IMG/VR virus record: IMGVR_UViG_3300043640_000137
Location: 1-64,000 of that record
Source: a virus
Reading direction: 5' to 3' (one strand)
DNA length: 64,000 nt
Position 1 is the first letter of the stretch; every line of letters starts with the position of its first letter. The notes under the pieces are model-generated. The model searched no databases. It saw only the letters and a program-made list of their open reading frames with translations, and was not told where the DNA came from. The translations under genes were made by a program, and so were the position numbers. Positions 1 to 64,000 of this stretch are shown in pieces.

Positions 1-109
1 CTTGATAGCGCGCGCCCGCGCACGCCCCGATTATCGATGTACGCGCAACCCGGCTCGACTCTCACGCCATTAGCCCGTGGCGGCGACGGGAAAAGACCCG
101 TGTTGTTTT

Positions 110-475
110 TCACTTGCTCGACTCCTTTGCGGGTTGCTTGCGGCGCATGGCGCGGCAGAAGCTCATGACGATATGCACAATGACGGCGGCGCATACTGCA
201 ACGGCCGCAGGCATGGGCAACAGGAAGAAAGCCGCTCCGCCGATCAGTGCGAGCGCGCAACAAGCGAGCGCGGCCGTGGCGACCGCTGCAAGGGTGTTGG
301 CGACAAAGCGCGCGCTCAGCGACGCATGATTGTAGGCTTGGCTTTTCTGGAACGCGCTTAACGCTTTCGCGCGCGTATCCTTGACCGCGTGACCGTGCCG
401 GCCGCGCTTGCGGTGCGAGACAATCGACTCTGTCTCTTGTTCTCGGATCAAAGCTTCGCGCATTCCGTGGCTCAT
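110..475 (-). CDS. Hypothetical membrane protein
   Basis: 121 aa with two hydrophobic segments; TAGACA promoter-like element upstream. Confidence 0.6.
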   Translation of the reverse strand: MSHGMREALIREQETESIVSHRKRGRHGHAVKDTRAKALSAFQKSQAYNHASLSARFVANTLAAVATAALACCALALIGGAAFFLLPMPAAVAVCAAVIVHIVMSFCRAMRRKQPAKESSK

Positions 476-548
476 GAAAAAATCCTAAAGCCTCTTTCCG
501 TCCCTGTCTAGCCTTATTTAGTAGCGCTAGGGACTTTTCCTTAAAATT

Positions 549-770
549 TTAATCAAGTGTCGCGCGTTGCGCCAGCGCTTGCGATATCGTGCCGGCGCAA
601 GCGAGCGAGTCCAGCCAATCGGTAAAGGCGCAACGCGTGTCGGTATCGTACATCGTGCCCTTGCCCGAATAGCTCGGAATCTTTCGCATTGTGACTCCGG
701 CAACGCCGTCATGACCCCGCCAGAACGCCGCGCGCAAAGCGCGTTGATTCGTTATCTGGTAATCAGTCAT
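549..770 (-). CDS. Hypothetical phage protein
   Basis: MTDYQITNQRALRAAFW...; start moved to ATG 770 after AGGAG-like SD. Confidence 0.65.
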   Translation of the reverse strand: MTDYQITNQRALRAAFWRGHDGVAGVTMRKIPSYSGKGTMYDTDTRCAFTDWLDSLACAGTISQALAQRATLD

Positions 771-990
771 CGTGCTTGCTCCTATCGTCGCTCGCATGTT
801 CCGCGCTCGACTCCTTTGCCGACTCGATTCTTATTACCGTTTCGGTAGGGGCAAAGTCGCCCCAATTGCCGCCGTTAGCCTCATATCCAATCTGGATATA
901 GCTACCGTGATTTTCGATCATATCGACTCGGCCGTATGCCTCTAATACGTCGCCGATCTTTACGTCACTGGCGTTAACTTGTTCGCGCAC
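763..990 (-). CDS. Hypothetical protein
   Basis: GTG start after GAGGAGTC SD; tiles with neighbours. Confidence 0.55.
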   Translation of the reverse strand: MREQVNASDVKIGDVLEAYGRVDMIENHGSYIQIGYEANGGNWGDFAPTETVIRIESAKESSAEHASDDRSKHDD

Positions 991-1192
991 TGTCCGACTC
1001 CTCAAAGGTTACGCCGCTATCGTCAAGGATCACTTGTCGCGCAAAGTCCCGTTCTTCGCTCGCGATTGGCGAGTCCGCCGTTGCGAAATATCCGGCTATG
1101 TCGCCCGCATGATGGTTGCGCGTCATGCCGTCGATTGCGTGCGCAAGTGCTTTCGAGCGGCGGACAGCTTGCCCGCGTAGCTTATAGATCAT
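974..1192 (-). CDS. Hypothetical protein
   Basis: Coupled to upstream ORF; GGAGTC SD. Confidence 0.55.
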   Translation of the reverse strand: MIYKLRGQAVRRSKALAHAIDGMTRNHHAGDIAGYFATADSPIASEERDFARQVILDDSGVTFEESDSARTS

Positions 1193-1935
1193 GCTTCCGA
1201 CTCCTCTTGCAGAATGCCGGCGCCGTAGTCGCGCGCAAGTTCTTCGATCCGGGCATACGCCTTGCGCGAGTCTTCGCGAAGCGAGCGAATATCCCGCCGC
1301 AGACTCTTAACTTGCTCGCGCAACGCTTTGCAGATATCGGGCGAGAATTGCCCGGCCGCGCGAATCTCCGCCGCGAGCGTTTTAATCGTCGCGCGAGTTT
1401 CGGCCGCGTCTTTCCGTGCCGTTTCTATCTCGCCGCGCTTTTCGCCTACTTCGAAGCGGGCGGACTCCGTGTCCTGATAGACGCGCTCGCGCTCCGCTTC
1501 ATTCTCGGCGAATCTATAAGCGGCCCTCGCCGCGTCTGTCGCGTCGCTTTCGTCTTTTGCCGGATAGATATCAGTTTCAAGGCATGCCGCCATTCCCGCG
1601 CCCATGGTCCAACCAATGAGGAACCCGCGCCCATGCGGCAAGCGAGCGACAACGGGAATCATCGTTTGGTCTTGGAAGCTGTCACAATAGAATCCCGTTG
1701 TATCGCGCAAGCGAGAATGACGCGGCAATAGATCGCTTGCGAGCGCGAGCCGAAGGTTGACGATAGACCCTGCCCTATCCATGGCGAGTCCCTTGCTTGA
1801 CTGATAGAAGCCAATGCCTTTGCGCTTCGCGGCCGAGCATGGAGTCCAAGTGTACGGGCCGGCATGCTTTCGACTCTCTGCGCGCTCTTTAAGCGAGCGG
1901 CGATAATCGATCATGGTGATTTTATCAAACAACAT
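1189..1935 (-). CDS. Hypothetical protein with C-terminal coiled coil
   Basis: 248 aa; GGAGTC SD; E/R/A-rich helical C-terminus. Confidence 0.7.
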   Translation of the reverse strand: MLFDKITMIDYRRSLKERAESRKHAGPYTWTPCSAAKRKGIGFYQSSKGLAMDRAGSIVNLRLALASDLLPRHSRLRDTTGFYCDSFQDQTMIPVVARLPHGRGFLIGWTMGAGMAACLETDIYPAKDESDATDAARAAYRFAENEAERERVYQDTESARFEVGEKRGEIETARKDAAETRATIKTLAAEIRAAGQFSPDICKALREQVKSLRRDIRSLREDSRKAYARIEELARDYGAGILQEESEA

Positions 1936-2110
1936 TGCCCGACTCCATAGCTTCGCGAATGAGTGTCTTAATCCCTGCCAGCGTATCGGCCGATAGCATA
2001 CCAGCCGTTTCGTGCCGCGCGGAGTAGCGCAAGCGCGAGCCGGGCTCCGTGTTACGAAAGATCGCGACGCCTTTGTAAAGACGCGGCGCCGTCATGCCGT
2101 TATCGCGCAT
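1925..2110 (-). CDS. Hypothetical protein
   Basis: 61 aa, TAATG coupling with upstream gene. Confidence 0.6.
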   Translation of the reverse strand: MRDNGMTAPRLYKGVAIFRNTEPGSRLRYSARHETAGMLSADTLAGIKTLIREAMESGNVV

Positions 2111-2679
2111 TAGACCGACCCCTTTTCGGCCGCTGCAATCGCAACATACGCAATCGCCTTCGCCTTATCATAGAGGCTATCGTGCGCCGTCGCGTTCATG
2201 ACGCTTAGAGCAATTTTCAGAGCGTCAAGTAGTTCCGGCCCATGCTCTTTCACGCGTCCCACCGCTTGCGCGGCGTTAAGCTCCGCGTCGCGCTTGGCTT
2301 GCGCTTCGCGGCATTGCCGCTTGTGCATCACGCGCGAGTACAGGAAGGCGCCGGCCGCGTCGCGCTCGAATGTTGCCGCCGCATCGCGAGCGCGCGCGAT
2401 AAGCTCGGCGTTTACTTTCGCCGCGCTATCAAGCTTGCGAGTCTCAAAGTATTCGCCCGTATGTTTATGCATGGCGTAGCGCACGCCTCGCGCAATCTGC
2501 GGCGGGTTCTTGTAAAGCCACGTTCCCGGCCCGTCTTCCGCCTCGCCCGTGTTCCGGTTCAGCCACATATGATAACGCGCGCCGTTGGCTTCAAAGGAAA
2601 GAGCGACGCGGGCATATTCGAATTGATCGCCCCGCCAATCAAAGCGCGCATTCTGAATAATGATCGTGTTCTTAGCCAT
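2110..2679 (-). CDS. Hypothetical protein
   Basis: 189 aa; AAGGAC SD; C-terminal PELLDAL motif common in phage early proteins. Confidence 0.7.
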   Translation of the reverse strand: MAKNTIIIQNARFDWRGDQFEYARVALSFEANGARYHMWLNRNTGEAEDGPGTWLYKNPPQIARGVRYAMHKHTGEYFETRKLDSAAKVNAELIARARDAAATFERDAAGAFLYSRVMHKRQCREAQAKRDAELNAAQAVGRVKEHGPELLDALKIALSVMNATAHDSLYDKAKAIAYVAIAAAEKGSV

Positions 2680-2848
2680 GGTCGAGTCCTTGGGCTTGTC
2701 AGTAGCTAGTGAGAGTAGAAGCCAATTTAAAAGGGAAGACAGAAACGGAAAGATTTTATCTAAATCTCAGCTTCCCTGGCTTCGCGAATGATTGCTTAAA
2801 GCCCTTGTTTTGGTTCCGTGTTGTAGGTGCGCAAAATTGCGTACCTAC

Positions 2849-3043
2849 TTAAATCGCGTCGCGCCAATCCCGTTTCGCGCCTTGCGCCTCGATGGTAAAG
2901 CCAAGCTTTTCAATCTCGGCGAAGACGCTGACGCGTCGCGTCTTCGATCCGACGATAGCAGCAAAGCCGGCCGCAATCTCGTTTGCGGGGTCAAGCAACA
3001 AGCGGCCGTAGCATTCGCGAATGGTGATCTTACAAGCGCGCAT
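2849..3043 (-). CDS. Hypothetical protein
   Basis: GAGGAGTC SD. Confidence 0.55.
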   Translation of the reverse strand: MRACKITIRECYGRLLLDPANEIAAGFAAIVGSKTRRVSVFAEIEKLGFTIEAQGAKRDWRDAI

Positions 3044-3054
3044 CTTCGACTCCT

Positions 3055-3255
3055 CTAAGCGTCCATATCGTGATTGTGATCCGAAACTAGTGCATCAAGG
3101 TAGGATCGTTCCTGGCGCGATTGGCGCGCGTTCCTAGCAGCTTTGCGAGCATGAGCGATAAGCTGCGCTTCGTGCATGGCTTGCCTCTTAGCGCGCGCTT
3201 CCTTGCGTTCCCGTTGCTCGCGTCCAATGCGCTGATATGCGGTTTCCGTGATCAT
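3055..3255 (-). CDS. Hypothetical basic protein
   Basis: AAGGTGG SD; tiles with neighbours. Confidence 0.5.
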   Translation of the reverse strand: MITETAYQRIGREQRERKEARAKRQAMHEAQLIAHARKAARNARQSRQERSYLDALVSDHNHDMDA

Positions 3256-3267
3256 GCCACCACCTTG

Positions 3268-3495
3268 TTAGACTACGATTCCGAGTAACTGCCCTAACGC
3301 CGCGTCAAAGGCGACCATGCGCGCGCTTGCATTATATACCGCAAAAACCGCGCTTCCGATGGTGGCAACGTCGCCGCGCAAAGTCTCTATCTCTCGCTCA
3401 ATCATCGCGAGCGGCGACGCTTGTTGAGTCTGTATCGCGAATATCTGCGCTGAAAGGTTGGCGTTGCTCGCGAGGATATCAAATATGTTGCTCAT
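3268..3495 (-). CDS. Hypothetical protein
   Basis: ATG 3495 overlaps the stop of the upstream ORF. Confidence 0.5.
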   Translation of the reverse strand: MSNIFDILASNANLSAQIFAIQTQQASPLAMIEREIETLRGDVATIGSAVFAVYNASARMVAFDAALGQLLGIVV

Positions 3496-3713
3496 GCCGC
3501 GACACCGTGCGCGGTCGCCTTGCGATTGGCTTTGATCCATGACGCGCGCAACGCGACGTAAGCTAACTTTGCCGGCTCCGCGTCCATGGGCTGACCGTCA
3601 ATAGGCTTGCCGCGAAACGTCACCACAAATCGACGTGTGCCGCGTACCGGCCGAAGTCCATACGGCGTGCGCGCAAGCTCAATCTCGCGGTCTAGTGGAT
3701 TCGTGTGCATCAT
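3492..3713 (-). CDS. Hypothetical protein
   Basis: 73 aa in the tiled leftward array. Confidence 0.5.
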   Translation of the reverse strand: MMHTNPLDREIELARTPYGLRPVRGTRRFVVTFRGKPIDGQPMDAEPAKLAYVALRASWIKANRKATAHGVAA

Positions 3714-3721
3714 AGCGACTC

Positions 3722-3883
3722 TCAGAAATTCCAGGGTTGCGCGTTATGCTCGGCCGCGAGCTTCCGAGCTTGAACCTTGCCCGTGACCGCGACGCGGAGA
3801 ACTACGGACTCGAGTCGCGTTGTGGTGTCGCGCGATATCACAAGCTCTTTCATGGTGCGCGTTGCAAAGTAATGGGCTTTCAC
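3722..3883 (-). CDS. Hypothetical 53-aa protein (below the ORF-track cutoff)
   Basis: Read manually: MKAHYFATRTMKELVIS...ARKLAAEHNAQPWNF; GGAG SD; fills the gap. Confidence 0.6.
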   Translation of the reverse strand: MKAHYFATRTMKELVISRDTTTRLESVVLRVAVTGKVQARKLAAEHNAQPWNF

Positions 3884-3973
3884 TGTCTCGCTCCGTTTGC
3901 CTGTCTCACTATGCGGCCAGCTACTTAAAGACTCGTTACCAGCTACATTCTTTCGAATCAGTTTTAGACGATC

Positions 3974-4162
3974 CTAGTTTCCGTAAGCTGCGAACATGCG
4001 CGCGCCATCGGGCGAAAGGGTTTCAGCGAGAAGTGGGTGATCCGCGCTCCACTCCGCGAGGATGCGAGCCGCGTGTTTCGGCGAGCGGAGAGTCGAATAG
4101 AAGTGGCTGATCGGCTCGCGTGCTTTTGTAATTTCCCAAAGGATCATTGCTGCGCGCTCCAT
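3974..4162 (-). CDS. Hypothetical protein
   Basis: 62 aa, adjacent to the upstream ORF. Confidence 0.45.
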   Translation of the reverse strand: MERAAMILWEITKAREPISHFYSTLRSPKHAARILAEWSADHPLLAETLSPDGARMFAAYGN

Positions 4163-4354
4163 TTAGATCGCCGCGACAATGCGGCCGTTATATCCCGTGC
4201 CCGTGCGCACGATGCGCGCTAGGACCGTCGCGGCCGTCACGCGATTGTCGAAGCCTTGGACGACATCGGCGCCCGTGCTGGCGCAGGTAAAGCGGACTTC
4301 GAAGGGTGCAACCGGAGCGCGGCGACCGAAGGCGGGAAGGGAGAAGGTTTTCAT
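4163..4354 (-). CDS. Hypothetical protein, first gene of the leftward array
   Basis: AAGGAA SD; TTGACA on the minus strand at about 4468-4473. Confidence 0.55.
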   Translation of the reverse strand: MKTFSLPAFGRRAPVAPFEVRFTCASTGADVVQGFDNRVTAATVLARIVRTGTGYNGRIVAAI

Positions 4355-4738
4355 CGGCTAGTTTCCTTGGCTGTCTCTGAAAAGAAAACTAGCTTGAAAG
4401 CTACCAGGACTCAAGCGTGGAATCATCGAGTCTCAAAGAAACTGACTCAATTGTAGCTTTCCTAGACTGTCAAAGACAGAGAGGGCAAACGCCGCGCCTG
4501 TCTCGCCGAATTTCTATTACTGTCTTTTCCTGACAACAGGGGAAAAGCCTTTAAAAGGTTTCTGAAACCCCTGAAAGGGAAAAGGCAAAGAATACAAGGG
4601 CATAGACAGGCAATAGGCTGATTTCCGGCTGACGGGGGCGGTAAAAAGCCTTTCAGGGGTTTTGAATGGCTGACAAACCCGGAAACGGGGTTTTATGTCT
4701 TTGATTCTGTTAACGAATCCCTTTTCGGGGTTTTGTAT

Positions 4739-4798
4739 ATCCTATAGAAGGATTAAGACCGTTTTTTAGCAAACGGCCTAATCCCTTCTATAGTGGAT
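4739..4798. repeat. 60-bp imperfect inverted repeat
   Basis: ATCCTATAGAAGGATTAAGACCGTTT-loop-AAACGGCCTAATCCCTTCTATAGTGGAT. Confidence 0.8.
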
Positions 4799-5003
4799 CG
4801 TTTAAAAGGGACGATGGCGGATGAAAGTGACGGGGCGAGGGCAGAGAGTGCCTAGCCGGGTTTCTAGGGCTTCTGCGACCCTGCCGGCGCCGATCCTAGG
4901 GGAATAGGGCTTAGGGCGCGATTGCCCGGCTTTCTGTCACTCGGAACTCTGCCGGCTCCGCCAGCTTCCTACCAGCCCCTTACCGATCCTCCGCCAGGGA
5001 GGC

Positions 5004-5298
5004 GCCCAGCACTGAAGCCGTTAACCATGTTGCCCTAGCAGAAAGCGACACGCGCGGCGTGGCCTCTGACGCCCTTGGTTTAAATCTTCACCATGATCGC
5101 CCAGCACTGAAGCCGTTAACCATGTTGCCCTAGCAGAAAACGACAAGCGCGGCGCATGCCCGGCCTTCGATGGTTTCAATCTTCACCATCGTTGCCCAGC
5201 ACCAAAGCCGTTAACCATGTTGGCCTAGGAGAAAACGACAACGCCGCCGCGCACCCGCCGCGCACCCCGCCGCGCATGGTTTAAATCTTAACCATGAT
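5004..5298 (+). repeat. Three tandem ~95-bp repeats
   Basis: GCCCAGCAC..AAGCCGTTAACCATGTTG.CCTAG starts at 5004, 5099, 5194; each unit ends in TGGTTT.AATCTT.ACCAT. Confidence 0.9.
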
Positions 5299-5880
5299 TG
5301 CAGCGCTTTGCTCGCGCGCGCTCGTCATGGCCTTGCCTGCCGGGCTGGCATGCTTTCGATTTTAACCATGACCCGGCACATCGCCGACGCTGGCGTCATG
5401 CCAAGCAATCCTTGCCTTGGAATGCTATGGTTAAGACTCTAATCATTCATGCCTTGCGATGCGACGTGCGAGCGCGCGGTCCGATGGTGAAGATTTTAAC
5501 CATAGCATGACGGGCATGGCTTGCGCTCGCATCGCTTCACCTTGCGCGCGGCAGGCATCGATCGCGTTAACCTTAACATCTTCACCATGCCGTGCTGCGC
5601 TCGCGCGTCGCGCTTCGTTAACCTTAATGCCTTAACCTTAATGCGTCGTTCACCTTAATGCGTTGTTAAGGTTAATGGCCCGTTAACCTTAACAAGTTAA
5701 CCATGTTATCGTTAATACCCCCCGTTAACCCTTTTCAAAAGCAGGGGGCACGTCGAACTCCCCAACGCTAGAGCCGTTTAAGTTTTGGTATGACCCTGGA
5801 CATAGACGGAAATAGACAGCCGAGGAAGGATTGCATGAATTTTCAATGGGGCGGCCGGCATGGTTAAAATCTTCACCATG
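5021..5880. promoter_or_regulatory. Array of CtrA-type binding sites
   Basis: TTAA-N7-TTAA at 5655-5669 and 5672-5687; nine TTAACCAT copies (5021, 5116, 5211, 5288, 5362, 5427 rev, 5496, 5697, 5860 rev). Confidence 0.65.
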
Positions 5881-6226
5881 GAGTTCCTGCTCAGAAATTT
5901 GGTTTGAAAATTTTTTGGATCGCCGCGCCGCGGATCGAGCTTCAAGCCCAGGCACGCACAAGAGCACATTGGCTTCTTCGTGCTACCGATCCAGCGGATA
6001 TGACGCACACGTAAGCCATCGACGACCTCGGTACTGCCGAGACCGTGGTCGGAATCCCGGCCGCGAGCACAGCGTCGGTACTGCCGACACCGCGGCAATC
6101 CGGTCCCCGCCGCCAGACTCGGACGCCGCGTGGCGTCTTGACAGCAGGGGAAAAATTTTCGCGCGACGAACGCGACACGCGAGAGGGTCCATACTAGGCT
6201 GGGCTTTGCGTCAGTAGGAGAGCAGC

Positions 6227-6616
6227 GTGATCCTCGTAATTCGGAGCGTCGTGATGCAAGACGCAGAAGTCCTATGGCTGTGGAGGAACGACGTCGAGAC
6301 ACGGGTGAACTCTCGATCGAGCGAGCCCGTGCCCTGGTCGGATCATGTCGCATGGTTAACGCGGCGTCTCGATCGAGCAGACCCTGCCCTCTTCATCGCC
6401 GAGCATGAAGGGCTCGCAGTCGCGACGTTCCGCGTCGATGATGACGGCGAACTGTCGTACACGGTCGCACCGGAGCATCGCGGGCGCGGCATCGCGTCGG
6501 CACTGCTGGTCCTCGTCGCCGAGCGCTTCGGCTCGCTGCGGGCAGAGATCAAGCACGACAACCTCGCCTCGATCCGCGCGGCCGAGAAGGCCGGACACCA
6601 CGTCGTCCTGATCTAG
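6227..6616 (+). CDS. GNAT N-acetyltransferase (PseH-like)
   Basis: WRND...H.AW N-terminus; acetyl-CoA motif PEHRGRGIA; N.ASIR..EK.G. Confidence 0.8.
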   Translation: MILVIRSVVMQDAEVLWLWRNDVETRVNSRSSEPVPWSDHVAWLTRRLDRADPALFIAEHEGLAVATFRVDDDGELSYTVAPEHRGRGIASALLVLVAERFGSLRAEIKHDNLASIRAAEKAGHHVVLI

Positions 6617-6757
6617 CTAAGCATCAAAAGGGCGATCGGATTGGGCTCGCGACGGGTAAACCCGCTGCGGGAATATAGAACGGCAGCTACATTCTTGTAT
6701 TGACAGAGGCGGCATCGTAGATCAATGTAGCTGTCGAGCTATATTGGATCGCGCCCG

Positions 6758-7153
6758 ATGATCTATCTCTCCTGTGATTGCCGCTTGCGCCTGCTGCCGA
6801 GCTTCCATCGGTACTTCGTGCAGGACACGGAGGGCCGAGAGACCGAGCACCGCATGTGGAATGCGACGTGGCTCACGTTCATGGTCGCGCACACGAGCAA
6901 AGACCTGTCCGAACGGATGATCTCGCTGCTGCGCAAGAGCGCGAAAGAGGTCGTCACCCTCGATAACCTCAAAGGCAAGATCGCCGCGGCTGTTGAGCGG
7001 CGCGTCAATCGACGGATGAGCGACTACGACGCGCAACGACTGTACGACCGCAAAGAAAACTCCGACCTCCGCGCGCAGAACAACAAGCTCTACCAAGAGA
7101 ACTGCGAGATGCGCTCGGCGATCCGCACGTTCAACAAAGTCGTGCAGCTATGA
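6758..7153 (+). CDS. Hypothetical coiled-coil protein
   Basis: 131 aa; GC3-rich codons; TTGACA at 6700 upstream. Confidence 0.65.
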   Translation: MIYLSCDCRLRLLPSFHRYFVQDTEGRETEHRMWNATWLTFMVAHTSKDLSERMISLLRKSAKEVVTLDNLKGKIAAAVERRVNRRMSDYDAQRLYDRKENSDLRAQNNKLYQENCEMRSAIRTFNKVVQL

Positions 7154-7163
7154 GCGAGCGGTC

Positions 7164-7538
7164 ATGACGACGAGCATTGACGGCCCCGAGTGCAAGCACG
7201 GTCACTGCTACTTCGATCCGACGCCGTGCGCGGAGTGCAAGGACGAGCAGCGTCTCAGCCGCGAAGAGAAGGACGCCATGCAGGACGCGGTTGTGCGGCG
7301 CATGACGGACGCCCAGCCGCAGAGCCAGCGCGAAAAGCTGCTCGATCGTCTCTTCGGCAACCCGAACGTGAAGGTCGTCAACTTCAAGATCGACCGCGGC
7401 GAACGCCCGGCCAGCGCAGAAGAGATTTGCCGCCAGATCAACGGCGCGCTCGATCAGGTCGAGAGCGGTGAGATCGTCCCGACCGACGACTTTCCGGAAG
7501 ACGACGAAGCCACCATCGACGTGAGGGAAATCCCATGA
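7164..7538 (+). CDS. Hypothetical protein with N-terminal CxHG...CxxC motif
   Basis: ECKHGHCYFDPTPCAEC; coupled to the next gene. Confidence 0.7.
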   Translation: MTTSIDGPECKHGHCYFDPTPCAECKDEQRLSREEKDAMQDAVVRRMTDAQPQSQREKLLDRLFGNPNVKVVNFKIDRGERPASAEEICRQINGALDQVESGEIVPTDDFPEDDEATIDVREIP

Positions 7539-8137
7539 CCGAGAACAAATGCGTCTACGCGTACACGAACCCGTCGCACCCGCGCATGGGCTACGTCGGC
7601 TTCATCAACGTCAGCACGAACGCCAAGGGTGAGTTCGTCGTCAACGCGCGCACGGAAGGCCCCGGCGACCAGGGCTCCATGGTGCTGTCGCAGAACCACG
7701 CCGAGATGATGGCGCAGGCCATTCTCAAACAGATAGCCGATCAACGAGTGGCATCGCAGGATCAACGAGCGACATCGCAGGATCAGCACACGGCTGCGGT
7801 AGCCGAGGCTGAGCGCGCCGATGATGCCGCGACGGGCATGACGGTCGAGAGCGCCGCCAAGATCATCGCCGGGCACTACGGGGCCGACTACATCGTTACG
7901 ACTCTCGACGTTGACGAGCCCGGCTTACCGGCGATCGTGTCGGCCGCGAAAGGGTTCGTCCGCAACTACTGCGATCAAGAGAGCTTCACCGCGTACCAAT
8001 GCTACCTGAACCCACCGAGGGCGTGCGAAGTGCATGGATGGTGCCCTTGGGATGATCGCTGCAAGCTCGGATGCAGCGCGCGCCGTACACTTCGCACACC
8101 GATCGGGGCGAATGCCGGCGGCGGTCCTGGGTCGTGA
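7535..8137 (+). CDS. Hypothetical protein with Cys-rich C-terminus
   Basis: 200 aa; ATGA overlap. Confidence 0.65.
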   Translation: MTENKCVYAYTNPSHPRMGYVGFINVSTNAKGEFVVNARTEGPGDQGSMVLSQNHAEMMAQAILKQIADQRVASQDQRATSQDQHTAAVAEAERADDAATGMTVESAAKIIAGHYGADYIVTTLDVDEPGLPAIVSAAKGFVRNYCDQESFTAYQCYLNPPRACEVHGWCPWDDRCKLGCSARRTLRTPIGANAGGGPGS

Positions 8138-8379
8138 CGCGCATCATCTTAGCGTGTGACTGGCCTGCCATCGTCGCCGCCGGGCTCTCGGTCTGCCTAG
8201 TCGGATACTTCGCAGCGGCGTCAGTTGGGTTCACACATGCGACGGGGCGTCCCGCGCCGGCAGAGCCCCTGCCCTACTGCATTCAGACAAGCATCGGCGT
8301 CGATGACGACGGTGGCATAGTGGTCTCGCACTACTTCGACATCTGCCGGAACGACGAAGACAAGCGGAGGCCGGCATGA
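8134..8379 (+). CDS. Small membrane protein
   Basis: GTGA overlap; one hydrophobic segment. Confidence 0.55.
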   Translation: MTRIILACDWPAIVAAGLSVCLVGYFAAASVGFTHATGRPAPAEPLPYCIQTSIGVDDDGGIVVSHYFDICRNDEDKRRPA

Positions 8380-8531
8380 GCAAGACTCGAGACGACTTCA
8401 CTATCGTCCTCCTGATCATCGTCGCGCTGGGCGTCGGCGGCGCGGTCTCGGGATGGGCGAAGCGGCTGCCGTCACCGCCGCACCAGGATGACTACCGAGC
8501 GCTCTTCGTGCCGCATGTCGTGCAGCGGTGA
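8376..8531 (+). CDS. Small membrane protein, 51 aa (not in the track)
   Basis: MSKTRDDFTIVLLIIVALGVGG...; GGAGG SD. Confidence 0.55.
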   Translation: MSKTRDDFTIVLLIIVALGVGGAVSGWAKRLPSPPHQDDYRALFVPHVVQR

Positions 8532-8541
8532 AGCTAACGTC

Positions 8542-8778
8542 ATGACCTTTCTCAAAGACATCAAGCAGCGTTGGCAGATCGCGGTGGACGGCAAGCCGGT
8601 CAGCCCGGTCTTCCCTTCATGGGACGAGGCTGCGAAGTGGGTTGTCGGCCGAGGGCTCGGCACGCTCGAACCGTTGGCGGCATTGGGATCGAAGAGCGTC
8701 GTGCTCGTTCACAAGAAGCCGTTCGAGACGTGGATGGACCATGACATCGCAGCGTTCGAGCTTAGCGAGATCGTCTGA
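8542..8778 (+). CDS. Hypothetical protein
   Basis: MTFLKDIKQRWQIAVDG...; start moved downstream of the previous stop. Confidence 0.55.
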   Translation: MTFLKDIKQRWQIAVDGKPVSPVFPSWDEAAKWVVGRGLGTLEPLAALGSKSVVLVHKKPFETWMDHDIAAFELSEIV

Positions 8779-9050
8779 TCGGCGTTCCGCCAAGCTGACG
8801 GCAGAACGTATCGTACTGATATATTTCCTACGTAGTCTCACGCACTTGAGCCGCAGGAAAAAGACTCGTTAACTAGTTAGGCGGATTGACGACTTCTTTT
8901 AGACTAGCTATTGTTTGTTTTGAAAAGAGTCGTCAGTCTTTTTTGGAACGGCCAAATGGTGGGGCGCAGTATGAGAGTCGTCGGGTTCCCGCAGACGTGC
9001 AAGTCTCACCATCAAGGGTACGCTCATGCCGCGCTGACGAGTATCCTGTG

Positions 9051-9458
9051 ATGCAAACAGTGATCGCGTATCCCCCGAACTTCGAGGCGATCGTCGCGGC
9101 CTTTCCGAACGCAACACAGCGCGGCGTACTATTCGCCTACGGATCGCGCATCTTTAATCCATCCGGCGTAGACATCCCGCCGCAGTTTCTCGCGCACGAG
9201 AGCGTGCATGAGCAGCAGCATTCGGATATCGGCGGTCCCGAGGGATGGTGGGATCGCTACATTGATGATGTGGAATTTCGCGCGTCGCAGGAAGTGCCCG
9301 CACATGCGCGGGAGTACCGTGTCTACTGCGATATCGAGCGAGATCGGAACCGTCGCGCGAAGGCATTACATGCGATTGCCGTGCGGCTATCAGGGCCGCT
9401 CTACGGGAAAGTCATGACCTTCGGCGAGGCTCGATCCAAATTGTTGATGGGTGCATAA
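9051..9458 (+). CDS. Zincin-like HExxH protein
   Basis: LAHESVHEQQ motif with a downstream E; start moved to MQTVIAYPP. Confidence 0.65.
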   Translation: MQTVIAYPPNFEAIVAAFPNATQRGVLFAYGSRIFNPSGVDIPPQFLAHESVHEQQHSDIGGPEGWWDRYIDDVEFRASQEVPAHAREYRVYCDIERDRNRRAKALHAIAVRLSGPLYGKVMTFGEARSKLLMGA

Positions 9459-9561
9459 GAAAATGCGGCCCCGTCAACCTTCTGTTAACGATTTGGGTAT
9501 CACCCTCCTCCATAGAAAGGCTGAAGACGGGGTTAACCGGCCAGCCAGTCAGAGAGGAAGG

Positions 9562-9882
9562 TCAGTGATGACGATCGGCGAGCGAGAAATCGACGGTCTC
9601 TTTCACGGGCGGAGGCTCAAGAGCCTTTTTGAACTCCTCGACCATGATTCCGATCTGCTGCTTGAGGGCAGCCTCGATATGTTCGACGTCATCCATAGAC
9701 CAGTCGTACGCGCCGCGCGCGAGATTGCCGATCAAGCGGATGCCATCGAGCGCGCTAAGGGTGCGCCCGTTACCAATGCGCAAAAACGCTTGACGTCGGG
9801 TTTCGTTCGGCGGAGGCGGCTTGCGACCGCGCTTTCCCTTTGCGGGAGTGGGATTAGAGGCTTTGGCCTTTCGTGCTGACAT
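9562..9882 (-). CDS. Small basic putative DNA-binding protein
   Basis: K/R-rich N-tail, then ETRRQAFLRI...IRLIGNL...Y.W...DV..I..AL; AAGGAG SD; lone leftward gene. Confidence 0.65.
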   Translation of the reverse strand: MSARKAKASNPTPAKGKRGRKPPPPNETRRQAFLRIGNGRTLSALDGIRLIGNLARGAYDWSMDDVEHIEAALKQQIGIMVEEFKKALEPPPVKETVDFSLADRHH

Positions 9883-10166
9883 ATGTGCTTGCTCCTTCAT
9901 CTCAGACCGTTGTTGAACAGCTACTTCCATTTGGACGACCTCATTATTAAAACCGTCCTCATCCATATAAACCAAGGACGGAAAAGACACAAGGGGAAAC
10001 ATTGTGTCATATTCGTGGATTTTCATGCCCTTTTTAATTGAAAGCACCTTCTACATTCGTTAGTGTTTACTCCTGCGCGAAAAAGAATGACAAGGCTCGT
10101 ATAAAGCCGAGAGCTAAGGACAAGGCTGTTAAAAAAAAAGCCGAGAGCTACAGACGAGGCTAATGG

Positions 10167-10529
10167 GTGTTAAAGGAGACCTTTTTTGTGACCAAGAACA
10201 AACTTATCGTCGTTCGTAAAATGCCGGGGCTCAGCATCAAGGTCGTAGCAGAGCGATGTGACCGGCTCGAAGTCTGGATATGCAACTGCTACGTTAACGA
10301 TGAACCTTTCGATCAGCGGCAAAGCGACGACGCATGGGCGACGGCACAGAGCATGATCATGGACGCGACCATCGAGCACGGAGAAGCGGTGGTGGAGTGT
10401 GAAGACGCGCCCCGGCTGAACATCGCGACCATTCTCACGGCTATCGCTACGAGTATAGCTGTCCCAGGGCTGATGCTGGCGGCCCACTTCGCAGGCGTCG
10501 TCAACTTCTCCACGTCGCTTGTTGTCTGA
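10167..10529 (+). CDS. Hypothetical protein with C-terminal TM segment
   Basis: AAGGAG SD suggests a start near GTG 10188. Confidence 0.55.
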   Translation: MLKETFFVTKNKLIVVRKMPGLSIKVVAERCDRLEVWICNCYVNDEPFDQRQSDDAWATAQSMIMDATIEHGEAVVECEDAPRLNIATILTAIATSIAVPGLMLAAHFAGVVNFSTSLVV

Positions 10530-10660
10530 AACGCTTTGAATGTAGCTTGACTGCTACATTCATTGCTTCGATAGTAACTCTTGTCCGCAGTACGCGGGAG
10601 CCGGCGGGGATATGAGAGCGAATGCAGCCTCTCGCCGGCTCGTGTATCAGGAGATCGAGC

Positions 10661-10825
10661 ATGTCGCCTATGCAGCTTGTCGCCGAAGCCGACAAAGTGC
10701 TCGATCAGCACCCGACGAAGAACGCAGTCCAAGAATGGTTGATGATCGCGAGCAAGACCGGCGAGGCTTTCAAGGGCCTCGCCGACATGGTTCGCATGCG
10801 CGCGATGATCAGGGGCATCCTGTGA
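10661..10825 (+). CDS. Hypothetical protein
   Basis: AGGAG SD before MSPMQL. Confidence 0.55.
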   Translation: MSPMQLVAEADKVLDQHPTKNAVQEWLMIASKTGEAFKGLADMVRMRAMIRGIL

Positions 10826-11025
10826 CCATCGCTTCGAAGGGGCAAGCGCCGCGGGGCCGCGGTGCGCAGGAGAACGGTCGCTTCGTCGAGGTCAACGGCA
10901 CGCTGATCGAGCGCGACGCTGGCGTTTCGATGGCCCAGCGATTTGTGCCCATCGGCAACACGGGCCGCGCTTCTCGCGAGGTCAAAGGCGCCCTTCCCGA
11001 TCACACCAGAGCCGTCATAGTTTAA
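10822..11025 (+). CDS. Hypothetical protein
   Basis: GTGA overlap with the previous stop. Confidence 0.45.
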   Translation: MTIASKGQAPRGRGAQENGRFVEVNGTLIERDAGVSMAQRFVPIGNTGRASREVKGALPDHTRAVIV

Positions 11026-11198
11026 AATAGCTGATTGACAGCTTTAAGTAGCTGCCATATGGTGCGAGTCCATCGTCATCTCACCTGGGGCTGCTGCCGT
11101 GCGTGAGGCTGGATGTGGCCTCCTTTTTCTCTTCTCAGGTGGGCTCATCCCAAGCGGGACGCGATGGACATTGAGCCGGCTTACCAGGAGCTTCCACC

Positions 11199-11483
11199 AT
11201 GCAAGACTATATCGTTCTCGGGCTGATCGTCTTGATGTTCGTGCTCGGCGTCATCGCAGGCGTTGCGCTCGATCATTGGGCCAAGCGCACCGGCAGCGTA
11301 GCGAACACCGTCGTCACGGATGCGGAAAGCGCGGGATCGCGGTTTGTGTCCGAAGCGACGCACATCGCCACGTTGGCGTCCGTCATCAAGGCCCTCATTC
11401 CGGCGTCGCTCACCAGCGGCGTTGCGACTGCGGCGGCGGCGGTGGTCGCTCCGGTGGTCGCTCCGGCGGTCCCCAAAGCTTAA
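11199..11483 (+). CDS. Membrane protein
   Basis: AGGAG SD; N-terminal TM helix. Confidence 0.65.
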   Translation: MQDYIVLGLIVLMFVLGVIAGVALDHWAKRTGSVANTVVTDAESAGSRFVSEATHIATLASVIKALIPASLTSGVATAAAAVVAPVVAPAVPKA

Positions 11484-11507
11484 CGGCGACGAGGGGGAGC
11501 GCGGGCG

Positions 11508-12170
11508 ATGACGGGTCTATCCGATTACTCCGCGGAAGCGCAGCTTAACTGGCTGACGGGAAAGCTGGCGGTGCCAGCCTTGCCGACAGTTTACCTCGCG
11601 CTCTTCACCGCCGCCGGCACCGACGACGGCTCCGGTTTCACCGAGCCAGCGGGTGCGAGCTACGCGCGCGTAGCAACGAGCCCAGCAGACTGGTCCGCGG
11701 CGAGCGGCACCGGGCCTTCCGGCAATCAGAACGGCGGCGCGTTCGTCTTCCCCACTCCGACCGAGGATTGGGGCTCAGTGCTCGCCTTCGGCTTGTATGA
11801 CCAACAGGTCGGCGGGAACCTCCTCTTCTCGTCGTTCCTCGGCGGCTTCCGCTGGCAGCCCGCATATGTCGCGCAGGGGACGCCCGGCACGTTCAACGTG
11901 AGCGCGCACGGCTTCATCATCGGCGACAAGCTCATCTTCTCCACGGAAATTTGCGGGCACGCGCCGGCACTGAGCCAAAGCAATCTGAACGGGCTGCTGA
12001 CCGTGGCGCACGCGCCAACGGCCGACACCTTCGACGTCACGAGCGGCGGTGGCGTTGTGAACGTCAGCGCGAGCGGCGGCGGCACGGTGCTGAAGGTCGC
12101 GGTCCAGAGTGTCCTCGCAGGAATCACCGTCAGCTTCGCTGCTGGCAACCTCACGCTGCTGGCAGCGTAA
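11508..12170 (+). CDS. Virion fibre-type structural protein (paralog 1, with internal insertion)
   Basis: YLALFTA...E..G.SYARVA...FPTPT.DWG...GGNLL pattern; about 80-aa insertion relative to paralog 2. Confidence 0.7.
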   Translation: MTGLSDYSAEAQLNWLTGKLAVPALPTVYLALFTAAGTDDGSGFTEPAGASYARVATSPADWSAASGTGPSGNQNGGAFVFPTPTEDWGSVLAFGLYDQQVGGNLLFSSFLGGFRWQPAYVAQGTPGTFNVSAHGFIIGDKLIFSTEICGHAPALSQSNLNGLLTVAHAPTADTFDVTSGGGVVNVSASGGGTVLKVAVQSVLAGITVSFAAGNLTLLAA

Positions 12171-12188
12171 CGAAAGGGAGTACGGACC

Positions 12189-12623
12189 ATGAGTGGTGAA
12201 AAAGGCAACACGCTTTCGGCCTCGCTGCTGAAGCTGATTTTTCAAGCTGTGGCGATTGCGAACATCGCGGACAACGCGGCAACGAGTCCGCTGACGAACC
12301 TGTGGGTGAGCTTGCACACCGCCGATCCGGGTGCCAGCGGCAGCCAGACCACGAGCGAAGCTGCGTACACCAGCTACGCGCGGCAGAGCGTTGCGCGCTC
12401 GTCGAGTGGATGGGCGATCTCGGGCGAGACGATCACGCCTGTCGCGAACATCACCTTCCCGGCAGCGACCGGCGGCGCCGAGACCGAGAGCTTCTTCGCG
12501 ATCGGCACAGCATCGAGCGGCGCGGGCGAAATCCTATACGCCGGCCCGATCTCGCCGACCATCGTCGTCGCCTCCGGCGTGACTCCGGTCCTGACGACCG
12601 CGAGCACCGTGACGGAAGGCTAA
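12189..12623 (+). CDS. Virion fibre-type structural protein (paralog 2)
   Basis: LWVSLHTADPG...EAAYTSYARQSV...ITFPAATGG. Confidence 0.75.
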   Translation: MSGEKGNTLSASLLKLIFQAVAIANIADNAATSPLTNLWVSLHTADPGASGSQTTSEAAYTSYARQSVARSSSGWAISGETITPVANITFPAATGGAETESFFAIGTASSGAGEILYAGPISPTIVVASGVTPVLTTASTVTEG

Positions 12624-12696
12624 CTTTATCGGTCCTGCCGCATAACGCTGAACGGCGACAAGCTTTTCGTCGTCGTTCGGCGGCGGGGAGCAGCAA

Positions 12697-14274
12697 ATGA
12701 CCCTCGGCGTATCGTGGTCCAATCAGACGTCGCCGAACACGAATACGTGGCGGTCGATCGTCTACGCCGATTCGCTCGGTATCTTCTTGGCTGTCGCGGA
12801 CGGCGGCGGTGCCGGCAAGTGTATGACCTCGCCGGACGGGCTCACCTGGACGGCGCGCACGATATCATCCGACAATTGGGGCGACGTTGCCTGGATTCCC
12901 GATATCGGGCTCTTCGTCGCTGTCGGCAATCCGCAGTCGAACACGGCGGTATCGACTTCGCCGGACGGCACGACCTGGACCGTTCGCTCGGGCGCAACCG
13001 GCGCGAACGCCTCGTGTATCGCTTGGGCGCACTCACTCGGATACATGATCGTCCCGATCCGTGGTGACGCGACGCACGTTTGGAAGTCGGTAGACGGTAT
13101 CAACTGGACCAAGCCGGCAATCACCGGCACGTTCACATCGACGGCCCAGCGCATCATCTGGGACGCAGGGCGCTCGCAGTTCGTCGCGGTCAGTGATGGC
13201 GGCGTCAGCGCGACGACCGGCGTATTCACGTCGCCGGATGGCATCGCGTGGACGCCGCGGACGACGCCGGCAACATACCAACTGTTTGCGATAGCGATGA
13301 ACCCGGCGGGCGATTACGTCGCGACGGCGCTCACCGGCACCGGCCGTGCTCTGAAGTCCACCGATGGCGGCGTGACGTGGGCGTCGCATACGACGGCTGA
13401 CGAAACGGCCGAGTGGGAAGGCGTCTGCTGGGATGCCACTGACGGAGTGTGGATTGCCGTCGCCGTTGTCGCTGCGAGCGCGGCCAAGTCGATCATGACG
13501 TCGCCGGACGGTGTGACGTGGACTTCGGTTGGAAGCGTTCCAGTGAACGTCAACTGGCGCGGTGTCGTTTACTCCGCGGCGAAGAACATGGCTGTCGCGG
13601 TCGCCGAAAGCGGCACTGCGGCCCAGCGCATTGCGACCAGCACGAGCGTCACAGGGGGATCGGTCGGCTCCGTGAGCGCAGCCGCGACGGTGACAGGCCA
13701 CGGCAACGCGGTGAAGAAGTCGGTCGTCGCCGCGGCGGGGCAGGCGACGGTCGCGGGGCATAGCGGCGCAACCAAACAAGCGGTCGGCAGTGCATCGGGG
13801 CATGCGACGGCCACGGGTATCAGCAACATCGTGCACACGGGCGCGGGCCAAGTGCTGCGCCAGCCAACGGTGCAAGGCGTCAGCGCGGCGACAAAGGATT
13901 CGGTTTTCACGATCAACGGGCACGCAACGGCTCACGGTGCCGGCTTCGCGACCGAAACGGTGCAATCGGTCGGCACGGTGGCGGGACGCGCGGCAGTCAG
14001 CGGCAAGTCGAACAACGACAAGGACGCAGTAGGCGCGGCGGCAGGCCACGCGACGGTGCTGGGCGTCGGATCATCGGTGATCCATCTGAAGGGCGCCGGC
14101 CAGTTGTTCGTCCTCGGCTACGCGCAGGCGTCGTACGACATCTTCCTTCGTGCGGTCGGTCTATCGCTCGTCGCTGGCGATGAGAAGCGCGTCGCCAACG
14201 CGAGGGGCATCCCGCTCGTCAGCCTGAAGGCGCAACAGTCAAAGACGTCGCTGAAGGCGAACGTGCAGGAGTAA
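12697..14274 (+). CDS. Beta-propeller (BNR/Asp-box) structural protein with G/A/T-rich repeat stalk
   Basis: Repeated TSPDG.TWT Asp-boxes; C-terminal ~19-aa G.A.G.ATV.G repeats. Confidence 0.75.
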   Translation: MTLGVSWSNQTSPNTNTWRSIVYADSLGIFLAVADGGGAGKCMTSPDGLTWTARTISSDNWGDVAWIPDIGLFVAVGNPQSNTAVSTSPDGTTWTVRSGATGANASCIAWAHSLGYMIVPIRGDATHVWKSVDGINWTKPAITGTFTSTAQRIIWDAGRSQFVAVSDGGVSATTGVFTSPDGIAWTPRTTPATYQLFAIAMNPAGDYVATALTGTGRALKSTDGGVTWASHTTADETAEWEGVCWDATDGVWIAVAVVAASAAKSIMTSPDGVTWTSVGSVPVNVNWRGVVYSAAKNMAVAVAESGTAAQRIATSTSVTGGSVGSVSAAATVTGHGNAVKKSVVAAAGQATVAGHSGATKQAVGSASGHATATGISNIVHTGAGQVLRQPTVQGVSAATKDSVFTINGHATAHGAGFATETVQSVGTVAGRAAVSGKSNNDKDAVGAAAGHATVLGVGSSVIHLKGAGQLFVLGYAQASYDIFLRAVGLSLVAGDEKRVANARGIPLVSLKAQQSKTSLKANVQE

Positions 14275-14279
14275 TCGCC

Positions 14280-14627
14280 ATGGCCATGCTCAATCAAAAT
14301 TTCACGATCTTCCAGGGCGACAACAACGTCCTCGTCGAGTTCACGGTGCTGGATGACACGGGAGCAACAGTCGATGTGTCGCTCGCGTCGTTCCAGTGGG
14401 CGTTCGCGCGCTCGGCGAAGAGCCGGCCGCTTATCGAGAAGAGTACGTCGGACGACATCGCTCTGTCCGATCCGCAGAATGGCCTCATCCAGATCGCGAT
14501 GCACGCCGCCGACACGCAGAGCCTCCCGGCCGGCAGCTTTTACCACGAGCTTGTGATGTCGATCGGCGCGAAAACCGAGACAGTCGCGATCGGAACGATG
14601 ACGCTCCTCGCATCGACGATCAAATAA
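14280..14627 (+). CDS. BppU N-terminal-like structural protein
   Basis: IFQGD...V.D..G..VDVS...G.I.I....DT..L..G.FYHEL pattern. Confidence 0.6.
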   Translation: MAMLNQNFTIFQGDNNVLVEFTVLDDTGATVDVSLASFQWAFARSAKSRPLIEKSTSDDIALSDPQNGLIQIAMHAADTQSLPAGSFYHELVMSIGAKTETVAIGTMTLLASTIK

Positions 14628-14643
14628 GAAAAAGGGTACGGCG

Positions 14644-16254
14644 ATGGTGAAGGTAGACCTGGATAAGCCCGGTGCGATCTTGGAGCGTCGGGTTGTGGCA
14701 GAGGGCGTGGAGGGCAAAGCCGAGTGGCATCGCGTCCGCTTCGAGGATGGAATCACCGATCGCTGGCGCCCCTGGTTCACGAGCTACGTGCCGAACAAGC
14801 CGAGCTACGAGCCGGTGTTCCTTCCGCTCCCCGGATCGCAGTGGCTCTTCCTTGAATGCCCGATATTCGAGTGCCTGTTCGAGGGGACTCGCGGACCCGG
14901 CAAAACGATATCGCTCATCCAAGACTTCGTGAAGGATGTCGGCAAGGGCTACGGGTCAGCATGGCGCGGCATCCTCTTCCGTCGCGAGTACAAAGACCTC
15001 GACGACGTGGTGAAGAAGATCAAGGACGTGCTGCCGAAGATGTTCAACCAGGACGGCAAAGAGCACGTTCGGTTTCTGCAAAGCAAATCGGAGTACATGG
15101 CCATCTGGGACAGCGGCGAAGCGCTGCTGCTGCGCCATCTCGAAACCGAATCCGATTACGACAACTATCACGGCCATGAGTACCCCTGGCTCGGCTTCGA
15201 AGAGTTGACCCAATGGGAGGACAACGCGGCGTACCTGAAGATGCAGTCGTGCTGCCGGTCGTCGAAGCCCGGTCTGCCGTGCCGCGTGCGAGCGACCACT
15301 AACCCATATGGCCCCGGCCATAATTGGGTGAAGAAGCGGTTCCACTTGCCCGAGATGCGGGGTCAGGTCGTCCACGATCCGAACGGCATGAAGCGCGTCG
15401 CGATCCACGGCACCATGTACGAGAACTTCCTGCTGCTGCATGCGACGCCAATGTACGCAGCGCAGATCATGCAATCGACGAAGAACCCTGCCGAAGCGAA
15501 GGCGTGGCTCGAAGGCGATTGGAACGTCACGTCGGGCGGCATGATCGATGACCTCTGGCGTGCTGAGATTCATATCGTGCCGAACTTCCGCATCGGATTG
15601 ATCCCGCGCGGATGGACGATCACGCGCGCGTACGATCACGGACAGTCGCATCCCTTCGCGTGCGGATGGTGGCTCGAAAGCAACGGCGAGCCCGTTATCA
15701 TGAACGACCGGCTCACGGGCAGTCAGCACGTCCTCGGGCCGGTGCGCGGCGACCTCATTCTATGGATGGAATGGTACGGCACGAGCGGCGAGCCCAATAC
15801 GGGCATCCGGCTTATGACGTCGAAGATTGCGCAGGGCATCATCGATCGCGAACGAGACGAAGGCATCGCCGGCTACGTGGCGGCGGGACCGGCCGATACG
15901 GAAATTTTCAACAAGCTGTCGGATCGCAACAGCCGATCGCCGGCCGACGACTTCAGCGACAAGGGGATCGAGTGGGAACGCGCGGACAAATCGCCGGGCT
16001 CGCGCAAGCGTGGATGGGAGATTCTGCGCACGAAGCTTCAGGGCTCGCTTCCGAGCGCAGACGGATACCGCGAGCAGCCGGGCATTTTTGTCTGCGCTCG
16101 CTGCCGGCACTGGATCGACCTCGTGCCGCCCATGCCTCGCGATATCAACGACATGGACGACGTGCCGGAGAAATACGAGGACCATTCGGCGGATATGACC
16201 CGATATCGGCTCAGTCGGGGCGGCCCGTCCGGCATGTTCCGGCGCTCCTTTTGA
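14644..16254 (+). CDS. terL: Terminase large subunit
   Basis: Walker A GTRGPGKT, Walker B GFEEL, coupling motif ATTNP, nuclease YDHG...EDHSADMTRY. Confidence 0.95.
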   Translation: MVKVDLDKPGAILERRVVAEGVEGKAEWHRVRFEDGITDRWRPWFTSYVPNKPSYEPVFLPLPGSQWLFLECPIFECLFEGTRGPGKTISLIQDFVKDVGKGYGSAWRGILFRREYKDLDDVVKKIKDVLPKMFNQDGKEHVRFLQSKSEYMAIWDSGEALLLRHLETESDYDNYHGHEYPWLGFEELTQWEDNAAYLKMQSCCRSSKPGLPCRVRATTNPYGPGHNWVKKRFHLPEMRGQVVHDPNGMKRVAIHGTMYENFLLLHATPMYAAQIMQSTKNPAEAKAWLEGDWNVTSGGMIDDLWRAEIHIVPNFRIGLIPRGWTITRAYDHGQSHPFACGWWLESNGEPVIMNDRLTGSQHVLGPVRGDLILWMEWYGTSGEPNTGIRLMTSKIAQGIIDRERDEGIAGYVAAGPADTEIFNKLSDRNSRSPADDFSDKGIEWERADKSPGSRKRGWEILRTKLQGSLPSADGYREQPGIFVCARCRHWIDLVPPMPRDINDMDDVPEKYEDHSADMTRYRLSRGGPSGMFRRSF

Positions 16255-16321
16255 ACCCCTTCTAGGATTGACGTTGCCCAGCTACTTAATGTAGTCTCCA
16301 AGCAGCTTTCGCCGAGGACCA

Positions 16322-17908
16322 ATGGCCAAGAAGCCCGCCCAACAGAAAGACGACCCGACTCTCGATCCGTCCACGGAGAGCATGGCCTATGTGGCTATGG
16401 CTCCGAAGTGGGCGATGATCTCGACGGTGCTCGGCGGTACGTCGGCTATGCGCGAGGCGGGCGAAGACTACCTGCCGCAGCATCCCCAGGAGGGCGAAGG
16501 GAACTATCAGGAGCGGTTGACCCGCTGCACGCTCTACAACATGACCGAACTCACGCTGAACTCGCTCGTCGGCAAGCCCTTCAGCGAGCCGCTTCGGCTG
16601 AAGGACGACGTGCCGCAGCAGATCGTGGATATCGCCGGCAACATCGACCTTCAAGGCAATGACGTTTCGGTCTTCGCGAGGCATTGGTTCAGTGAGTCGA
16701 TCGCGAAGGCGTTCTGCCATGTCTTGATCGACATGCCGCAGCTATCGCCGGAGGAAGCCGCGGGCCGCACGCGCGCGGACGACCTCGTGGACAACCGGCG
16801 CCCCTATTGGTGCCTGGTCTGCCCCGACGACTTGATCTTCGCCTCGTCCGAGGTCATCGGCGGTATCGAGGTACTGACTCATGTTCGCATCCGCGAGCAG
16901 TATGTCGAGCGCGTCGGCTTCGCTGAAGTCGTTCATCATCGCATTCGCATTTTGGAGCCCGGCCACTTCCAGGTCTGGGAGCTTCAGCAGGTTGATAATC
17001 GCAAAGAGCCGGAATGGGTGCCCATCCAGGAAGGCGAGACGGGCATCTCCTTCATTCCGATGGTGACGTTCTACGCGCATCGAGACGGCTTCATGACCGG
17101 CAAGCCGCCGCTCGAAGACCTCGCCTACCTCAACGTGCGGCACTGGCAGTCCACTTCGGACCAGATCAACGTGCTCACCGTCGCGCGGTTTCCGATGCTG
17201 GCTGTAGCCGGCGCGACCGAGCAGACCGGGAACACGATGGCCATCGGCCCGCGCCAACTTCTCGGCACGAAAGACCCGAACGGGAAGTACTACTACGTCG
17301 AGCACACGGGCAAGTCGATCGACGCGGGTCAGAAAGACCTCGAAGACATCGAACAGAAGATGGCCTCCTATGGTGCTCAGTTCCTACGTCGCGCGCCCGG
17401 CGCCCAGACTGCGACGGCGCGCGCCCTCGACACCGCTGAGTCGATGAGCCCGCTCCAAGATATGTCTGTCCGCTTCGTGGGCGTCATCAAGGAAGCGCTG
17501 CGCCTTACCGCGCTGTGGATGGGCCTTGACGATGGCGGCAGCGTAGAGTTGGCCGTTGACTTCGGCCCGAGCGAGACCGATCAGGCTGTATTGCAGGCAC
17601 TCGTTGCGGCACGCGCCAGCGGCGATCTCTCGCGCGAAGACTTCTTGGAGCGCTTGAAGCAACTCGACATCCTGAGCGAAGAGTTCGATCCGAAGGTCAA
17701 CCTGCTGCGCCTCTATTGGGAAGCGACGGCGGCCGGCATCGACCCAGAAGATATCAATCCCGAGGACATCCTGTCGCTCGGCAAGCCATCGGCCAAGCTC
17801 CTGGCGCCTCCCCCTCCGCCTCCTCCGGCTGATCCTGCGCCTGTTCCAGGCAAGGGTGCCAAGGACAAAACGGGTGACGGCCAGGGCGACGGCGGCGCTG
17901 CGGAATGA
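16322..17908 (+). CDS. Portal protein (DUF4055-like)
   Basis: GGTSAMREAGEDYLP...Y..RL; KPPLEDLAYLNVRHWQSTSD; follows terL. Confidence 0.9.
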   Translation: MAKKPAQQKDDPTLDPSTESMAYVAMAPKWAMISTVLGGTSAMREAGEDYLPQHPQEGEGNYQERLTRCTLYNMTELTLNSLVGKPFSEPLRLKDDVPQQIVDIAGNIDLQGNDVSVFARHWFSESIAKAFCHVLIDMPQLSPEEAAGRTRADDLVDNRRPYWCLVCPDDLIFASSEVIGGIEVLTHVRIREQYVERVGFAEVVHHRIRILEPGHFQVWELQQVDNRKEPEWVPIQEGETGISFIPMVTFYAHRDGFMTGKPPLEDLAYLNVRHWQSTSDQINVLTVARFPMLAVAGATEQTGNTMAIGPRQLLGTKDPNGKYYYVEHTGKSIDAGQKDLEDIEQKMASYGAQFLRRAPGAQTATARALDTAESMSPLQDMSVRFVGVIKEALRLTALWMGLDDGGSVELAVDFGPSETDQAVLQALVAARASGDLSREDFLERLKQLDILSEEFDPKVNLLRLYWEATAAGIDPEDINPEDILSLGKPSAKLLAPPPPPPPADPAPVPGKGAKDKTGDGQGDGGAAE

Positions 17909-17920
17909 GGAAGCTATACC

Positions 17921-18271
17921 ATGTCAGATGTTCCGAAGCGCATCGTCTACAGCTACCGCGGTTTCGAGGTAAAGGTTCTCGAACCGAAAGAGCTTGAAGT
18001 AGAATACGGCCGGTACGGCGGTTTCGACGGCAAGCACACGCTGTTCCTGACGACGACGGATGTCCCGGCATGGGACCAAGCCGACACGCTCATCCATGAG
18101 TACCTTCACGGCGTAGCCTCCACACTGGGACTGTTCAAAAACATGAATCATGAGATGCACCACGAAGAGCGCATCGTCCACGCGTTCTCGACCGCGATCT
18201 CGGAACTCATTCACCGCAATCCCGACGTCCTGACGTGGCTGACAGAGAAATTGGGGACTGATCGTGGGTGA
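17921..18271 (+). CDS. HExxH metallopeptidase-like protein
   Basis: DTLIHEYLHG...EE.IV. Confidence 0.7.
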   Translation: MSDVPKRIVYSYRGFEVKVLEPKELEVEYGRYGGFDGKHTLFLTTTDVPAWDQADTLIHEYLHGVASTLGLFKNMNHEMHHEERIVHAFSTAISELIHRNPDVLTWLTEKLGTDRG

Positions 18272-18539
18272 AGTGGTTGAGCTTGATACCGACCGCACCT
18301 TTCTTGTGAAGAGACTCCAGGGGCTCCTCGAAAGTGCGAAAACGGGAGAGCTACAGGTGCTCATCGCGGCGACGGTGTACGACAACGGCAAAGTCGGCTT
18401 CGTGCATAGCGGCGCGCTCTCGTCGAGCGGCGATTCGATCACGGCGTATGCGTCGATCGTCGGCATGGTCAGCGCGCTACACCATGACGTGACTCAGACG
18501 CTGCATGGGATGCTCGAAAGCGAAGAAGACGATGAGTGA
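18264..18539 (+). CDS. Hypothetical protein
   Basis: LQGLLESAKTGELQ motif; overlaps both neighbours. Confidence 0.6.
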   Translation: MGEVVELDTDRTFLVKRLQGLLESAKTGELQVLIAATVYDNGKVGFVHSGALSSSGDSITAYASIVGMVSALHHDVTQTLHGMLESEEDDE

Positions 18540-19071
18540 CGATAAGAAGGAGAGCATCCAGCAGGTAAACGCCGCGAAGAAGCGCCGGAAGTTCTTGGAC
18601 ACGCTCGCGCAGACGGGCAAGGTCGCCTTCTCTGCGCGCGCCGCCGGGTACAAGGATTCGATGCAGCTTTATCACTATCGTCGAGATCACGAGGATTTCG
18701 CGAAGGAATGGGGCGACGCTGAGACCGTGGCGGCTGAACTGCTGATAGACGAGGCGACGCGCCGCGCCGTCGAGGGTGTCGATAAGCCGATCGTCTACAA
18801 GGGCGAGGTCGTAGGCTACGAGAAGGAATACAGCGATCAGCTTTTGATGTGCTTGCTGCGCGCGAAGCGGCCGGATCAGTTCGGCAATAACGTCCAGGTG
18901 AGCGGTGCGATCAGCCACGCGATCGGCGTTGCGATCCTGCCGATGCGGGCTGCATCGATTGAAGAATGGGAGCGCGCCGCGCTCGATGTCAGCGTTAACC
19001 AGAGGCTCCTCACGCCGCCCAAGGACGTGACGCCGGTAGCCACGGCTACACCGGAGCTAGTCCGCCGGTAG
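18532..19071 (+). CDS. terS: Terminase small subunit
   Basis: HTH FL..LA.TG.V..SA.AAG; F...W..A; EA.RRAVEGV..P..YKGE.VG....YSD.LL..LL.A.RP. Confidence 0.8.
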   Translation: MSDDKKESIQQVNAAKKRRKFLDTLAQTGKVAFSARAAGYKDSMQLYHYRRDHEDFAKEWGDAETVAAELLIDEATRRAVEGVDKPIVYKGEVVGYEKEYSDQLLMCLLRAKRPDQFGNNVQVSGAISHAIGVAILPMRAASIEEWERAALDVSVNQRLLTPPKDVTPVATATPELVRR

Positions 19072-19140
19072 CTACTCTCCTAGGTTGACAAGCTACTTAA
19101 TATAGATGAGTATGGTTAACTTGACCCTTGGAGGCTTGCC

Positions 19141-19365
19141 ATGTCCGTTCTCAAGCATACCGCTCGCAAGGCGCTGAAGCCCTCGGACTTCGCGCTGCCT
19201 CCTAACGGATATCCGATCGAGGATATGTCGCACGCCCGGAACGCCGATGCGCGGGCCGCTCAGGAATACAAGGCCGGCAAGCTCTCGAAGAAGGATGAGC
19301 AGACCGTCTTCAGCAAGGTTCACAGCCGATATCCGTCCATCCGGCAGAACGGCCCGATGGCGTAA
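19141..19365 (+). CDS. Small basic head-region protein (DUF6582-like)
   Basis: R.AL..SDFALP...YPIEDMSHARNA.AR; GGAGG SD. Confidence 0.7.
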   Translation: MSVLKHTARKALKPSDFALPPNGYPIEDMSHARNADARAAQEYKAGKLSKKDEQTVFSKVHSRYPSIRQNGPMA

Positions 19366-19426
19366 CGAGTTCGCAACCGAGGTCGCAGGGAATCAACCCA
19401 GCGGCCTCTTCCAATCGGAGATGATG

Positions 19427-20248
19427 ATGTGGAATTTCAAGAAGAATGCTGTCGTGACCGACTTAGAATCGGTGCCCGAGCAGTACCGTGGTCTCTATGT
19501 CGAGGGCACGGGCGAGAACGCCGGCAAGTTCGTGGTCAGCCCGGTCGTGGTGCAGCTTGCCAACGACTACGACGGCGTGAACACCGCGCTCGCGGATGAG
19601 CGCAACAAATCGAAGAACAAGAACACGGAAGCGGCGACGTTCCGCACGCAACTCACGAAGTTCCAGGAGCTTGCGCAGTCGCTCGGCCTCACGGTCGAGG
19701 AAGGCGCCGATCTGGCCGAGATTCTGAAAGGCCACGTCGATGGCCTGAGCGATCAGGTCAAGGGCGGCAAAGAGGCCAAGATCAATCTCGACAAGGTGAA
19801 CGCCGAGTGGACCAAGAAGCTCGGCACCGCGGTCGATAGCGAGAAGGGCAAGACCTCGAAGATGCAGAACTCCCTCGAACGGCATCTGATCGGTCAGGCC
19901 GCGACCGCCGCGCTGGCGTCTGCCGGTGGCAGCACCGAGCTTCTGCTGCCGCATGTTCGGACGAGCGTGAAGGTCGTGCAGGACGGTGAGGACTTTGTTG
20001 CTCGGGTCGTCGATGGCCAGGGCGACATCCGTACCAACGGCGCGGGCCAGCCGATGTCGGTCGCCGAACTCGTTGCCGAGATGAAGACGCAGGCGTCGTT
20101 TGCGCCGGCATTCAAATCCGAAGTCAAGGGCGGCTCCGGCAAGCAGCCGGGCACCGAGCGTCCGGCGTTGAAGCTCGGCCAGGGCGAAGCGAAGACGGCC
20201 AACGACAAGATCGCGGCGGGTCTCGCGGCTCGCGGCGTCAAAGAATAA
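19427..20248 (+). CDS. Capsid scaffolding protein
   Basis: VPEQYRGLY, coiled coil, LLPHV, C-terminal KIAAGL; precedes capsid; GGAG SD at 19417. Confidence 0.85.
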   Translation: MWNFKKNAVVTDLESVPEQYRGLYVEGTGENAGKFVVSPVVVQLANDYDGVNTALADERNKSKNKNTEAATFRTQLTKFQELAQSLGLTVEEGADLAEILKGHVDGLSDQVKGGKEAKINLDKVNAEWTKKLGTAVDSEKGKTSKMQNSLERHLIGQAATAALASAGGSTELLLPHVRTSVKVVQDGEDFVARVVDGQGDIRTNGAGQPMSVAELVAEMKTQASFAPAFKSEVKGGSGKQPGTERPALKLGQGEAKTANDKIAAGLAARGVKE

Positions 20249-20478
20249 AGACAGCTTCAGACGGGATAAGGGAGAGCGGCGTCAGGCAGCTACATTCTTC
20301 TGCTTGACAGCTACTCTCTCTTATGGTTAATATCGTAAAGTAGCTGGCGTGCTCCGTGCCGTGCGTGAGGCTGGATCGGACACGAGGACGAGATCGCTGC
20401 TGCGCCGGTTGAGCCGGACAGCGCGGGCCGACCTCAGAGCCGACGTCCCAACGCAACACGATTTCATGGAGCGCCATC

Positions 20479-21450
20479 ATGGCTTCAGTAACTCTCGCCG
20501 AGTCGTCCAAACTGTCTCAGGACCAGTTGGTCCAGGGCGTCATCGAGAACATCATCACGGTCGATCGTTTCTTCGACGTGCTGCCGTTCGACGGTATTTC
20601 GGGCAATGCTCTCGCGTACGATCGCGAAAACACGCTGGCCACTGTCGCGACGACCGGCGTCGGCGATGCGGACGGCGCGATTGGTCCGACCGCTTCGGGC
20701 ACCAATTCGACCGAGCGCTTGGCCGCGAAGAGTGCCGCGACCTTCACGCAGGTCACTTCGACCCTGACGACCATCATGGGCGATGCCGAGGTCAACGGCC
20801 TCATCCAGGCGACCCGTTCGAACCAGAACAACCAGACGTCGGTGCAGATCGCGTCGAAGTCGAAGGCGGCCGGTCGCAAGTTCCGCGACATGCTGATCAA
20901 CGGCGACGGCACCAACTTCACCTTCGCGGGCTTGCTCGCGCTCTGCGGCTCCGATCAGGTCGTGCTGGCCGGCGGCACCCTGGGCACGCAGGCGGCCCTC
21001 GCGTTCGAAGACATGGACGCTGTGATGGACCTCGTGGTCGATAAGGACGGTCAGGTCGATTACCTCGTGATGCACGCCCGCACGCTGCGCAGCTACAAAG
21101 CCCTGCTGCGCGCGCTCGGCGGCGCCAACATCGGCGAAGTGGTCCAGTTGCCGTCCGGTGCGGAAGTGCCCGCCTACAGCGGCGTGCCGATCTTCCGTAA
21201 CGACTTCGTGCCGGTCAATCAGACGGTCTCGACCTCCACGGCCACCAGTGTCATCGCTGGCACGCTGGACGATGGCTCGCGCAAGCAGGGCATCGCCGGT
21301 CTGACAGCCGACAGCGCCGCGGGCCTCATGGTCGAAGACGTCGGCGTCTCGCAGACCAAGGACGAGCGCATCTGGCGTGTCAAATGGTACTGCGGCCTCG
21401 CCCTCTTCTCCGAAAAGGGCCTCGCGATGCTGACCCAGGTCAGCAACTAA
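20479..21450 (+). CDS. Major capsid protein
   Basis: MASVTLAESSKLSQD..VQGVIE...LPFDGI.GNALAYDRE; RVKWYCGLALF. Confidence 0.9.
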   Translation: MASVTLAESSKLSQDQLVQGVIENIITVDRFFDVLPFDGISGNALAYDRENTLATVATTGVGDADGAIGPTASGTNSTERLAAKSAATFTQVTSTLTTIMGDAEVNGLIQATRSNQNNQTSVQIASKSKAAGRKFRDMLINGDGTNFTFAGLLALCGSDQVVLAGGTLGTQAALAFEDMDAVMDLVVDKDGQVDYLVMHARTLRSYKALLRALGGANIGEVVQLPSGAEVPAYSGVPIFRNDFVPVNQTVSTSTATSVIAGTLDDGSRKQGIAGLTADSAAGLMVEDVGVSQTKDERIWRVKWYCGLALFSEKGLAMLTQVSN

Positions 21451-21464
21451 AGCAGACAGGAGAT

Positions 21465-21492
21465 GGGGCGGCTTCGGCCGCCCCTCTTACTT
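21465..21492 (+). terminator. Intrinsic terminator after the capsid gene
   Basis: GGGGCGGC-TTCG-GCCGCCCC followed by TCTTACTT. Confidence 0.7.
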
Positions 21493-21530
21493 CCAAGACC
21501 CTGCATTAAAGTGGGGCTGTGGAGAGATAG

Positions 21531-22196
21531 ATGGTAGATTTACAGCGCGTCGAACTCGTGCTCGTCGGGCCTTATGCCGGCAAGACGATCACCCTCAACG
21601 GACATCGCTACGTGGGCGGCATCGCCCGGATCGACGTTCGAGCGGAGCAGATTGAATTGCTTCTTCGGTCAGCGGCGCGCAGCTACAACGCGTACCCAGC
21701 AGGATCGGAAGCGCTGGCGCAGGCACAAGAGCGGAGCAGGGGCAATGGGCGCGCTGGTACTGACGAAGCGAAAGGGTCTGAAGATCGGCGACTACAGCCT
21801 GCTCTCGGCGAAGTTCGTCTCCGGCCCGAGCATCCCGCAGCCCAAGTACCAGACGTACACGGGCGCGGAGATGATGCAGATTCGCGAAGTGCCGTTTGGG
21901 ATAGTGCCAATCGGGACCGATACGCGGACACCCGGATACCTCGGCAAGCGCACCACGGGGAACACGCGGAGCACCATTCGGCCGCAGGGCCGGAGGTAAA
22001 CCTGAAGCTGCTGGCGTCCGTCAGGTCGCTCGATCACGACAACGATGAACTCTGGACCGCAGAGGGGCTGCCGAAGCTGAGCGCCGTCGAAGAAGCGTAC
22101 GGCAGCGCCGGGCTCACGCGCGAGGACGTCGAGACGGTGGCGCCGGCATGGAGCCGCGAGAAGGCATCCGCGGCAGCGCTCGACGCCCTGTTCTGA
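21531..22196 (+). CDS. Head-region protein: two folded ends joined by a linker
   Basis: GGAG SD; C-terminal LD.DNDE.WT.EGLP.L.AVE.....TR.DV domain. Confidence 0.75.
   Translation: MVDLQRVELVLVGPYAGKTITLNGHRYVGGIARIDVRAEQIELLLRSAARSYNAYPAGSEALAQAQERSRGNGRAGTDEAKGSEDRRLQPALGEVRLRPEHPAAQVPDVHGRGDDADSRSAVWDSANRDRYADTRIPRQAHHGEHAEHHSAAGPEVNLKLLASVRSLDHDNDELWTAEGLPKLSAVEEAYGSAGLTREDVETVAPAWSREKASAAALDALF
21745..21999 (+). CDS. Nested out-of-frame gene, 84-aa basic protein
   Basis: GGAGCAGGGG before ATG; GC3-rich codons in this frame where the outer ORF reads as a linker. Confidence 0.6.
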   Translation: MGALVLTKRKGLKIGDYSLLSAKFVSGPSIPQPKYQTYTGAEMMQIREVPFGIVPIGTDTRTPGYLGKRTTGNTRSTIRPQGRR

Positions 22197-22269
22197 GACA
22201 CAGGCTTGCAAAAAAGCTGCTTGTGAGCTACTATCACTGTCTGACCAACCTTTTTCGACGGAGAGCCAT

Positions 22270-22605
22270 ATGACCGTTACCCCGAAGACCTATCTGTTCG
22301 AGCACACTGCCAACATGGGCGGCCATACGGTCGATGGTATCACCGCCATGATCGCCGTCGTCGATCACGCGATCGACACCACCGATGCGCTCAAAAAGGC
22401 GCGCGCTGTGACGCTCGCGAATACCGCCGGCCGCGCCGTGCCGGTCGGCTACTTCGACACGCTGAAGCTCCTGAACGCGGCGCCGGTTGCGAGCGAGTTC
22501 TGGATCGCGGTCGGCGACAATACCGTGCTCGGTCGCTTCCAGACCGACGAGACGATCGCGACCGTTGCGTCCGGTGTCGAGCAGGAAACGGCCGTCAACG
22601 ACTAA
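22270..22605 (+). CDS. Putative virion (decoration) protein
   Basis: GGAG SD; strong codon bias; own terminator. Confidence 0.6.
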   Translation: MTVTPKTYLFEHTANMGGHTVDGITAMIAVVDHAIDTTDALKKARAVTLANTAGRAVPVGYFDTLKLLNAAPVASEFWIAVGDNTVLGRFQTDETIATVASGVEQETAVND

Positions 22606-22628
22606 CGGTCAGCGCCCGCTCTCTTGGG

Positions 22629-22663
22629 AGACGGTGGGGTTCGCGCCTCACCGTCTTTTCTTT
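22629..22663 (+). terminator. Intrinsic terminator
   Basis: AGACGGTGGGG-loop-CCTCACCGTCT then TTTCTTT. Confidence 0.7.
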
Positions 22664-22680
22664 CGAAAGGTGCCTGAGCG

Positions 22681-23337
22681 ATGGCCGCGACTTTCACGAT
22701 CGAAGATGGGTCCGGCATCGCAAACGCGAATGCCTATTCGCCGGTCGTCTTCGTTGACGACTACCACGACTCCTGTGGCAACTCCGTCTGGCAGACGCTC
22801 GACGATAGCACGAAGACGACCTCGATCGTCCGCGCCACCTTCTACATCGACAAGCGGTTCGGCCGCAAATTCCGTGGGTACAAACAGAACATCCAGCAGC
22901 CGTTGCAGTGGCCGCGTCTCGACGCGTTCGACGACTCCGGCTTCATGTACGGCAATGACGGCAAGCTGCCGTTGCAACTCCTGAAGGCGTGCGCCGAGTA
23001 CGCGCTACGCGCCGCGCTCTATATGACGCTGGCACCTGATCCGCTGCTGCCGGCTCCGGCGCAGGACCTCTCCGATGCCGCGGGTCCGCGCGCAACCGAA
23101 ACAATCTCCGGCACCGTCACGCGCAAGCTGCAACGGGTCGGCCCGCTCGAAGAAGAGACTGCGTACGAGACCAACGCGATGTCGCTCTCGCGCCGGCAGG
23201 GCACCGAGGGCAACCGCGTCGTTCAATCCACGCTCGTCAACGACTTCAACATTCCCGAATATCCCGAGGCCGATATGTGGCTCGAAGAGCTTATTCGCAC
23301 CGGCGGGGTTGCAGCGTCGCTGAGCCGAGGCGATTAA
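22681..23337 (+). CDS. Head-tail adaptor (DnaT-like family)
   Basis: IEDGSG..NANAY...RAT.YID...F.G.K....Q.L.WPR...ACAEYALRA. Confidence 0.85.
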   Translation: MAATFTIEDGSGIANANAYSPVVFVDDYHDSCGNSVWQTLDDSTKTTSIVRATFYIDKRFGRKFRGYKQNIQQPLQWPRLDAFDDSGFMYGNDGKLPLQLLKACAEYALRAALYMTLAPDPLLPAPAQDLSDAAGPRATETISGTVTRKLQRVGPLEEETAYETNAMSLSRRQGTEGNRVVQSTLVNDFNIPEYPEADMWLEELIRTGGVAASLSRGD

Positions 23338-23340
23338 GCA

Positions 23341-23715
23341 ATGGCCATAGATTACACCAAGTTCGCGACGCTGGCGCAGACGCTCATCAACGCGAATGGG
23401 CGCACGCTTACGATCTCGCTACGACCGCGCGCCGCCGCCGACGCGACGAAGCCGTGGGACGGCCCGAACGTCGCCGCCTCGACGAACATCAATGTGCTCG
23501 GCGTCTTCGATAAGACGGAGCAGACCGACAAGAAGGGCGATCTCGTGCGCGACGGCATCATGGTCGCATATGTCGCCGCGGCCGACACTGATCCCGCGCT
23601 CGTCGAGCAGTACGACATGCTCACGGACGGGACTGATACCTGGAAGATCGAGAGCGTGCAGATCATCGCGCCGGGCGCGACGCGCATCCTTTACGTCCTC
23701 ACCTTGAAATCGTGA
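23341..23715 (+). CDS. Head closure / head-tail joining protein
   Basis: A..LI...GR...KPW; W.I..V..I.PG...ILY.L. Confidence 0.75.
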   Translation: MAIDYTKFATLAQTLINANGRTLTISLRPRAAADATKPWDGPNVAASTNINVLGVFDKTEQTDKKGDLVRDGIMVAYVAAADTDPALVEQYDMLTDGTDTWKIESVQIIAPGATRILYVLTLKS

Positions 23716-23726
23716 GCTATTGAACG

Positions 23727-24164
23727 ATGCCCTATGCCTCAATCAATGCCGCCGAAGACGCGATCCTCACGCTGTTTAAGACGGCGTGGGATCAGGTCTC
23801 GCCTCCCGTGCCGGCAGTCTACGACAACGTAGCGCAGGAAGCCCCTCGCGCCGGCACCACATGGGTTCGGGTGCAGATCAAGCACAACCCCGGAGCCGGT
23901 GGCCAGACGACGATCGGCGGCGCCCCCGGAGCCAAGCGGTTCACCCGGTACGGGCACGTCGTCTGCGAGCTATTCGTGCCGACTGGCAAGGGCAAGTCCG
24001 CCTACACCAACCTCACCGATACGCTGCTTGCGATATTCGAAGGCAAAACGGCCAGTTTCGGCGGCGCGTTCTTCTACAACGTGCGCCCGAGCGAGGTCGG
24101 CCAGGACTGCGACTGGTTCCAGGTCAACGTCCTCGCAGAGTTCCAGTGGGACCAAATACGCTAA
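23727..24164 (+). CDS. Tail terminator-like protein
   Basis: YDN....P....WVRV....G.V...LFVP.G.G...WFQVNV..EF. Confidence 0.75.
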   Translation: MPYASINAAEDAILTLFKTAWDQVSPPVPAVYDNVAQEAPRAGTTWVRVQIKHNPGAGGQTTIGGAPGAKRFTRYGHVVCELFVPTGKGKSAYTNLTDTLLAIFEGKTASFGGAFFYNVRPSEVGQDCDWFQVNVLAEFQWDQIR

Positions 24165-24263
24165 TGTAGCTTCCCAGCTTGACTAACAGGCTGGATAGCT
24201 AGTAACTTACCCTAAGAAGCCCTGGCGCCCGCCTTTAGGCCGGCTTGCTATTGGAGATCGCAG

Positions 24264-25814
24264 ATGACCGTTTTGAAAAAAATCGACTCCAACGTCACGG
24301 GGCTCAGCTACGCAGAGGAAGCCAGCCTGGGCGTCCTTCCTGGCAGTCCAGTTTGGGTTCCGATGGAGCCGAACACCTACTCCAATTTCGGCGGTCAGCT
24401 TACGACCGTCGCGCGCGAGCCGATCAACGCCGGCCGCCAGCGTCGCAAAGGCACCGTGGTCGATCTCTCGGCCGGTGGCTCGATCAACACCGATCTCACG
24501 CAAACCAATATCCAAGACCTGCTTCAGGGCTTCTTCTTCGCCGACCTCCGCAAGAAGTACGAGCACGCTGCGTCGGCCGTCACGACCGGCCCGAACCTGT
24601 ACGATGTCGCTTCAACCGCGGGTGTCGTGGCCGGTTCGCTCCTGTTCGCGAGCGGCTTCACGAACGCGGCCAACAATGGTCTGCACACGGTCGCGAGCCT
24701 CGTCGCCAGTACCTCGGTCACGGTGACGGAAGCAACTGCGGCCGAGGGTTCGCCGCCGGCAACCAATTTGCTTGTGCGCGTCGGTCATGAAGGGGCTTCG
24801 GGCGACCTCACCATCGACGTGAGCGGCACGCTACCGGCGATGAAGAGCACGACGCTTGATTTCACCACGCTCGGGCTGGTTCCCGGTGAGTGGCTGTTCA
24901 TCGGCGGTGACACGTCTGACACTCAGTTCCTCAACGCGGTAAATAGCGGCTTCGCGCGCATCCATTCGGTCGCGGCGCATCAGATCAACTTGGACAAGGT
25001 GCAGGACACCTTCGTCACCGATGCAGGCACCGCCAAGACCGTCCAGTTCTTCTTCGGTCGCGTGCTGAAGAACGAAGCCAACGATCCGACGCTGATCAAG
25101 CGCCGCACATATCACATCGAGCGCACGTTGGGCGTACCCGATGATGCGCTGCCGAGCGGCGTGCAGGCCGAGTACCTGATCGGCTCCGTGCCGAGCACCG
25201 CCAAGTTCAACTTCAAGACGGCGGCGAAGATCGACCTCGACTTGGATTTCGTCGGCACCGACAATACCCAGGTCTCGAACACCGATGGGTTGCTCGCGGG
25301 CGACCGCCCGGTGCTTGTCTCGGCAGACGCCTTCAACACGTCGAGCGACTTTGCCCGACTGAAGATGTCGGTCCTCGATCCGGCGTCGTCGAACCCCTCG
25401 CCGCTGTTCGCCTTCCTGAGCGACTTCACCGTGACGATCGACAACAAGCTCTCGCCGAACAAGGCGATCTCCGTGCTCGGCGCGTTCGAAGTCACCGCCG
25501 GCTTCTTCAACGTCGATGCGACGGCGACCGCCTACTTCAGCGAGGTTGCGGCGGTCCAGGCCGTGCGCGACAACGCCGACGTGACGATCGACTACGCGCT
25601 CGTGAAGAACGAGACCGTGGGTTTGGAGACCGTCGCGCAGGGCATCGTCATGGACATCCCGCTCGTCTCGCTCGGTGACGGCCGCTTGAACGTCGCGATC
25701 AATGCGCCGATCACGCTCGCGCTCACGATCCCGGCCGCTGGCGATCGGGTGTTCAATCACACGATGTTGATGTCGTTCTTCGATTATCTGCCGCAGGCGG
25801 CGTTGCCGGCGTGA
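24264..25814 (+). CDS. Major tail tube protein
   Basis: KIDSNVTGL.YAEE.SLG.LP..PVW..MEPN.YS.FGG...VAR.PIN..RQR.KG; 516 aa. Confidence 0.85.
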   Translation: MTVLKKIDSNVTGLSYAEEASLGVLPGSPVWVPMEPNTYSNFGGQLTTVAREPINAGRQRRKGTVVDLSAGGSINTDLTQTNIQDLLQGFFFADLRKKYEHAASAVTTGPNLYDVASTAGVVAGSLLFASGFTNAANNGLHTVASLVASTSVTVTEATAAEGSPPATNLLVRVGHEGASGDLTIDVSGTLPAMKSTTLDFTTLGLVPGEWLFIGGDTSDTQFLNAVNSGFARIHSVAAHQINLDKVQDTFVTDAGTAKTVQFFFGRVLKNEANDPTLIKRRTYHIERTLGVPDDALPSGVQAEYLIGSVPSTAKFNFKTAAKIDLDLDFVGTDNTQVSNTDGLLAGDRPVLVSADAFNTSSDFARLKMSVLDPASSNPSPLFAFLSDFTVTIDNKLSPNKAISVLGAFEVTAGFFNVDATATAYFSEVAAVQAVRDNADVTIDYALVKNETVGLETVAQGIVMDIPLVSLGDGRLNVAINAPITLALTIPAAGDRVFNHTMLMSFFDYLPQAALPA

Positions 25815-25923
25815 TCGGTGACGGCGGAAGCGTGATCTGAAATTCGGTCAAGGCCGGCTTCCGGTCTTAGGCCATAAAAAAGGGTGCCGGCTACGGCATG
25901 CACCCGCATAACCAGGAGACGGG

Positions 25924-26433
25924 ATGATGATGAGCGATACGAAAGATGACGAGGTAGTGCGCCAGATCGAGCACGAAGACGTGCGTGCGGAAGTCGTCGA
26001 GGCGTTCCCGCCGAAGAAGTCGATCTACGACGTGTTCGGCACCGATACCGCGCGGGAGAAGAGCGGCGCGGTCTTCGAATATGGAGACATCAAAGTGCGT
26101 GTGGCGCGAGCCGGCGGCGCCAATGATCGCTTCACCCGCCTCACGATCCAGAAGATGCAGCCGTACCGCCGCATGCTTCAGGCACAGCAGAACAAGCTCG
26201 ACGCCAACACGATCGCCCTCCTGCGGACGATTCAGACCGAGGTCTTCGCGGAGACTGTCGTGCTCGGATGGGACGGCATCGCCGATCGCGAAGGCAAAGA
26301 CATCCCGTTCTCGAAGGTGAACTGTCTGCAACTGCTTCAGCAGCTTCCCGACTTCTTCGACCAGCTATCCGGCTTCGCTCAGGACATGAGCAACTTCCAG
26401 AGCAGCGTGGACGAAAGCGACGTAAAAAACTAA
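25924..26433 (+). CDS. Tail assembly chaperone (gpG-like)
   Basis: RVARAGGAN...FAETVVLGW...LPDFF; ends at slippery A AAA AAC TAA. Confidence 0.85.
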   Translation: MMMSDTKDDEVVRQIEHEDVRAEVVEAFPPKKSIYDVFGTDTAREKSGAVFEYGDIKVRVARAGGANDRFTRLTIQKMQPYRRMLQAQQNKLDANTIALLRTIQTEVFAETVVLGWDGIADREGKDIPFSKVNCLQLLQQLPDFFDQLSGFAQDMSNFQSSVDESDVKN

Positions 26434-26771
26434 CCGACGTCCTTCTCTACGACTTAGAGCAAGGACAGGTTGAAGAGATCATCGTCCGGCAGGCGGTGCG
26501 GAACAAGACGGCGGTCCCCGAAAAGGTCGCCAACGCACCGTCGCTCCTGCCTGGGCTGGATTTTTTCTACACGGCGTTCCTCCAACTCTGCACATGCAGG
26601 GCGATTGGCTTCAGTGTCGGGCCGATCCCCTGGACCGCAGTCAGCGAATACGCGCGCCGGCACCAATTGATCGACGATGACTTCGAGACCTTCGCGGTGG
26701 TGTTGAAACGCCTCGATAGCGTCTACCTCGATCACCAGGACAAGAAGCGGCAAAAAGACCAGAAGAAGTAG
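26424..26771 (+). CDS. Tail assembly chaperone -1 frameshift extension (gpGT-like)
   Basis: AAAAAAC at 26424-26430; -1 frame continues KLTDVLLY...GPIPWTAV...LD..YL. Confidence 0.8.
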   Translation, partial: KKLTDVLLYDLEQGQVEEIIVRQAVRNKTAVPEKVANAPSLLPGLDFFYTAFLQLCTCRAIGFSVGPIPWTAVSEYARRHQLIDDDFETFAVVLKRLDSVYLDHQDKKRQKDQKK

Positions 26772-26839
26772 CTGGTAAACGGCTAGGCAGCCTGTTAATC
26801 TAGCTGTCCATCCACTTTATGTAGCTGCGGGAGGGAGTC

Positions 26840-27283
26840 ATGGTTTCGATCGCGCTCTTCCCGCAACGCATGAACCTCCGGGCGTCCCAGGTGATAGCCG
26901 CGGCGACGCGCGCGGTCCAGGCGGCGGCCAAGGTCGCGGTGAAGACCGTTACCGAGACCACGCCGGCAGACACCGGGCAGGCACGCTCGAACTGGATCAC
27001 GACTCGCGACATCAAGTTCACCGGCACGATCCCGGCGTACTCGCCCGGCAGCCATCTCGGCATCGGTGAAAGTGCGAATGCCGGCGCTGCGCAGGCGCAA
27101 GGCAACATCGCGATCGACAGCTTCAATGCGAAGTCGAACAAGAGCGTCATCATCCAGAACAACCTCCCGTACATCGAAGGGCTCAACGACGGCTCGGTCT
27201 CGCGCCAGTCGAGCCAGATGGTTCCGCGGGCTTTGCAGGCGGCCGTTGTCGCCGTGAAGGCCATCAAGATTTTCGGGGATTGA
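26840..27283 (+). CDS. Neck / tail completion protein (HK97 gp10-like)
   Basis: TPADTGQARSNW; I.NNLPYI..LNDG..S.Q. Confidence 0.8.
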   Translation: MVSIALFPQRMNLRASQVIAAATRAVQAAAKVAVKTVTETTPADTGQARSNWITTRDIKFTGTIPAYSPGSHLGIGESANAGAAQAQGNIAIDSFNAKSNKSVIIQNNLPYIEGLNDGSVSRQSSQMVPRALQAAVVAVKAIKIFGD

Positions 27284-27558
27284 TCATGGGCTACCCGCAA
27301 GCTTTTGCCCTTCTCGGCGCAAAAACGCAAACCTACATCGCGGCTGCGATGGTCTCGAAGCGTCTCGACACGCCGAACTCGCTTGTCTCGGCGGTCGTCG
27401 AAGGGCTCAGCAAGGCGACAATTGACGGGATGGACAGCGGCGCGCTGTGCAAGCGTATGCCGGGCCTCGACGTTGTGACGCCGGTTGCGATCGAAGCGCT
27501 GCTCGTCAGCGGCACCGTGCCGGCGACTGCCGACACGTTTGAAGCGGCGTTGCCGTAA
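27280..27558 (+). CDS. Hypothetical protein
   Basis: 92 aa, fills the gap before the tape measure gene. Confidence 0.55.
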   Translation: MIMGYPQAFALLGAKTQTYIAAAMVSKRLDTPNSLVSAVVEGLSKATIDGMDSGALCKRMPGLDVVTPVAIEALLVSGTVPATADTFEAALP

Positions 27559-27563
27559 CCGCC

Positions 27564-30500
27564 ATGGCAAGTGAACGCCTGGACATCATCATTAGCGCGG
27601 TCGGCGGCCAAGCCGCGGCGTCCGAGATCAGCAGCATCGGCGGTGCGGCTGAGAAGACGACCTCACTGCTCGGATTCCTGCGCGCGGCGCTCGTCGCTAT
27701 TGCGGCAGTCGAGATCGTGACGCAGTTCACGGAGATGGCAGACGTCTTCACGAACGTCCAGAACCGTCTCGTGCTCGTCACCAACGGCGTGCAGCAGGCC
27801 AACAACGTCTTCAACGGCCTCTACGCGGTCGCGCAGCAGACGCGGCAGCCGCTCGAAGCGACGGCCGACGTGTTCACGCGCGTTGCCCGGTCGGCCGAGG
27901 GCCAGACGCTCACCTTTAACCAGTTGCTCGACGTGACGAAGGGCTTGAACGAAACGCTATTGCTCTCGGGCGCGTCCGGCACGCGTGCGAAGCAGGGCCT
28001 CACCGAGTTGGCCGAGGGCTTGGGCCTCGGCGTGTTGCAAGGCCGCCAGTTGCGCGCCTTGATCACCGACATTCCCGAACTCGCGAACGTCATCGGCAAG
28101 AAGGTCGGTATCGCCGGCTCGCAGTTGTTCGAGTTCGCGCAGCAGAACCCCGGTAAGCTGACGCCTGATCTGATCATCAAGGCGATCGAAGAGGCGCTGA
28201 CTGAGTTGCAGGCGCGGTTGGCGCGCACCGGCCTCACCTTCGGCCAGACCTTCGACCGTATGGCCAATTCTCTCGACGTGTTCCTCGGCCGGCTCGCGCA
28301 GGGGACCGGCGCTGCGCAGAAGCTCGATACCGTGTTGCAGTTTATCGTCGCGCACGCCGGCCAAATCGTTGCGGCGCTGGCGGCGTTCGCGGGCATCGTC
28401 GCTTTCAACTTCATCGTCGGTCAAGCACTTGCACTCGGTACTGCGCTTGCGGGCGTGTTCGGCATCGTCACGCGGCTCCTCAGCGTGTTCGGGCTGATCC
28501 TCGTGCCGTTTCAGCTTTTCCGTACGATAGCGATCGCCATAGGCGCGATCACATTCCTGCCGCTGGCGGCGGCGTTCAGCCTCATCTCCGGGATCGTTGT
28601 GGCCATGGCCAACCCGGTCAAGGCACTGGCTGCGGCATTCGATCTGTTGAAAGTCGCGGTCCTTACCAACCCGCTCTTCCTGACGGGCGCGGCTGTTATC
28701 GCTGCGGCAGTTGTCGCGTTCTATGTATTCCATGACCAGATAACGGGGATTGTGAATAGCCTCGGCGGGATATCGGGTATCTGGAACACCATCGTAAACG
28801 GCGCGGCTGCTGCGGTCACGGTCATCATCGCGGAGTGGCGGCAACTGCCCGCCGTCTTCGACGACATAGGCAATCAGATCACGCAGAAGCTCGTGAATGC
28901 CTGGACGACTGCCAAGGACAAAGCAACCTTGATCATGGAGGGCCTGAAGCACCCGCTCTCGGCAACGATTGACGTGCTCAACGGCACGCCGTCGCCGCCG
29001 GCTCCGGCAACCACGCCGCCGGTTGTTGCCAACCCCGAGGCGGGTGCCGCGCAAGGGCTGCTCGACGACTTCAACAAGAATTTCGCGGCGCGTCAGGCGA
29101 CGGGAACGAACGTCGTCAACACGGGGATCGAGGCTGCCATCGCGAAGGGTAAGCAGATGGTCGCATCGCTCACCAGCCTCACGGCGGGGACGGGCGGTGC
29201 CGAAAATGCGGGCGCGAGCGGCAGTGATCATCCGCAGTCTTCGGGGGATGTAGCCGATCTTGACGCCCTTTCGAAGAAGGCGCAGTCCCTTCTCGCGTCC
29301 GTGAGTCCGCTGATCGCGTTGCAGCAGAAGATGGCCGATACGAGCAAGGCCGTTGGTGAAGCGAGCCGGTACTATGCCGATCAAGTCACGTTCCTCACGC
29401 AGCAGATCGACGCTGGCAAAGACTCAGATGGCCACTACGCGAAGAACCTCGAACAGGTCCGGCAGAACCAGCAGCTTCTCAGCACGGTCATGGGCGATAC
29501 GGAGCGCAAGACTGCGGGCCTCTCGACTTCTACCGACCAGTACGCGCAGAAGTTCCAGGTGCTCAACCAAGTGCTCAAAGACGGTAAGATCAGCCAGGAA
29601 GAATACAACCAGACCATTCAGAAGGACAGCATCGCCTTCCTCGCCACGCAGACGGATGCGCAGTCGGGGGTCGCGCGCACGTTCCTGAAGATGCAGGAGC
29701 AGACCGCCGACGCTGCGTCGGGCATCGAGAAGGCGCTGACGGGTGCGTTCGATGCGGCGAACGATGCTGTTGTCCAATTCGTCACGACGGGCAAAGTCCA
29801 GATCACCGATCTCGCCAACACGATCGAGTCAGGATTGTTGAAGCAGGCGTTGACGGGCCTCGAAGGTGATTTCGGCGCGCAACTCGGCTTCGGCTCGAAG
29901 CAAGGCGGCAACGGTGCGGTCGCCTCGATCTTCAACGGCATCAAGGGACTCATCCCCGGCCTCGGCGGCAGCAGCGGTGATCCGTCCTCCAAGGGCGGCA
30001 TGGACAAGCTCAACGACATAATCAGCGGATCAGGGCTGACGTCTGCGCAGGGCATGCCCGTCTACGTGACCAACGCAGCCGGAGGCATCCCTGGCCTCGG
30101 GGGCGGGTCGAACCCGCTGGCCGGCGCGGAGAAAGCGGCGTCCCCGGACGGAAGCGGCGGTGGCTTCTTCGACTCCATCGGCAGCTTCTTCAAGGGCGCC
30201 GGCAGCGATGTGAGCGATATCCTTAGCAAGATCGGCGGCGGCATCGAGAGCGGCGCGTCTAGCCTCGCTTCGGGCGCGGGCAGCTTGGCCTCAGAAGCGG
30301 GGCCGTTGATCTCTAGCCTGTTCGGCTATGCGTCGGGCGGTAGCTTTCAGGTCGGCGCGGGGACGTCGCTCGGCGATACGAACGGCACGGACAACCGGCT
30401 CATCGCCTTCCGCGCTCGTGACGGTGAGACGGTCAGCGTCACGCCTCCGGGTCAGCGCTCGGGCGGCAGCGGAGTCACCGTCATCCAGAACATCAACACG

Positions 30501-30596
30501 CCTGACGCCAGCAGCTTCCGTGCATCGCAAGGCCAGCAAGCTTCGGGTGCGTATGTCGCACTCGCGCGCGCCACGCGCCGGAACAATATGGGATAA
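27564..30596 (+). CDS. Tape measure protein
   Basis: 1010 aa, Ala/Gly-rich; N-terminal tape_meas domain; C-terminal YASGGSF.V...ARDGE.V.V. Confidence 0.92.
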   Translation: MASERLDIIISAVGGQAAASEISSIGGAAEKTTSLLGFLRAALVAIAAVEIVTQFTEMADVFTNVQNRLVLVTNGVQQANNVFNGLYAVAQQTRQPLEATADVFTRVARSAEGQTLTFNQLLDVTKGLNETLLLSGASGTRAKQGLTELAEGLGLGVLQGRQLRALITDIPELANVIGKKVGIAGSQLFEFAQQNPGKLTPDLIIKAIEEALTELQARLARTGLTFGQTFDRMANSLDVFLGRLAQGTGAAQKLDTVLQFIVAHAGQIVAALAAFAGIVAFNFIVGQALALGTALAGVFGIVTRLLSVFGLILVPFQLFRTIAIAIGAITFLPLAAAFSLISGIVVAMANPVKALAAAFDLLKVAVLTNPLFLTGAAVIAAAVVAFYVFHDQITGIVNSLGGISGIWNTIVNGAAAAVTVIIAEWRQLPAVFDDIGNQITQKLVNAWTTAKDKATLIMEGLKHPLSATIDVLNGTPSPPAPATTPPVVANPEAGAAQGLLDDFNKNFAARQATGTNVVNTGIEAAIAKGKQMVASLTSLTAGTGGAENAGASGSDHPQSSGDVADLDALSKKAQSLLASVSPLIALQQKMADTSKAVGEASRYYADQVTFLTQQIDAGKDSDGHYAKNLEQVRQNQQLLSTVMGDTERKTAGLSTSTDQYAQKFQVLNQVLKDGKISQEEYNQTIQKDSIAFLATQTDAQSGVARTFLKMQEQTADAASGIEKALTGAFDAANDAVVQFVTTGKVQITDLANTIESGLLKQALTGLEGDFGAQLGFGSKQGGNGAVASIFNGIKGLIPGLGGSSGDPSSKGGMDKLNDIISGSGLTSAQGMPVYVTNAAGGIPGLGGGSNPLAGAEKAASPDGSGGGFFDSIGSFFKGAGSDVSDILSKIGGGIESGASSLASGAGSLASEAGPLISSLFGYASGGSFQVGAGTSLGDTNGTDNRLIAFRARDGETVSVTPPGQRSGGSGVTVIQNINTPDASSFRASQGQQASGAYVALARATRRNNMG

Positions 30597-30598
30597 CG

Positions 30599-31624
30599 GT
30601 GATGGGCTTTTTTGACGTGCGTCTGCCGGAGGATATCGAGCGCGGTGCGATCGGTGGCCCTGGCTTCAAAACGACGGTGCTTCAACTCGCTTCCGGCGCC
30701 GAGCAGCGCGTCGTGAACTGGAACCGCTCGCGCGCCAAGTACAACATCTCGTACGGGATCACGAACAAGAGCGATCTCGATCCGGTCATCAATATGTTCT
30801 ACGCGATGCAGGGCATGGCCAGCGGCTTCCGCTTCAAGGATTGGGGCGACTTCCAGATCGGAGACACGCATAGCGGCGACACCGACACGGCGCAGGAGAT
30901 CGGGCTCGGCGATGCGGTGAACGCCGCCTTCCAAATCTTCAAGCGATACGACGTGACGGTCACGTTCTACGATCGCATCGTCTACAAGATTGTCAGCGGA
31001 ACGCTGCGCCTCTTCGTCGATGGCGCTGAGCAGATAGAGAACGTCCAATACACCGCGAACTATGCGACGGGCCTTATCACGTTCCTGGCCGGCCACATCC
31101 CAGGCACGAAGGCCACCAACTCGTTGACCCTCGCGACCATCGTCGGCATCGCGAGCGAGACGGTGACGCTCGGCTCGATCACGTACGAGTTCGTGTCGGC
31201 GCTGACCGGCGCGGCCAACGAAGTTAAGATCGACATCAACGCCAACAACACGGCGAACAACCTCGCCGCCGCGGTTAACGGCTCCGCGGGCGCCGGCACA
31301 ATATACGGCACGGGTACAGTCGCGAGCGGCTCGGTAGTAGCGGTCAACGTCGCAGGGGAGATCACGTTCACCGCGCGCACGGGAGGCGTCGGTGGCAACG
31401 CGGTCGCGTGCAGCGGAACGCTCACCGATCCCAGCAACGTGTTCGGCAATACGGACGGCCATCTGAACGGCGGCACTTCGCCCGCGGTCTCTGTGATGGC
31501 GGAGTTCGATGTGCCGGTACGCTTCGATAGCGATGACCTCGGCGTCAACACGCAAGTCTATTCGAACGAAGCGGTGATCGAGATTCCGCAGATCAATCTC
31601 GTCGAACTTCGCGAGAACAGCTAA
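30599..31624 (+). CDS. Distal tail protein (DUF2460, GTA-like) with internal insertion
   Basis: F.DVRLP.DI..GA.GGP.F.T...SG.EQR..NW; GFRFKDWGD; EFDVPVRFD.D.L. Confidence 0.88.
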   Translation: MMGFFDVRLPEDIERGAIGGPGFKTTVLQLASGAEQRVVNWNRSRAKYNISYGITNKSDLDPVINMFYAMQGMASGFRFKDWGDFQIGDTHSGDTDTAQEIGLGDAVNAAFQIFKRYDVTVTFYDRIVYKIVSGTLRLFVDGAEQIENVQYTANYATGLITFLAGHIPGTKATNSLTLATIVGIASETVTLGSITYEFVSALTGAANEVKIDINANNTANNLAAAVNGSAGAGTIYGTGTVASGSVVAVNVAGEITFTARTGGVGGNAVACSGTLTDPSNVFGNTDGHLNGGTSPAVSVMAEFDVPVRFDSDDLGVNTQVYSNEAVIEIPQINLVELRENS

Positions 31625-32898
31625 TGGCCAAGAGCGCTTCATCGGGGCTATTAGCCGACTTGCAGCAGGACGTCGCGGGACTAGCGACGCTATGGACCAT
31701 CACGCGCAAAGACGGCGTGACGCTCCGCTTCACCGATCTCGACACCGACGTCTTGTTCGACGGCGACACATACTCGGCCGCGGTCGGCTACACGCGCACG
31801 GCAATCGAAAGCCAAGTTGGCACGAGCGTCGATAATGTGGACGTCACCGGCTTCTTCAACGATGACGCTATATCCGAGCACGACTTGCGCGCGGGCCGGT
31901 ATGACTACGCGAATGTGTCGATCCGTCTCGTGAACTGGCAGAACCTCGCGAACGGCCCGATGACGATCCGCACGGGTACGCTCGGCGAAGTCAACTTCTC
32001 AGACAACGGTCAATACTCTGTAGAGATTCGTGGACTCACGCAGGCGTACACGACGATCATCGGTGTTCTCGTGCAGGCTGAGTGCCGCGCGAACGTCGGC
32101 GATCTCCACTGCAAGATTCCGCTCAAGCCCCCGGTCGTGAAGCGCGGTATCGCGTATGCCGTGGGCCAGTTCGTCCGCGCGCCAGTGGCGGTTTCGGGTA
32201 TCGCCAACCCGGACATCGCGTCGATCGTCGCCGGTCTGATCACCGAAGATTACGACAACCGCATTTATGTCTGCGCGACTGCTGGCACGACCGATGCGAC
32301 GACTCAGCCTGTTTACGATGAGACGGTAGGCGACGGCACAACGGACGGGTCTGCGGTCTTCGAAGCGATGGAATCGTGGACGCGCAGCGCCGTCGTCGCG
32401 AGCGTTGTCGGAGACGATCGCACGTTCACGATCACCGTTGATGAGCCCCGTGCGTCTTCTGCGACGCAAGATGCCGAGAACTCGGCCGAGCTTTCCATCC
32501 TTCAGTCGATGGTATCGGTCGAGCAAGCCATGATCGCGACGGCGACGAGCACAGATGTCAACGGCAATACGATTTATGAGTCGCTTAACACGCCTAGCGC
32601 GACGCCGGCAGCACCGTGGTTCACCTACGGCGCGGTCGGCTGGGACACAGGCTTGAATGCCGGGCTCGCGATGGAAATCAAAGGCTGGGATGCGACGACC
32701 AACAAGGTCACGGTCTACCTCGCGATGCCGTACACGGTCGCGGTCGGCGACAAGCTCTCGATCTATCCGGGATGCACGAAGCTCGTGCCGGCGTGCGCCA
32801 ACAAGTTCAACAATGTCCTCAATTACCGCGGTGAGCCCTACGTACCGGGCCAGGACGCGATCCTCGCGTATCCGACACCGCCCGGAACGAGTGGCTGA
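31624..32898 (+). CDS. Baseplate hub protein (DUF2163/BR0599, GTA-like)
   Basis: W.ITRKDG....FTD.D; DL.AGRYD.A; CRA..GD..C; GC.K....C..KF.N..NYRGEP.VPG. Confidence 0.9.
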   Translation: MAKSASSGLLADLQQDVAGLATLWTITRKDGVTLRFTDLDTDVLFDGDTYSAAVGYTRTAIESQVGTSVDNVDVTGFFNDDAISEHDLRAGRYDYANVSIRLVNWQNLANGPMTIRTGTLGEVNFSDNGQYSVEIRGLTQAYTTIIGVLVQAECRANVGDLHCKIPLKPPVVKRGIAYAVGQFVRAPVAVSGIANPDIASIVAGLITEDYDNRIYVCATAGTTDATTQPVYDETVGDGTTDGSAVFEAMESWTRSAVVASVVGDDRTFTITVDEPRASSATQDAENSAELSILQSMVSVEQAMIATATSTDVNGNTIYESLNTPSATPAAPWFTYGAVGWDTGLNAGLAMEIKGWDATTNKVTVYLAMPYTVAVGDKLSIYPGCTKLVPACANKFNNVLNYRGEPYVPGQDAILAYPTPPGTSG

Positions 32899-32900
32899 AC

Positions 32901-33326
32901 ATGAAACGCACTGAAGTAGTCGCCGAGGTTCGCAAGCTGAAGGGCGTTGCCTGGAAGCATGAAGGGCGCACGCGTCACGGTATCGACTGTGCCGGTGTCG
33001 TCATCGTGGTCGGCAATGCGTTCGGCCAGTATAAGTTTCAGCCGCTCGCGAACTACACGCGGCGGCCGGATGGCACATACGTTTCGCACTTCCGCCGGCA
33101 TCTCATCGAGAAGCCTGTTGCGCGAGCTAAGGATGGCGATGTCGTGCTCTTCTCGGAAAGCACGCATCCATGCCACTGCGGCATCATCACGACGATGTAT
33201 GGCAAGCCGGCGGTTGTGCATGCGCATGCACTGCGCGGCACGGTGATCGAAGAAACATTGGTGTCCGCGGAGTCCGTCGTCGGTCAGCCGACGTTCTGCT
33301 TTGCGTACCCCGGCATTGAGGACTGA
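32901..33326 (+). CDS. NlpC/P60 tail-associated peptidase
   Basis: W.HEGR...GIDCAG; GDVVLF; HCGI; VHA. Confidence 0.88.
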   Translation: MKRTEVVAEVRKLKGVAWKHEGRTRHGIDCAGVVIVVGNAFGQYKFQPLANYTRRPDGTYVSHFRRHLIEKPVARAKDGDVVLFSESTHPCHCGIITTMYGKPAVVHAHALRGTVIEETLVSAESVVGQPTFCFAYPGIED

Positions 33327-33329
33327 CCG

Positions 33330-36300
33330 ATGGCGTCATTAGGATTCGGCATTGTAGGCGGCGTTATTGGTGCCTTCTTCGGCATGCCGCAGCTTGGCTT
33401 CGTGCTGGGCTCCGTGCTCGGCACATTGCTGTTTCCGCCGAAAGGCCCTCCGGGCACAGAGGGTCCGCGCCTCGGCGATCTGAGCGTCATGATCTCCTCT
33501 TACGGCGCGGCGATTCCGAAGGCGTGGGGCACGTTCCGCATGGCCGGCAACGTGATATGGGGAACCCCTATCGTCGAGCAAAAGCTGACGACCAAGGTCA
33601 AGCAGGGTAAAGGGTTCCTGACTCCCTCTACCACGGAGACCACCTATAACTATTACGGCAACTTCCAGGTCGCTTTCGCGCAGGGGCCAGCAAGCGGCGT
33701 CGTTCGTATCTGGGCCGACAAGAAGATCATCTATGACGGTCGAGCCAACGCGGGCGGCCTCGTGCTGCCAGGGCTCAACTTCCGCTTCTACGGCGGCTCT
33801 GAAGAGGAAGTGCCGGACTCGATCGTCGAGGCGAATGTCGGCGCAGGTCTGGCGCCAGGGAACCGCGGTATTTGCACGATCGTATTCGACACGCTCCCAC
33901 TCGCCGCGTTCGGCAACCGCATACCCTCGATCGAGGCGGAGATCGCATTCGACTCCAATGAGGCCAACACGTCGCGCGCCGGCATCGCGAACACTGAGGG
34001 CATCTTCGCTAGTACCCCCCTCGGTAGCGCGATGGCCGTCGATCGGTCGCGGCGCCTCATATACACAATCGGTTCGGGCGGCACTGGGGACGCTGGGCTG
34101 CGCATATTCAACATGGACACGCTCGTCGAAATCCGTCAGCGGTCTCAGGCCGACATCTTCGCGAACAGTTCGGCGCTGAGCGCGGCTCCCTCTAACGGGT
34201 TCAATTTTGAGGGCGGCTTCACTGTCGGCGGCGGTGGGTTCATCTACACGGGGCTCGGCGATTCGAATTACGATCCGATCGTTTCGATTGATCCGAATGT
34301 TTTGATGGTGGCAGGGCACGGGGCCGGGGTGCTCGGTGATTTTGGTAACTTGTCGGGAGACATCCCGGCGGTGTGGTCGCTGGCAGAAGCCTCGGGCCTA
34401 GCAGTGCTTGATCCCATTGCGGGTCTTACAACGCCGCGATACCTCGCCGGTCTGACACTAGCATCGTCTTCTCTCGCATCGAAGTTCGTCATTTCCCAAG
34501 ACACTGACTTCGGGTTCCTTCCTGTGTTCGGTGTGAACTTGGGAGGCAACGGGGGCGATGGGACTTCTCTTTCGCTGACGGGGGCGACGCAGTGGCCCGT
34601 CCTTCGCCGCGCACGCGGCATCGCAGTAGACTACAATCCCGCGGATACGGAGGGGGGTGCTGCGCGCTGGTGGGTCGGAGACCAAGAGCTTGCCGGGGGT
34701 AACACGTCCCTCGCGATCCTCCGGTACACGATCGACGAGAGTGGGTTCAACGTCATTTTGAAGACCACGCTCGATCCCGCCGCATGGTTCAATGATGCTG
34801 CGGCCGGAACGCACGCAATCGGCCCCATCGTCGATCAGCGCGACGGCGGGCTCCTCTTCCTCGTGCAGCCATCGAACACCAGTGGTTGCTACGTGCTGAA
34901 GTGGGCGGACAACGGGACTGACGGCGGGACGGGGACCAACGGTCTTCAATGGGTTCTGAGAACAGAGACGGGCTGGCCGCAAGATGAGAACACGATCTGC
35001 CATGAGTCGCAGGTATCTTCGAGCCGCTTCGGGTTCTTCGACGGGACCAGCGCCGCGCTGATCGACACGTCGGTCGGCAAGATACTGGTCGATCAGGCGG
35101 TCGCGCTACCTTCGGGATGGGAGGTATCGGTCGGTCAGACGCAGTTCTATGACGGTGACTCGCAGAGCGTCTATACGTTCACGAATCAGAGCAGCACCGG
35201 CATCGGCCAAATATACCTCGGCCGAGTCACGGGTGAGAGCGCATCGCTCGATGCGATCGTCGGCGACATTTCGAGCCTCGCCGGCTTGAAGGCTAGTCAG
35301 ATCGACGTGTCCCGGCTCACGTCAACCGACGTCCAGGGCTTCGCTCTCGCGCAGCAGATGGCCGCGAGTGACGCGCTTCAGCCGCTGCTCACGGCGTATG
35401 TGATCGACACGATTGAGACAGACGGCAAGGTCGTCTTCGTCCCGCGCGGTAATGACTCTGCCGCATCGTACACGAAGAGCGATCTCATGTTCGACAGCGA
35501 CAGTGCGTCCAGCGTCTTTCAGGAGACGCGTATGCAGGAGTGGGAGCTTCCGCAGTCGCTCTCGATCAACTTCATCGACCCTGCTCTCGACTACCAACCG
35601 AACTCGGTCTCGGTCTCGCGCGTCGGTGCGCCCGCTGTAGGCACGATCGCAGCGTCGAGCCCCGATGCCGAGCAGTTCCAGGTTCCAACTATCACGGTCG
35701 GCTCAGTGGCGGCCCAGGCCGCGAACCTCGCTATCGTGATGGGCGCCACCGAAGCGGTGCAGCTTGCAGAACGGCTGCTCTACACGGCTTGGAATGAGCG
35801 AATGTCGGAGGCGTTCCGTGGCTCGATCAGCATGCTCGAACGCGATCCTGGTGACGTGATCACAGTTGACCTTGAAAACGGAACGGTGCTCACCCTGCGC
35901 TTGACGAAGGCGACGCTGAACGCCGACTACAGCACCAACTTCCAAGCGACGGTACAGGATAAGACGACGCTCGTTGCGACGAAGACTTCGTTGGGCGGCT
36001 TCGGCATGCCGCAGCAAGTTCCGCCGGGTCAGGGCAAGACGCAACTCTTCGTCTTCGATATACCGCTGCTGCGCGATATCGACGACACGAACGGCGTCGC
36101 TTCGCGGCTCTACGTCGGCATGAACGGGTACACGAACAACTGGCCCGGTGGCGTGCTGTGGCGCTCGACGGACGGAGGCGCGACGTACGCATTGACCGGC
36201 ACGCGAGCCGTTGTCGGCTGTGCAAACGGATACGTCGTTGGCGGGTTCCTGCCGGCCACTGACGCTCCCTTCCAGACGGATCGTAAGACCGCGCTTCGAG

Positions 36301-36995
36301 TCGTCATGAACGAGGGCGAACTGGAAAGTGAAACGCAGTCGAACTTCTTGAACAACGCCAACGTCGCGATCATTGGCGATCCCTTCCTCGGTAATTGGGA
36401 AGTCGTACTGTTCCGTGATGCCGTGCAGCAGGACGATGGATCGTACCTCGTCAGCACGATCATGCGCGGTCGGCGTGGTACGGAGGGGCAAGTCAATACA
36501 CACGGAACCGGCGAGTTCATCATCGTCCCGACTGCGGCGGCCTTCTCGACGTACGTGATGGCCCTCAATGACCTGGGCGACCCTGCGTTCTTTCGAGGCG
36601 TCGGTCTCACCGAGCTTGTCGAGGATGCGGATACGGTGACGTTGACACCGAGAGGCAACGATCTGAAGCCGTACGCGCCCTGCCATCTGAAGGCCGCGAA
36701 GTCCGGCAGCGATATCGCGATCACTTGGGTTCGCCGCAACCGGACGCTCGGTGGCTTGAGAGACCTCACCGGAACGGTCCCGATGACCGAGGCAACCGAA
36801 AGCTACTCGATCGACATCTTCAACGGGAGCAGCGTTGTTCGTACGTTGACAGCTACTTCTCCCACTGTTACTTATACAAGCGCCAATATCACAGCAGATT
36901 TTGGTAGCTTGCCAGCCACATTAACCTTCGCGGTCTACCAAATCAGCGCCGCCATCGGTCGCGGGTTCCAGGCGAAGACGACGATCACCCTATAG
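33330..36995 (+). CDS. Central tail fibre / tail tip protein (GTA megatron-like)
   Basis: GPRL.DL.V..SSYG..IP...G..R.AGNVIW; L..FGNRIP; RGRRGTE; 1221 aa. Confidence 0.9.
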   Translation: MASLGFGIVGGVIGAFFGMPQLGFVLGSVLGTLLFPPKGPPGTEGPRLGDLSVMISSYGAAIPKAWGTFRMAGNVIWGTPIVEQKLTTKVKQGKGFLTPSTTETTYNYYGNFQVAFAQGPASGVVRIWADKKIIYDGRANAGGLVLPGLNFRFYGGSEEEVPDSIVEANVGAGLAPGNRGICTIVFDTLPLAAFGNRIPSIEAEIAFDSNEANTSRAGIANTEGIFASTPLGSAMAVDRSRRLIYTIGSGGTGDAGLRIFNMDTLVEIRQRSQADIFANSSALSAAPSNGFNFEGGFTVGGGGFIYTGLGDSNYDPIVSIDPNVLMVAGHGAGVLGDFGNLSGDIPAVWSLAEASGLAVLDPIAGLTTPRYLAGLTLASSSLASKFVISQDTDFGFLPVFGVNLGGNGGDGTSLSLTGATQWPVLRRARGIAVDYNPADTEGGAARWWVGDQELAGGNTSLAILRYTIDESGFNVILKTTLDPAAWFNDAAAGTHAIGPIVDQRDGGLLFLVQPSNTSGCYVLKWADNGTDGGTGTNGLQWVLRTETGWPQDENTICHESQVSSSRFGFFDGTSAALIDTSVGKILVDQAVALPSGWEVSVGQTQFYDGDSQSVYTFTNQSSTGIGQIYLGRVTGESASLDAIVGDISSLAGLKASQIDVSRLTSTDVQGFALAQQMAASDALQPLLTAYVIDTIETDGKVVFVPRGNDSAASYTKSDLMFDSDSASSVFQETRMQEWELPQSLSINFIDPALDYQPNSVSVSRVGAPAVGTIAASSPDAEQFQVPTITVGSVAAQAANLAIVMGATEAVQLAERLLYTAWNERMSEAFRGSISMLERDPGDVITVDLENGTVLTLRLTKATLNADYSTNFQATVQDKTTLVATKTSLGGFGMPQQVPPGQGKTQLFVFDIPLLRDIDDTNGVASRLYVGMNGYTNNWPGGVLWRSTDGGATYALTGTRAVVGCANGYVVGGFLPATDAPFQTDRKTALRVVMNEGELESETQSNFLNNANVAIIGDPFLGNWEVVLFRDAVQQDDGSYLVSTIMRGRRGTEGQVNTHGTGEFIIVPTAAAFSTYVMALNDLGDPAFFRGVGLTELVEDADTVTLTPRGNDLKPYAPCHLKAAKSGSDIAITWVRRNRTLGGLRDLTGTVPMTEATESYSIDIFNGSSVVRTLTATSPTVTYTSANITADFGSLPATLTFAVYQISAAIGRGFQAKTTITL

Positions 36996-37004
36996 GACAT
37001 CACC

Positions 37005-37718
37005 ATGGGCAACCTTTCCGTCGATCAAGTCGTGGCGAGCCAAGATAACAAGGAAACGACCATCAACGATGCTACCGCGGTACTCGAAGACGCGTTAACC
37101 GAACTGTTCGCGAAGACGCTCACAAGCCTCACCAGCCCGATCACGTTGACGACCGACGAGTGGCTGCGTGCGATCCGTGTGGACTTCACCGGGGCGCTGA
37201 CAGGAGACTTCGTTGCTCACGCGCCGGCCGTGAAGAAGCTCTCGATCATCTCGAACCTCACGACCGGCGGCTTCGACGTGAAGGTCGATATCGCGAGCGG
37301 CAATGGGGTCACGGTGCATCCCGGCCAACAGAAGCTCGTCTATGCTGACGGCACGAACGTCGTGCTCGTGCAAGACATGTCGCAGCTTGTCGGCACATTT
37401 ATCCCTGGCCTGCCGGGCGACGGTGCGCAAGTGCTGCGGTTCCTCGCGCCGTTCGACTTCACGATCAAGAAGGCGCTGGCCGGCGCGCGGGCGACAGCGA
37501 AGACTAATCCGACTGCGACGGCGACGTTCTCATTGCAGAAGAACGACACGCAGTTCGGCACGATTGCGATCGGCACCAGCGGCGCTGTGACGCTGACGAA
37601 CACGGCCGACGTGACCTTCACCGACGACACCGACATCTTCTCGATCGTGGCGCCGAGCCCGCAGGACGTGACTCTCGCGGATGTCTCGCTGATCGTGCCG
37701 ATCATTCGGAGCACTTGA
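37005..37718 (+). CDS. Tail fibre-associated protein
   Basis: SQ.NKE.TIN.A...LE N-terminus; position after the tail tip gene. Confidence 0.7.
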   Translation: MGNLSVDQVVASQDNKETTINDATAVLEDALTELFAKTLTSLTSPITLTTDEWLRAIRVDFTGALTGDFVAHAPAVKKLSIISNLTTGGFDVKVDIASGNGVTVHPGQQKLVYADGTNVVLVQDMSQLVGTFIPGLPGDGAQVLRFLAPFDFTIKKALAGARATAKTNPTATATFSLQKNDTQFGTIAIGTSGAVTLTNTADVTFTDDTDIFSIVAPSPQDVTLADVSLIVPIIRST

Positions 37719-37719
37719 T

Positions 37720-39570
37720 ATGACAAATTACTATGTCTCCTCGGTCGCCTTCACCGCTGTCTCGACGTGGGCCGCGCTGACCAGCGGCGTTGCGACGGCG
37801 GTCTCGCTCGGGCAGTACGTGCGCAACACGAGTCCCGCTGCGGATGCGACCGGCGTGGATAGTAACCAGCGCGTATGGAAGTGTACGACCGCGGGTACGA
37901 CAAGCACGACGGAGCCCACGGCATGGAGCACCACGTCTCCCGGCAACGATGGATCGACCACGACGGATGGTACGGTCGTCTGGACCGAAGTCATGGGCCG
38001 TGAGGCCGAGCAGGTAGCCGGTACGTGGCATGCACCGGCACCCGACGTCCGCTCGATGATCACTTGTAAGAACCCGACTGCCGGCGACACAATCTTCATC
38101 TCTAGTGATCACGCCGAGACATACACCGTCCCGAGCTTCGTTGCCTTCTCACCAACTACCAACGTCGCGGCATCCCGCAACGTCAGATACATATCTGTGT
38201 CACGTACCGGCACGCACTTGCCTCCCATCGCAGCAGACATAACGAGCGGCGCGTCCCTCTCCGCAGCGATTGCGGCTACCAGCGTCACCTACGGCCTGCA
38301 ATGGGCATACTACAGCGGCATCACGTTCCATCTTACCGACACGGGTGCCCAGAATAACCAGATCAAGTTCGAAGGTTCGAGCGGGACGAATCCTTCTGGG
38401 CAGAAGTGCATACTGGAAAACTGCTTGCTCTTGATTGACTCGACGGGGCTGTCCTCATCCATTGTGATCGGCGACGCCTCCGCGGGCAGCGCGCTTGTGG
38501 AATGGATCAATACCGCGATCAAATACACGGGTGTTGCGGCATCCCCCGCTATCGCGCTTATGCAGTTCGCGAGTTTGATCTGGCGGGATACCCCGAGCAA
38601 CGCCGTGCAGGGAACGGCGCCGGATTCGCTACTTGGAGTCAACACCGTGGGCTCGAACACTCAGGGCTTCGCAACATTGCGCGGCCTTGATCTTTCAGGA
38701 TGCGGAGCGGGAAAACTAATCAACCCGGTCTCTACCGTGGGACCGACTCGCATCTCGCTTGAAAACTGCAAGCTCTCTGCGACCGTCACGGACGCTAACA
38801 TTATCGCCAAAACGAAAGGCAGCACTGACGACGCGCTATGCCTCTCCGTCGATAACTGCGACAACAGCACGAGTGGCCGGAACTGGCGCATGTTCCGTGC
38901 GTACTCGATGGGCATAGTCAAATCCGTCAGCAGCCCCGCACGAGATACCGGCGCGTCAGATGGGGTGACGGGCATCTCGTGGGCTTTCAGCAGTATTAGC
39001 GACACGCGCTTCGGAACGCTGCCCAACGTCTCGCTGCAAGGGCCTCAGATCGTGCGGCGGTACGACACGACCGGCTCTTCCAAGACCCTCACCGTTGAGA
39101 TGCTGTATAACGGCACCGCGTTGCTGACCAATGCCCAAGCATGGATCGAGGCCGAAGTTCTCGGCACGGCAGGCGTTCCGCTCTCGGGGACTATTTCGTC
39201 TGGGATCGCGACCCCACTGACCACCGCGGGCAACCTATCGACGAGCACGAAGACATGGGATGCGCCTGCGCGCGTCAACTCGCACGCTTACGTGCTCGGC
39301 GATGTGATATCCACAACGAGCAATGTCGGCCCGGTCTTCTTCTGCACAACCGCAGGCACGAGTGCGTCGTCTGAGCCCGGAGGGTACGCATCGGCAGTCG
39401 ATGGCGGTAGCGTGACGGATGGCACCGCTCACTTCCGCGCCGGCTTCCGCATGAGCGCGAGCGTGACATTCACGGCCCAGGTCAAAGGGATGGTGCGTGT
39501 GATACCGAGGTTCGCCGTCACTAACGACGCCTTCCACTTTTTCGTCGATCCCATGCTGACGATTACGTGA
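37720..39570 (+). CDS. Putative receptor-binding tail fibre protein
   Basis: 616 aa, T/S/G-rich; two CTTAGT...EP...TDGT carbohydrate-binding-like modules; lower GC3 in the centre. Confidence 0.7.
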   Translation: MTNYYVSSVAFTAVSTWAALTSGVATAVSLGQYVRNTSPAADATGVDSNQRVWKCTTAGTTSTTEPTAWSTTSPGNDGSTTTDGTVVWTEVMGREAEQVAGTWHAPAPDVRSMITCKNPTAGDTIFISSDHAETYTVPSFVAFSPTTNVAASRNVRYISVSRTGTHLPPIAADITSGASLSAAIAATSVTYGLQWAYYSGITFHLTDTGAQNNQIKFEGSSGTNPSGQKCILENCLLLIDSTGLSSSIVIGDASAGSALVEWINTAIKYTGVAASPAIALMQFASLIWRDTPSNAVQGTAPDSLLGVNTVGSNTQGFATLRGLDLSGCGAGKLINPVSTVGPTRISLENCKLSATVTDANIIAKTKGSTDDALCLSVDNCDNSTSGRNWRMFRAYSMGIVKSVSSPARDTGASDGVTGISWAFSSISDTRFGTLPNVSLQGPQIVRRYDTTGSSKTLTVEMLYNGTALLTNAQAWIEAEVLGTAGVPLSGTISSGIATPLTTAGNLSTSTKTWDAPARVNSHAYVLGDVISTTSNVGPVFFCTTAGTSASSEPGGYASAVDGGSVTDGTAHFRAGFRMSASVTFTAQVKGMVRVIPRFAVTNDAFHFFVDPMLTIT

Positions 39571-39574
39571 CGCC

Positions 39575-40033
39575 ATGACGACCGAACAATATCTCATCCC
39601 AGGCGGCGGCTTCTACAACGACAGCGGCACACCGGCCGACTACCTCATACCGGGCGGCTCACTGTCCGTTGATACGTCTTCGAGCGCGAGCACGGTTAAC
39701 GGCGTCGGATCGGCGGCCGGTGTAGCCGCAGTCAGTGGAGCGTCCGTCACAACGGTATCTCGGGCGGGCTCGGCGGCCGGCAAGGCCACGGTCAGCGGAG
39801 CTTCCATCGCGGTGGTATCCAGAGTCGGCTCGGCGGCCGGCAAGGCCACGGTCAGCGGAGCATCCCTTGCTGCGGCAGTTAGAGCGGGCTCGGCGGCTGG
39901 CAAAGCCACGGTCAGCGGAGCCGCCTTCTCGCTGGCATCTCGGGCGGGCTCGGCGGCCGGCAAAGCCACGGTCAACGCGGTCAGCCTCGGCGCGGCCGGA
40001 AGCCAGCCAGTTCTCCTCATGTTTGGTTTCTAA
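39575..40033 (+). CDS. Structural protein with 20-aa tandem repeats
   Basis: GSAAGKATVSGAS repeated about five times. Confidence 0.7.
   Translation: MTTEQYLIPGGGFYNDSGTPADYLIPGGSLSVDTSSSASTVNGVGSAAGVAAVSGASVTTVSRAGSAAGKATVSGASIAVVSRVGSAAGKATVSGASLAAAVRAGSAAGKATVSGAAFSLASRAGSAAGKATVNAVSLGAAGSQPVLLMFGF
39700..39990 (+). repeat. About five tandem 60-bp coding repeats
   Basis: GGCTCGGCGGCCGGCAAGGCCACGGTCAGCGGAGC at a 60-nt period. Confidence 0.9.
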
Positions 40034-40118
40034 ACCGGCCAGTTCACGTAGCTCGGCTACGTATATTCCATATTCTTCCGCTATTGTATTTGCCCATCTT
40101 GTCAGTTAATGTAGCTGA

Positions 40119-40376
40119 ATGGGCGTGACCAAAGGCATCCTCATCGATCTGTTCACCAACTCGGAAGGCCATCGCGCCGACGAGATGGCTTCGCTGTCGA
40201 TTGTCGGCGTGCTCGTGTTCATCGGCCTCGCGATTTACAGCGTTGCATACAAGGGCTCGGCCTTCGATCCGACAGGATACGGCACGGGCCTCGGTGCGGC
40301 GATCGGCGGTGCAGCGGTCGGCATCGGCCTGAAGGGCAAGATGGAGCGCGACATCGGCAAAGACGGAGAAAAATGA
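40119..40376 (+). CDS. Putative holin
   Basis: 85 aa, two hydrophobic segments, charged C-terminus, precedes the spanins. Confidence 0.6.
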   Translation: MGVTKGILIDLFTNSEGHRADEMASLSIVGVLVFIGLAIYSVAYKGSAFDPTGYGTGLGAAIGGAAVGIGLKGKMERDIGKDGEK

Positions 40377-40864
40377 TGTTCGGACTCAGCACGATCAAGC
40401 TCATCGGCATTGGCCTCGGGGTCGTTGCCATCATCGGCGTCATCTTCGCCGGCTACCGCTTCGTATCGAATCAGATCGACGACCGGGTGAACGGCGCCGT
40501 CGTCGCAACTCAGTCTCAGGATGCGGCACGTATCAATGCCGTCACTGCTGCGCAGACCGCCGCGGAGGCGAAAGCCAACGCCGCTCAGGAAGCGCAGACC
40601 ATGCAGCGTCTCAACGATCTTGGCCATGCACAGCAGCAGAATGCGAGCAAGGCGCAGGACATTTCCGGGAGCCTTCATCATGACTTCTCTGCGTCCTCTT
40701 CGCCTGACGGCGATGCTTCTGCCGCTCGCGATGATTTCGATCGGCTTAACCGCATGCTCGAATGCGCTTCCGGGGCTGCTGGCAGTTGTGTCAGCGCCGA
40801 AGCTGGCCCCGCCGATGCGGCCCAGCCCGGAAGCTCCGGCGCCGGTAAAGCTCCGCGATCTTAA
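40373..40864 (+). CDS. Rz: Inner-membrane spanin
   Basis: N-terminal TM, Ala/Gln coiled coil, C-terminal cysteines. Confidence 0.75.
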   Translation: MMFGLSTIKLIGIGLGVVAIIGVIFAGYRFVSNQIDDRVNGAVVATQSQDAARINAVTAAQTAAEAKANAAQEAQTMQRLNDLGHAQQQNASKAQDISGSLHHDFSASSSPDGDASAARDDFDRLNRMLECASGAAGSCVSAEAGPADAAQPGSSGAGKAPRS

Positions 40865-41072
40865 CTGGCAGGTCGTCGTCGATCCCAAGACGCACGAGCC
40901 CGTCTTCGGGCTCAGCGTCCAGGGCCTCTACGACCTCGAAGGCAACGAAGTGATGCTCGGCCAGTGGATCGGCGACTCGAAAGCCGTGATCGAGTTTTAT
41001 CGTGCCGACAACGCCGCTGCCAATGCGGAGAATGCACCTTCAAGCTCCGCAAAGGATGCGGGCAAAAAGTAA
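40680..41072 (+). CDS. Rz1: Outer-membrane spanin lipoprotein (overlapping type)
   Basis: Starts inside Rz in another frame after GGGAG; lipobox LTA-C; Pro-rich. Confidence 0.75.
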   Translation: MTSLRPLRLTAMLLPLAMISIGLTACSNALPGLLAVVSAPKLAPPMRPSPEAPAPVKLRDLNWQVVVDPKTHEPVFGLSVQGLYDLEGNEVMLGQWIGDSKAVIEFYRADNAAANAENAPSSSAKDAGKK

Positions 41073-41116
41073 TCCTCGGACGATGGGTTGCGCAGTTTCA
41101 GTGTTCGAGGCGTGTC

Positions 41117-41497
41117 ATGGGCGAGTTCGATGTCGAGACTATGCTGCGGAACCTCACCCTGGATGTGCGAGACCTCCGCAAAGAGGTAGCCGCGATCCCG
41201 GAGAAGGCTGCCGAGGCCGCGCGTCGTGAAGCGCGCACCGCGCTCCTGAAGGTCGGGCTCGATACTACCAACGCGACGGAGCACCAGCGCGACATGGCTC
41301 TCGTCAGCGAAATCCGTGACATGGCCGAGCAGGGCAAGTTCTTCGAGCCGCTTCGTGCCGCGACCGACTGGAAGATCGCACAGGACGTCGTGAAGAGGGC
41401 CGGCCTCAAAGCCGCTACCGCGAGCCTCGTGGCGGCAGCGATCGGACTCTTCTGGCTCGGCTTCTCCGACAAGCTGCGGAGCATGTTTCACCTATGA
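41117..41497 (+). CDS. Membrane protein with C-terminal TM (lysis region)
   Basis: GAGG SD; coiled coil plus one TM. Confidence 0.65.
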   Translation: MGEFDVETMLRNLTLDVRDLRKEVAAIPEKAAEAARREARTALLKVGLDTTNATEHQRDMALVSEIRDMAEQGKFFEPLRAATDWKIAQDVVKRAGLKAATASLVAAAIGLFWLGFSDKLRSMFHL

Positions 41498-41829
41498 TCA
41501 AAGCTATCGTCGCCTGGACCCTTTGGGTACAGCCGGCACAGTGGTCCGAGCAAGTGGAACCGTTCTACATCGGCGTGTCTTTCCTTTGCCCTCACTGTGA
41601 TCATACGGATTGCCCAGAGTGCGGAGCGCATCGCGGCAAAAGGTTGGCCGTGCGTTTCTGGCCGCCTATCGATCCCGGATCATGGGAGCCGCGGGTCACG
41701 CCGATTCCTCATGTCGGGTTTCATACCCGTGTGAGCGGCGACACCTTCGAGGCCCTTACCCTATCGCCGAGTGTGGGACTCGATCCTCACTGGCACGGTC
41801 ACATCGTCAACGGGGTACTGAAGCCATGA
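41494..41829 (+). CDS. DUF6527-like metal-binding protein
   Basis: FLCPHC...CPEC; GDTFE.LTLSPSV; HWHGHI.NG. Confidence 0.65.
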   Translation: MIKAIVAWTLWVQPAQWSEQVEPFYIGVSFLCPHCDHTDCPECGAHRGKRLAVRFWPPIDPGSWEPRVTPIPHVGFHTRVSGDTFEALTLSPSVGLDPHWHGHIVNGVLKP

Positions 41830-42080
41830 GCATTACGCTTGCTCGCGCACTCGGAGCTATCGTCGCCTGGACCCTTTGGACGCTGCTCGGAATCTACATC
41901 GGCGTGACCGTGTGGATGGACCTCTTCGCCTTCGCCGAGGCGAAGTGCGGGACCGTCATGTTCTCGTTGACGTGGCCGATCTTCGCATTCGGCGGGCACA
42001 CGGGACTCGACGCTTGGGGACCGTACCTCTGGGTCGAGTATCACATCGCCGGCTTCTGCGTCTGGTACTGGCCATTATGA
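41826..42080 (+). CDS. Small membrane protein
   Basis: ATGA overlap; Trp-rich, hydrophobic. Confidence 0.55.
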   Translation: MSITLARALGAIVAWTLWTLLGIYIGVTVWMDLFAFAEAKCGTVMFSLTWPIFAFGGHTGLDAWGPYLWVEYHIAGFCVWYWPL

Positions 42081-42544
42081 GGCAGTCGAATGTTCTCGCT
42101 TGCGTTCTGGACGCGGAAACGCTCGACCCGCGTGCATGGGACGACTTCCCCGAATGGAGACGCGTCTTCCTGTCCGAGCGCAATGACCGGCTCTTCGCGA
42201 TCGTTGACCGGCAGGAATACGACTTCGCGCAACAGTTCTCCTGGGCCTGCCACAAGCAGGGAGGCTGGCGGTATCCCAACTACTACGCGCGTCGCACGGC
42301 CGGGCGCAACGAGGACGTTTCACACGGTACGCCGTTTTATCTCCATGTCGAAATCATGAAGCTTGTCGCGCCGTCGCCGTCGCCGAATCACACGATTGCC
42401 GATCATCGTAACGGCAACACGCTCGACTGCCGGCGCTGCAATCTCCGCTGGGTGACGCTGACCGAGAACCGAGCGAACCGCCATGGCTTTTGGAGAGGTC
42501 GCGGACCCGAGCAAGCGTGGAACGGATGGAAGGAAGCATCATGA
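42077..42544 (+). CDS. Free-standing HNH endonuclease
   Basis: AIVD..EY...YARR...LH.EIM...DHRNGNTLDCRRCNLRWVT..EN..N. Confidence 0.85.
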   Translation: MRQSNVLACVLDAETLDPRAWDDFPEWRRVFLSERNDRLFAIVDRQEYDFAQQFSWACHKQGGWRYPNYYARRTAGRNEDVSHGTPFYLHVEIMKLVAPSPSPNHTIADHRNGNTLDCRRCNLRWVTLTENRANRHGFWRGRGPEQAWNGWKEAS

Positions 42545-42723
42545 GCGATTGGGGCTTCGCATTCTCAGCCGAATGGGCCAGCACACCTTGGACGGTGGGT
42601 GCGTGGCCTTTGCCGATGCTCTGCATATTCCGTGGTCAAGAGACTCACGATCTACACGTCAAGGTCGGCCGGCTGCTCCTGACGATCGTCTGCCGCAAGG
42701 GAGGGTTCTGCCGTGGTGACTGA
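42541..42723 (+). CDS. Hypothetical protein
   Basis: ATGA overlap; fills the gap before the endolysin. Confidence 0.4.
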   Translation: MSDWGFAFSAEWASTPWTVGAWPLPMLCIFRGQETHDLHVKVGRLLLTIVCRKGGFCRGD

Positions 42724-43429
42724 AACAATCGACGATATGGCCTTCGACATCGTGCAGCGCGAAGGCGGCTACGTGAACGACTCGGCGGACAAGGGCGGCC
42801 CGACGAACCACGGCATCACGCTCGCCGTCGCGAAGAAGCACGGGTACAGCGATGTGCAGCAGATCACGGTGCCGATCGCCGAGCAGATCATGATCGCCGA
42901 CTACTTCACCGCGCCCGGCTTCGATAAGTTGCCGGCGGTGATCCAGCCGCAGATGTTCGACATCGCCGTGAACTCCGGCGCGGGCGAAGCGGTGAAGCTG
43001 CTGCAACACGCGCTCGTGAGCCTCGGCGGTGATACGATCGTGGTGGACGGCGTACTCGGCCCTAAGACGATTGAGATACTTGACGCGGCGTGCAGCTATC
43101 ACGGCGAGGCCGATGTGGATGACGCGATCGTGGACGCCCGCATCGCCTTCTACCGATCGCTCGTCGCGGCCGACCCGGCGGAGCAGCAGTTCCTCAATGG
43201 ATGGACCGCTCGGGCCAAGACCTTCGAGATGGTCAAGGGCACCAAGCTTGTGACGCCGGCAACGACGCTGCCCATCACGGCTACCGCGCCGCCGGCAGGC
43301 GTCCAGGTCTCGAAGTCGGTTCAGGTGGTGTCGCAGGCGACGGCCCCGGCTCCGGCATGTGCGTCGGCCAGCCGGTGGACCTTCGAAGCGCTGCTCTCGA
43401 AATTGGGTCTTGCCCCAAGTCTGGTCTAG
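42713..43429 (+). CDS. Endolysin, glycoside hydrolase family 108 with peptidoglycan-binding domain
   Basis: EGGYVND.ADKGG.TNHGIT; FD.AVNSG; VDG.LGPKT; FL.GW..R. Confidence 0.92.
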   Translation: MVTETIDDMAFDIVQREGGYVNDSADKGGPTNHGITLAVAKKHGYSDVQQITVPIAEQIMIADYFTAPGFDKLPAVIQPQMFDIAVNSGAGEAVKLLQHALVSLGGDTIVVDGVLGPKTIEILDAACSYHGEADVDDAIVDARIAFYRSLVAADPAEQQFLNGWTARAKTFEMVKGTKLVTPATTLPITATAPPAGVQVSKSVQVVSQATAPAPACASASRWTFEALLSKLGLAPSLV

Positions 43430-43564
43430 GATAAGCGAACGGCCCCATCGCGGGACAGGGCCGTTCCTTCTCAAGCGTTACGCTCGCCACCGTCAGGGTA
43501 GGGGCTGGTAGTGGGGGACTCCCGACCTGACGGACCCCGAAGATGCGTCGTCCCGCTGCCGGCG

Positions 43565-43927
43565 TCAATGCCCCAGGCACAGGTGGTTGTAGACGAACCC
43601 GCCGACCTGGGCCTTGTACGGCGTGCGGGCGATCGTCGGGTCGGTCAGGTACGCTGTGCCGTCCGAGAGATCGACGACGAAGGCCGAGTCGGCCGACATG
43701 CCTCCGAAGCCATTGCGTGCCGAGATCGAGCCGCAGACGGCCTTCACGGGCTCGCCGCGGGCGTTCCGGGCTCCTGGCAAGACCGCAGCCGTGGCGAAGC
43801 GTGCGGACCCAGGATCGCGAAGCTCGGTGAGGGCTAGAGCTTTAGCGGCTTCGACCGGATCGTTCTCTGCGTGCGCCTCTGGGGCCAGCAGCAGCAGCAT
43901 CAAAGCCAGGATCAACAGGTATCGCAT
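43565..43927 (-). CDS. Exported protein (moron-like)
   Basis: Signal peptide with AHA cleavage; L.DP.SARF...VCG...ARNGFGG. Confidence 0.75.
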   Translation of the reverse strand: MRYLLILALMLLLLAPEAHAENDPVEAAKALALTELRDPGSARFATAAVLPGARNARGEPVKAVCGSISARNGFGGMSADSAFVVDLSDGTAYLTDPTIARTPYKAQVGGFVYNHLCLGH

Positions 43928-43992
43928 GTCAGGGTCTCCTCGTGGCTGGCGGCTACCGTGCAGGGAAGACGTGAACGAACGATTAAGCCGCT

Positions 43993-44225
43993 ACATCCTT
44001 GCTAACATCCTGCTACGACGTGAACAGAAGCGGAAAACGATGTCGAAAAACGTCGAGCCGTGTCGAAGGATACCGCAGAATTGCGCCGTATGTCGAAAAG
44101 CTCGTACTAGGCTCTTGCTTTCGGGAGGCAGGGGCCGGAGGTTCGAATCCTCTCACTCCGACCAATAAAATCAACAACTTAGCAAATCGGCACCGCCCAA
44201 CATCCTTGCTAACATCCTGCTACGA
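43993..44225. other. attP: integrase arm repeats, tRNA-Pro(CGG) 3'-half core and IHF site
   Basis: ACATCCTTGCTAACATCCTGCTACGA at 43993-44018 and 44200-44225; core TTCGGGAGGCAGGGGCCGGAGGTTCGAATCCTCTCACTCCGACCA at 44120-44164; AATCAACAACTTA (WATCAANNNNTTR) at 44169-44181. Confidence 0.9.
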
Positions 44226-44361
44226 GGCGCGGGGCCGGTGTTTCGACCGGGTGCCAGTGACCGCAAGCTGGACACGCTTTAGCGACGATCACGCGGCTGC
44301 CCGTCCAGCCACACTTAGGACAGAGGACCGGCTTCTTCGGTCGCCAGTTGCGGCCCATGGC

Positions 44362-44586
44362 TTACCGCCGGCCCCGATTGGTCGCGGCTTCACGGCGCTT
44401 GATCTCGGCGAACATCTCGTCGCATTTCAAATTGCCGTGCTTCGTGACGAAGTGGCTGAGCTTCATGCGGCCGTCGATCCGGCGCACCTGATCCCGGCTG
44501 CTGGTCAGGACGGTCAGCCGGTCGAACTCGGCAAGCTCGGACTCGGTGTACGAGATCATCTCTACGGTTCTCTGCTCGGCCATCAT
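44362..44586 (-). CDS. Hypothetical protein
   Basis: ATGA-coupled to the integrase stop. Confidence 0.55.
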   Translation of the reverse strand: MMAEQRTVEMISYTESELAEFDRLTVLTSSRDQVRRIDGRMKLSHFVTKHGNLKCDEMFAEIKRREAATNRGRR

Positions 44587-45755
44587 CGTTGCTCCATCGC
44601 TTTGAGGACGCGTTCGTTCCGGCCGGGCGCGAGATGTCCGTATGTCCGCTCGACCATCTCTCCGCTCATGTCGATAAACTGACCGACGTCGGCGTAGGGC
44701 AAGCCCCGCTGTACGAGCCACGAGGCGCAGGAGTGACGGAGCGTGTGCGGCGTCGCCAGTCGGAGCTTGCGGGCAGACTCGATCCACTGGTCTCGGTCCA
44801 TTGGTGACGTGGCCTTGGCAGCAGCCTTGTCGGCGATCTTCGTGGCCTCTTCACACGCGGTCCTGAATGAGCGCTTCAGGTTCTTCATCGTCGAGCCTTC
44901 ATATTCGAGCACATACGAAGTCGTCCGCTTGCGCAGATACCGGAGCAGGGTGAGGAGGCGCCGCGGAATCTCAGCCCGGCCTTTCCGCTTCTTGCTCTCG
45001 ACTGCGCGCCGACCTTGGAAGTCGATGCGACAGCCCGGTAGATCGACGTGACCGGCGATAGGGTTCGCCTGCCATTGCAGCTTCAGGATCGCTTGCTTGC
45101 GACGGCCCATGTAGAAGCCGATGAGGATGAAGTACGGCAGATGAGCTTTCGCCTTCTTCTGCCGGCGGGCAGCGACGACCAGCGTCGCGATCTCGGTGCG
45201 ATCGAGCCAGATGTCTTTCGACGGTGACTTAGGTGGTAGCTCGACCGGAACCGACTGTGTGAGCTTGCCTTCCGCGACGCAGTAGTTGATCGCAGCGATG
45301 AGTGTGCCGAGTTCCTTGCGTGCGGTGCCGGCTGCCATGCCTGCGTCCACGCGAGACTTCACATACGCGCGGCATGTCCTCGGTGTGATGGCAGAGAGGT
45401 ACTGGTCCGTCCACCACAACACGAGCGCGGTGATGCAGTACGCGATGCGACCAGGGTCTTCGACGGTAGGCGCATGCTCTTCGCCGTAGACGGCAAGAAC
45501 GTCAGCGATCGTTACCTGATCGGGACGACGAGCCCCGTTCCATTTGAGCGCTCGGCTGTTGAGGAAGTCGCCGAGTTCGCCTTCAGCCTTCGCGCGATGC
45601 TCAAAGCTCGCGCCTGTGCTCCGCTCGTGTGGCCGCCTGCGTTCGGACCAGACGATGTACCAAATGTACTGGGTGAAGCCTTTGCGCGGCTTGGCTCCGT
45701 GCTTGGTGTCGGGTCCGAAGAGGATGAGTCGAGGGCCGGGGTTTGGCCGCGGCAT
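44583..45755 (-). CDS. int: Tyrosine integrase
   Basis: Catalytic R (MGRRK), HTLRH, Y in RTYGH; next to attP. Confidence 0.93.
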   Translation of the reverse strand: MPRPNPGPRLILFGPDTKHGAKPRKGFTQYIWYIVWSERRRPHERSTGASFEHRAKAEGELGDFLNSRALKWNGARRPDQVTIADVLAVYGEEHAPTVEDPGRIAYCITALVLWWTDQYLSAITPRTCRAYVKSRVDAGMAAGTARKELGTLIAAINYCVAEGKLTQSVPVELPPKSPSKDIWLDRTEIATLVVAARRQKKAKAHLPYFILIGFYMGRRKQAILKLQWQANPIAGHVDLPGCRIDFQGRRAVESKKRKGRAEIPRRLLTLLRYLRKRTTSYVLEYEGSTMKNLKRSFRTACEEATKIADKAAAKATSPMDRDQWIESARKLRLATPHTLRHSCASWLVQRGLPYADVGQFIDMSGEMVERTYGHLAPGRNERVLKAMEQR

Positions 45756-45946
45756 GGTTTGGTCTGCTCCTGTATGTAGCGCTTCAGTGCTGCGCCCGTG
45801 ATGAGCGTCGTTGCGCCGATGCGAACGACCTCCAACTTGCCACCGTAGGCGGCGCGCTTCAAGCTCTGTGGCTTCACATCTTCATGGATAAGTGTTGCCG
45901 CTTGCTTGAAAGAGTACCGATTATCATCGACGATGGCGCTGAGCAT
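45512..45946 (-). CDS. xis: Excisionase-like HTH protein with a C-terminal tail overlapping int
   Basis: YSFKQAA...LKRA...GKL.VVRIG...LIT...L..YI; precedes int. Confidence 0.7.
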   Translation of the reverse strand: MLSAIVDDNRYSFKQAATLIHEDVKPQSLKRAAYGGKLEVVRIGATTLITGAALKRYIQEQTKPCRGQTPALDSSSSDPTPSTEPSRAKASPSTFGTSSGPNAGGHTSGAQARALSIARRLKANSATSSTAERSNGTGLVVPIR

Positions 45947-46161
45947 TAGGGAAGCTCCCGACCGAGGATGACGCGGTAGTCACCGAAGAGGATGTCCTGA
46001 AGCTCAGAACCTTTGCTACGGCCGTAATAGCGGTGATACCAGGGCAGACGCGGGCCGTCGCCGAAACGCCAGCCACCGGACTCCGACACGAGCAGCGTGA
46101 AGCTAAACGCCAGTGTTAAGCGGGTGCCAGGGACGAGGAAGTCGATCAGGCGGCGGGCCAT
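45946..46161 (-). CDS. Hypothetical protein
   Basis: TAATG coupling on both sides. Confidence 0.5.
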   Translation of the reverse strand: MARRLIDFLVPGTRLTLAFSFTLLVSESGGWRFGDGPRLPWYHRYYGRSKGSELQDILFGDYRVILGRELP

Positions 46162-46421
46162 TACGAAGGCTCAACCCGCAGAGACACTGGAACCTGCCAG
46201 CCGATGACGCGGAGCACGACTTGGCCGCCGGCATTGAGCAGTGCGAGTTCTTCGGGCGACGGCTGCCACGCGCTATCGCAGTGCTTCACGTGCTGCTGCC
46301 CGAATGAATCGTAGAACTCCGCGCGGATAGGAAGGCGCCCGCAGGTGCCATCACGCTTCGCGTCCCAATCGCTCGGCGCTCCGGGGTTCGCGTTGGCTCC
46401 GGCAATAGCTTTCGGTGTCAT
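46161..46421 (-). CDS. Conserved phage hypothetical protein
   Basis: GAP.DWD..RDG.C..LPIR...SAW.P.PEELA.LNAGG.V.L; GGAGG SD. Confidence 0.75.
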   Translation of the reverse strand: MTPKAIAGANANPGAPSDWDAKRDGTCGRLPIRAEFYDSFGQQHVKHCDSAWQPSPEELALLNAGGQVVLRVIGWQVPVSLRVEPS

Positions 46422-46487
46422 TGTATTCCTCCAACTCTCAAAAGGATGTGCCAGACCATTGCGCACACGAGGCATATTCCAAGGAAC

Positions 46488-46691
46488 CTAAGCATCGTGG
46501 CTCCGGCGGTAGTTAGCGACGAGCGGCGCAAGGTCTGCGGCCGTGCCCAGGAAGCTCTCGAAGTCGGCGCAGCAGTCGAGCATGTCTTCCGCGACGGCCA
46601 GATCGGTCTCGCCTTCGATCTCGTAGCCGTTTTCGATGCGGTGCCCGAGCGCTTCCATGACGATCGCGTGGTAGTGAGCAGCGACGGCCAT
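46488..46691 (-). CDS. Hypothetical protein
   Basis: TGATG coupling. Confidence 0.55.
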   Translation of the reverse strand: MAVAAHYHAIVMEALGHRIENGYEIEGETDLAVAEDMLDCCADFESFLGTAADLAPLVANYRRSHDA

Positions 46692-47041
46692 CACCATTCT
46701 CCCGGAGGCGGATCGTCTTCTGTGAGGCCCGCGTTGAACCACGCCTGGAACCACTCCCACGCGCCGAGCGTGCCGGTCGAGACAGCTATGCCGGCAGCTT
46801 CGAGCAGCGTGTAGCCGCAGAACTTCTCTTCTTCAGCCGGCGGAGCGTTGGCCATGCACAGCGCGAGATCAGCGATAGCTCCGTTCTGATCGGCGCCGGC
46901 TCGTGTCTGTGCAAGCTGTTCTTCCAGTTCCTCGATACGGTCGGCAGCGAGGTTAAGGGACTCCATAATGTGGATCGGGTTTCGGTCGATGTTGTCACCG
47001 ACCTCGAAGGAGACTTTGCGGAGCCCTGCTGCCGTCACCAT
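46691..47041 (-). CDS. Hypothetical protein
   Basis: AADRIEELE motif; TGATG coupling. Confidence 0.6.
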   Translation of the reverse strand: MVTAAGLRKVSFEVGDNIDRNPIHIMESLNLAADRIEELEEQLAQTRAGADQNGAIADLALCMANAPPAEEEKFCGYTLLEAAGIAVSTGTLGAWEWFQAWFNAGLTEDDPPPGEW

Positions 47042-47229
47042 CACCAAAGCTCCCGTGCGTTGCGGAGCATGTCCCGCGTGAAGATGAATGGCAGCGACCC
47101 CGCGTTGATGACGCCGTTCAACAGCGCGACTGCCGGAACCCACGTAAAGGTGTAGAGCAGGATGAACGGGAAGACCTCGATCGAGATGGTGCAGGCGTAG
47201 TGGAGCGCGATGTCGGTGCCGTCAGTCAT
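47041..47229 (-). CDS. Small membrane protein
   Basis: 62 aa, hydrophobic. Confidence 0.5.
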   Translation of the reverse strand: MTDGTDIALHYACTISIEVFPFILLYTFTWVPAVALLNGVINAGSLPFIFTRDMLRNARELW

Positions 47230-47555
47230 GGGTTCCCGTACCTTTCACGGACTGATGATGATAATCGCCGCACTGCCAAGCGCGACGGCGAGCGCCGAAC
47301 GTGAACTCGAAATTCTTCCGGCCCATGACGTACCACCACACAAGAGGGCGGCGGGGGACGCGATGCTGCCAGAACTTCGAGCGGCTGAGATCACAGGTCA
47401 TGGGCCGGTTCCGAACAGAGAGTCGAACAAGTCCCACATCGCATCGACGGAGTGCGTGATCCCCGCGGCAACGCAATTGCCGAAGTGCATGAACTCATAT
47501 TCGACACGGCCGGCGTGCTCGATGAACGAGAGCCAGTATCCCCGCTCTGTGCCGA

Positions 47556-47780
47556 TCACGACGGTCTCCTCTCGCCCGTCTCGAACATCTCGCGGCCGTC
47601 GAGCGAGTGATGGACGGTGACGCCTTCGTCATCGGTAGGGTTGCACCAGCAAGGGCCGTCCGCTTCCGAGTCAGGCAAGATGTGCGGACGCAGATCGTCG
47701 ATCGGGTAGACGACCCGAGTGGTCACAGGCCCGTTCAGCGAGTCGCCGTAGGAGCTTGCCTTCCAACCGCCGAAGGTCAT
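47556..47780 (-). CDS. Small Cys/His protein
   Basis: P.DDLRPH...CWCNP......VHHSLDGRE. Confidence 0.7.
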   Translation of the reverse strand: MTFGGWKASSYGDSLNGPVTTRVVYPIDDLRPHILPDSEADGPCWCNPTDDEGVTVHHSLDGREMFETGERRPS

Positions 47781-47781
47781 G

Positions 47782-48018
47782 TCAGCCGGCTCCCGTGTAG
47801 GATCGACGCGTCTGCATCTTCGGCGTCGTCCATTTGGTGATCGCGCCGTTCGCCGCCTGCGTGGTGACGTGCTTGATGCGGAACTCGTTCTGCAAGCGCC
47901 GAAGCGCGATGCGGGCGGTCTTGTTGTCCACGCCGAACTTCTCGGCTATGTCGTCGGTCGAGGCTTCACCCTGCTCACGGATGAAAGCCACGACCTCATC
48001 GTCTTTGTGCAAGCCCAT
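47782..48018 (-). CDS. Winged-helix DNA-binding protein
   Basis: V.FIREQG.AST.DIAEKFGV...TAR..L.RL. Confidence 0.7.
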   Translation of the reverse strand: MGLHKDDEVVAFIREQGEASTDDIAEKFGVDNKTARIALRRLQNEFRIKHVTTQAANGAITKWTTPKMQTRRSYTGAG

Positions 48019-48027
48019 GATACCCTC

Positions 48028-48660
48028 TTAATGGATCGTGCGGCGCGTGGTATCCTTCACGCGACGGCTGCGCTTGGCAGGGATGTCGGCACCGTTGCCG
48101 ATCGCGCGGAAGGCTTCGCCGTTCATGACGGACGTGCCGAGCGCAGCCATGTCCTCTTGAAAGCCTTCTTGATCGCGGAAGGTGTAAGCGGGCTTCGGGT
48201 TCGGATACTTGTCGATGAGCGCCGCGGCCTTTTGATTGAGCGCGAGCAGCCAGCCCTTCGGAGCGTGCGGCGGGCGGTCATCGATCAGCTTGCCGTAAAT
48301 CTGCGCGGAGCGGAGCACCACGAGGCAGGCAGCGGCCTTGGTGAGATGCGACAGGCCGGACTCCTCATCGGTGTCTTCGCCTTCCCACCACGCGGGCATG
48401 TGCCGAGCCATGATCGCGTCGTAGTAGACGGAAGCGCGGACGCCCGCGATGAGGTAGTTGTGCCGGCCGTACTTCAGCGCGCCTTCGAGCATCGCGACGC
48501 CGATCTCCAAGATCATCGGCATGGGCACGGTCGAGAGGTACGCCTTCTTGACGCCGACCGAATCCTTCGGGTTGGTGGATTTGCTCGTCAGCTTGACGAC
48601 CTCACCGCTAATGCGAGGGCCGACACCGCGGACACTGGCTCGTTTTAGGGTCTTGACCAT
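48028..48660 (-). CDS. dATP/dGTP diphosphohydrolase-domain protein (DUF5664)
   Basis: NPKD.VG.KK..LS.VP...GA.KYGRHNY...YYDA..RH...WWEGED.D.ESGLSHL..A. Confidence 0.85.
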   Translation of the reverse strand: MVKTLKRASVRGVGPRISGEVVKLTSKSTNPKDSVGVKKAYLSTVPMPMILEIGVAMLEGALKYGRHNYLIAGVRASVYYDAIMARHMPAWWEGEDTDEESGLSHLTKAAACLVVLRSAQIYGKLIDDRPPHAPKGWLLALNQKAAALIDKYPNPKPAYTFRDQEGFQEDMAALGTSVMNGEAFRAIGNGADIPAKRSRRVKDTTRRTIH

Positions 48661-48664
48661 AATT

Positions 48665-48868
48665 TCACCTATTCAGCAAAGAGACGAAAATGTCGGGAGA
48701 GCCGGCCGCTGCTACTGTCCGGCCCGTTGTCGCGCTTGATGCGGTCGATCGCATCGGCAGCCTGATTGACAGCGAGGAGCAGAGCGGTCTCCGGTGAGCG
48801 GTGCGCAGCCGATCAGAGTGCGGATGCGTTTGTCCCTCGGCGCGCAGTTGCTTGGTCGTGATGACCAT
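48665..48868 (-). CDS. Hypothetical protein
   Basis: Same SD/start cassette as the downstream gene. Confidence 0.35.
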   Translation of the reverse strand: MVITTKQLRAEGQTHPHSDRLRTAHRRPLCSSLSIRLPMRSTASSATTGRTVAAAGSPDIFVSLLNR

Positions 48869-48876
48869 AATTTCAC

Positions 48877-49617
48877 CTATGAGGGAATCGAGAGGTTGAT
48901 CTCGTCGAGCGTCGGGAAGATGCGGAAGTTGACGGCGGCTTCCTTGAAGAGCGTGACCACGCGATCGAAGTCAGCCTTCCACTTCGGATCGTCGAGACGC
49001 ATCGCATAGCCGAAGACATGCGTGATGCCGGCCTGGACGATGGCTCGGCCGCAATCCATGCACGGAACCCAGGTGCAGTAGAGCGTCGAGCCTTCGAGCG
49101 GTGTGCCGCGGCGAGCAGCGAGATAGATCGCGTTGCGCTCGGCGTGCTCGGTCCAGAAATACTTCTCGGGACGCTCGTGACGCTCGGGCGCCGTATCGTC
49201 GATGCCGGCGGGGAAGCTGTTGTATCCGGTCGAGAGCGTGGCGTTGTCCCGGCCAACGATGACGCAGCCGATCTGAGTCGAGCGGTCCTTGCTGCGCAGT
49301 GCCGCCACTCGCGCCATCGTCATGTGGTAGTGATCCCAGTCGGGGATGCGACGGGAGCCGTCATTATTGAAACCGGGCTCGAAGGCGTACTCGGATGGAA
49401 CGACGGAGTATTCGCTGGCCTCGGATGCCGCGAAGCCAGGATGCTCGGCTTTGCAGTCGGGGCATTCCACGGCGCTCATGATGCGGCGCCCGTGCTTGCA
49501 TAAGTGACGACTTAACGATAGGCCGACATCGAGACGGTCACGCAAGGTTGCGCCTTCGTCCTCGCACTTGAAGCACTTCAGCGTCAGCCGTGTGCCGTGC
49601 TTGCAGAGGAGTGCCAT
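48877..49617 (-). CDS. dCMP deaminase with N-terminal CKHG zinc-knuckle repeats
   Basis: RSKD.STQIGCVIV...TGYN; HAERNAI; PCMDC; start moved to MALLCKHG. Confidence 0.88.
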   Translation of the reverse strand: MALLCKHGTRLTLKCFKCEDEGATLRDRLDVGLSLSRHLCKHGRRIMSAVECPDCKAEHPGFAASEASEYSVVPSEYAFEPGFNNDGSRRIPDWDHYHMTMARVAALRSKDRSTQIGCVIVGRDNATLSTGYNSFPAGIDDTAPERHERPEKYFWTEHAERNAIYLAARRGTPLEGSTLYCTWVPCMDCGRAIVQAGITHVFGYAMRLDDPKWKADFDRVVTLFKEAAVNFRIFPTLDEINLSIPS

Positions 49618-49619
49618 GG

Positions 49620-49925
49620 TCAGAACCCTTCCCGACGCGGTGCGCCGTTCTCTTCCATGCAGGCGACGCCAAGGGCAGTCACCTTGCGGATGAAGTCGAG
49701 CACCTTGTTCTTTGCATCCGGCCCCCATGAAGTCGCGGCAATGCGCTTCGCTTCGTCGAGGTACACGTCCATGTAAAGGATGAACTCATCGACCGAATGG
49801 CTCGGAGCACCGTTGTCGCGGCTCTTGCGCATGTTCTGGTACGCGCGCTCGCTATCCACCGCCTCGTAAGCCGATTGCCGCTCGACCGAACGGGGGTAGA
49901 TGAGAGCACCGATGTTCTGGGTCAT
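49620..49925 (-). CDS. MazG-like (all-alpha NTP pyrophosphatase) protein
   Basis: V..ER.YQ...EFILYM..YL.EA...IRKV.ALGVACME. Confidence 0.55.
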   Translation of the reverse strand: MTQNIGALIYPRSVERQSAYEAVDSERAYQNMRKSRDNGAPSHSVDEFILYMDVYLDEAKRIAATSWGPDAKNKVLDFIRKVTALGVACMEENGAPRREGF

Positions 49926-50047
49926 AGTACGTGGAACCTTCTAGCGAAGTGGTAGAGGAGGATCAGGGCACCGAGGCAGACAGCAGCCTTGAAGAGATCG
50001 CCTTGCTGCCACGCCCAAATCCGTACATTCCAGACGAGACCGCGCAT
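49922..50047 (-). CDS. Small membrane protein
   Basis: 41 aa, one TM; coupled to neighbours. Confidence 0.45.
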   Translation of the reverse strand: MRGLVWNVRIWAWQQGDLFKAAVCLGALILLYHFARRFHVL

Positions 50048-50048
50048 G

Positions 50049-50315
50049 TCAGAACCCTTGTGCCGGCTTGAAGATGATCCCGATGACGAGGACCACCAGG
50101 AGGATGAAGGCGATGTTGGAAAGGTCGCAGGGCAGCAGCTTGCCCGTCTCCTCATCGCCGCCGCATGACCCGCACATGAGGTCGAGCAGCCGGTCATTGC
50201 CCCACTGCGTCCACATCCACCGGAAGCGCGTGCTGTAGTGAAGGTTGTCGTGCAAGGTCAGCAGCAGCATCGCCGTGTTGAGCCAGAGGGTGCGGAGAAA
50301 AAGGGTCTTGACCAT
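50049..50315 (-). CDS. Membrane protein
   Basis: GGTGA SD; C-terminal TM. Confidence 0.55.
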   Translation of the reverse strand: MVKTLFLRTLWLNTAMLLLTLHDNLHYSTRFRWMWTQWGNDRLLDLMCGSCGGDEETGKLLPCDLSNIAFILLVVLVIGIIFKPAQGF

Positions 50316-50319
50316 AAAA

Positions 50320-50547
50320 TCACCGCCGCGGTTTCAGGTATTCGACTTCGAGAGACTCCAAGGCGTTGAGCACGGCCTTGATGTCCCGCTGTGCGACGCT
50401 GGTGCTTGCATGGACCAGCAGCACGATCGCTCGCTCGTTGAGCCTGCCGGCGCGCAGCCTCTTCACGCCTTGCGACATCTCGACGATCGCTGCGGCGAGG
50501 ACTTCGCTCGGAGTCTCGTCGGGCGTCACGACTATGCTGCGGGTCAT
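50320..50547 (-). CDS. Conserved phage hypothetical protein
   Basis: EVLA.AI.EMS.G...L...RLNERAIVLL...IK.VL.AL..LE..YLK. Confidence 0.65.
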   Translation of the reverse strand: MTRSIVVTPDETPSEVLAAAIVEMSQGVKRLRAGRLNERAIVLLVHASTSVAQRDIKAVLNALESLEVEYLKPRR

Positions 50548-50741
50548 CGGCCTACCCTCTTGATGCGCGAGATGTGGATCGGCGCGTAAGGCAGGCCCTC
50601 CATCGCGTGCATGGCTCGGTCGGCAGCCGTGTCGATGAGGCTGCGAACCTCTTCACGCGTGAGATGCTGCGTGTCCACCGAGATCGTGATGTCGATCTTC
50701 GCGTGGGGCGTATCGGCGGCGAGCCGGGTTGAGCGCCTCAC
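50544..50741 (-). CDS. Hypothetical protein
   Basis: GTGA/ATGA coupling. Confidence 0.5.
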   Translation of the reverse strand: MRRSTRLAADTPHAKIDITISVDTQHLTREEVRSLIDTAADRAMHAMEGLPYAPIHISRIKRVGR

Positions 50742-51319
50742 CGGACGTACGCCTCGGCCGGCATGCGACCTTGCGCATCGAGCGCGTAAAGGGTGCGGGC
50801 TTTGTTGCCGAAGCCGTAGGAGTATCCCACGGGCGGCTTCCGACCAGCGGAGTCGGGGTTGCCGTTGCCGTTGCCGGTGCGGGGGTAGTGGGGTCCTTGC
50901 GCCAGTCGCGCGACAAGCTCCTCGACGCTGAAGAAGACGCCGCCGGACGCGAAGTTATACATGACGTCGTAGCGCTCGGGCATCGGACCTTCGATCAGGA
51001 TGAAGCCCTGCTTGCCGCAGCCGATCATGTAGCCGAGTTCCAGATGGCCGCTCTTGCCGGCGGGCATCAAGAGAACGGCCGTGTCCTGCGCGTCGAGATG
51101 TCGCTTGTCGAAGTCGAACACGTCCTGCGCGTGGGGCGCGGCGAGCGCTTCCGAGTACGTGCGACCGCGCTGCGTCTCGTAGCGCTGCCAGCAGTCGTCA
51201 GCCTCGGGACCAGCGGCGAACCAGTCGTCGAACACGGCATGCCCGCTACGGCGAAGCTCAGCGGAGACAAGGGGGACGCGCTCGTTGCGTAGCGATCCGA
51301 TCAGATAGATTTTTCGCAT
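50738..51319 (-). CDS. Nucleoside 2-deoxyribosyltransferase-like protein
   Basis: KIYLIGSLRN...FD..HLD..D..VL.MPAGKSGHLELGY..G. Confidence 0.75.
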   Translation of the reverse strand: MRKIYLIGSLRNERVPLVSAELRRSGHAVFDDWFAAGPEADDCWQRYETQRGRTYSEALAAPHAQDVFDFDKRHLDAQDTAVLLMPAGKSGHLELGYMIGCGKQGFILIEGPMPERYDVMYNFASGGVFFSVEELVARLAQGPHYPRTGNGNGNPDSAGRKPPVGYSYGFGNKARTLYALDAQGRMPAEAYVR

Positions 51320-51600
51320 GACACTTCCTCGACGACCGGAAACGACGCGTACCGGCTGATAAAATTGGCTGGGATATTCTTGCCGATCTCGTGTGCGAGT
51401 CCGGTGGGATCGGTGTATTCGAGACCACGGAGGTCATTGACCTTCATGACCTTCAACACGCCTTCCTTCGCAAGCTCGTCGAGCACCTTCTTCATACGCG
51501 CGCCGATACGGGACGCTGTGTTGAAGGTGAGCTTGGTCGCGGACTGGTGCTTCCAGAACACGGCGCAGACTGCTCGCGCGCTTTCGGTGAGAACGACCAC
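51301..51600 (-). CDS. Hypothetical (winged-helix-like) protein
   Basis: 99 aa; LDELAKEGVL. Confidence 0.5.
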   Translation of the reverse strand: MVVLTESARAVCAVFWKHQSATKLTFNTASRIGARMKKVLDELAKEGVLKVMKVNDLRGLEYTDPTGLAHEIGKNIPANFISRYASFPVVEEVSCEKSI

Positions 51601-51603
51601 GGG

Positions 51604-52140
51604 CTAAAGCCCCGGTGTGAGCAGATGCGCCGCGATGATCGCGGCCTCTTCGAGCGTCGGCACGATGTAGCCGGCGATGGCCTGGATCATGCCGTGCCAA
51701 TGCGGGTTCACCAGCGGAACCTCTTCATCGGGGCGAGGATTCGAGCGGAACATCTGACCGTCTCGCTCGATGACGAGGATGACCGGCTTGCGGTAGGCGT
51801 GCGCGAGGCCGAACTCGATCGCAGTGCCGACCGATGCCTTCTCGGCGCCGAGGAAGTTCGCGATCATGAGATCGCAGTTCATGACGTCGTTGCCGTCGCG
51901 ACACATGATGCCCTTGGCCGTGGCCATGGCGTGTTGCGGGTACATGTTGGGATCGCCGACGAGGATGCCCGCGTCCTTCAGAAAGGACTTGCCGCGCATC
52001 GGCGACAGCGTGCGAATGTGGTCCGGCAGAAGCTTCGCGAGGTCCGCGCGCCAACCAAGAGCCGAGTCCTGGTAGTTGAGGCCGGTGATCGGCCCAGCCG
52101 TGTAGACGGTTTTCTGAGGGTACGGCAGGAGGTTCAGCAT
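51604..52140 (-). CDS. Nucleoside 2-deoxyribosyltransferase-like protein
   Basis: VY.AGPITG...LSPMRGK...RD..DV..CD..IAN......SVGT.IEFG.A.A..KPVI. Confidence 0.85.
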   Translation of the reverse strand: MLNLLPYPQKTVYTAGPITGLNYQDSALGWRADLAKLLPDHIRTLSPMRGKSFLKDAGILVGDPNMYPQHAMATAKGIMCRDGNDVMNCDLMIANFLGAEKASVGTAIEFGLAHAYRKPVILVIERDGQMFRSNPRPDEEVPLVNPHWHGMIQAIAGYIVPTLEEAAIIAAHLLTPGL

Positions 52141-52224
52141 CGTCGTCTCCGTTTCAATCCTAGGAAGCTGTTGCTCAGCTATTATTAAGACTGTAACGGA
52201 AAGGTTTTTGGCTGTCTAGCCTTT

Positions 52225-52467
52225 TTAAGTAGCTGATCGGTGTTTTATCCAGAGCGTCCGCGCGCTCATGGTGCCGAGGACCGTTTCAAGGAGGAAGAGG
52301 TACATCGGCCACGGCTGAACGAAGAAGGTCCAGGCGGCCCAGATGATGCAGCCGAGAAGGAGCAACGCCGACGCGAGCTTCACGTTGCGCGCCATCGTCC
52401 AATAACCGCCGAAGATAACGGCGGCGCCGACAAGCTGGATCGCGTCGGAGATGCTTAACATGATCAA
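52225..52467 (-). CDS. Small three-TM membrane protein
   Basis: 80 aa, three hydrophobic segments. Confidence 0.6.
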   Translation of the reverse strand: MIMLSISDAIQLVGAAVIFGGYWTMARNVKLASALLLLGCIIWAAWTFFVQPWPMYLFLLETVLGTMSARTLWIKHRSAT

Positions 52468-52844
52468 TCTTTCTTATGGCTCAGGCTGCCGAACTCGTTG
52501 ACGCGTTGCGGGCGCAGACCGTTGATCGCGTGCTTGTCTTCGGTGCTGGCGTGGATTTCCGCCGATGAGATGCCTGCGAGGCCGGCATATATTCTGAGGC
52601 AGATGCGAACGTCGCAAAGCTCTTTGACCGCTTCGACAATGCTCGGCTTCGTGCCTCGCGCGACCTCTTTAATGACCGCCTGCTGGACCACGGCCTCGAT
52701 CTGGTGAGGCGGAACACCAGCGGCGAAGCAGAACTCGACGTATTCTTCGAGTCCCTTCAGAGCCATCGGCCGCGATGCCGGCTCGACGCCGCCGGATGCT
52801 TCAAGGAACTGTCGGCGATACTGCTCGGCGAACTTATTGATCAT
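52464..52844 (-). CDS. MazG-like nucleotide pyrophosphohydrolase
   Basis: LEE..E ... EL.DV.I ... K..IN..R pattern. Confidence 0.6.
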   Translation of the reverse strand: MINKFAEQYRRQFLEASGGVEPASRPMALKGLEEYVEFCFAAGVPPHQIEAVVQQAVIKEVARGTKPSIVEAVKELCDVRICLRIYAGLAGISSAEIHASTEDKHAINGLRPQRVNEFGSLSHKKD

Positions 52845-53091
52845 CGTTCTCTCCTAGTGACAGCAGTCGGGGGCAGTCGTCCCAATCGATGAAGCCATGC
52901 GGACACGGCGGCGTATATCTGTCGTGCGGGTTCGTCCGAACCGGCGTCGCGATGCTGTCCTTCAGGCAGCACGGCTGGCCCTTCATGCACGGCACTTCCA
53001 TCGGGCACACGCCGATGCCGCTGGCGGGACAATCCTGGCGACGGCTGCCGTCCAGGAGTCGCCACTTCAGCCGCTTCAGAAATCGCCGCAT
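52834..53091 (-). CDS. Cys-rich small protein (possible 1-nt frameshift near the 3' end)
   Basis: TGATG-coupled start; removing one base of G5 at 52869-52873 gives CPHGFIDWDDCPDCCH-stop at 52854. Confidence 0.55.
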   Translation of the reverse strand: MRRFLKRLKWRLLDGSRRQDCPASGIGVCPMEVPCMKGQPCCLKDSIATPVRTNPHDRYTPPCPHGFIDWDDCPRLLSLGENDDQ

Positions 53092-54806
53092 CACCCGCTC
53101 CCTTTCGCGCGCCACTTGCCGTTCCAGAACGTGACGATCGCGCGCTTGCCGTTCTCGTAGGTGAGAATCTGCGAGTGCGACCACGAACTCGGGCCGTGTG
53201 TCCAGTCGGGATCGAGCACGCCGCAAGTGCCGGACGTGAAGACGCCATCGACGATCGAGGCCGAATGCTCGTGACCGCGGTTCATGCGGCGGCCCATGCG
53301 AGCGTAGGCCAGCGGGCTACCAGGGCGGCCGTTGGGGCCGGTGTCGCCGTGCATACCGTTCTCGATGCCGCCGTGATCGTCGGGGCACAGGATGAAGCTC
53401 TCGTCTTCTGCGAGGAACTGCGCCAGCTTCTCGGGCTTCGCGACGCCGATCTCCCGAAGCGCAAGGTAGAGGTAGTTCGGGCTCAGGCCACGGTGGATGC
53501 AGTCGTAGACACGAGCCGACATCGCAAGCCAGAACTCGCAGTTCACCGGGTCTTCGCGGCCGTCTTGCTCCTGAAGCCAGCGAGCGAGATGGTGATGATG
53601 GTTGCTATCGACGATGACGCTCTTGCACCACGGCCGGAAGGCGAGCCGGAGGAACGCTGCGACGTCGGTCACTTCTTTGCGGATGTCCTCGGCGCCTTGG
53701 ATGTAGCGGCGGAACATCGTGTGCGGGTTCTTCATCTCGTGATGCGAGCGACCGCGGAAGTGGAGAACGTCGTGGAGGAACTGGTACTCCGGCTTCAACT
53801 CATCGAGCATGCCGTTGGCGCCCCAGGCGATATCGTACGCGCCTTTGTCGCCCTCAGCGACGTGGATGTCGCCCCAGGTGATGCCCTTGACGCGATGGCC
53901 GGTCGTGACCTCGCCGTCCTTCACCCGCATGTCGTAGGCGTAGATCACGCCTTCGCTGTTCGCGTTGAGTTGGATAGGGAACCAGTCGCCGTCGCTATCG
54001 ACCTGGACGAGCAGCCCACCGTAGCAATGATGGAACTCGGCCTTCAGCCCTTCCTTGCGCTGGATGTAGTTGCGCTGCGTGAGGGTGCCGGTGGTGTAGT
54101 TGAATTTCGCCGGCTCCCCTCGGGCCGACGCGATCGACTGCATCTGAATCTTGACGTGAGGGAAGATGCCCGAGCGACGGCCGGTGTAGACTTCGAGCCC
54201 GGAGAGCGGTCGTACCGCGGTCGGCAGGATGTTCATCTCGCCGCACCAGACGAGCCCAGGCGCAAGCTCCTCACGGGTGTCGCAAAGGTACGGCTCGATC
54301 CGAGAATCCCACCAGCGGTCCTCGCTGCCGCCCAGGCGCTCGCGTTTGGTGAACGCCCCTTTGTCACCCTTCGCGCCGAGGCCCAGCTTCATATAAGCGA
54401 ACCGGGAGACGAGCAGATCGGCGTCGAGGTAGTCCTTCAGCGCGAGCATGTTCTGCCACAGCTTCTCGTGCAGCTTCGTGTTGTTCTGCGCGCACGTCAG
54501 GATGTAGGAGTAGACCTGACCTTCAGGCGGCGTCTCGAAACCGCCCGGCTGCATGGCGCGAAGCTGACCACCGGGCCGCGGCTTCGATTTCGGTGTCGCA
54601 TTCGCAACGACATCTTTGTGTTGGGTCTTCGGCTTCGCACCGACCGACAGAGGCTCCATGAGTCCTTCCGCCACGGCGGCGTGATACACTTTGAGGAAGC
54701 TGACCCACGACATGTTGTCGTCGGTGCCGCGGATCGAGCGCCACGATGCTTTGAGGCTGCCCTTTTCTTTGTAGAGCTTCACGAGCTTCTTCGGTGTCAT
54801 GGCCAT
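53091..54806 (-). CDS. Metallophosphoesterase/nuclease, T5 A1-like
   Basis: GDIH, HDVL...RSHH, SNHH, HGD.GPNG.PGS, GHEHS, SSWSHS; GGAG SD before MAMTPKK. Confidence 0.75.
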   Translation of the reverse strand: MAMTPKKLVKLYKEKGSLKASWRSIRGTDDNMSWVSFLKVYHAAVAEGLMEPLSVGAKPKTQHKDVVANATPKSKPRPGGQLRAMQPGGFETPPEGQVYSYILTCAQNNTKLHEKLWQNMLALKDYLDADLLVSRFAYMKLGLGAKGDKGAFTKRERLGGSEDRWWDSRIEPYLCDTREELAPGLVWCGEMNILPTAVRPLSGLEVYTGRRSGIFPHVKIQMQSIASARGEPAKFNYTTGTLTQRNYIQRKEGLKAEFHHCYGGLLVQVDSDGDWFPIQLNANSEGVIYAYDMRVKDGEVTTGHRVKGITWGDIHVAEGDKGAYDIAWGANGMLDELKPEYQFLHDVLHFRGRSHHEMKNPHTMFRRYIQGAEDIRKEVTDVAAFLRLAFRPWCKSVIVDSNHHHHLARWLQEQDGREDPVNCEFWLAMSARVYDCIHRGLSPNYLYLALREIGVAKPEKLAQFLAEDESFILCPDDHGGIENGMHGDTGPNGRPGSPLAYARMGRRMNRGHEHSASIVDGVFTSGTCGVLDPDWTHGPSSWSHSQILTYENGKRAIVTFWNGKWRAKGSG

Positions 54807-55063
54807 TGTCGGCGCTCCATAAAAGCAACAAGAATCTCGCCGTGGCACGCCTTCGGCTTGCACACGCATCCAATCGTTTTGTCGGTGAGAACTTCGCGGG
54901 CGCGTTCAACAATCTCCGGGTGATCGCGAAGGTGTTGCGCGTAGAGCATGAGACACTTATCCCGGCCGTAGACTTCGACGCGAAACGGATTGCTGAAAAT
55001 GCTCGGCCGCAAGATCGACACGTCGTAGCGTTCGCCGCTTCGGATGTTGATCACACGAGTCAT
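54797..55063 (-). CDS. DUF4326 protein
   Basis: V.N.R...YDV.I.RPS.FSNPF...IGC.CKP.ACHG.IL. Confidence 0.85.
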   Translation of the reverse strand: MTRVINIRSGERYDVSILRPSIFSNPFRVEVYGRDKCLMLYAQHLRDHPEIVERAREVLTDKTIGCVCKPKACHGEILVAFMERRQWP

Positions 55064-55231
55064 GGAGTGCCGAGCAAGGTGTAGACGCTCGCCTGCCGGT
55101 TCGTTGGCCACAGACAGAAACGGAGAAAATGATCTGTGTTCGCCCCAATCCTTGGTGCTTCCGTTGACACTCGGCACTCCACTTTCTCAAACGTACAATA
55201 GGCCCTGGCAGGAGTCAATGTAGCTCGATAG

Positions 55232-55705
55232 CTATTTGATAATTCCGGTAAGCTTTTGATAACCGTACAGAGCTATAAGCGCTGCTTCGGCGATGCCGTC
55301 CTTGTACCCGCCGCGAGGACCGATGAAGTCCTTGGTCTGCTTAGGGAACAGTTCCATGATGCGGATCACGGACGTTGACTTGTCGGCCTTGACCTTCATG
55401 GCCGGCTTCCAGACAGACGGCGAAGCCTCGGTGATTGGCGTGCGCGACGCTTGGAAGATGCCAGTGATGCGGCCCGTGGCGTATCCAAAGTTGAACATGC
55501 TCACCGTGCCTTGGTCGGGACGGGCGCCTACCTTCTCGATGAAGAGATGGTCGGCCGGCAGGATCAGGATATCGAGCAAGTCCATAAGCTCGGGCCACAC
55601 GACGAACTTGCCGGCCTTCGGGATTTCGAGAGTTACAAGCGACGTGCCGTCGTACTTTGCGACGCCACCGCTCTTGCCTGGATCGACACCAACAACGCTA
55701 AGCAT
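55232..55705 (-). CDS. RuvC-like Holliday junction resolvase
   Basis: VGVDPGKSGG; IEKV.ARP.QG.VSMF.FG; P..WK; DG.AEAALIA. Confidence 0.88.
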   Translation of the reverse strand: MLSVVGVDPGKSGGVAKYDGTSLVTLEIPKAGKFVVWPELMDLLDILILPADHLFIEKVGARPDQGTVSMFNFGYATGRITGIFQASRTPITEASPSVWKPAMKVKADKSTSVIRIMELFPKQTKDFIGPRGGYKDGIAEAALIALYGYQKLTGIIK

Positions 55706-55723
55706 GGTTCAAGCCTTCCTCGA

Positions 55724-56497
55724 TTATTGATTGATGGCAGCGAGGTCGTTTAGGTCGAAGGCTGCGGCCTCTTCGTCTTCGATACGTTGCCGCGCAACAT
55801 CGACATACTTCGACTCTTTTTCGATTCCGATGAACCGCCGGCCTTCACGAAAAGCGGCCAATGCCGTTGTTCCCGACCCGATACAACTGTCGAGAATAAC
55901 GGCGTTACGCTCTGTGTATGTTCGGATCAGATACCGAAAGAGATCAACCGGCTTTTGAGTCGGATGAAGGCCGACTTGAGAACTGTGCTTCGGGAACAGC
56001 AAAATCGACTTCGGGTATTTCAACCCGCTAAGGTCATCCGGCGCACGGCCCGAAATCAGCCTCGTCTCGGATACGTTCTTCGTCGATCCGCCCTGCTTAT
56101 GGTTGGGCCGTCCCGGCGTCATCTGCGGGTTGTAGGAGCACTGCTTATCGTAAAACACCAGCACGCTTTCATGCTGCTTTAACGGTTGCCGCTTCGCGTT
56201 CGCGAAGTTAGTCGGGTTCACTTTGTCCCAGACCCATTCGTATTTGAACATCTTGGGGTTGGACATGACCAGCGCACTTGTGAACGGCTGGCTCGCCGTT
56301 AACACGATTGCCGACCCCGGCTTGATAACGCGCTTGTACTGTTCCCACAGCGGCTCGAACTGAACCACCGCGTCCCACGGGCAATACGTAGTTCCGTATG
56401 GAAGATCGCAGAGGATCATGTCCACGCAAGCGTCGGGAATGCGCCGCATGACGGCAAGGCAGTCGCCTTCGTGGATTTTGTTGATCAAGGCGTCCAT
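55724..56497 (-). CDS. Orphan DNA methyltransferase (N6A/N4C, beta class)
   Basis: DMILCDLPYG; HPTQKPV; LD.C.GSGTT; FIGIE. Confidence 0.92.
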   Translation of the reverse strand: MDALINKIHEGDCLAVMRRIPDACVDMILCDLPYGTTYCPWDAVVQFEPLWEQYKRVIKPGSAIVLTASQPFTSALVMSNPKMFKYEWVWDKVNPTNFANAKRQPLKQHESVLVFYDKQCSYNPQMTPGRPNHKQGGSTKNVSETRLISGRAPDDLSGLKYPKSILLFPKHSSQVGLHPTQKPVDLFRYLIRTYTERNAVILDSCIGSGTTALAAFREGRRFIGIEKESKYVDVARQRIEDEEAAAFDLNDLAAINQ

Positions 56498-56499
56498 AA

Positions 56500-59400
56500 T
56501 CACGCCTTCCGATACCTCTGCCCGCACCAGCCCTCGACGTTGATGGGGCAGCCGGGCAACCATGCTGGTGTCACCATCATCAAGTCCTCGAACTCTCGCT
56601 GCGTGCCGTGGCTCGCTTCGGCTTCCGAGATCACTTCGTCATGGACGGTGAGCACGATCGGATACTGCGCAACCTCGACGCGGCCCATCGCTTCGGCCAG
56701 GATGTCGCGCGAGATCGCCTGCACCACGTTCTCCGTGAGCATGCCGCCGTATGTGCGAATGAAATTCCAACGGCCGCCGAGCTTGCTATCCCGGCCCCAA
56801 TAGCCGATCTGCTTCTTGTTCCAGGGCTTGCCGTCGCGGCCGAACATCTGAACAGTGTCGAGCCGTGGCTCGCGATACCAGAGCTTGCGGCCGTTCGGCA
56901 GCTTGCACGAAAGCCATGTGCCCGCTGCATCTGTCTCGACCTGATACGTGATGCCGTTGAAGTCGAAGGCTCGGCCGGGATACATGACCGCGCTGACCGC
57001 GGCTTCTTCGAGCCCGTACCAAAGCAGCTTCACTTTCGGGAAGCTCTCGCGATAACCGTTGACGAGAAACTGTGCCTGCTCGTCGGTGAGGATGACCTTG
57101 TAGTCTTTCTTCGCCTGCTCTTGCAGCCGTTGCCAGCCCATCTGGTATCCGCAGTTGCTCGCGCAGAGCGGAAGGCCACCGCCGGGCGATCTAACGAAGA
57201 AGCGGTGCCGCGGCCCGCATTCGATCAGATCGTACACGTTCACGGGAGCGTCGGTTGAGCACTTGCTGCGATCGCGTCGCCATGCGGACGTTGCCGATTT
57301 CGTAATTGCCGTCGTTGTTGACGCGATCAATTTCGAGAGAAGGGTTGTTCCAGCCGGCAACCATTTGAATGTCGATAAGGAAGTTGCGCCGATCGAGCCA
57401 GTCGATGCAGACTTGGATTCCTCGCGCGCCGTAGTCGATGAAGCCAGGGTTATCGGAGTTGAGGCATCGGGAGAGCATACCGGCGTGGCGAGAAGCCCAC
57501 ATATTGCGGAGAGTGTCGTCAGGCATGACGTCGCCGTAGCCTTCGTTCTCTCGTATCCACTTCGCAGTCGCTTTCTTAGCGCACGCATTGCATCGCGTGG
57601 TGCGAGCGCTTCGAAGGTTTGAGATGTTGACCTGCGTTTCTGAACCGCAAACGCACACGGCGTAGACAGCGGTGATCCCACCGCGCGGGCCTGCTCGGAA
57701 GCCGGCAATCGTGAGATCGCCCAATCGTGAACCGACTGTTGGTATCTCGCGCTCGCGTTGACGACCGCAGACGCGGGCACCCAATCGTCGGGGGTCATCA
57801 TCATATGATCCGGCGTAACCCCAATCCCCGCTAAGCGGGTTGTCGGTTTCTTTCCTTGGTAATGAGGACCGTCGTGGTTCACCCATTCTTCACCGTCCCA
57901 TACCTTGTCAGCCGTGGTCACATCGACGATACGAATCCAACCTCGATCCGTAAGGACTTCGGTGTCGGCCTCGAAGCAGCCGAGGATCGTGATCTTGCCT
58001 AGCTGCCGCTCGTTCGGGTCTTTCTCTTTGTCGATCGGCCGGTTGTAGAGCTTCTGCGCCATGACGCAGTAGATGTCTGGGCCTTCTTTGCGATCCGACT
58101 TCAGGAAAGCTTCGAGCGCGTCTTCCTCCCCGGCGAGCCACATCGTCACGCGCGCCTCGATCGCGCTGAAGTCGGCGACGCGGTAGGTCTTGCCCTTGGC
58201 CGCGATGAACATGCCGCGAAGCGCAGACGCGATTGCGTCCATCGGATCGCCGTAGAACATCGTGAGCAGATCGGCGCTGCGGCACTTGATGGCCGCGATC
58301 AGGGGCTCGATGCCCTTCTTGACGATCTTCGGGTTGCCACGGGGGAAGTTGTGCGGCTGCACGAGGCGCCCAGCCCAGCGGCCGGTGCCGGCGCCGTGGT
58401 ACTGCATCATCCCGCGAACACGGCCGTCCTCGCACATGCAGTCGATCATGCGCTTCAGCTTCTTCGTCGAGCCGCGCGACAACTGCTGGCGGATACGGAG
58501 GACGCGCTTGACCTTGGGCCACGCCTCGTTGTTCTCGCTGTCGTCCAGCGGTGGGCCGCCGTTGTCGCCGATACCGGCGATCTCGTCCTCGTCCTCTTCC
58601 GGCTCTTCGTCGAAGTCTTCGTCGCCCTGGTCGATCGCTTGCTCGACGATATCCTTCGATAAGCTTTCGAGAATCACGCCGTTCTTCGCCGCCCACTCTT
58701 TGATCTTCGCGACTTGGTTGCCGGTCGTAACCTCGCCGCCCGTCAGAGTCATCAACTCGGCGGTGAGTCTCGTCTCGACGTCGTGAATGATGCTGAGCGC
58801 GGATTGGACCGCTTCGATATCAACGCGAACGCCACGCCAGTTGATCTTTTGGTCGAGTACCCAGATCACGTACTCGGCGTCGTCCATGTCGCCTATCGTT
58901 TGGCCGAGAAGGTCTTCCGCCTCGACGTCTTGATCGCAGTAGTCCTGAAGCGCCTGGAAGAGCGTACGGTCGTCGCCCCATTCGCTCGGCGTCGGCCCGT
59001 TGGCATCCGCCCATAGCGTCGGGATCGGCGGCAGGTTGAGGACCGCTTGGTAATGTGCATCCTTCTGCTCTTGCGTTGGCTTGGGCTTCTTCGGCAGCGG
59101 GTGAACGCCGTGCTGCTCAGCCCACGCGAGGATGTCCGCCTTCAGCGGCTTGCGCGGTTTGCTGAGCTTCTGAAGGAGGTACTTGCCGTGCTTATCTTTC
59201 TGGACGTCGAGATCGAGAACGCGGCCGACTTCATCCAGGCCGAGAGGCAAGGCGCGTTGTGCGCAGCGAGCTTGCGTGTCGTACCAGCGCTTCGGCATCG
59301 GAATGCCGAGCTTCTTGTGCAGTTGGTTCAGCCAGATCGACTGCTCGAACAGCGCGTTGTGCGCCTCGATCGTGCCGCCCTTCTCTACGAAGTCGATGAG

Positions 59401-59589
59401 TTCTTGGGGGAACGGCAGGCCCGGCTTCCACCGGCCACGTTTACCGCCCGGCAGCTTATACGACATCGTTTGGATGTGCGTGGACGGATGCTCGGAATAC
59501 TTCACGGCGCCGACGTTTTTAAGATCAGCCTCACTGCCGGTCTCAAAATCGACGGTGGCGCGATGAGCGCTGAGGAGCCGGTTGCTCAC
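56500..59589 (-). CDS. Family A DNA polymerase (3'-5' exo + pol) containing an intein; 754 aa after splicing
   Basis: DFET, AHNA.FE, YC.QDV; motif A ADFSAIEAR; motif B RQLGK..ILG/CGY; motif C TVHDE. Confidence 0.95.
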   Translation of the reverse strand: MSNRLLSAHRATVDFETGSEADLKNVGAVKYSEHPSTHIQTMSYKLPGGKRGRWKPGLPFPQELIDFVEKGGTIEAHNALFEQSIWLNQLHKKLGIPMPKRWYDTQARCAQRALPLGLDEVGRVLDLDVQKDKHGKYLLQKLSKPRKPLKADILAWAEQHGVHPLPKKPKPTQEQKDAHYQAVLNLPPIPTLWADANGPTPSEWGDDRTLFQALQDYCDQDVEAEDLLGQTIGDMDDAEYVIWVLDQKINWRGVRVDIEAVQSALSIIHDVETRLTAELMTLTGGEVTTGNQVAKIKEWAAKNGVILESLSKDIVEQAIDQGDEDFDEEPEEDEDEIAGIGDNGGPPLDDSENNEAWPKVKRVLRIRQQLSRGSTKKLKRMIDCMCEDGRVRGMMQYHGAGTGRWAGRLVQPHNFPRGNPKIVKKGIEPLIAAIKCRSADLLTMFYGDPMDAIASALRGMFIAAKGKTYRVADFSAIEARVTMWLAGEEDALEAFLKSDRKEGPDIYCVMAQKLYNRPIDKEKDPNERQLGKITILGCFEADTEVLTDRGWIRIVDVTTADKVWDGEEWVNHDGPHYQGKKPTTRLAGIGVTPDHMMMTPDDWVPASAVVNASARYQQSVHDWAISRLPASEQARAVGSPLSTPCAFAVQKRRSTSQTFEALAPRDAMRALRKRLRSGYERTKATATSCLTTLSAICGLLATPVCSPDASTPITLASSTTAREESKSASTGSIGATSLSTFKWLPAGTTLLSKLIASTTTAITKSATSAWRRDRSKCSTDAPVNVYDLIECGPRHRFFVRSPGGGLPLCASNCGYQMGWQRLQEQAKKDYKVILTDEQAQFLVNGYRESFPKVKLLWYGLEEAAVSAVMYPGRAFDFNGITYQVETDAAGTWLSCKLPNGRKLWYREPRLDTVQMFGRDGKPWNKKQIGYWGRDSKLGGRWNFIRTYGGMLTENVVQAISRDILAEAMGRVEVAQYPIVLTVHDEVISEAEASHGTQREFEDLMMVTPAWLPGCPINVEGWCGQRYRKA
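57154..57978 (-). mobile_element. Intein (275 aa, residues 538-812) in polymerase motif B
   Basis: Block A CFEADTEVLT..G; block B TPDH; block F VYDL; ends ASN before C+1; removal restores ITILG-CGYQMG. Confidence 0.92.
57191..57886 (-). CDS. HNH homing endonuclease nested out of frame inside the intein
   Basis: CxCG...CxxC; M..RC; YGARGIQVC..W; LEIDRVNNDGNYE.GNVR.AT..QQ..NRR; -1 frame relative to pol; start uncertain. Confidence 0.85.
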   Translation of the reverse strand: MGEPRRSSLPRKETDNPLSGDWGYAGSYDDDPRRLGARVCGRQREREIPTVGSRLGDLTIAGFRAGPRGGITAVYAVCVCGSETQVNISNLRSARTTRCNACAKKATAKWIRENEGYGDVMPDDTLRNMWASRHAGMLSRCLNSDNPGFIDYGARGIQVCIDWLDRRNFLIDIQMVAGWNNPSLEIDRVNNDGNYEIGNVRMATRSQQVLNRRSRERVRSDRMRAAAPLLR

Positions 59590-59909
59590 GGGTACGCGCC
59601 CGATGACATGTTTTCGGCGACGGATCGCACGCGGCTCGGATAGTCCTCTTCCTTCAAGTTGAACCCGGTGCCGGCTCTCAGCGAGGCGGTGTCAACCAAG
59701 TCCATGTTGAAGTGATCGACTTCGAGCGAGTCCATCGCGTCGAGCAGATCGTGGCAGAGCTTGTCATAGAACTCATCCGAGACAAGTGACTCGTTCAGGT
59801 GATAGTAGGCGTAGCTCGTGACCAGATACCAAGGCACGAGCATCGACGGCCCGTAGTTGAGCACGGCGACCTCGCACAGGCTCTCGATCTTCTCGCGGTC
59901 AATCGCCAT
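59586..59909 (-). CDS. LigA N-terminal-like small protein
   Basis: YL..SY.YY....SLVSD..YD.LC..L. Confidence 0.7.
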   Translation of the reverse strand: MAIDREKIESLCEVAVLNYGPSMLVPWYLVTSYAYYHLNESLVSDEFYDKLCHDLLDAMDSLEVDHFNMDLVDTASLRAGTGFNLKEEDYPSRVRSVAENMSSGAYP

Positions 59910-60156
59910 GACGCAGCGCCTTGATCGCTTTGCTCACGCCTGCGAGAGCCTTTGCGCGGCGTCGAGCGGCCGTGCGTCGCCGGTCCTCGCGAACACTCAT
60001 CTCAATGTGTCGGGATCGAAGGCGGAACCGGAGCGTGTGGACCTTCGTGCAGTCGCAGCAGCAAAAGCGGAACCCCTTGCGTGATGGCTGAAGCCAATAG
60101 CCCTCGGGCTTCTCCACGCCGTCTACGAACACCACGTACTGCTTTTTACGTGCCAT
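59899..60156 (-). CDS. Hypothetical basic Cys-motif protein
   Basis: W.QP.RKG...CCDC..VH...FR; GGAG SD. Confidence 0.65.
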   Translation of the reverse strand: MARKKQYVVFVDGVEKPEGYWLQPSRKGFRFCCCDCTKVHTLRFRLRSRHIEMSVREDRRRTAARRRAKALAGVSKAIKALRHGD

Positions 60157-60285
60157 GGTGCGCGCGTCTCCGGGAAAGGAAAAGGTGAGCGGCTAATGGA
60201 GTTGCACCACTTAGCCCGGATATAGGCCACCGCTCGCAGTTTGGGTCTCACCCTTGGGAGGAATAATGAGACCGCCTTCGTTAAA

Positions 60286-60534
60286 TCAGTCGAGATGGAT
60301 CAGCGTGACTTCCGTCGTCGCGTTGCAATTCACCGCGTCGTAATGGCCGAAGCTCTTGACGTGAACGACGTGCGGCGTAGTCGTGTCCGGCACGAGGTCA
60401 ATGTCTGCGAGGATGATGCTACGAACTTGCGGCGGGATACCGTTGTCGAGGACGTGAACGCCGTCCTTCTCCGTGAGCAGCGCCGTGTACGCCGCAGCTT
60501 TCGAGGAGAAGTATTTGTCGATATTCCACGACAT
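60286..60534 (-). CDS. Hypothetical protein
   Basis: MSWNIDK... after GGAG SD. Confidence 0.6.
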   Translation of the reverse strand: MSWNIDKYFSSKAAAYTALLTEKDGVHVLDNGIPPQVRSIILADIDLVPDTTTPHVVHVKSFGHYDAVNCNATTEVTLIHLD

Positions 60535-60659
60535 GACGATCTCCGGGTTTGGAAAAAAGCGCGGAGGGCTTCGCACCCTGCCTTGCCGACCCTCGTGTCG
60601 GTTGCACTTCCTGAGCCTTACGAGCGCAGGAGCGGGTCTTCTTCCGGTCGAGACCGGAT

Positions 60660-61376
60660 TTAGAACGGGATTTCGTCGTCGAGGCCGGCCATCGGGTTGT
60701 GCTCGGACTTGCCGCCCTGCACACCGTCGAACCGGCTCATGAGACCGCCGCCGCCACCGCCGATCGGATCGCCGGTACGCACGAGACGGGCCGAGTTGAT
60801 GTAGAACTTCAGGAACTTGCCCTGAGCGGTCTTCGTCGCCTTGACCACGATCTCGCCGATGCCGTAGCCACCGCCGCGGAACGCCTGCTTGGCTTTCGCC
60901 ATATCGACGTCCGAAGCACGGTTCAGCGTGACCACCTTGCCACCGTCACGCATCGAGAGCAGCGGCGGGTAGTCCTGGTTGGCCGAGACCTTGATGATCT
61001 TCATGCCCTTGTAGTGGCTGAAGTCAGCGACCTTCTTCTTCTCGGCAGCCGCCTTCTCTTTCTTCTCGGCGAGTTGATCGCCGTCGATGATCGGCCAGTT
61101 GAGTTCGCTGGCAGCGACCGCTTCTTTGACGTTGATGTCGGGCCATTCCTCTTTCGCGACTGCGACGAGCATAAGCGCGAGGGAGACCTCGACGAGATTG
61201 CCGTTCTGATCTTCCAGGAATTTGCCGATCATGTCGGGCTTCAGGATAAGCTCCGACGAGAAGGTAGGATCGCCCTTGGCCTTGCCATTCTCTTCGTAGG
61301 CTTTGGCCGTAACGAGGGAGTTCGAGTAACAGAACCGAACCTCCGGGGTAAGCAAGCGTCGTGATGCACCAGCCAT
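60660..61376 (-). CDS. ssb: Single-stranded DNA-binding protein (DUF2815-like)
   Basis: LTP.VRF.Y; PIIDGD; acidic DDEIPF C-terminus; between Cas4-like and pol genes. Confidence 0.82.
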   Translation of the reverse strand: MAGASRRLLTPEVRFCYSNSLVTAKAYEENGKAKGDPTFSSELILKPDMIGKFLEDQNGNLVEVSLALMLVAVAKEEWPDINVKEAVAASELNWPIIDGDQLAEKKEKAAAEKKKVADFSHYKGMKIIKVSANQDYPPLLSMRDGGKVVTLNRASDVDMAKAKQAFRGGGYGIGEIVVKATKTAQGKFLKFYINSARLVRTGDPIGGGGGGLMSRFDGVQGGKSEHNPMAGLDDEIPF

Positions 61377-61489
61377 GTCAGTTCTCCAAGGTCATTAAGT
61401 TGAAAAAGCCAAATGAGTAAATTCAGCTTGTCCAGATTTCTATGCTAGTTTCCCCGACTGGTCAAGCTATTTTAAGTAGCTTGGAAGGG

Positions 61490-61621
61490 TTAATTTTTGG
61501 GGCGGCTCTTGACCAGCTTGCGGTGGTACTGCCGGGCCTCGTACCAGCGGCGCACCCACACGGGACGCGTGCCCGAGCCCGAGACGTTGATCCACATGAA
61601 GGGACGCTGGCGACAGACCAT
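61490..61621 (-). CDS. Hypothetical 43-aa basic peptide (not in the track)
   Basis: MVCRQRPFMWINVSGSGTRPVWVRRWYEARQYHRKLVKSRPKN; GC3-rich. Confidence 0.4.
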   Translation of the reverse strand: MVCRQRPFMWINVSGSGTRPVWVRRWYEARQYHRKLVKSRPKN

Positions 61622-61636
61622 GATCAGCAGAGCGGC

Positions 61637-61849
61637 TTACGGCAGATCGGGCAGTGTCGTGTCTCCGGGCACCAGTAGCAGGCGCCGCCGAAGGCGTGCC
61701 TCACCCTCTGCCACCAACTGAATGATCGCATCGTTCGTCTCCACATCTAAACCGGCGTCTTCGAGTAGACCGAGAACCGTTTCTTCCAATGTGCTTGGCG
61801 CGTTGTCGGGTTCGTTCGGTCCTGCGTCATCAAAACGACGAGCAGTCAT
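61637..61849 (-). CDS. Hypothetical acidic protein
   Basis: ATGA overlap with the nuclease stop. Confidence 0.5.
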   Translation of the reverse strand: MTARRFDDAGPNEPDNAPSTLEETVLGLLEDAGLDVETNDAIIQLVAEGEARLRRRLLLVPGDTTLPDLP

Positions 61850-63132
61850 TCGGGGATGTCCACGCCGCGCAGCCGATCTTCCGTGAGCATCACGTCGAAC
61901 TTGCTCATGAGAGGCACATGCGCCTCGCGCTTATCATCGTCTCGCGCCAGCGTCAGGCCGCTATCGGGCATGTAGCCCCACACGCGAACGAATTTACTGG
62001 CGCCGTCGAGGTTCTTTTCAAGCTGTGCCGGCGAGAGGAGTGCTGGCTTCGTGAACGCTTCGTCGCCCCACTTCGCGCGTGCTGCGTCATCGACGCTGAC
62101 GACGGACTTCGTGCCATCTTCGGCCGTGATCTCCATCGACTTTTTGTAGACGCGGTTTGCTTTCTGCTTCACAAGCTTGTGGCCCTTGACCGTAGAGCCG
62201 CTGAGCGCGCGTCGCAGCGCTTCTTCCTGCATGCGTTCAAGTTGCCGGCGGATGATGTCGCCCTTGACCAGGAAATCACCAAGCTCTTCGTCGGTCAGCG
62301 TCTCGGGGTCGCTGGCGATGTTGAAGTTGGAAAGCTCGCTGTTCACCAGCGGGCAAGAGTTGGCATACTTCGCGGGGCAGAAGCGGCACCACTTGCCCAG
62401 CGTGAGCAGCGCATCGGGATCGCGGGTGTCCTGCATCGCCGGCACGGCTTCGTTCTCGAACCAGCCTGTGATCGCGGCAGCCGTGGTCTCGAACTCGCGG
62501 ATGCGGCCTTTCGGATGCGGCATGCGCGGCTGCACGATCGTCAGGATGACCTTCTCGACGTCGGCGGCGCCGGGCAGGTTCTCGATCGCCAGTGCGGCGT
62601 AGTATTTCGGTTGCGGGTAATCCGGCTCGACGCAGACCATGCCGTTCTTGTAGTCGATGACGTAGAGCAGCTTCAGCTTGCGGACGTGCAGCATGCAGTC
62701 CGACGTGCCGTAGGCATCTTCGTCGAGGACGGAGCCCATGCCTTTTTCGACATATAGCACCGGATCGAAGTCTTTATACTTCGTGATGAGATCGCGGATA
62801 TAGGTGAGATACCGCTGCACGGAGTCAGCCATCTCTTGGTCGCACTCGAAGGTCCAGTCATCGACCTTCAGCTTCGTGCCCATGTGCTCCCAGGCTTCGG
62901 TGCCGGCGTCGAGGGATGTCTGGCAGATCGTGTGTGCGGCAGTACCGAGCGCAGCGGCCGGGGAGCCACGCTGCATCAATTCGGGGCTGGCCTGCGTGAG
63001 CTTGCGAATGAGGTTATTGCTGCCCTTGCAGTGCATCCAGCGATCCGCGCTGCTGGCGCCGACCTTGGAGTGATGAATCTCTTCGACCTTGACGAGCGGG
63101 GCAAGGGACGAAAGGTTGGCGCCGTCAGGCAT
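61846..63132 (-). CDS. Cas4-like PD-(D/E)xK nuclease (DUF2800)
   Basis: HS..GAS.A.RW..C.GS; GTAAH; GT.D; IDYK.G; IVQPR; WCRFCPA...CP. Confidence 0.88.
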   Translation of the reverse strand: MPDGANLSSLAPLVKVEEIHHSKVGASSADRWMHCKGSNNLIRKLTQASPELMQRGSPAAALGTAAHTICQTSLDAGTEAWEHMGTKLKVDDWTFECDQEMADSVQRYLTYIRDLITKYKDFDPVLYVEKGMGSVLDEDAYGTSDCMLHVRKLKLLYVIDYKNGMVCVEPDYPQPKYYAALAIENLPGAADVEKVILTIVQPRMPHPKGRIREFETTAAAITGWFENEAVPAMQDTRDPDALLTLGKWCRFCPAKYANSCPLVNSELSNFNIASDPETLTDEELGDFLVKGDIIRRQLERMQEEALRRALSGSTVKGHKLVKQKANRVYKKSMEITAEDGTKSVVSVDDAARAKWGDEAFTKPALLSPAQLEKNLDGASKFVRVWGYMPDSGLTLARDDDKREAHVPLMSKFDVMLTEDRLRGVDIPE

Positions 63133-63455
63133 TAGACCACTCCTGCTGAGGCTGCGCTGACGCGCGTCCAGACGATGGCATTGTGGCCACTCTCGTTCGG
63201 ACGGCGCTCTCCCGTGTCGATCACGTCCCCGCTATGCACGAGTTCGCTGACGCGTGGTCGGATCGCCAGGATGCTTCTGCCTATATCGGCAGCGATCTCA
63301 TCGGCGGTCATGCGCCGGCCGGTAAGAACGTCGCTGACGCGATCTCGAAGGTTGCTCGCTCGCGGTGCGATAGCCGCCGCTGCGATTGCGGAAGTCTCGC
63401 GGGCTTTGAACCCAGGCTCGTTCGGATACATCGTCATCTCCCTGTTGGCGCCCAT
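63132..63455 (-). CDS. HTH DNA-binding protein
   Basis: ETS..AA...MTADEIA.......IRPRVSEL...G.VIDTGERR.N.SG..A.VW. Confidence 0.8.
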   Translation of the reverse strand: MGANREMTMYPNEPGFKARETSAIAAAAIAPRASNLRDRVSDVLTGRRMTADEIAADIGRSILAIRPRVSELVHSGDVIDTGERRPNESGHNAIVWTRVSAASAGVV

Positions 63456-63551
63456 CTCCCCAGGAGCCCGCCGCTGTGCCTAGACGGTGGTCCCTTGTCG
63501 GGGCCGGCTAGAGCGGTGTTGCTCCTGGGGCGGGACTTCTGAGCGGCGGCT

Positions 63552-64000
63552 TTACGCCATCGCCTCCATCTCGATCTCGTCCTTCACGGTCTGAAGATCG
63601 GCCTCGGGCAGTTCCGAGGTACGAGCAACGCCGTGCTGTGCGAGGATGTCTTTGATCTTCGCGACCGCGACCTTCTTGCTCTGCACGGTCTTCGTGATGA
63701 ACGCCTGCAAGCCATCGGCCGTCAGCTTGTCATCGTCGCCCGCCGCAGCGCCTTTGCCCGCATTCTGCGTCGTCGGCGCCGGATCGTCGGGGATGTCGCT
63801 CGCCGCGGCGCCGTTGGCGGCCGGCTTCGTGGTTGCAGCGGCGCCCTTGCCGGCAGTCGTGTCATCCGGGATTTCATCGACGGCCGGGTCTTTACGTTCG
63901 CCGCCCGTGCTGATGTTGTCCGGCTTCGGCGCCGCCTCGGCCGGCACTTCGCCCGAAGTGCCCTTCGGCGCCTTGTCGGCCTTCGGAGGCTTGTCGGCCT
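63552..64000 (-). CDS. Replication-module protein with low-complexity linker and helical C-terminal domain (5' end probably outside the window)
   Basis: Frame open to the window edge; KIKDIL..HG..R.SEL C-terminus as seen upstream of DUF2800 genes. Confidence 0.65.
   Translation of the reverse strand, partial: ADKPPKADKAPKGTSGEVPAEAAPKPDNISTGGERKDPAVDEIPDDTTAGKGAAATTKPAANGAAASDIPDDPAPTTQNAGKGAAAGDDDKLTADGLQAFITKTVQSKKVAVAKIKDILAQHGVARTSELPEADLQTVKDEIEMEAMA

Follow-up and report, generated by a model that had tools for sequence, protein, structure and literature searches.

Our results point to a composite selfish element lodged in the family A DNA polymerase (PolA) gene of a soil phage, in which a splicing mini-intein appears to carry a separate endonuclease gene in the -1 frame of its own DNA, the two together forming a unit capable of homing. 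We put the probability of this reading at about 0.85. It was drawn from a single window, the 64,000-nucleotide stretch of viral record IMGVR_UViG_3300043640_000137 analyzed here, and from the relatives of the element found elsewhere; the anatomy of the element, the conservation of its layout, and the selection and patchy distribution among its relatives were observed, and the folds of both products are predicted. Specifically, the polymerase precursor would be translated straight across a 275-aa intein, of which residues 1-100 and 241-275 would fold as a mini-intein (Hint) domain, and the 140-aa middle would be a disordered spacer with the sole role of staying stop-free. Protein splicing would then rebuild motif B (GKITILG-CGYQMG) in a 754-aa polymerase. 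Read one base back, the same DNA would yield a 231-aa endonuclease, most likely via internal initiation at the ATG at 57886, comprising a disordered 44-aa leader (over the Hint N-terminal lobe), a beta-barrel rich in Cys, and, beyond a helical linker, a beta-beta-alpha core that, as in PacI, would lack the usual catalytic His. When phages with intein-free polymerase alleles infect the same cell, this nuclease would cut those alleles close to motif B, and recombinational repair would copy the intein, along with its nested gene, into them. A preliminary description of this DNA had proposed just such a combination of a mini-intein with a separate -1 endonuclease, and the proposal is now supported by a layout shared by 80 of 80 metagenomic and 7 of 7 isolate relatives, by selection in relatives, and by the complementary predicted folds of the two frames.

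A mini-intein in polymerase motif B

In the list of open reading frames (ORFs), the PolA gene occupies 56500-59589 on the minus strand (stop codon, 56500-56502) and encodes 1029 aa, including the intein. Its product matches Pfam DNA_pol_A (E 9.2e-12) and, by tblastn, aligns over its full length to a Jerseyvirus polymerase. The intein, which belongs to class 1, spans 57154-57978 on the minus strand, running from Cys1 (57976-57978) to a terminal Ser-Asn that is followed by Cys+1, and interrupts motif B five residues past the conserved Lys (site b, GKITILG/.../CGYQMG). The polymerase frame reads ...GKITILG/CFEADTEVLT...TPDH...NVYDL...LCASN/CGYQMG..., such that every element of the complete splicing domain previously described as splitting motif B (C1, TPDH, VYDL, Ser-Asn, and Cys+1) can be read in it. 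Given the 275 aa of the intein, the 1029-aa precursor would be reduced to 754 aa by splicing.

The AlphaFold2 model of the intein comprises a Hint N-terminal lobe (aa 1-100; 57679-57978, minus strand; pLDDT 88-98) and a Hint C-terminal lobe with the VYDL block and the terminal Ser-Asn (aa 241-275; 57154-57258, minus strand; pLDDT 89-96), separated by what we call a shadow peptide (aa 101-240; 57259-57678, minus strand), for which pLDDT is 38-52 and no secondary structure is predicted. The composition of this peptide in the polymerase frame (T 16%, S 16%, A 14%, L 10%, and R 9%) agrees with the S/T/A/R-rich middle noted before, and the model predicts an unstructured, S/T/A-rich segment. In Foldseek searches, the intein model matched mini-inteins, the best being the DnaX mini-intein 7cfv (E 1.9e-4), followed by the DnaB, gp41-1, RecA, and DnaE inteins at probabilities of 0.99-1.00. 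A group I intron was ruled out, as the polymerase frame is open and is predicted to fold as a Hint domain. The polymerase-frame intein also matches phrog_93, named "endonuclease" (E 8.1e-13); we read this family as one that contains intein-bearing polymerases in the polymerase frame, and not as the signal of an in-frame nuclease.

The catalytic residues expected of a splicing intein are retained. C1, T55, H58, D250, and N275 are invariant across 47 aligned inteins, and all are present in the window copy, including the block B Thr-x-x-His (T55 and H58) and the terminal Asn (N275). Family-wide, Cys1 is found in 78 of 78 inteins; Cys is also the +1 residue of 74 of them, the other 4 having Ser. 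The C terminus is His-Asn in 76 of these 78 and Ser-Asn in the window, the sole such case. Natural inteins that lack the penultimate His can splice. Since the host gene is essential, its frame open, and the catalytic residues of the intein intact, the window intein probably does so as well, in which case its spliced product would read RQLGKITILG^CGYQMG where the intein-free phage Xp12 has RQMGKQAVLGLGYQMG.

A probable second gene in the -1 frame

The nested ORF (57191-57886, minus strand; stop codon, 57191-57193) encodes 231 aa at offset 2, or -1, relative to the polymerase, as (59589-57886) mod 3 = 2. Its coordinates agree with the earlier account of a 231-codon ORF wholly inside the intein, and it carries the motifs CVCG...CNAC, YGARGIQVC..W, and EIDRVNNDGNYEIGNVRMATRSQQVLNRR. 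An open frame alone is weak evidence here, because the DNA is GC-rich and a second alternative-frame ORF, of 262 codons (57908-58696), overlaps the PolA gene as well. Both frames were indeed stop-free, as had been reported, and synonymous shuffling gauged how often this would arise: with the endonuclease protein fixed, the polymerase frame was free of stops in 1.45% of 2000 trials, and in the converse shuffle, with the polymerase protein fixed, the endonuclease frame was open in 0.4%. Both frames are, therefore, held open more than chance allows. For the putative nested gene, however, the real weight is borne by homology, not openness. Specifically, its product matches phrog_374, named "HNH endonuclease" (E 1.4e-31; endonuclease VII is matched at E 0.0076 only), and tblastn aligns it, in a frame shifted likewise, to the polymerase inteins of Jerseyvirus (E 1e-29), whose nested ORFs are 37-38% identical to it at the aa level.

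The layout itself is conserved. Nesting at offset 2 was found in 80 of 80 IMG/VR relatives and in 7 of 7 Jerseyvirus and Dhillonvirus polymerases, in whose inteins the third frame carries 24-30 stops. The IMG/VR loci were found by profile, a scan of viral contigs with a single protein having given three loci only, all of them free-standing genes, and no in-frame version of the endonuclease occurred among the 80. These counts bear on the suspicion, raised earlier, that assembly or sequencing indels had shifted an endonuclease domain that is really in-frame. The window is a metagenome-assembled viral contig and was checked at the level of contigs, which lends the suspicion some substance. Yet it would require two compensating events, the same offset recurs in all 80 metagenomic loci and all seven isolate genomes, and a Logan contig of run X1, possibly from the source sample itself, spans the stretch with 0 differences. 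We regard this explanation as next to impossible.

Patterns of substitution point in the same direction. Across 14 non-overlapping pairs of relatives, substitutions in the core at the first, second, and third polymerase-frame codon positions numbered 283/1086/474, concentrating at the third codon position of the endonuclease frame, and those in the two intein ends numbered 58/26/139 and 38/21/121, concentrating at the third codon position of the polymerase frame. For the 10 pairs with unsaturated dS, dN/dS was 0.05-0.20 in the endonuclease frame and 0.90-1.68 in the polymerase frame; in the Jerseyvirus set, it was 0.11-0.15 versus 0.60-1.45. In relatives, then, the core evolves under purifying selection in the endonuclease frame, and in the polymerase frame such selection is confined to the intein ends. 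The frame-specific test suggested at the outset thus gave the anticipated outcome, with a polymerase-frame ratio of 0.6-1.7 in the core, as measured in relatives outside the window's own lineage; the window's nearest relative, P0001, has 70% aa identity.

That selection was measured in relatives leaves a place for the view that the window ORF is a recently inactivated relic, in which an endonuclease once in-frame or free is decaying and a mini-intein has become fixed in the gene. The atypical Ser-Asn terminus of the window intein (1 of 78) would suit such decay, and the ORF at 57908-58696 illustrates that long alternative frames can be open by chance in a GC-rich gene. Still, the window copy retains all of the invariant residues of both families (70 endonuclease and 47 intein sequences), as well as every nearly invariant residue of the 70-member endonuclease family, and its predicted core is modeled with confidence (pLDDT 81-98). 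Further, the low rate at which shuffling leaves the endonuclease frame open, the lack of any in-frame version among the 80 relatives, and the low dN/dS of those relatives all speak against a relic, which we consider highly improbable.

If the nested gene is functional, its product is probably translated separately, and most likely by internal initiation at the ATG at 57886. This candidate start codon (57884-57886, minus strand) joins the wobble A of a Glu codon to the TG of intein Trp32. Of 72 distinct inteins, 71 have an ATG made in this way, from a wobble A and the conserved Trp codon, where 31.7 would be expected. Such a start codon, placed in a wobble position ahead of conserved Trp codons, would make the splicing domain and the initiation site co-encoded. 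An upstream ATG (57899-57901), formed in part by GTA, which serves for only 2 of 45 Val codons here, is closed by a TGA at 57890-57892, and the upstream stops in the endonuclease frame vary in place among inteins. The Shine-Dalgarno-like sequence ahead of the ATG at 57886 is weak (GGGA/GGTGA), which would be in keeping with a different route, namely, -1 ribosomal frameshifting inside the N-terminal splicing lobe, yielding the endonuclease as a fusion without internal initiation. The tetramer A AAG, found in the span of this lobe in 25 of 72 inteins, including that of the window, could likewise be accommodated. Canonical X XXY YYZ heptamers, in contrast, occur in only 9 of the 72, at differing places, and are absent from the window, and local RNA folding does not stand out (z -0.92; 34 of 200 shuffles fold equally well). 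Frameshifting would, moreover, not need the ATG that is so widely kept, and the variable placement of the upstream stops argues against it as well. Unsupported by the heptamer counts and the RNA fold, frameshifting seems very unlikely to us, and we favor internal initiation.

A putative nuclease without the usual histidine

Structure prediction of both frames, an approach put forward with the original proposal, gave mini-intein ends around a disordered 140-aa middle in one frame and a folded endonuclease in the other. The confidently modeled core of the nested protein covers aa 45-215 (57242-57754, minus strand; AlphaFold2 pLDDT 81-98), and its free-standing relatives start aligning near query residue 36-50. 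The N-domain is predicted to be a small beta-barrel (model residues 43-97) resembling Tudor, SH3, and KOW barrels (Z about 4.5), and includes a putative zinc site formed by C78, C80, C99, and C102 (57581-57655, minus strand). The first three of these Cys residues do not vary across 70 sequences; C102 does not vary in the 7-sequence alignment A1 but lies outside the invariant and nearly invariant columns of the 70. Toward the C terminus, a putative beta-beta-alpha motif (aa 185-213; 57248-57334, minus strand), with strands predicted at 185-188 and 200-203 and a helix at 205-210, contains EIDR (D187-R188), Y195, N199, R201, and N211. Across the 70 sequences, R188 and Y195 are invariant, and D187, N199, R201, and N211 are at least 90% conserved. 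Where the first strand ends, D187-R188 stands in place of the canonical catalytic His.

The assignment of these motifs to the phage HNH homing endonuclease family holds only in part: the match to a PHROG family named "HNH endonuclease" stands, but the catalytic His is absent, and none of the 70 family members matches the Pfam HNH models. The HNH label depends on PHROG family names, which are themselves untested annotations. Pfam returned no nuclease family for the nested ORF, the intein, or the 70 members, and NCBIfam nothing relevant for the nested endonuclease. Foldseek comparison of the endonuclease model with the PDB yielded no match at E <= 0.001; a PDB sequence search with the family profile found no significant match, the sole nuclease being I-HmuI (E 0.41), and the same search with the C-terminal domain alone found nothing at E <= 10.

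Because the canonical His is absent, nuclease activity is argued by analogy, the closest parallel being PacI (3m7k/3ldy), a His-less His-Me finger enzyme that uses a Tyr from an inter-strand loop (Jablonska et al., PMC5714182). Y195 of the window protein sits in the loop between the two predicted strands, and PacI 3m7k_A was the second-best structural match to the nuclease model (residues 117-214; rmsd 2.7 over 78 residues), at a Z of 5.1, in a range that the tool calls common. The two proteins show no detectable sequence similarity, and the equivalence of their Tyr residues is putative. The same beta-beta-alpha motif without its His is what prompts the rival view that the nested protein is real and selected yet not a nuclease, serving, for example, in DNA binding or as a helper of the intein. 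An invariant R188 at the place of the HNH His, the lack of Pfam HNH matches, and the lack of a significant PDB sequence match would all be expected under it. The PacI precedent, with invariant Y195 in the loop between the strands, weakens this view, as do two features of distribution: the intein is patchy and more conserved than its flanks, which fits active homing, and free-standing relatives of the nested protein are common across phages, in the manner of homing endonuclease genes. We consider a non-nuclease function unlikely, and the nested protein to be probably a nuclease.

Mobility, precedents, and significance

Among enterobacterial phage relatives, intein DNA is present in at least 166 GenBank phage records, versus 654 with the flanking polymerase DNA. 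Between EP23 and BPS11T2, identity is 83.9% in the intein and 69.7% in the N-extein; for fPoEco01 in the same comparison, the values are 92.0% and 80.9%. The intein-free allele of Shelanagig equals the predicted spliced product of BPS11T2. A comparison of homologous inteins with intein-free alleles, here those of Xp12 and Shelanagig, was among the checks set out in the preliminary description. This patchy distribution, with inteins more alike than their flanks, was seen in enterobacterial phages and not in the window's clade, and it would fit active homing, which we consider probable for the element. A contig of run X2 that joins 57066 to 57976 (24-letter side, 80% likeness) does so off the intein borders, and was not counted as an intein-free allele.

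In a tree that combined nested and free-standing endonucleases, a single branch with strong support separated all 72 sampled nested sequences from their free-standing relatives, and at least eight changes of site among neighboring motif B codons were required (FastTree only, with local support values, midpoint rooting, and all 110 rows kept). One tentative history, which we hold as possible but rather doubtful, is an ancient single capture of a free-standing His-less endonuclease gene (PacI-like and possibly Tyr-dependent) by a PolA mini-intein, giving a lasting dual-coding element that moved repeatedly among motif B codons.

The architecture of an out-of-frame intein endonuclease is already described, and is not new. 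The actinobacteriophage precedent mentioned in the preliminary description exists in print (bioRxiv 10.1101/2025.01.02.630785), and its inteins share with ours a contiguous intein, a same-strand endonuclease ORF in a third frame inside the usual in-frame endonuclease region, and an in-frame middle without a predicted fold; its authors suggest an invasion of a mini-intein by a free-standing endonuclease gene. The window family differs from the cases in that text in splitting motif B of a family A polymerase, in residing in metagenomic viruses and in phages of Gram-negative bacteria, and in having a nuclease of another family (phrog_374). Neither "start codon" nor "ribosom" occurs in its main text. 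The architecture is known, too, from a cyanobacterial dnaX intein with an out-of-frame LAGLIDADG endonuclease (Phillips, DeSimone and Gogarten, bioRxiv 10.64898/2026.09.14.751524), in a report that traces the first proposal to Gorbalenya 1998. It describes features found here as well, namely, an overlapping endonuclease ORF under purifying selection (at +2 in dnaX), a sporadic distribution, and a layout interpreted as secondary invasion of a mini-intein; it differs in concerning a LAGLIDADG enzyme in the dnaX gene of a cellular host, whereas the window family is of a His-less, predicted beta-beta-alpha type, resides in phage polymerases, and uses several neighboring insertion sites. The hidden HNH of a phage DNA methylase, in the ShiLan domain (Arsenault et al. 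2025, PMC11855218), is likewise an alternative-frame endonuclease in an insertion whose host frame is stop-free and whose gene is missed by annotation. The ShiLan insertion, however, has no splicing domain and its loop is retained in the host protein, whereas the window's overlap is flanked by a complete Hint domain.

Closest to the window are the Jerseyvirus and Dhillonvirus proteins annotated as "intein-containing DNA polymerase precursor" (BPS11T2, Ent2, SE2, and EP23, among others), which have a homologous intein with a nested ORF at the same offset; their insertion site lies four codons upstream of that in the window (GKA/C...HN/CELGLGY), and their intein ends in His-Asn. The expectation that standard annotation would miss the nuclease proved correct, as all seven GenBank records examined annotate the intein or polymerase only, with the nested gene in 0 of 7. 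In the literature searched, we did not find the PolA out-of-frame intein family, and the supplementary tables of the 2025 preprint may bear on its novelty.

Taken together, out-of-frame intein endonucleases are more than rare curiosities of actinobacteriophages and cyanobacteria, given that this one family alone resides in PolA genes in no fewer than 166 GenBank phage records, as well as in 80 of 80 IMG/VR contigs examined. As the carriers include well-studied and easily cultured phages of Salmonella and E. coli, the family offers a tractable system in which several questions can now be approached. First, how is a gene buried in another frame translated, and how can some 230 codons serve two proteins at once? 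Second, do a mini-intein and a captured free endonuclease really act as a single homing unit, as would follow from the "splicing first" view of how inteins arose? For annotators, the family carries a warning that inteins described as "mini" or "decaying" may harbor an intact nuclease in another frame. Finally, if it is true that the enzyme uses a Tyr, it would represent a catalytic type so far undescribed among homing endonucleases.

A polymerase intein and the reading frame nested within it

The window covers the first 64,000 bases of an 88,524-base IMG/VR virus record, and its sequence is also present in a soil-metagenome run. On its minus strand, lies the gene for a family A DNA polymerase (ORF 56500..59589, 1029 aa; Pfam DNA_pol_A, E 9.2e-12), whose motif B is interrupted by a 275-aa intein at 57154-57978 (minus strand; ...RQLGKITILG/CFEADTEVLT...TPDH...NVYDL...LCASN/CGYQMG...). 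Cys1, the Thr-x-x-His block, the terminal Asn, and Cys+1 are all present, and the splicing domain, with its Ser-Asn end, splits motif B in the polymerase frame just as the preliminary description had it. The penultimate residue (Ser274-Asn275, 57154-57159) is the sole Ser among 78 inteins, with the related locus L080 carrying Ala; we infer that splicing proceeds despite this terminus. Entirely within the intein lies the endonuclease ORF (57191..57886, minus strand), which, as described, runs uninterrupted for 231 codons in the -1 frame (offset 2 relative to the polymerase). The polymerase-frame middle that it underlies (intein aa 101-240) has the composition expected from its reported S/T/A/R-rich character (T 16%, S 16%, A 14%, L 10%, R 9%).

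ORF length alone is weak evidence in this genome, because a 262-codon alternative frame (57908..58696, minus strand) also overlaps the polymerase gene. The latter is R/G/P-rich, lies over the N-extein, and has the look of a frame left open by chance in GC-rich sequence. Joint openness of the two intein frames by chance is nonetheless unlikely. Specifically, when one frame's protein was kept and its codons were redrawn by polymerase codon usage (2000 trials), fixing the endonuclease left the polymerase frame with an average of 3.5 stops and stop-free in 1.45% of trials, and fixing the polymerase gave 4.9 stops in the endonuclease frame, which was open in 0.4%. For the lower-G+C Salmonella phage BPS11T2, either frame was open in 0 of 2000 trials. 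Sequence homology is decisive: the nested ORF matched phrog_374, "HNH endonuclease" (E 1.4e-31, residues 38-218), and three more nuclease-named PHROGs.

Conservation of the layout among relatives

With the nested ORF as tblastn query, 789 of 50,697 phage records were hit, the best being Jerseyvirus genes annotated as "intein-containing DNA polymerase precursor" (37-38% identity, E 1e-29). In BPS11T2, the match lies at offset 1433 from the polymerase start (mod 3 = 2), in the shifted frame seen in the window, and belongs to a 247-codon ORF; the middle of its intein, read in the polymerase frame, gave no meaningful alignment with that of the window. The endonuclease frame is open for 248-253 codons in all seven enterobacterial phage loci, where the third frame contains 24-30 stops. 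None of the seven records fetched annotates the nested ORF, in keeping with the expectation that annotation would overlook the nuclease. Further, an IMG/VR profile scan identified 534 stretches encoding an endonuclease relative; in the best 80 of these, the match sits inside a longer same-strand ORF (455-1331 aa) that is open throughout the match, at offset 2 in 80/80, and the longer ORFs encode family A polymerases with motif B split. Nesting that recurs in this way rules out both an indel introduced by assembly and a one-off accident.

Several other arrangements were encountered. In one relative, the polymerase ORF (L041:1819-5811) has an additional intein, inserted at a third site (L041:4682-5506; ...KKLYGGLL/CLGAGTQVLT...FIVHN/CENIVQAL); inside it, a 275-codon open frame at offset 1, rather than 2, gives an HNH-like match to the window endonuclease (27% identity, E 7e-10). 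A comparable second match (E 7e-16) exists at the related locus L077, where no single open frame was found to span it. Relatives with 28-32% identity to the window endonuclease also occur under dUTPase-annotated CDSs in an Enterococcus phage (ON506928.1, 46273-46788) and a Clostridioides phage (PP767789.1, 32510-32977); each could represent another nested or inserted endonuclease gene, or else a misannotation. In Salmonella phage SE2 (L006, NC_016763.1), the polymerase is annotated as two CDSs (159-2543 and 2656-3258) over a span of 3100 bases that is not divisible by three, with a break in frame near codon 794, downstream of the intein; this C-extein frameshift is either real or a sequencing error.

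Selection, predicted folds, and probable expression

Selection was evaluated in seven pairs that involve five of the seven Jerseyvirus/Dhillonvirus inteins (BPS11T2, SE2, SP-101, EP23, and Ent2) and in fourteen non-overlapping IMG/VR intein pairs. In the former, substitutions in the overlap core concentrate at polymerase-frame position 2, which is the endonuclease third position (12/58/31 by polymerase codon position for BPS11T2 versus EP23), and those at the intein termini fall at polymerase position 3 (3/1/11 and 1/0/10). The IMG/VR pairs repeated this pattern, with 283/1086/474 in the core, 58/26/139 at the N-end, and 38/21/121 at the C-end. By NG86, the seven pairs gave an endonuclease-frame dN/dS of 0.11-0.15 and a polymerase-frame dN/dS of 0.60-1.45. 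For the IMG/VR pairs, the endonuclease-frame value was 0.05-0.20 in the 10 with unsaturated dS, and the polymerase-frame value was 0.90-1.68; P0001 is the window's closest protein relative (70% amino acid identity), and these figures come from other relatives. Hence, the intein middle of the relatives evolves as an endonuclease gene, its polymerase frame being merely kept stop-free, which is the frame-specific signature that had been anticipated.

The two predicted structures (AlphaFold2, from 47 aligned inteins and 70 aligned endonucleases) are complementary, with the polymerase frame modeled as mini-intein ends and the shifted frame as a folded endonuclease core. Intein aa 1-100 and 241-275 reached pLDDT 88-98 and 89-96, and aa 101-240, at 38-52, lacked secondary structure; the folded part resembles mini-inteins (DnaX 7cfv, E 1.9e-4, then the DnaB, gp41-1, RecA, and DnaE inteins). 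Endonuclease residues 45-215 were modeled at 81-98 and the first 44, which overlap the Hint N-lobe, at about 50. Approximately 26 codons (intein aa 75-100, endonuclease aa 45-70) encode confidently folded segments of the models in both frames, and this stretch shows intermediate dN/dS in both. The layout at the PolA locus is as originally described, and its interpretation as a mini-intein combined with a separate, shifted-frame endonuclease is supported by the conserved layout, the selection in relatives, and the predicted folds.

Among the 72 distinct intein DNAs compared, 29 have their first ATG in the open endonuclease frame at intein nt 77, 26 (that of the window among them) at nt 92, and 12 at nt 98. 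Each such ATG arises where a codon with A in the wobble position precedes a Trp (or Cys) codon that is conserved in the splicing domain, as in the GAA-TGG that forms the window's start at 57886. Wobble-built ATGs occur in 71/72 inteins versus 31.7 expected from each intein's wobble-A frequency (23% overall; binomial p 2e-24, for rows that are not phylogenetically independent). An upstream ATG in the window, built with the rare Val codon GTA (2/45 extein Val codons), is closed at once by TGA. Shine-Dalgarno-like sequences are strong (GGAGG/AGGAG) before the nt-98 starts and weak (GGGA, GGTGA) before that of the window. Production of the endonuclease by -1 frameshifting from the polymerase frame finds no support as a mechanism common to the family: only 9/72 inteins, that of the window not among them, have a canonical slippery heptamer, at differing places, and the region of the hairpin shows no folding advantage over shuffled sequence (z -0.92). 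Given the ATG conservation and the lack of a shared slippery site or special fold, internal initiation is the better-supported candidate route to the nested endonuclease.

Putative nuclease type and mobility, and relation to known systems

Assignment to the HNH family, as in the preliminary description, agrees with the PHROG match and less well with the remaining evidence, as Pfam HNH models matched 0 of 70 family members and Arg188 occupies the place of the catalytic His. Residues C78, C80, C99, Y152, G153, R155, R188, and Y195 are invariant across the 70 sequences, D187, N199, R201, N211, and R213 are conserved in at least 90%, and residues 185-210 form a predicted strand-strand-helix in HNH-motif order. 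PDB sequence searches returned nothing significant, and Foldseek of the model gave no match at E <= 0.001. An exhaustive structural scan ranked PacI second (3m7k_A, Z 5.1, rmsd 2.7, 78 residues, model 117-214) and matched small-barrel domains to residues 43-97, although a Z of this size may stem from a widespread arrangement. Jablonska et al. (2017, PMC5714182) describe PacI as having no catalytic His, its role being taken by a Tyr in the inter-strand loop; in the window endonuclease, Arg188 stands at the His place and invariant Y195 lies in the corresponding loop between predicted strands. By this analogy, the endonuclease may belong to the His-Me finger superfamily as a His-less protein that perhaps resembles PacI, and would be active without the canonical His; a non-catalytic role for the nested protein is less likely.

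BPS11T2 intein DNA was found in 166 phage records (163 at >=80% coverage) and its N-extein DNA in 654 (631 at >=80% coverage). By sequence identity to BPS11T2, the intein is more conserved than its flank between lineages (intein versus N-extein, 83.9% versus 69.7% for EP23 and 92.0% versus 80.9% for fPoEco01). An intein-free polymerase allele occurs in Jerseyvirus Shelanagig and is identical to the spliced product predicted for BPS11T2. These patterns are signs that the intein has spread horizontally among the relatives. The neighboring Jerseyvirus helicase gene has its own annotated intein (Ent2 L011:3851-3891; Shelanagig L092:4564-5309), present in Shelanagig despite its intein-free polymerase. 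Among 78 inteins with both junctions, 52 occupy the window's site, five residues past the motif-B Lys (site b), 25 the Jerseyvirus site, one residue past it (site a), and one a position two residues past it. A quick, unrooted FastTree covering 110 endonucleases has a branch of support 99 that separates all 72 nested ones, together with the protein relatives P0001-P0005, from the relatives that are free-standing or whose context is unknown, and the insertion-site label needs at least 8 changes; this tree fits a single capture followed by repeated small target-site shifts. We infer that the element homes. Separately, one 202-base contig from a second soil metagenome (run X2) joins 57066 to 57976, skipping 909 bases; one side is 24 letters at 80% likeness, and the joint ends do not coincide with the intein borders.

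The general architecture, an endonuclease out of frame inside an intein, is already in print, and the authors of bioRxiv 10.1101/2025.01.02.630785 expect such inteins to be commoner than recognized. Phillips et al. (bioRxiv 10.64898/2026.09.14.751524), crediting Gorbalenya (1998), report a cyanobacterial dnaX intein with a +2-frame LAGLIDADG endonuclease and dN/dS support. The out-of-frame HNH reported by Arsenault et al. (2025, PMC11855218) lies in a methylase without an intein, unlike the intein-borne ORF herein. Full-text literature searches found no paper on the gene nested in the PolA motif-B intein, whether from Jerseyviruses or from other sources. The PolA element belongs to a recently described kind and is not categorically new; its family is large, has been overlooked, and extends to cultivable phages.
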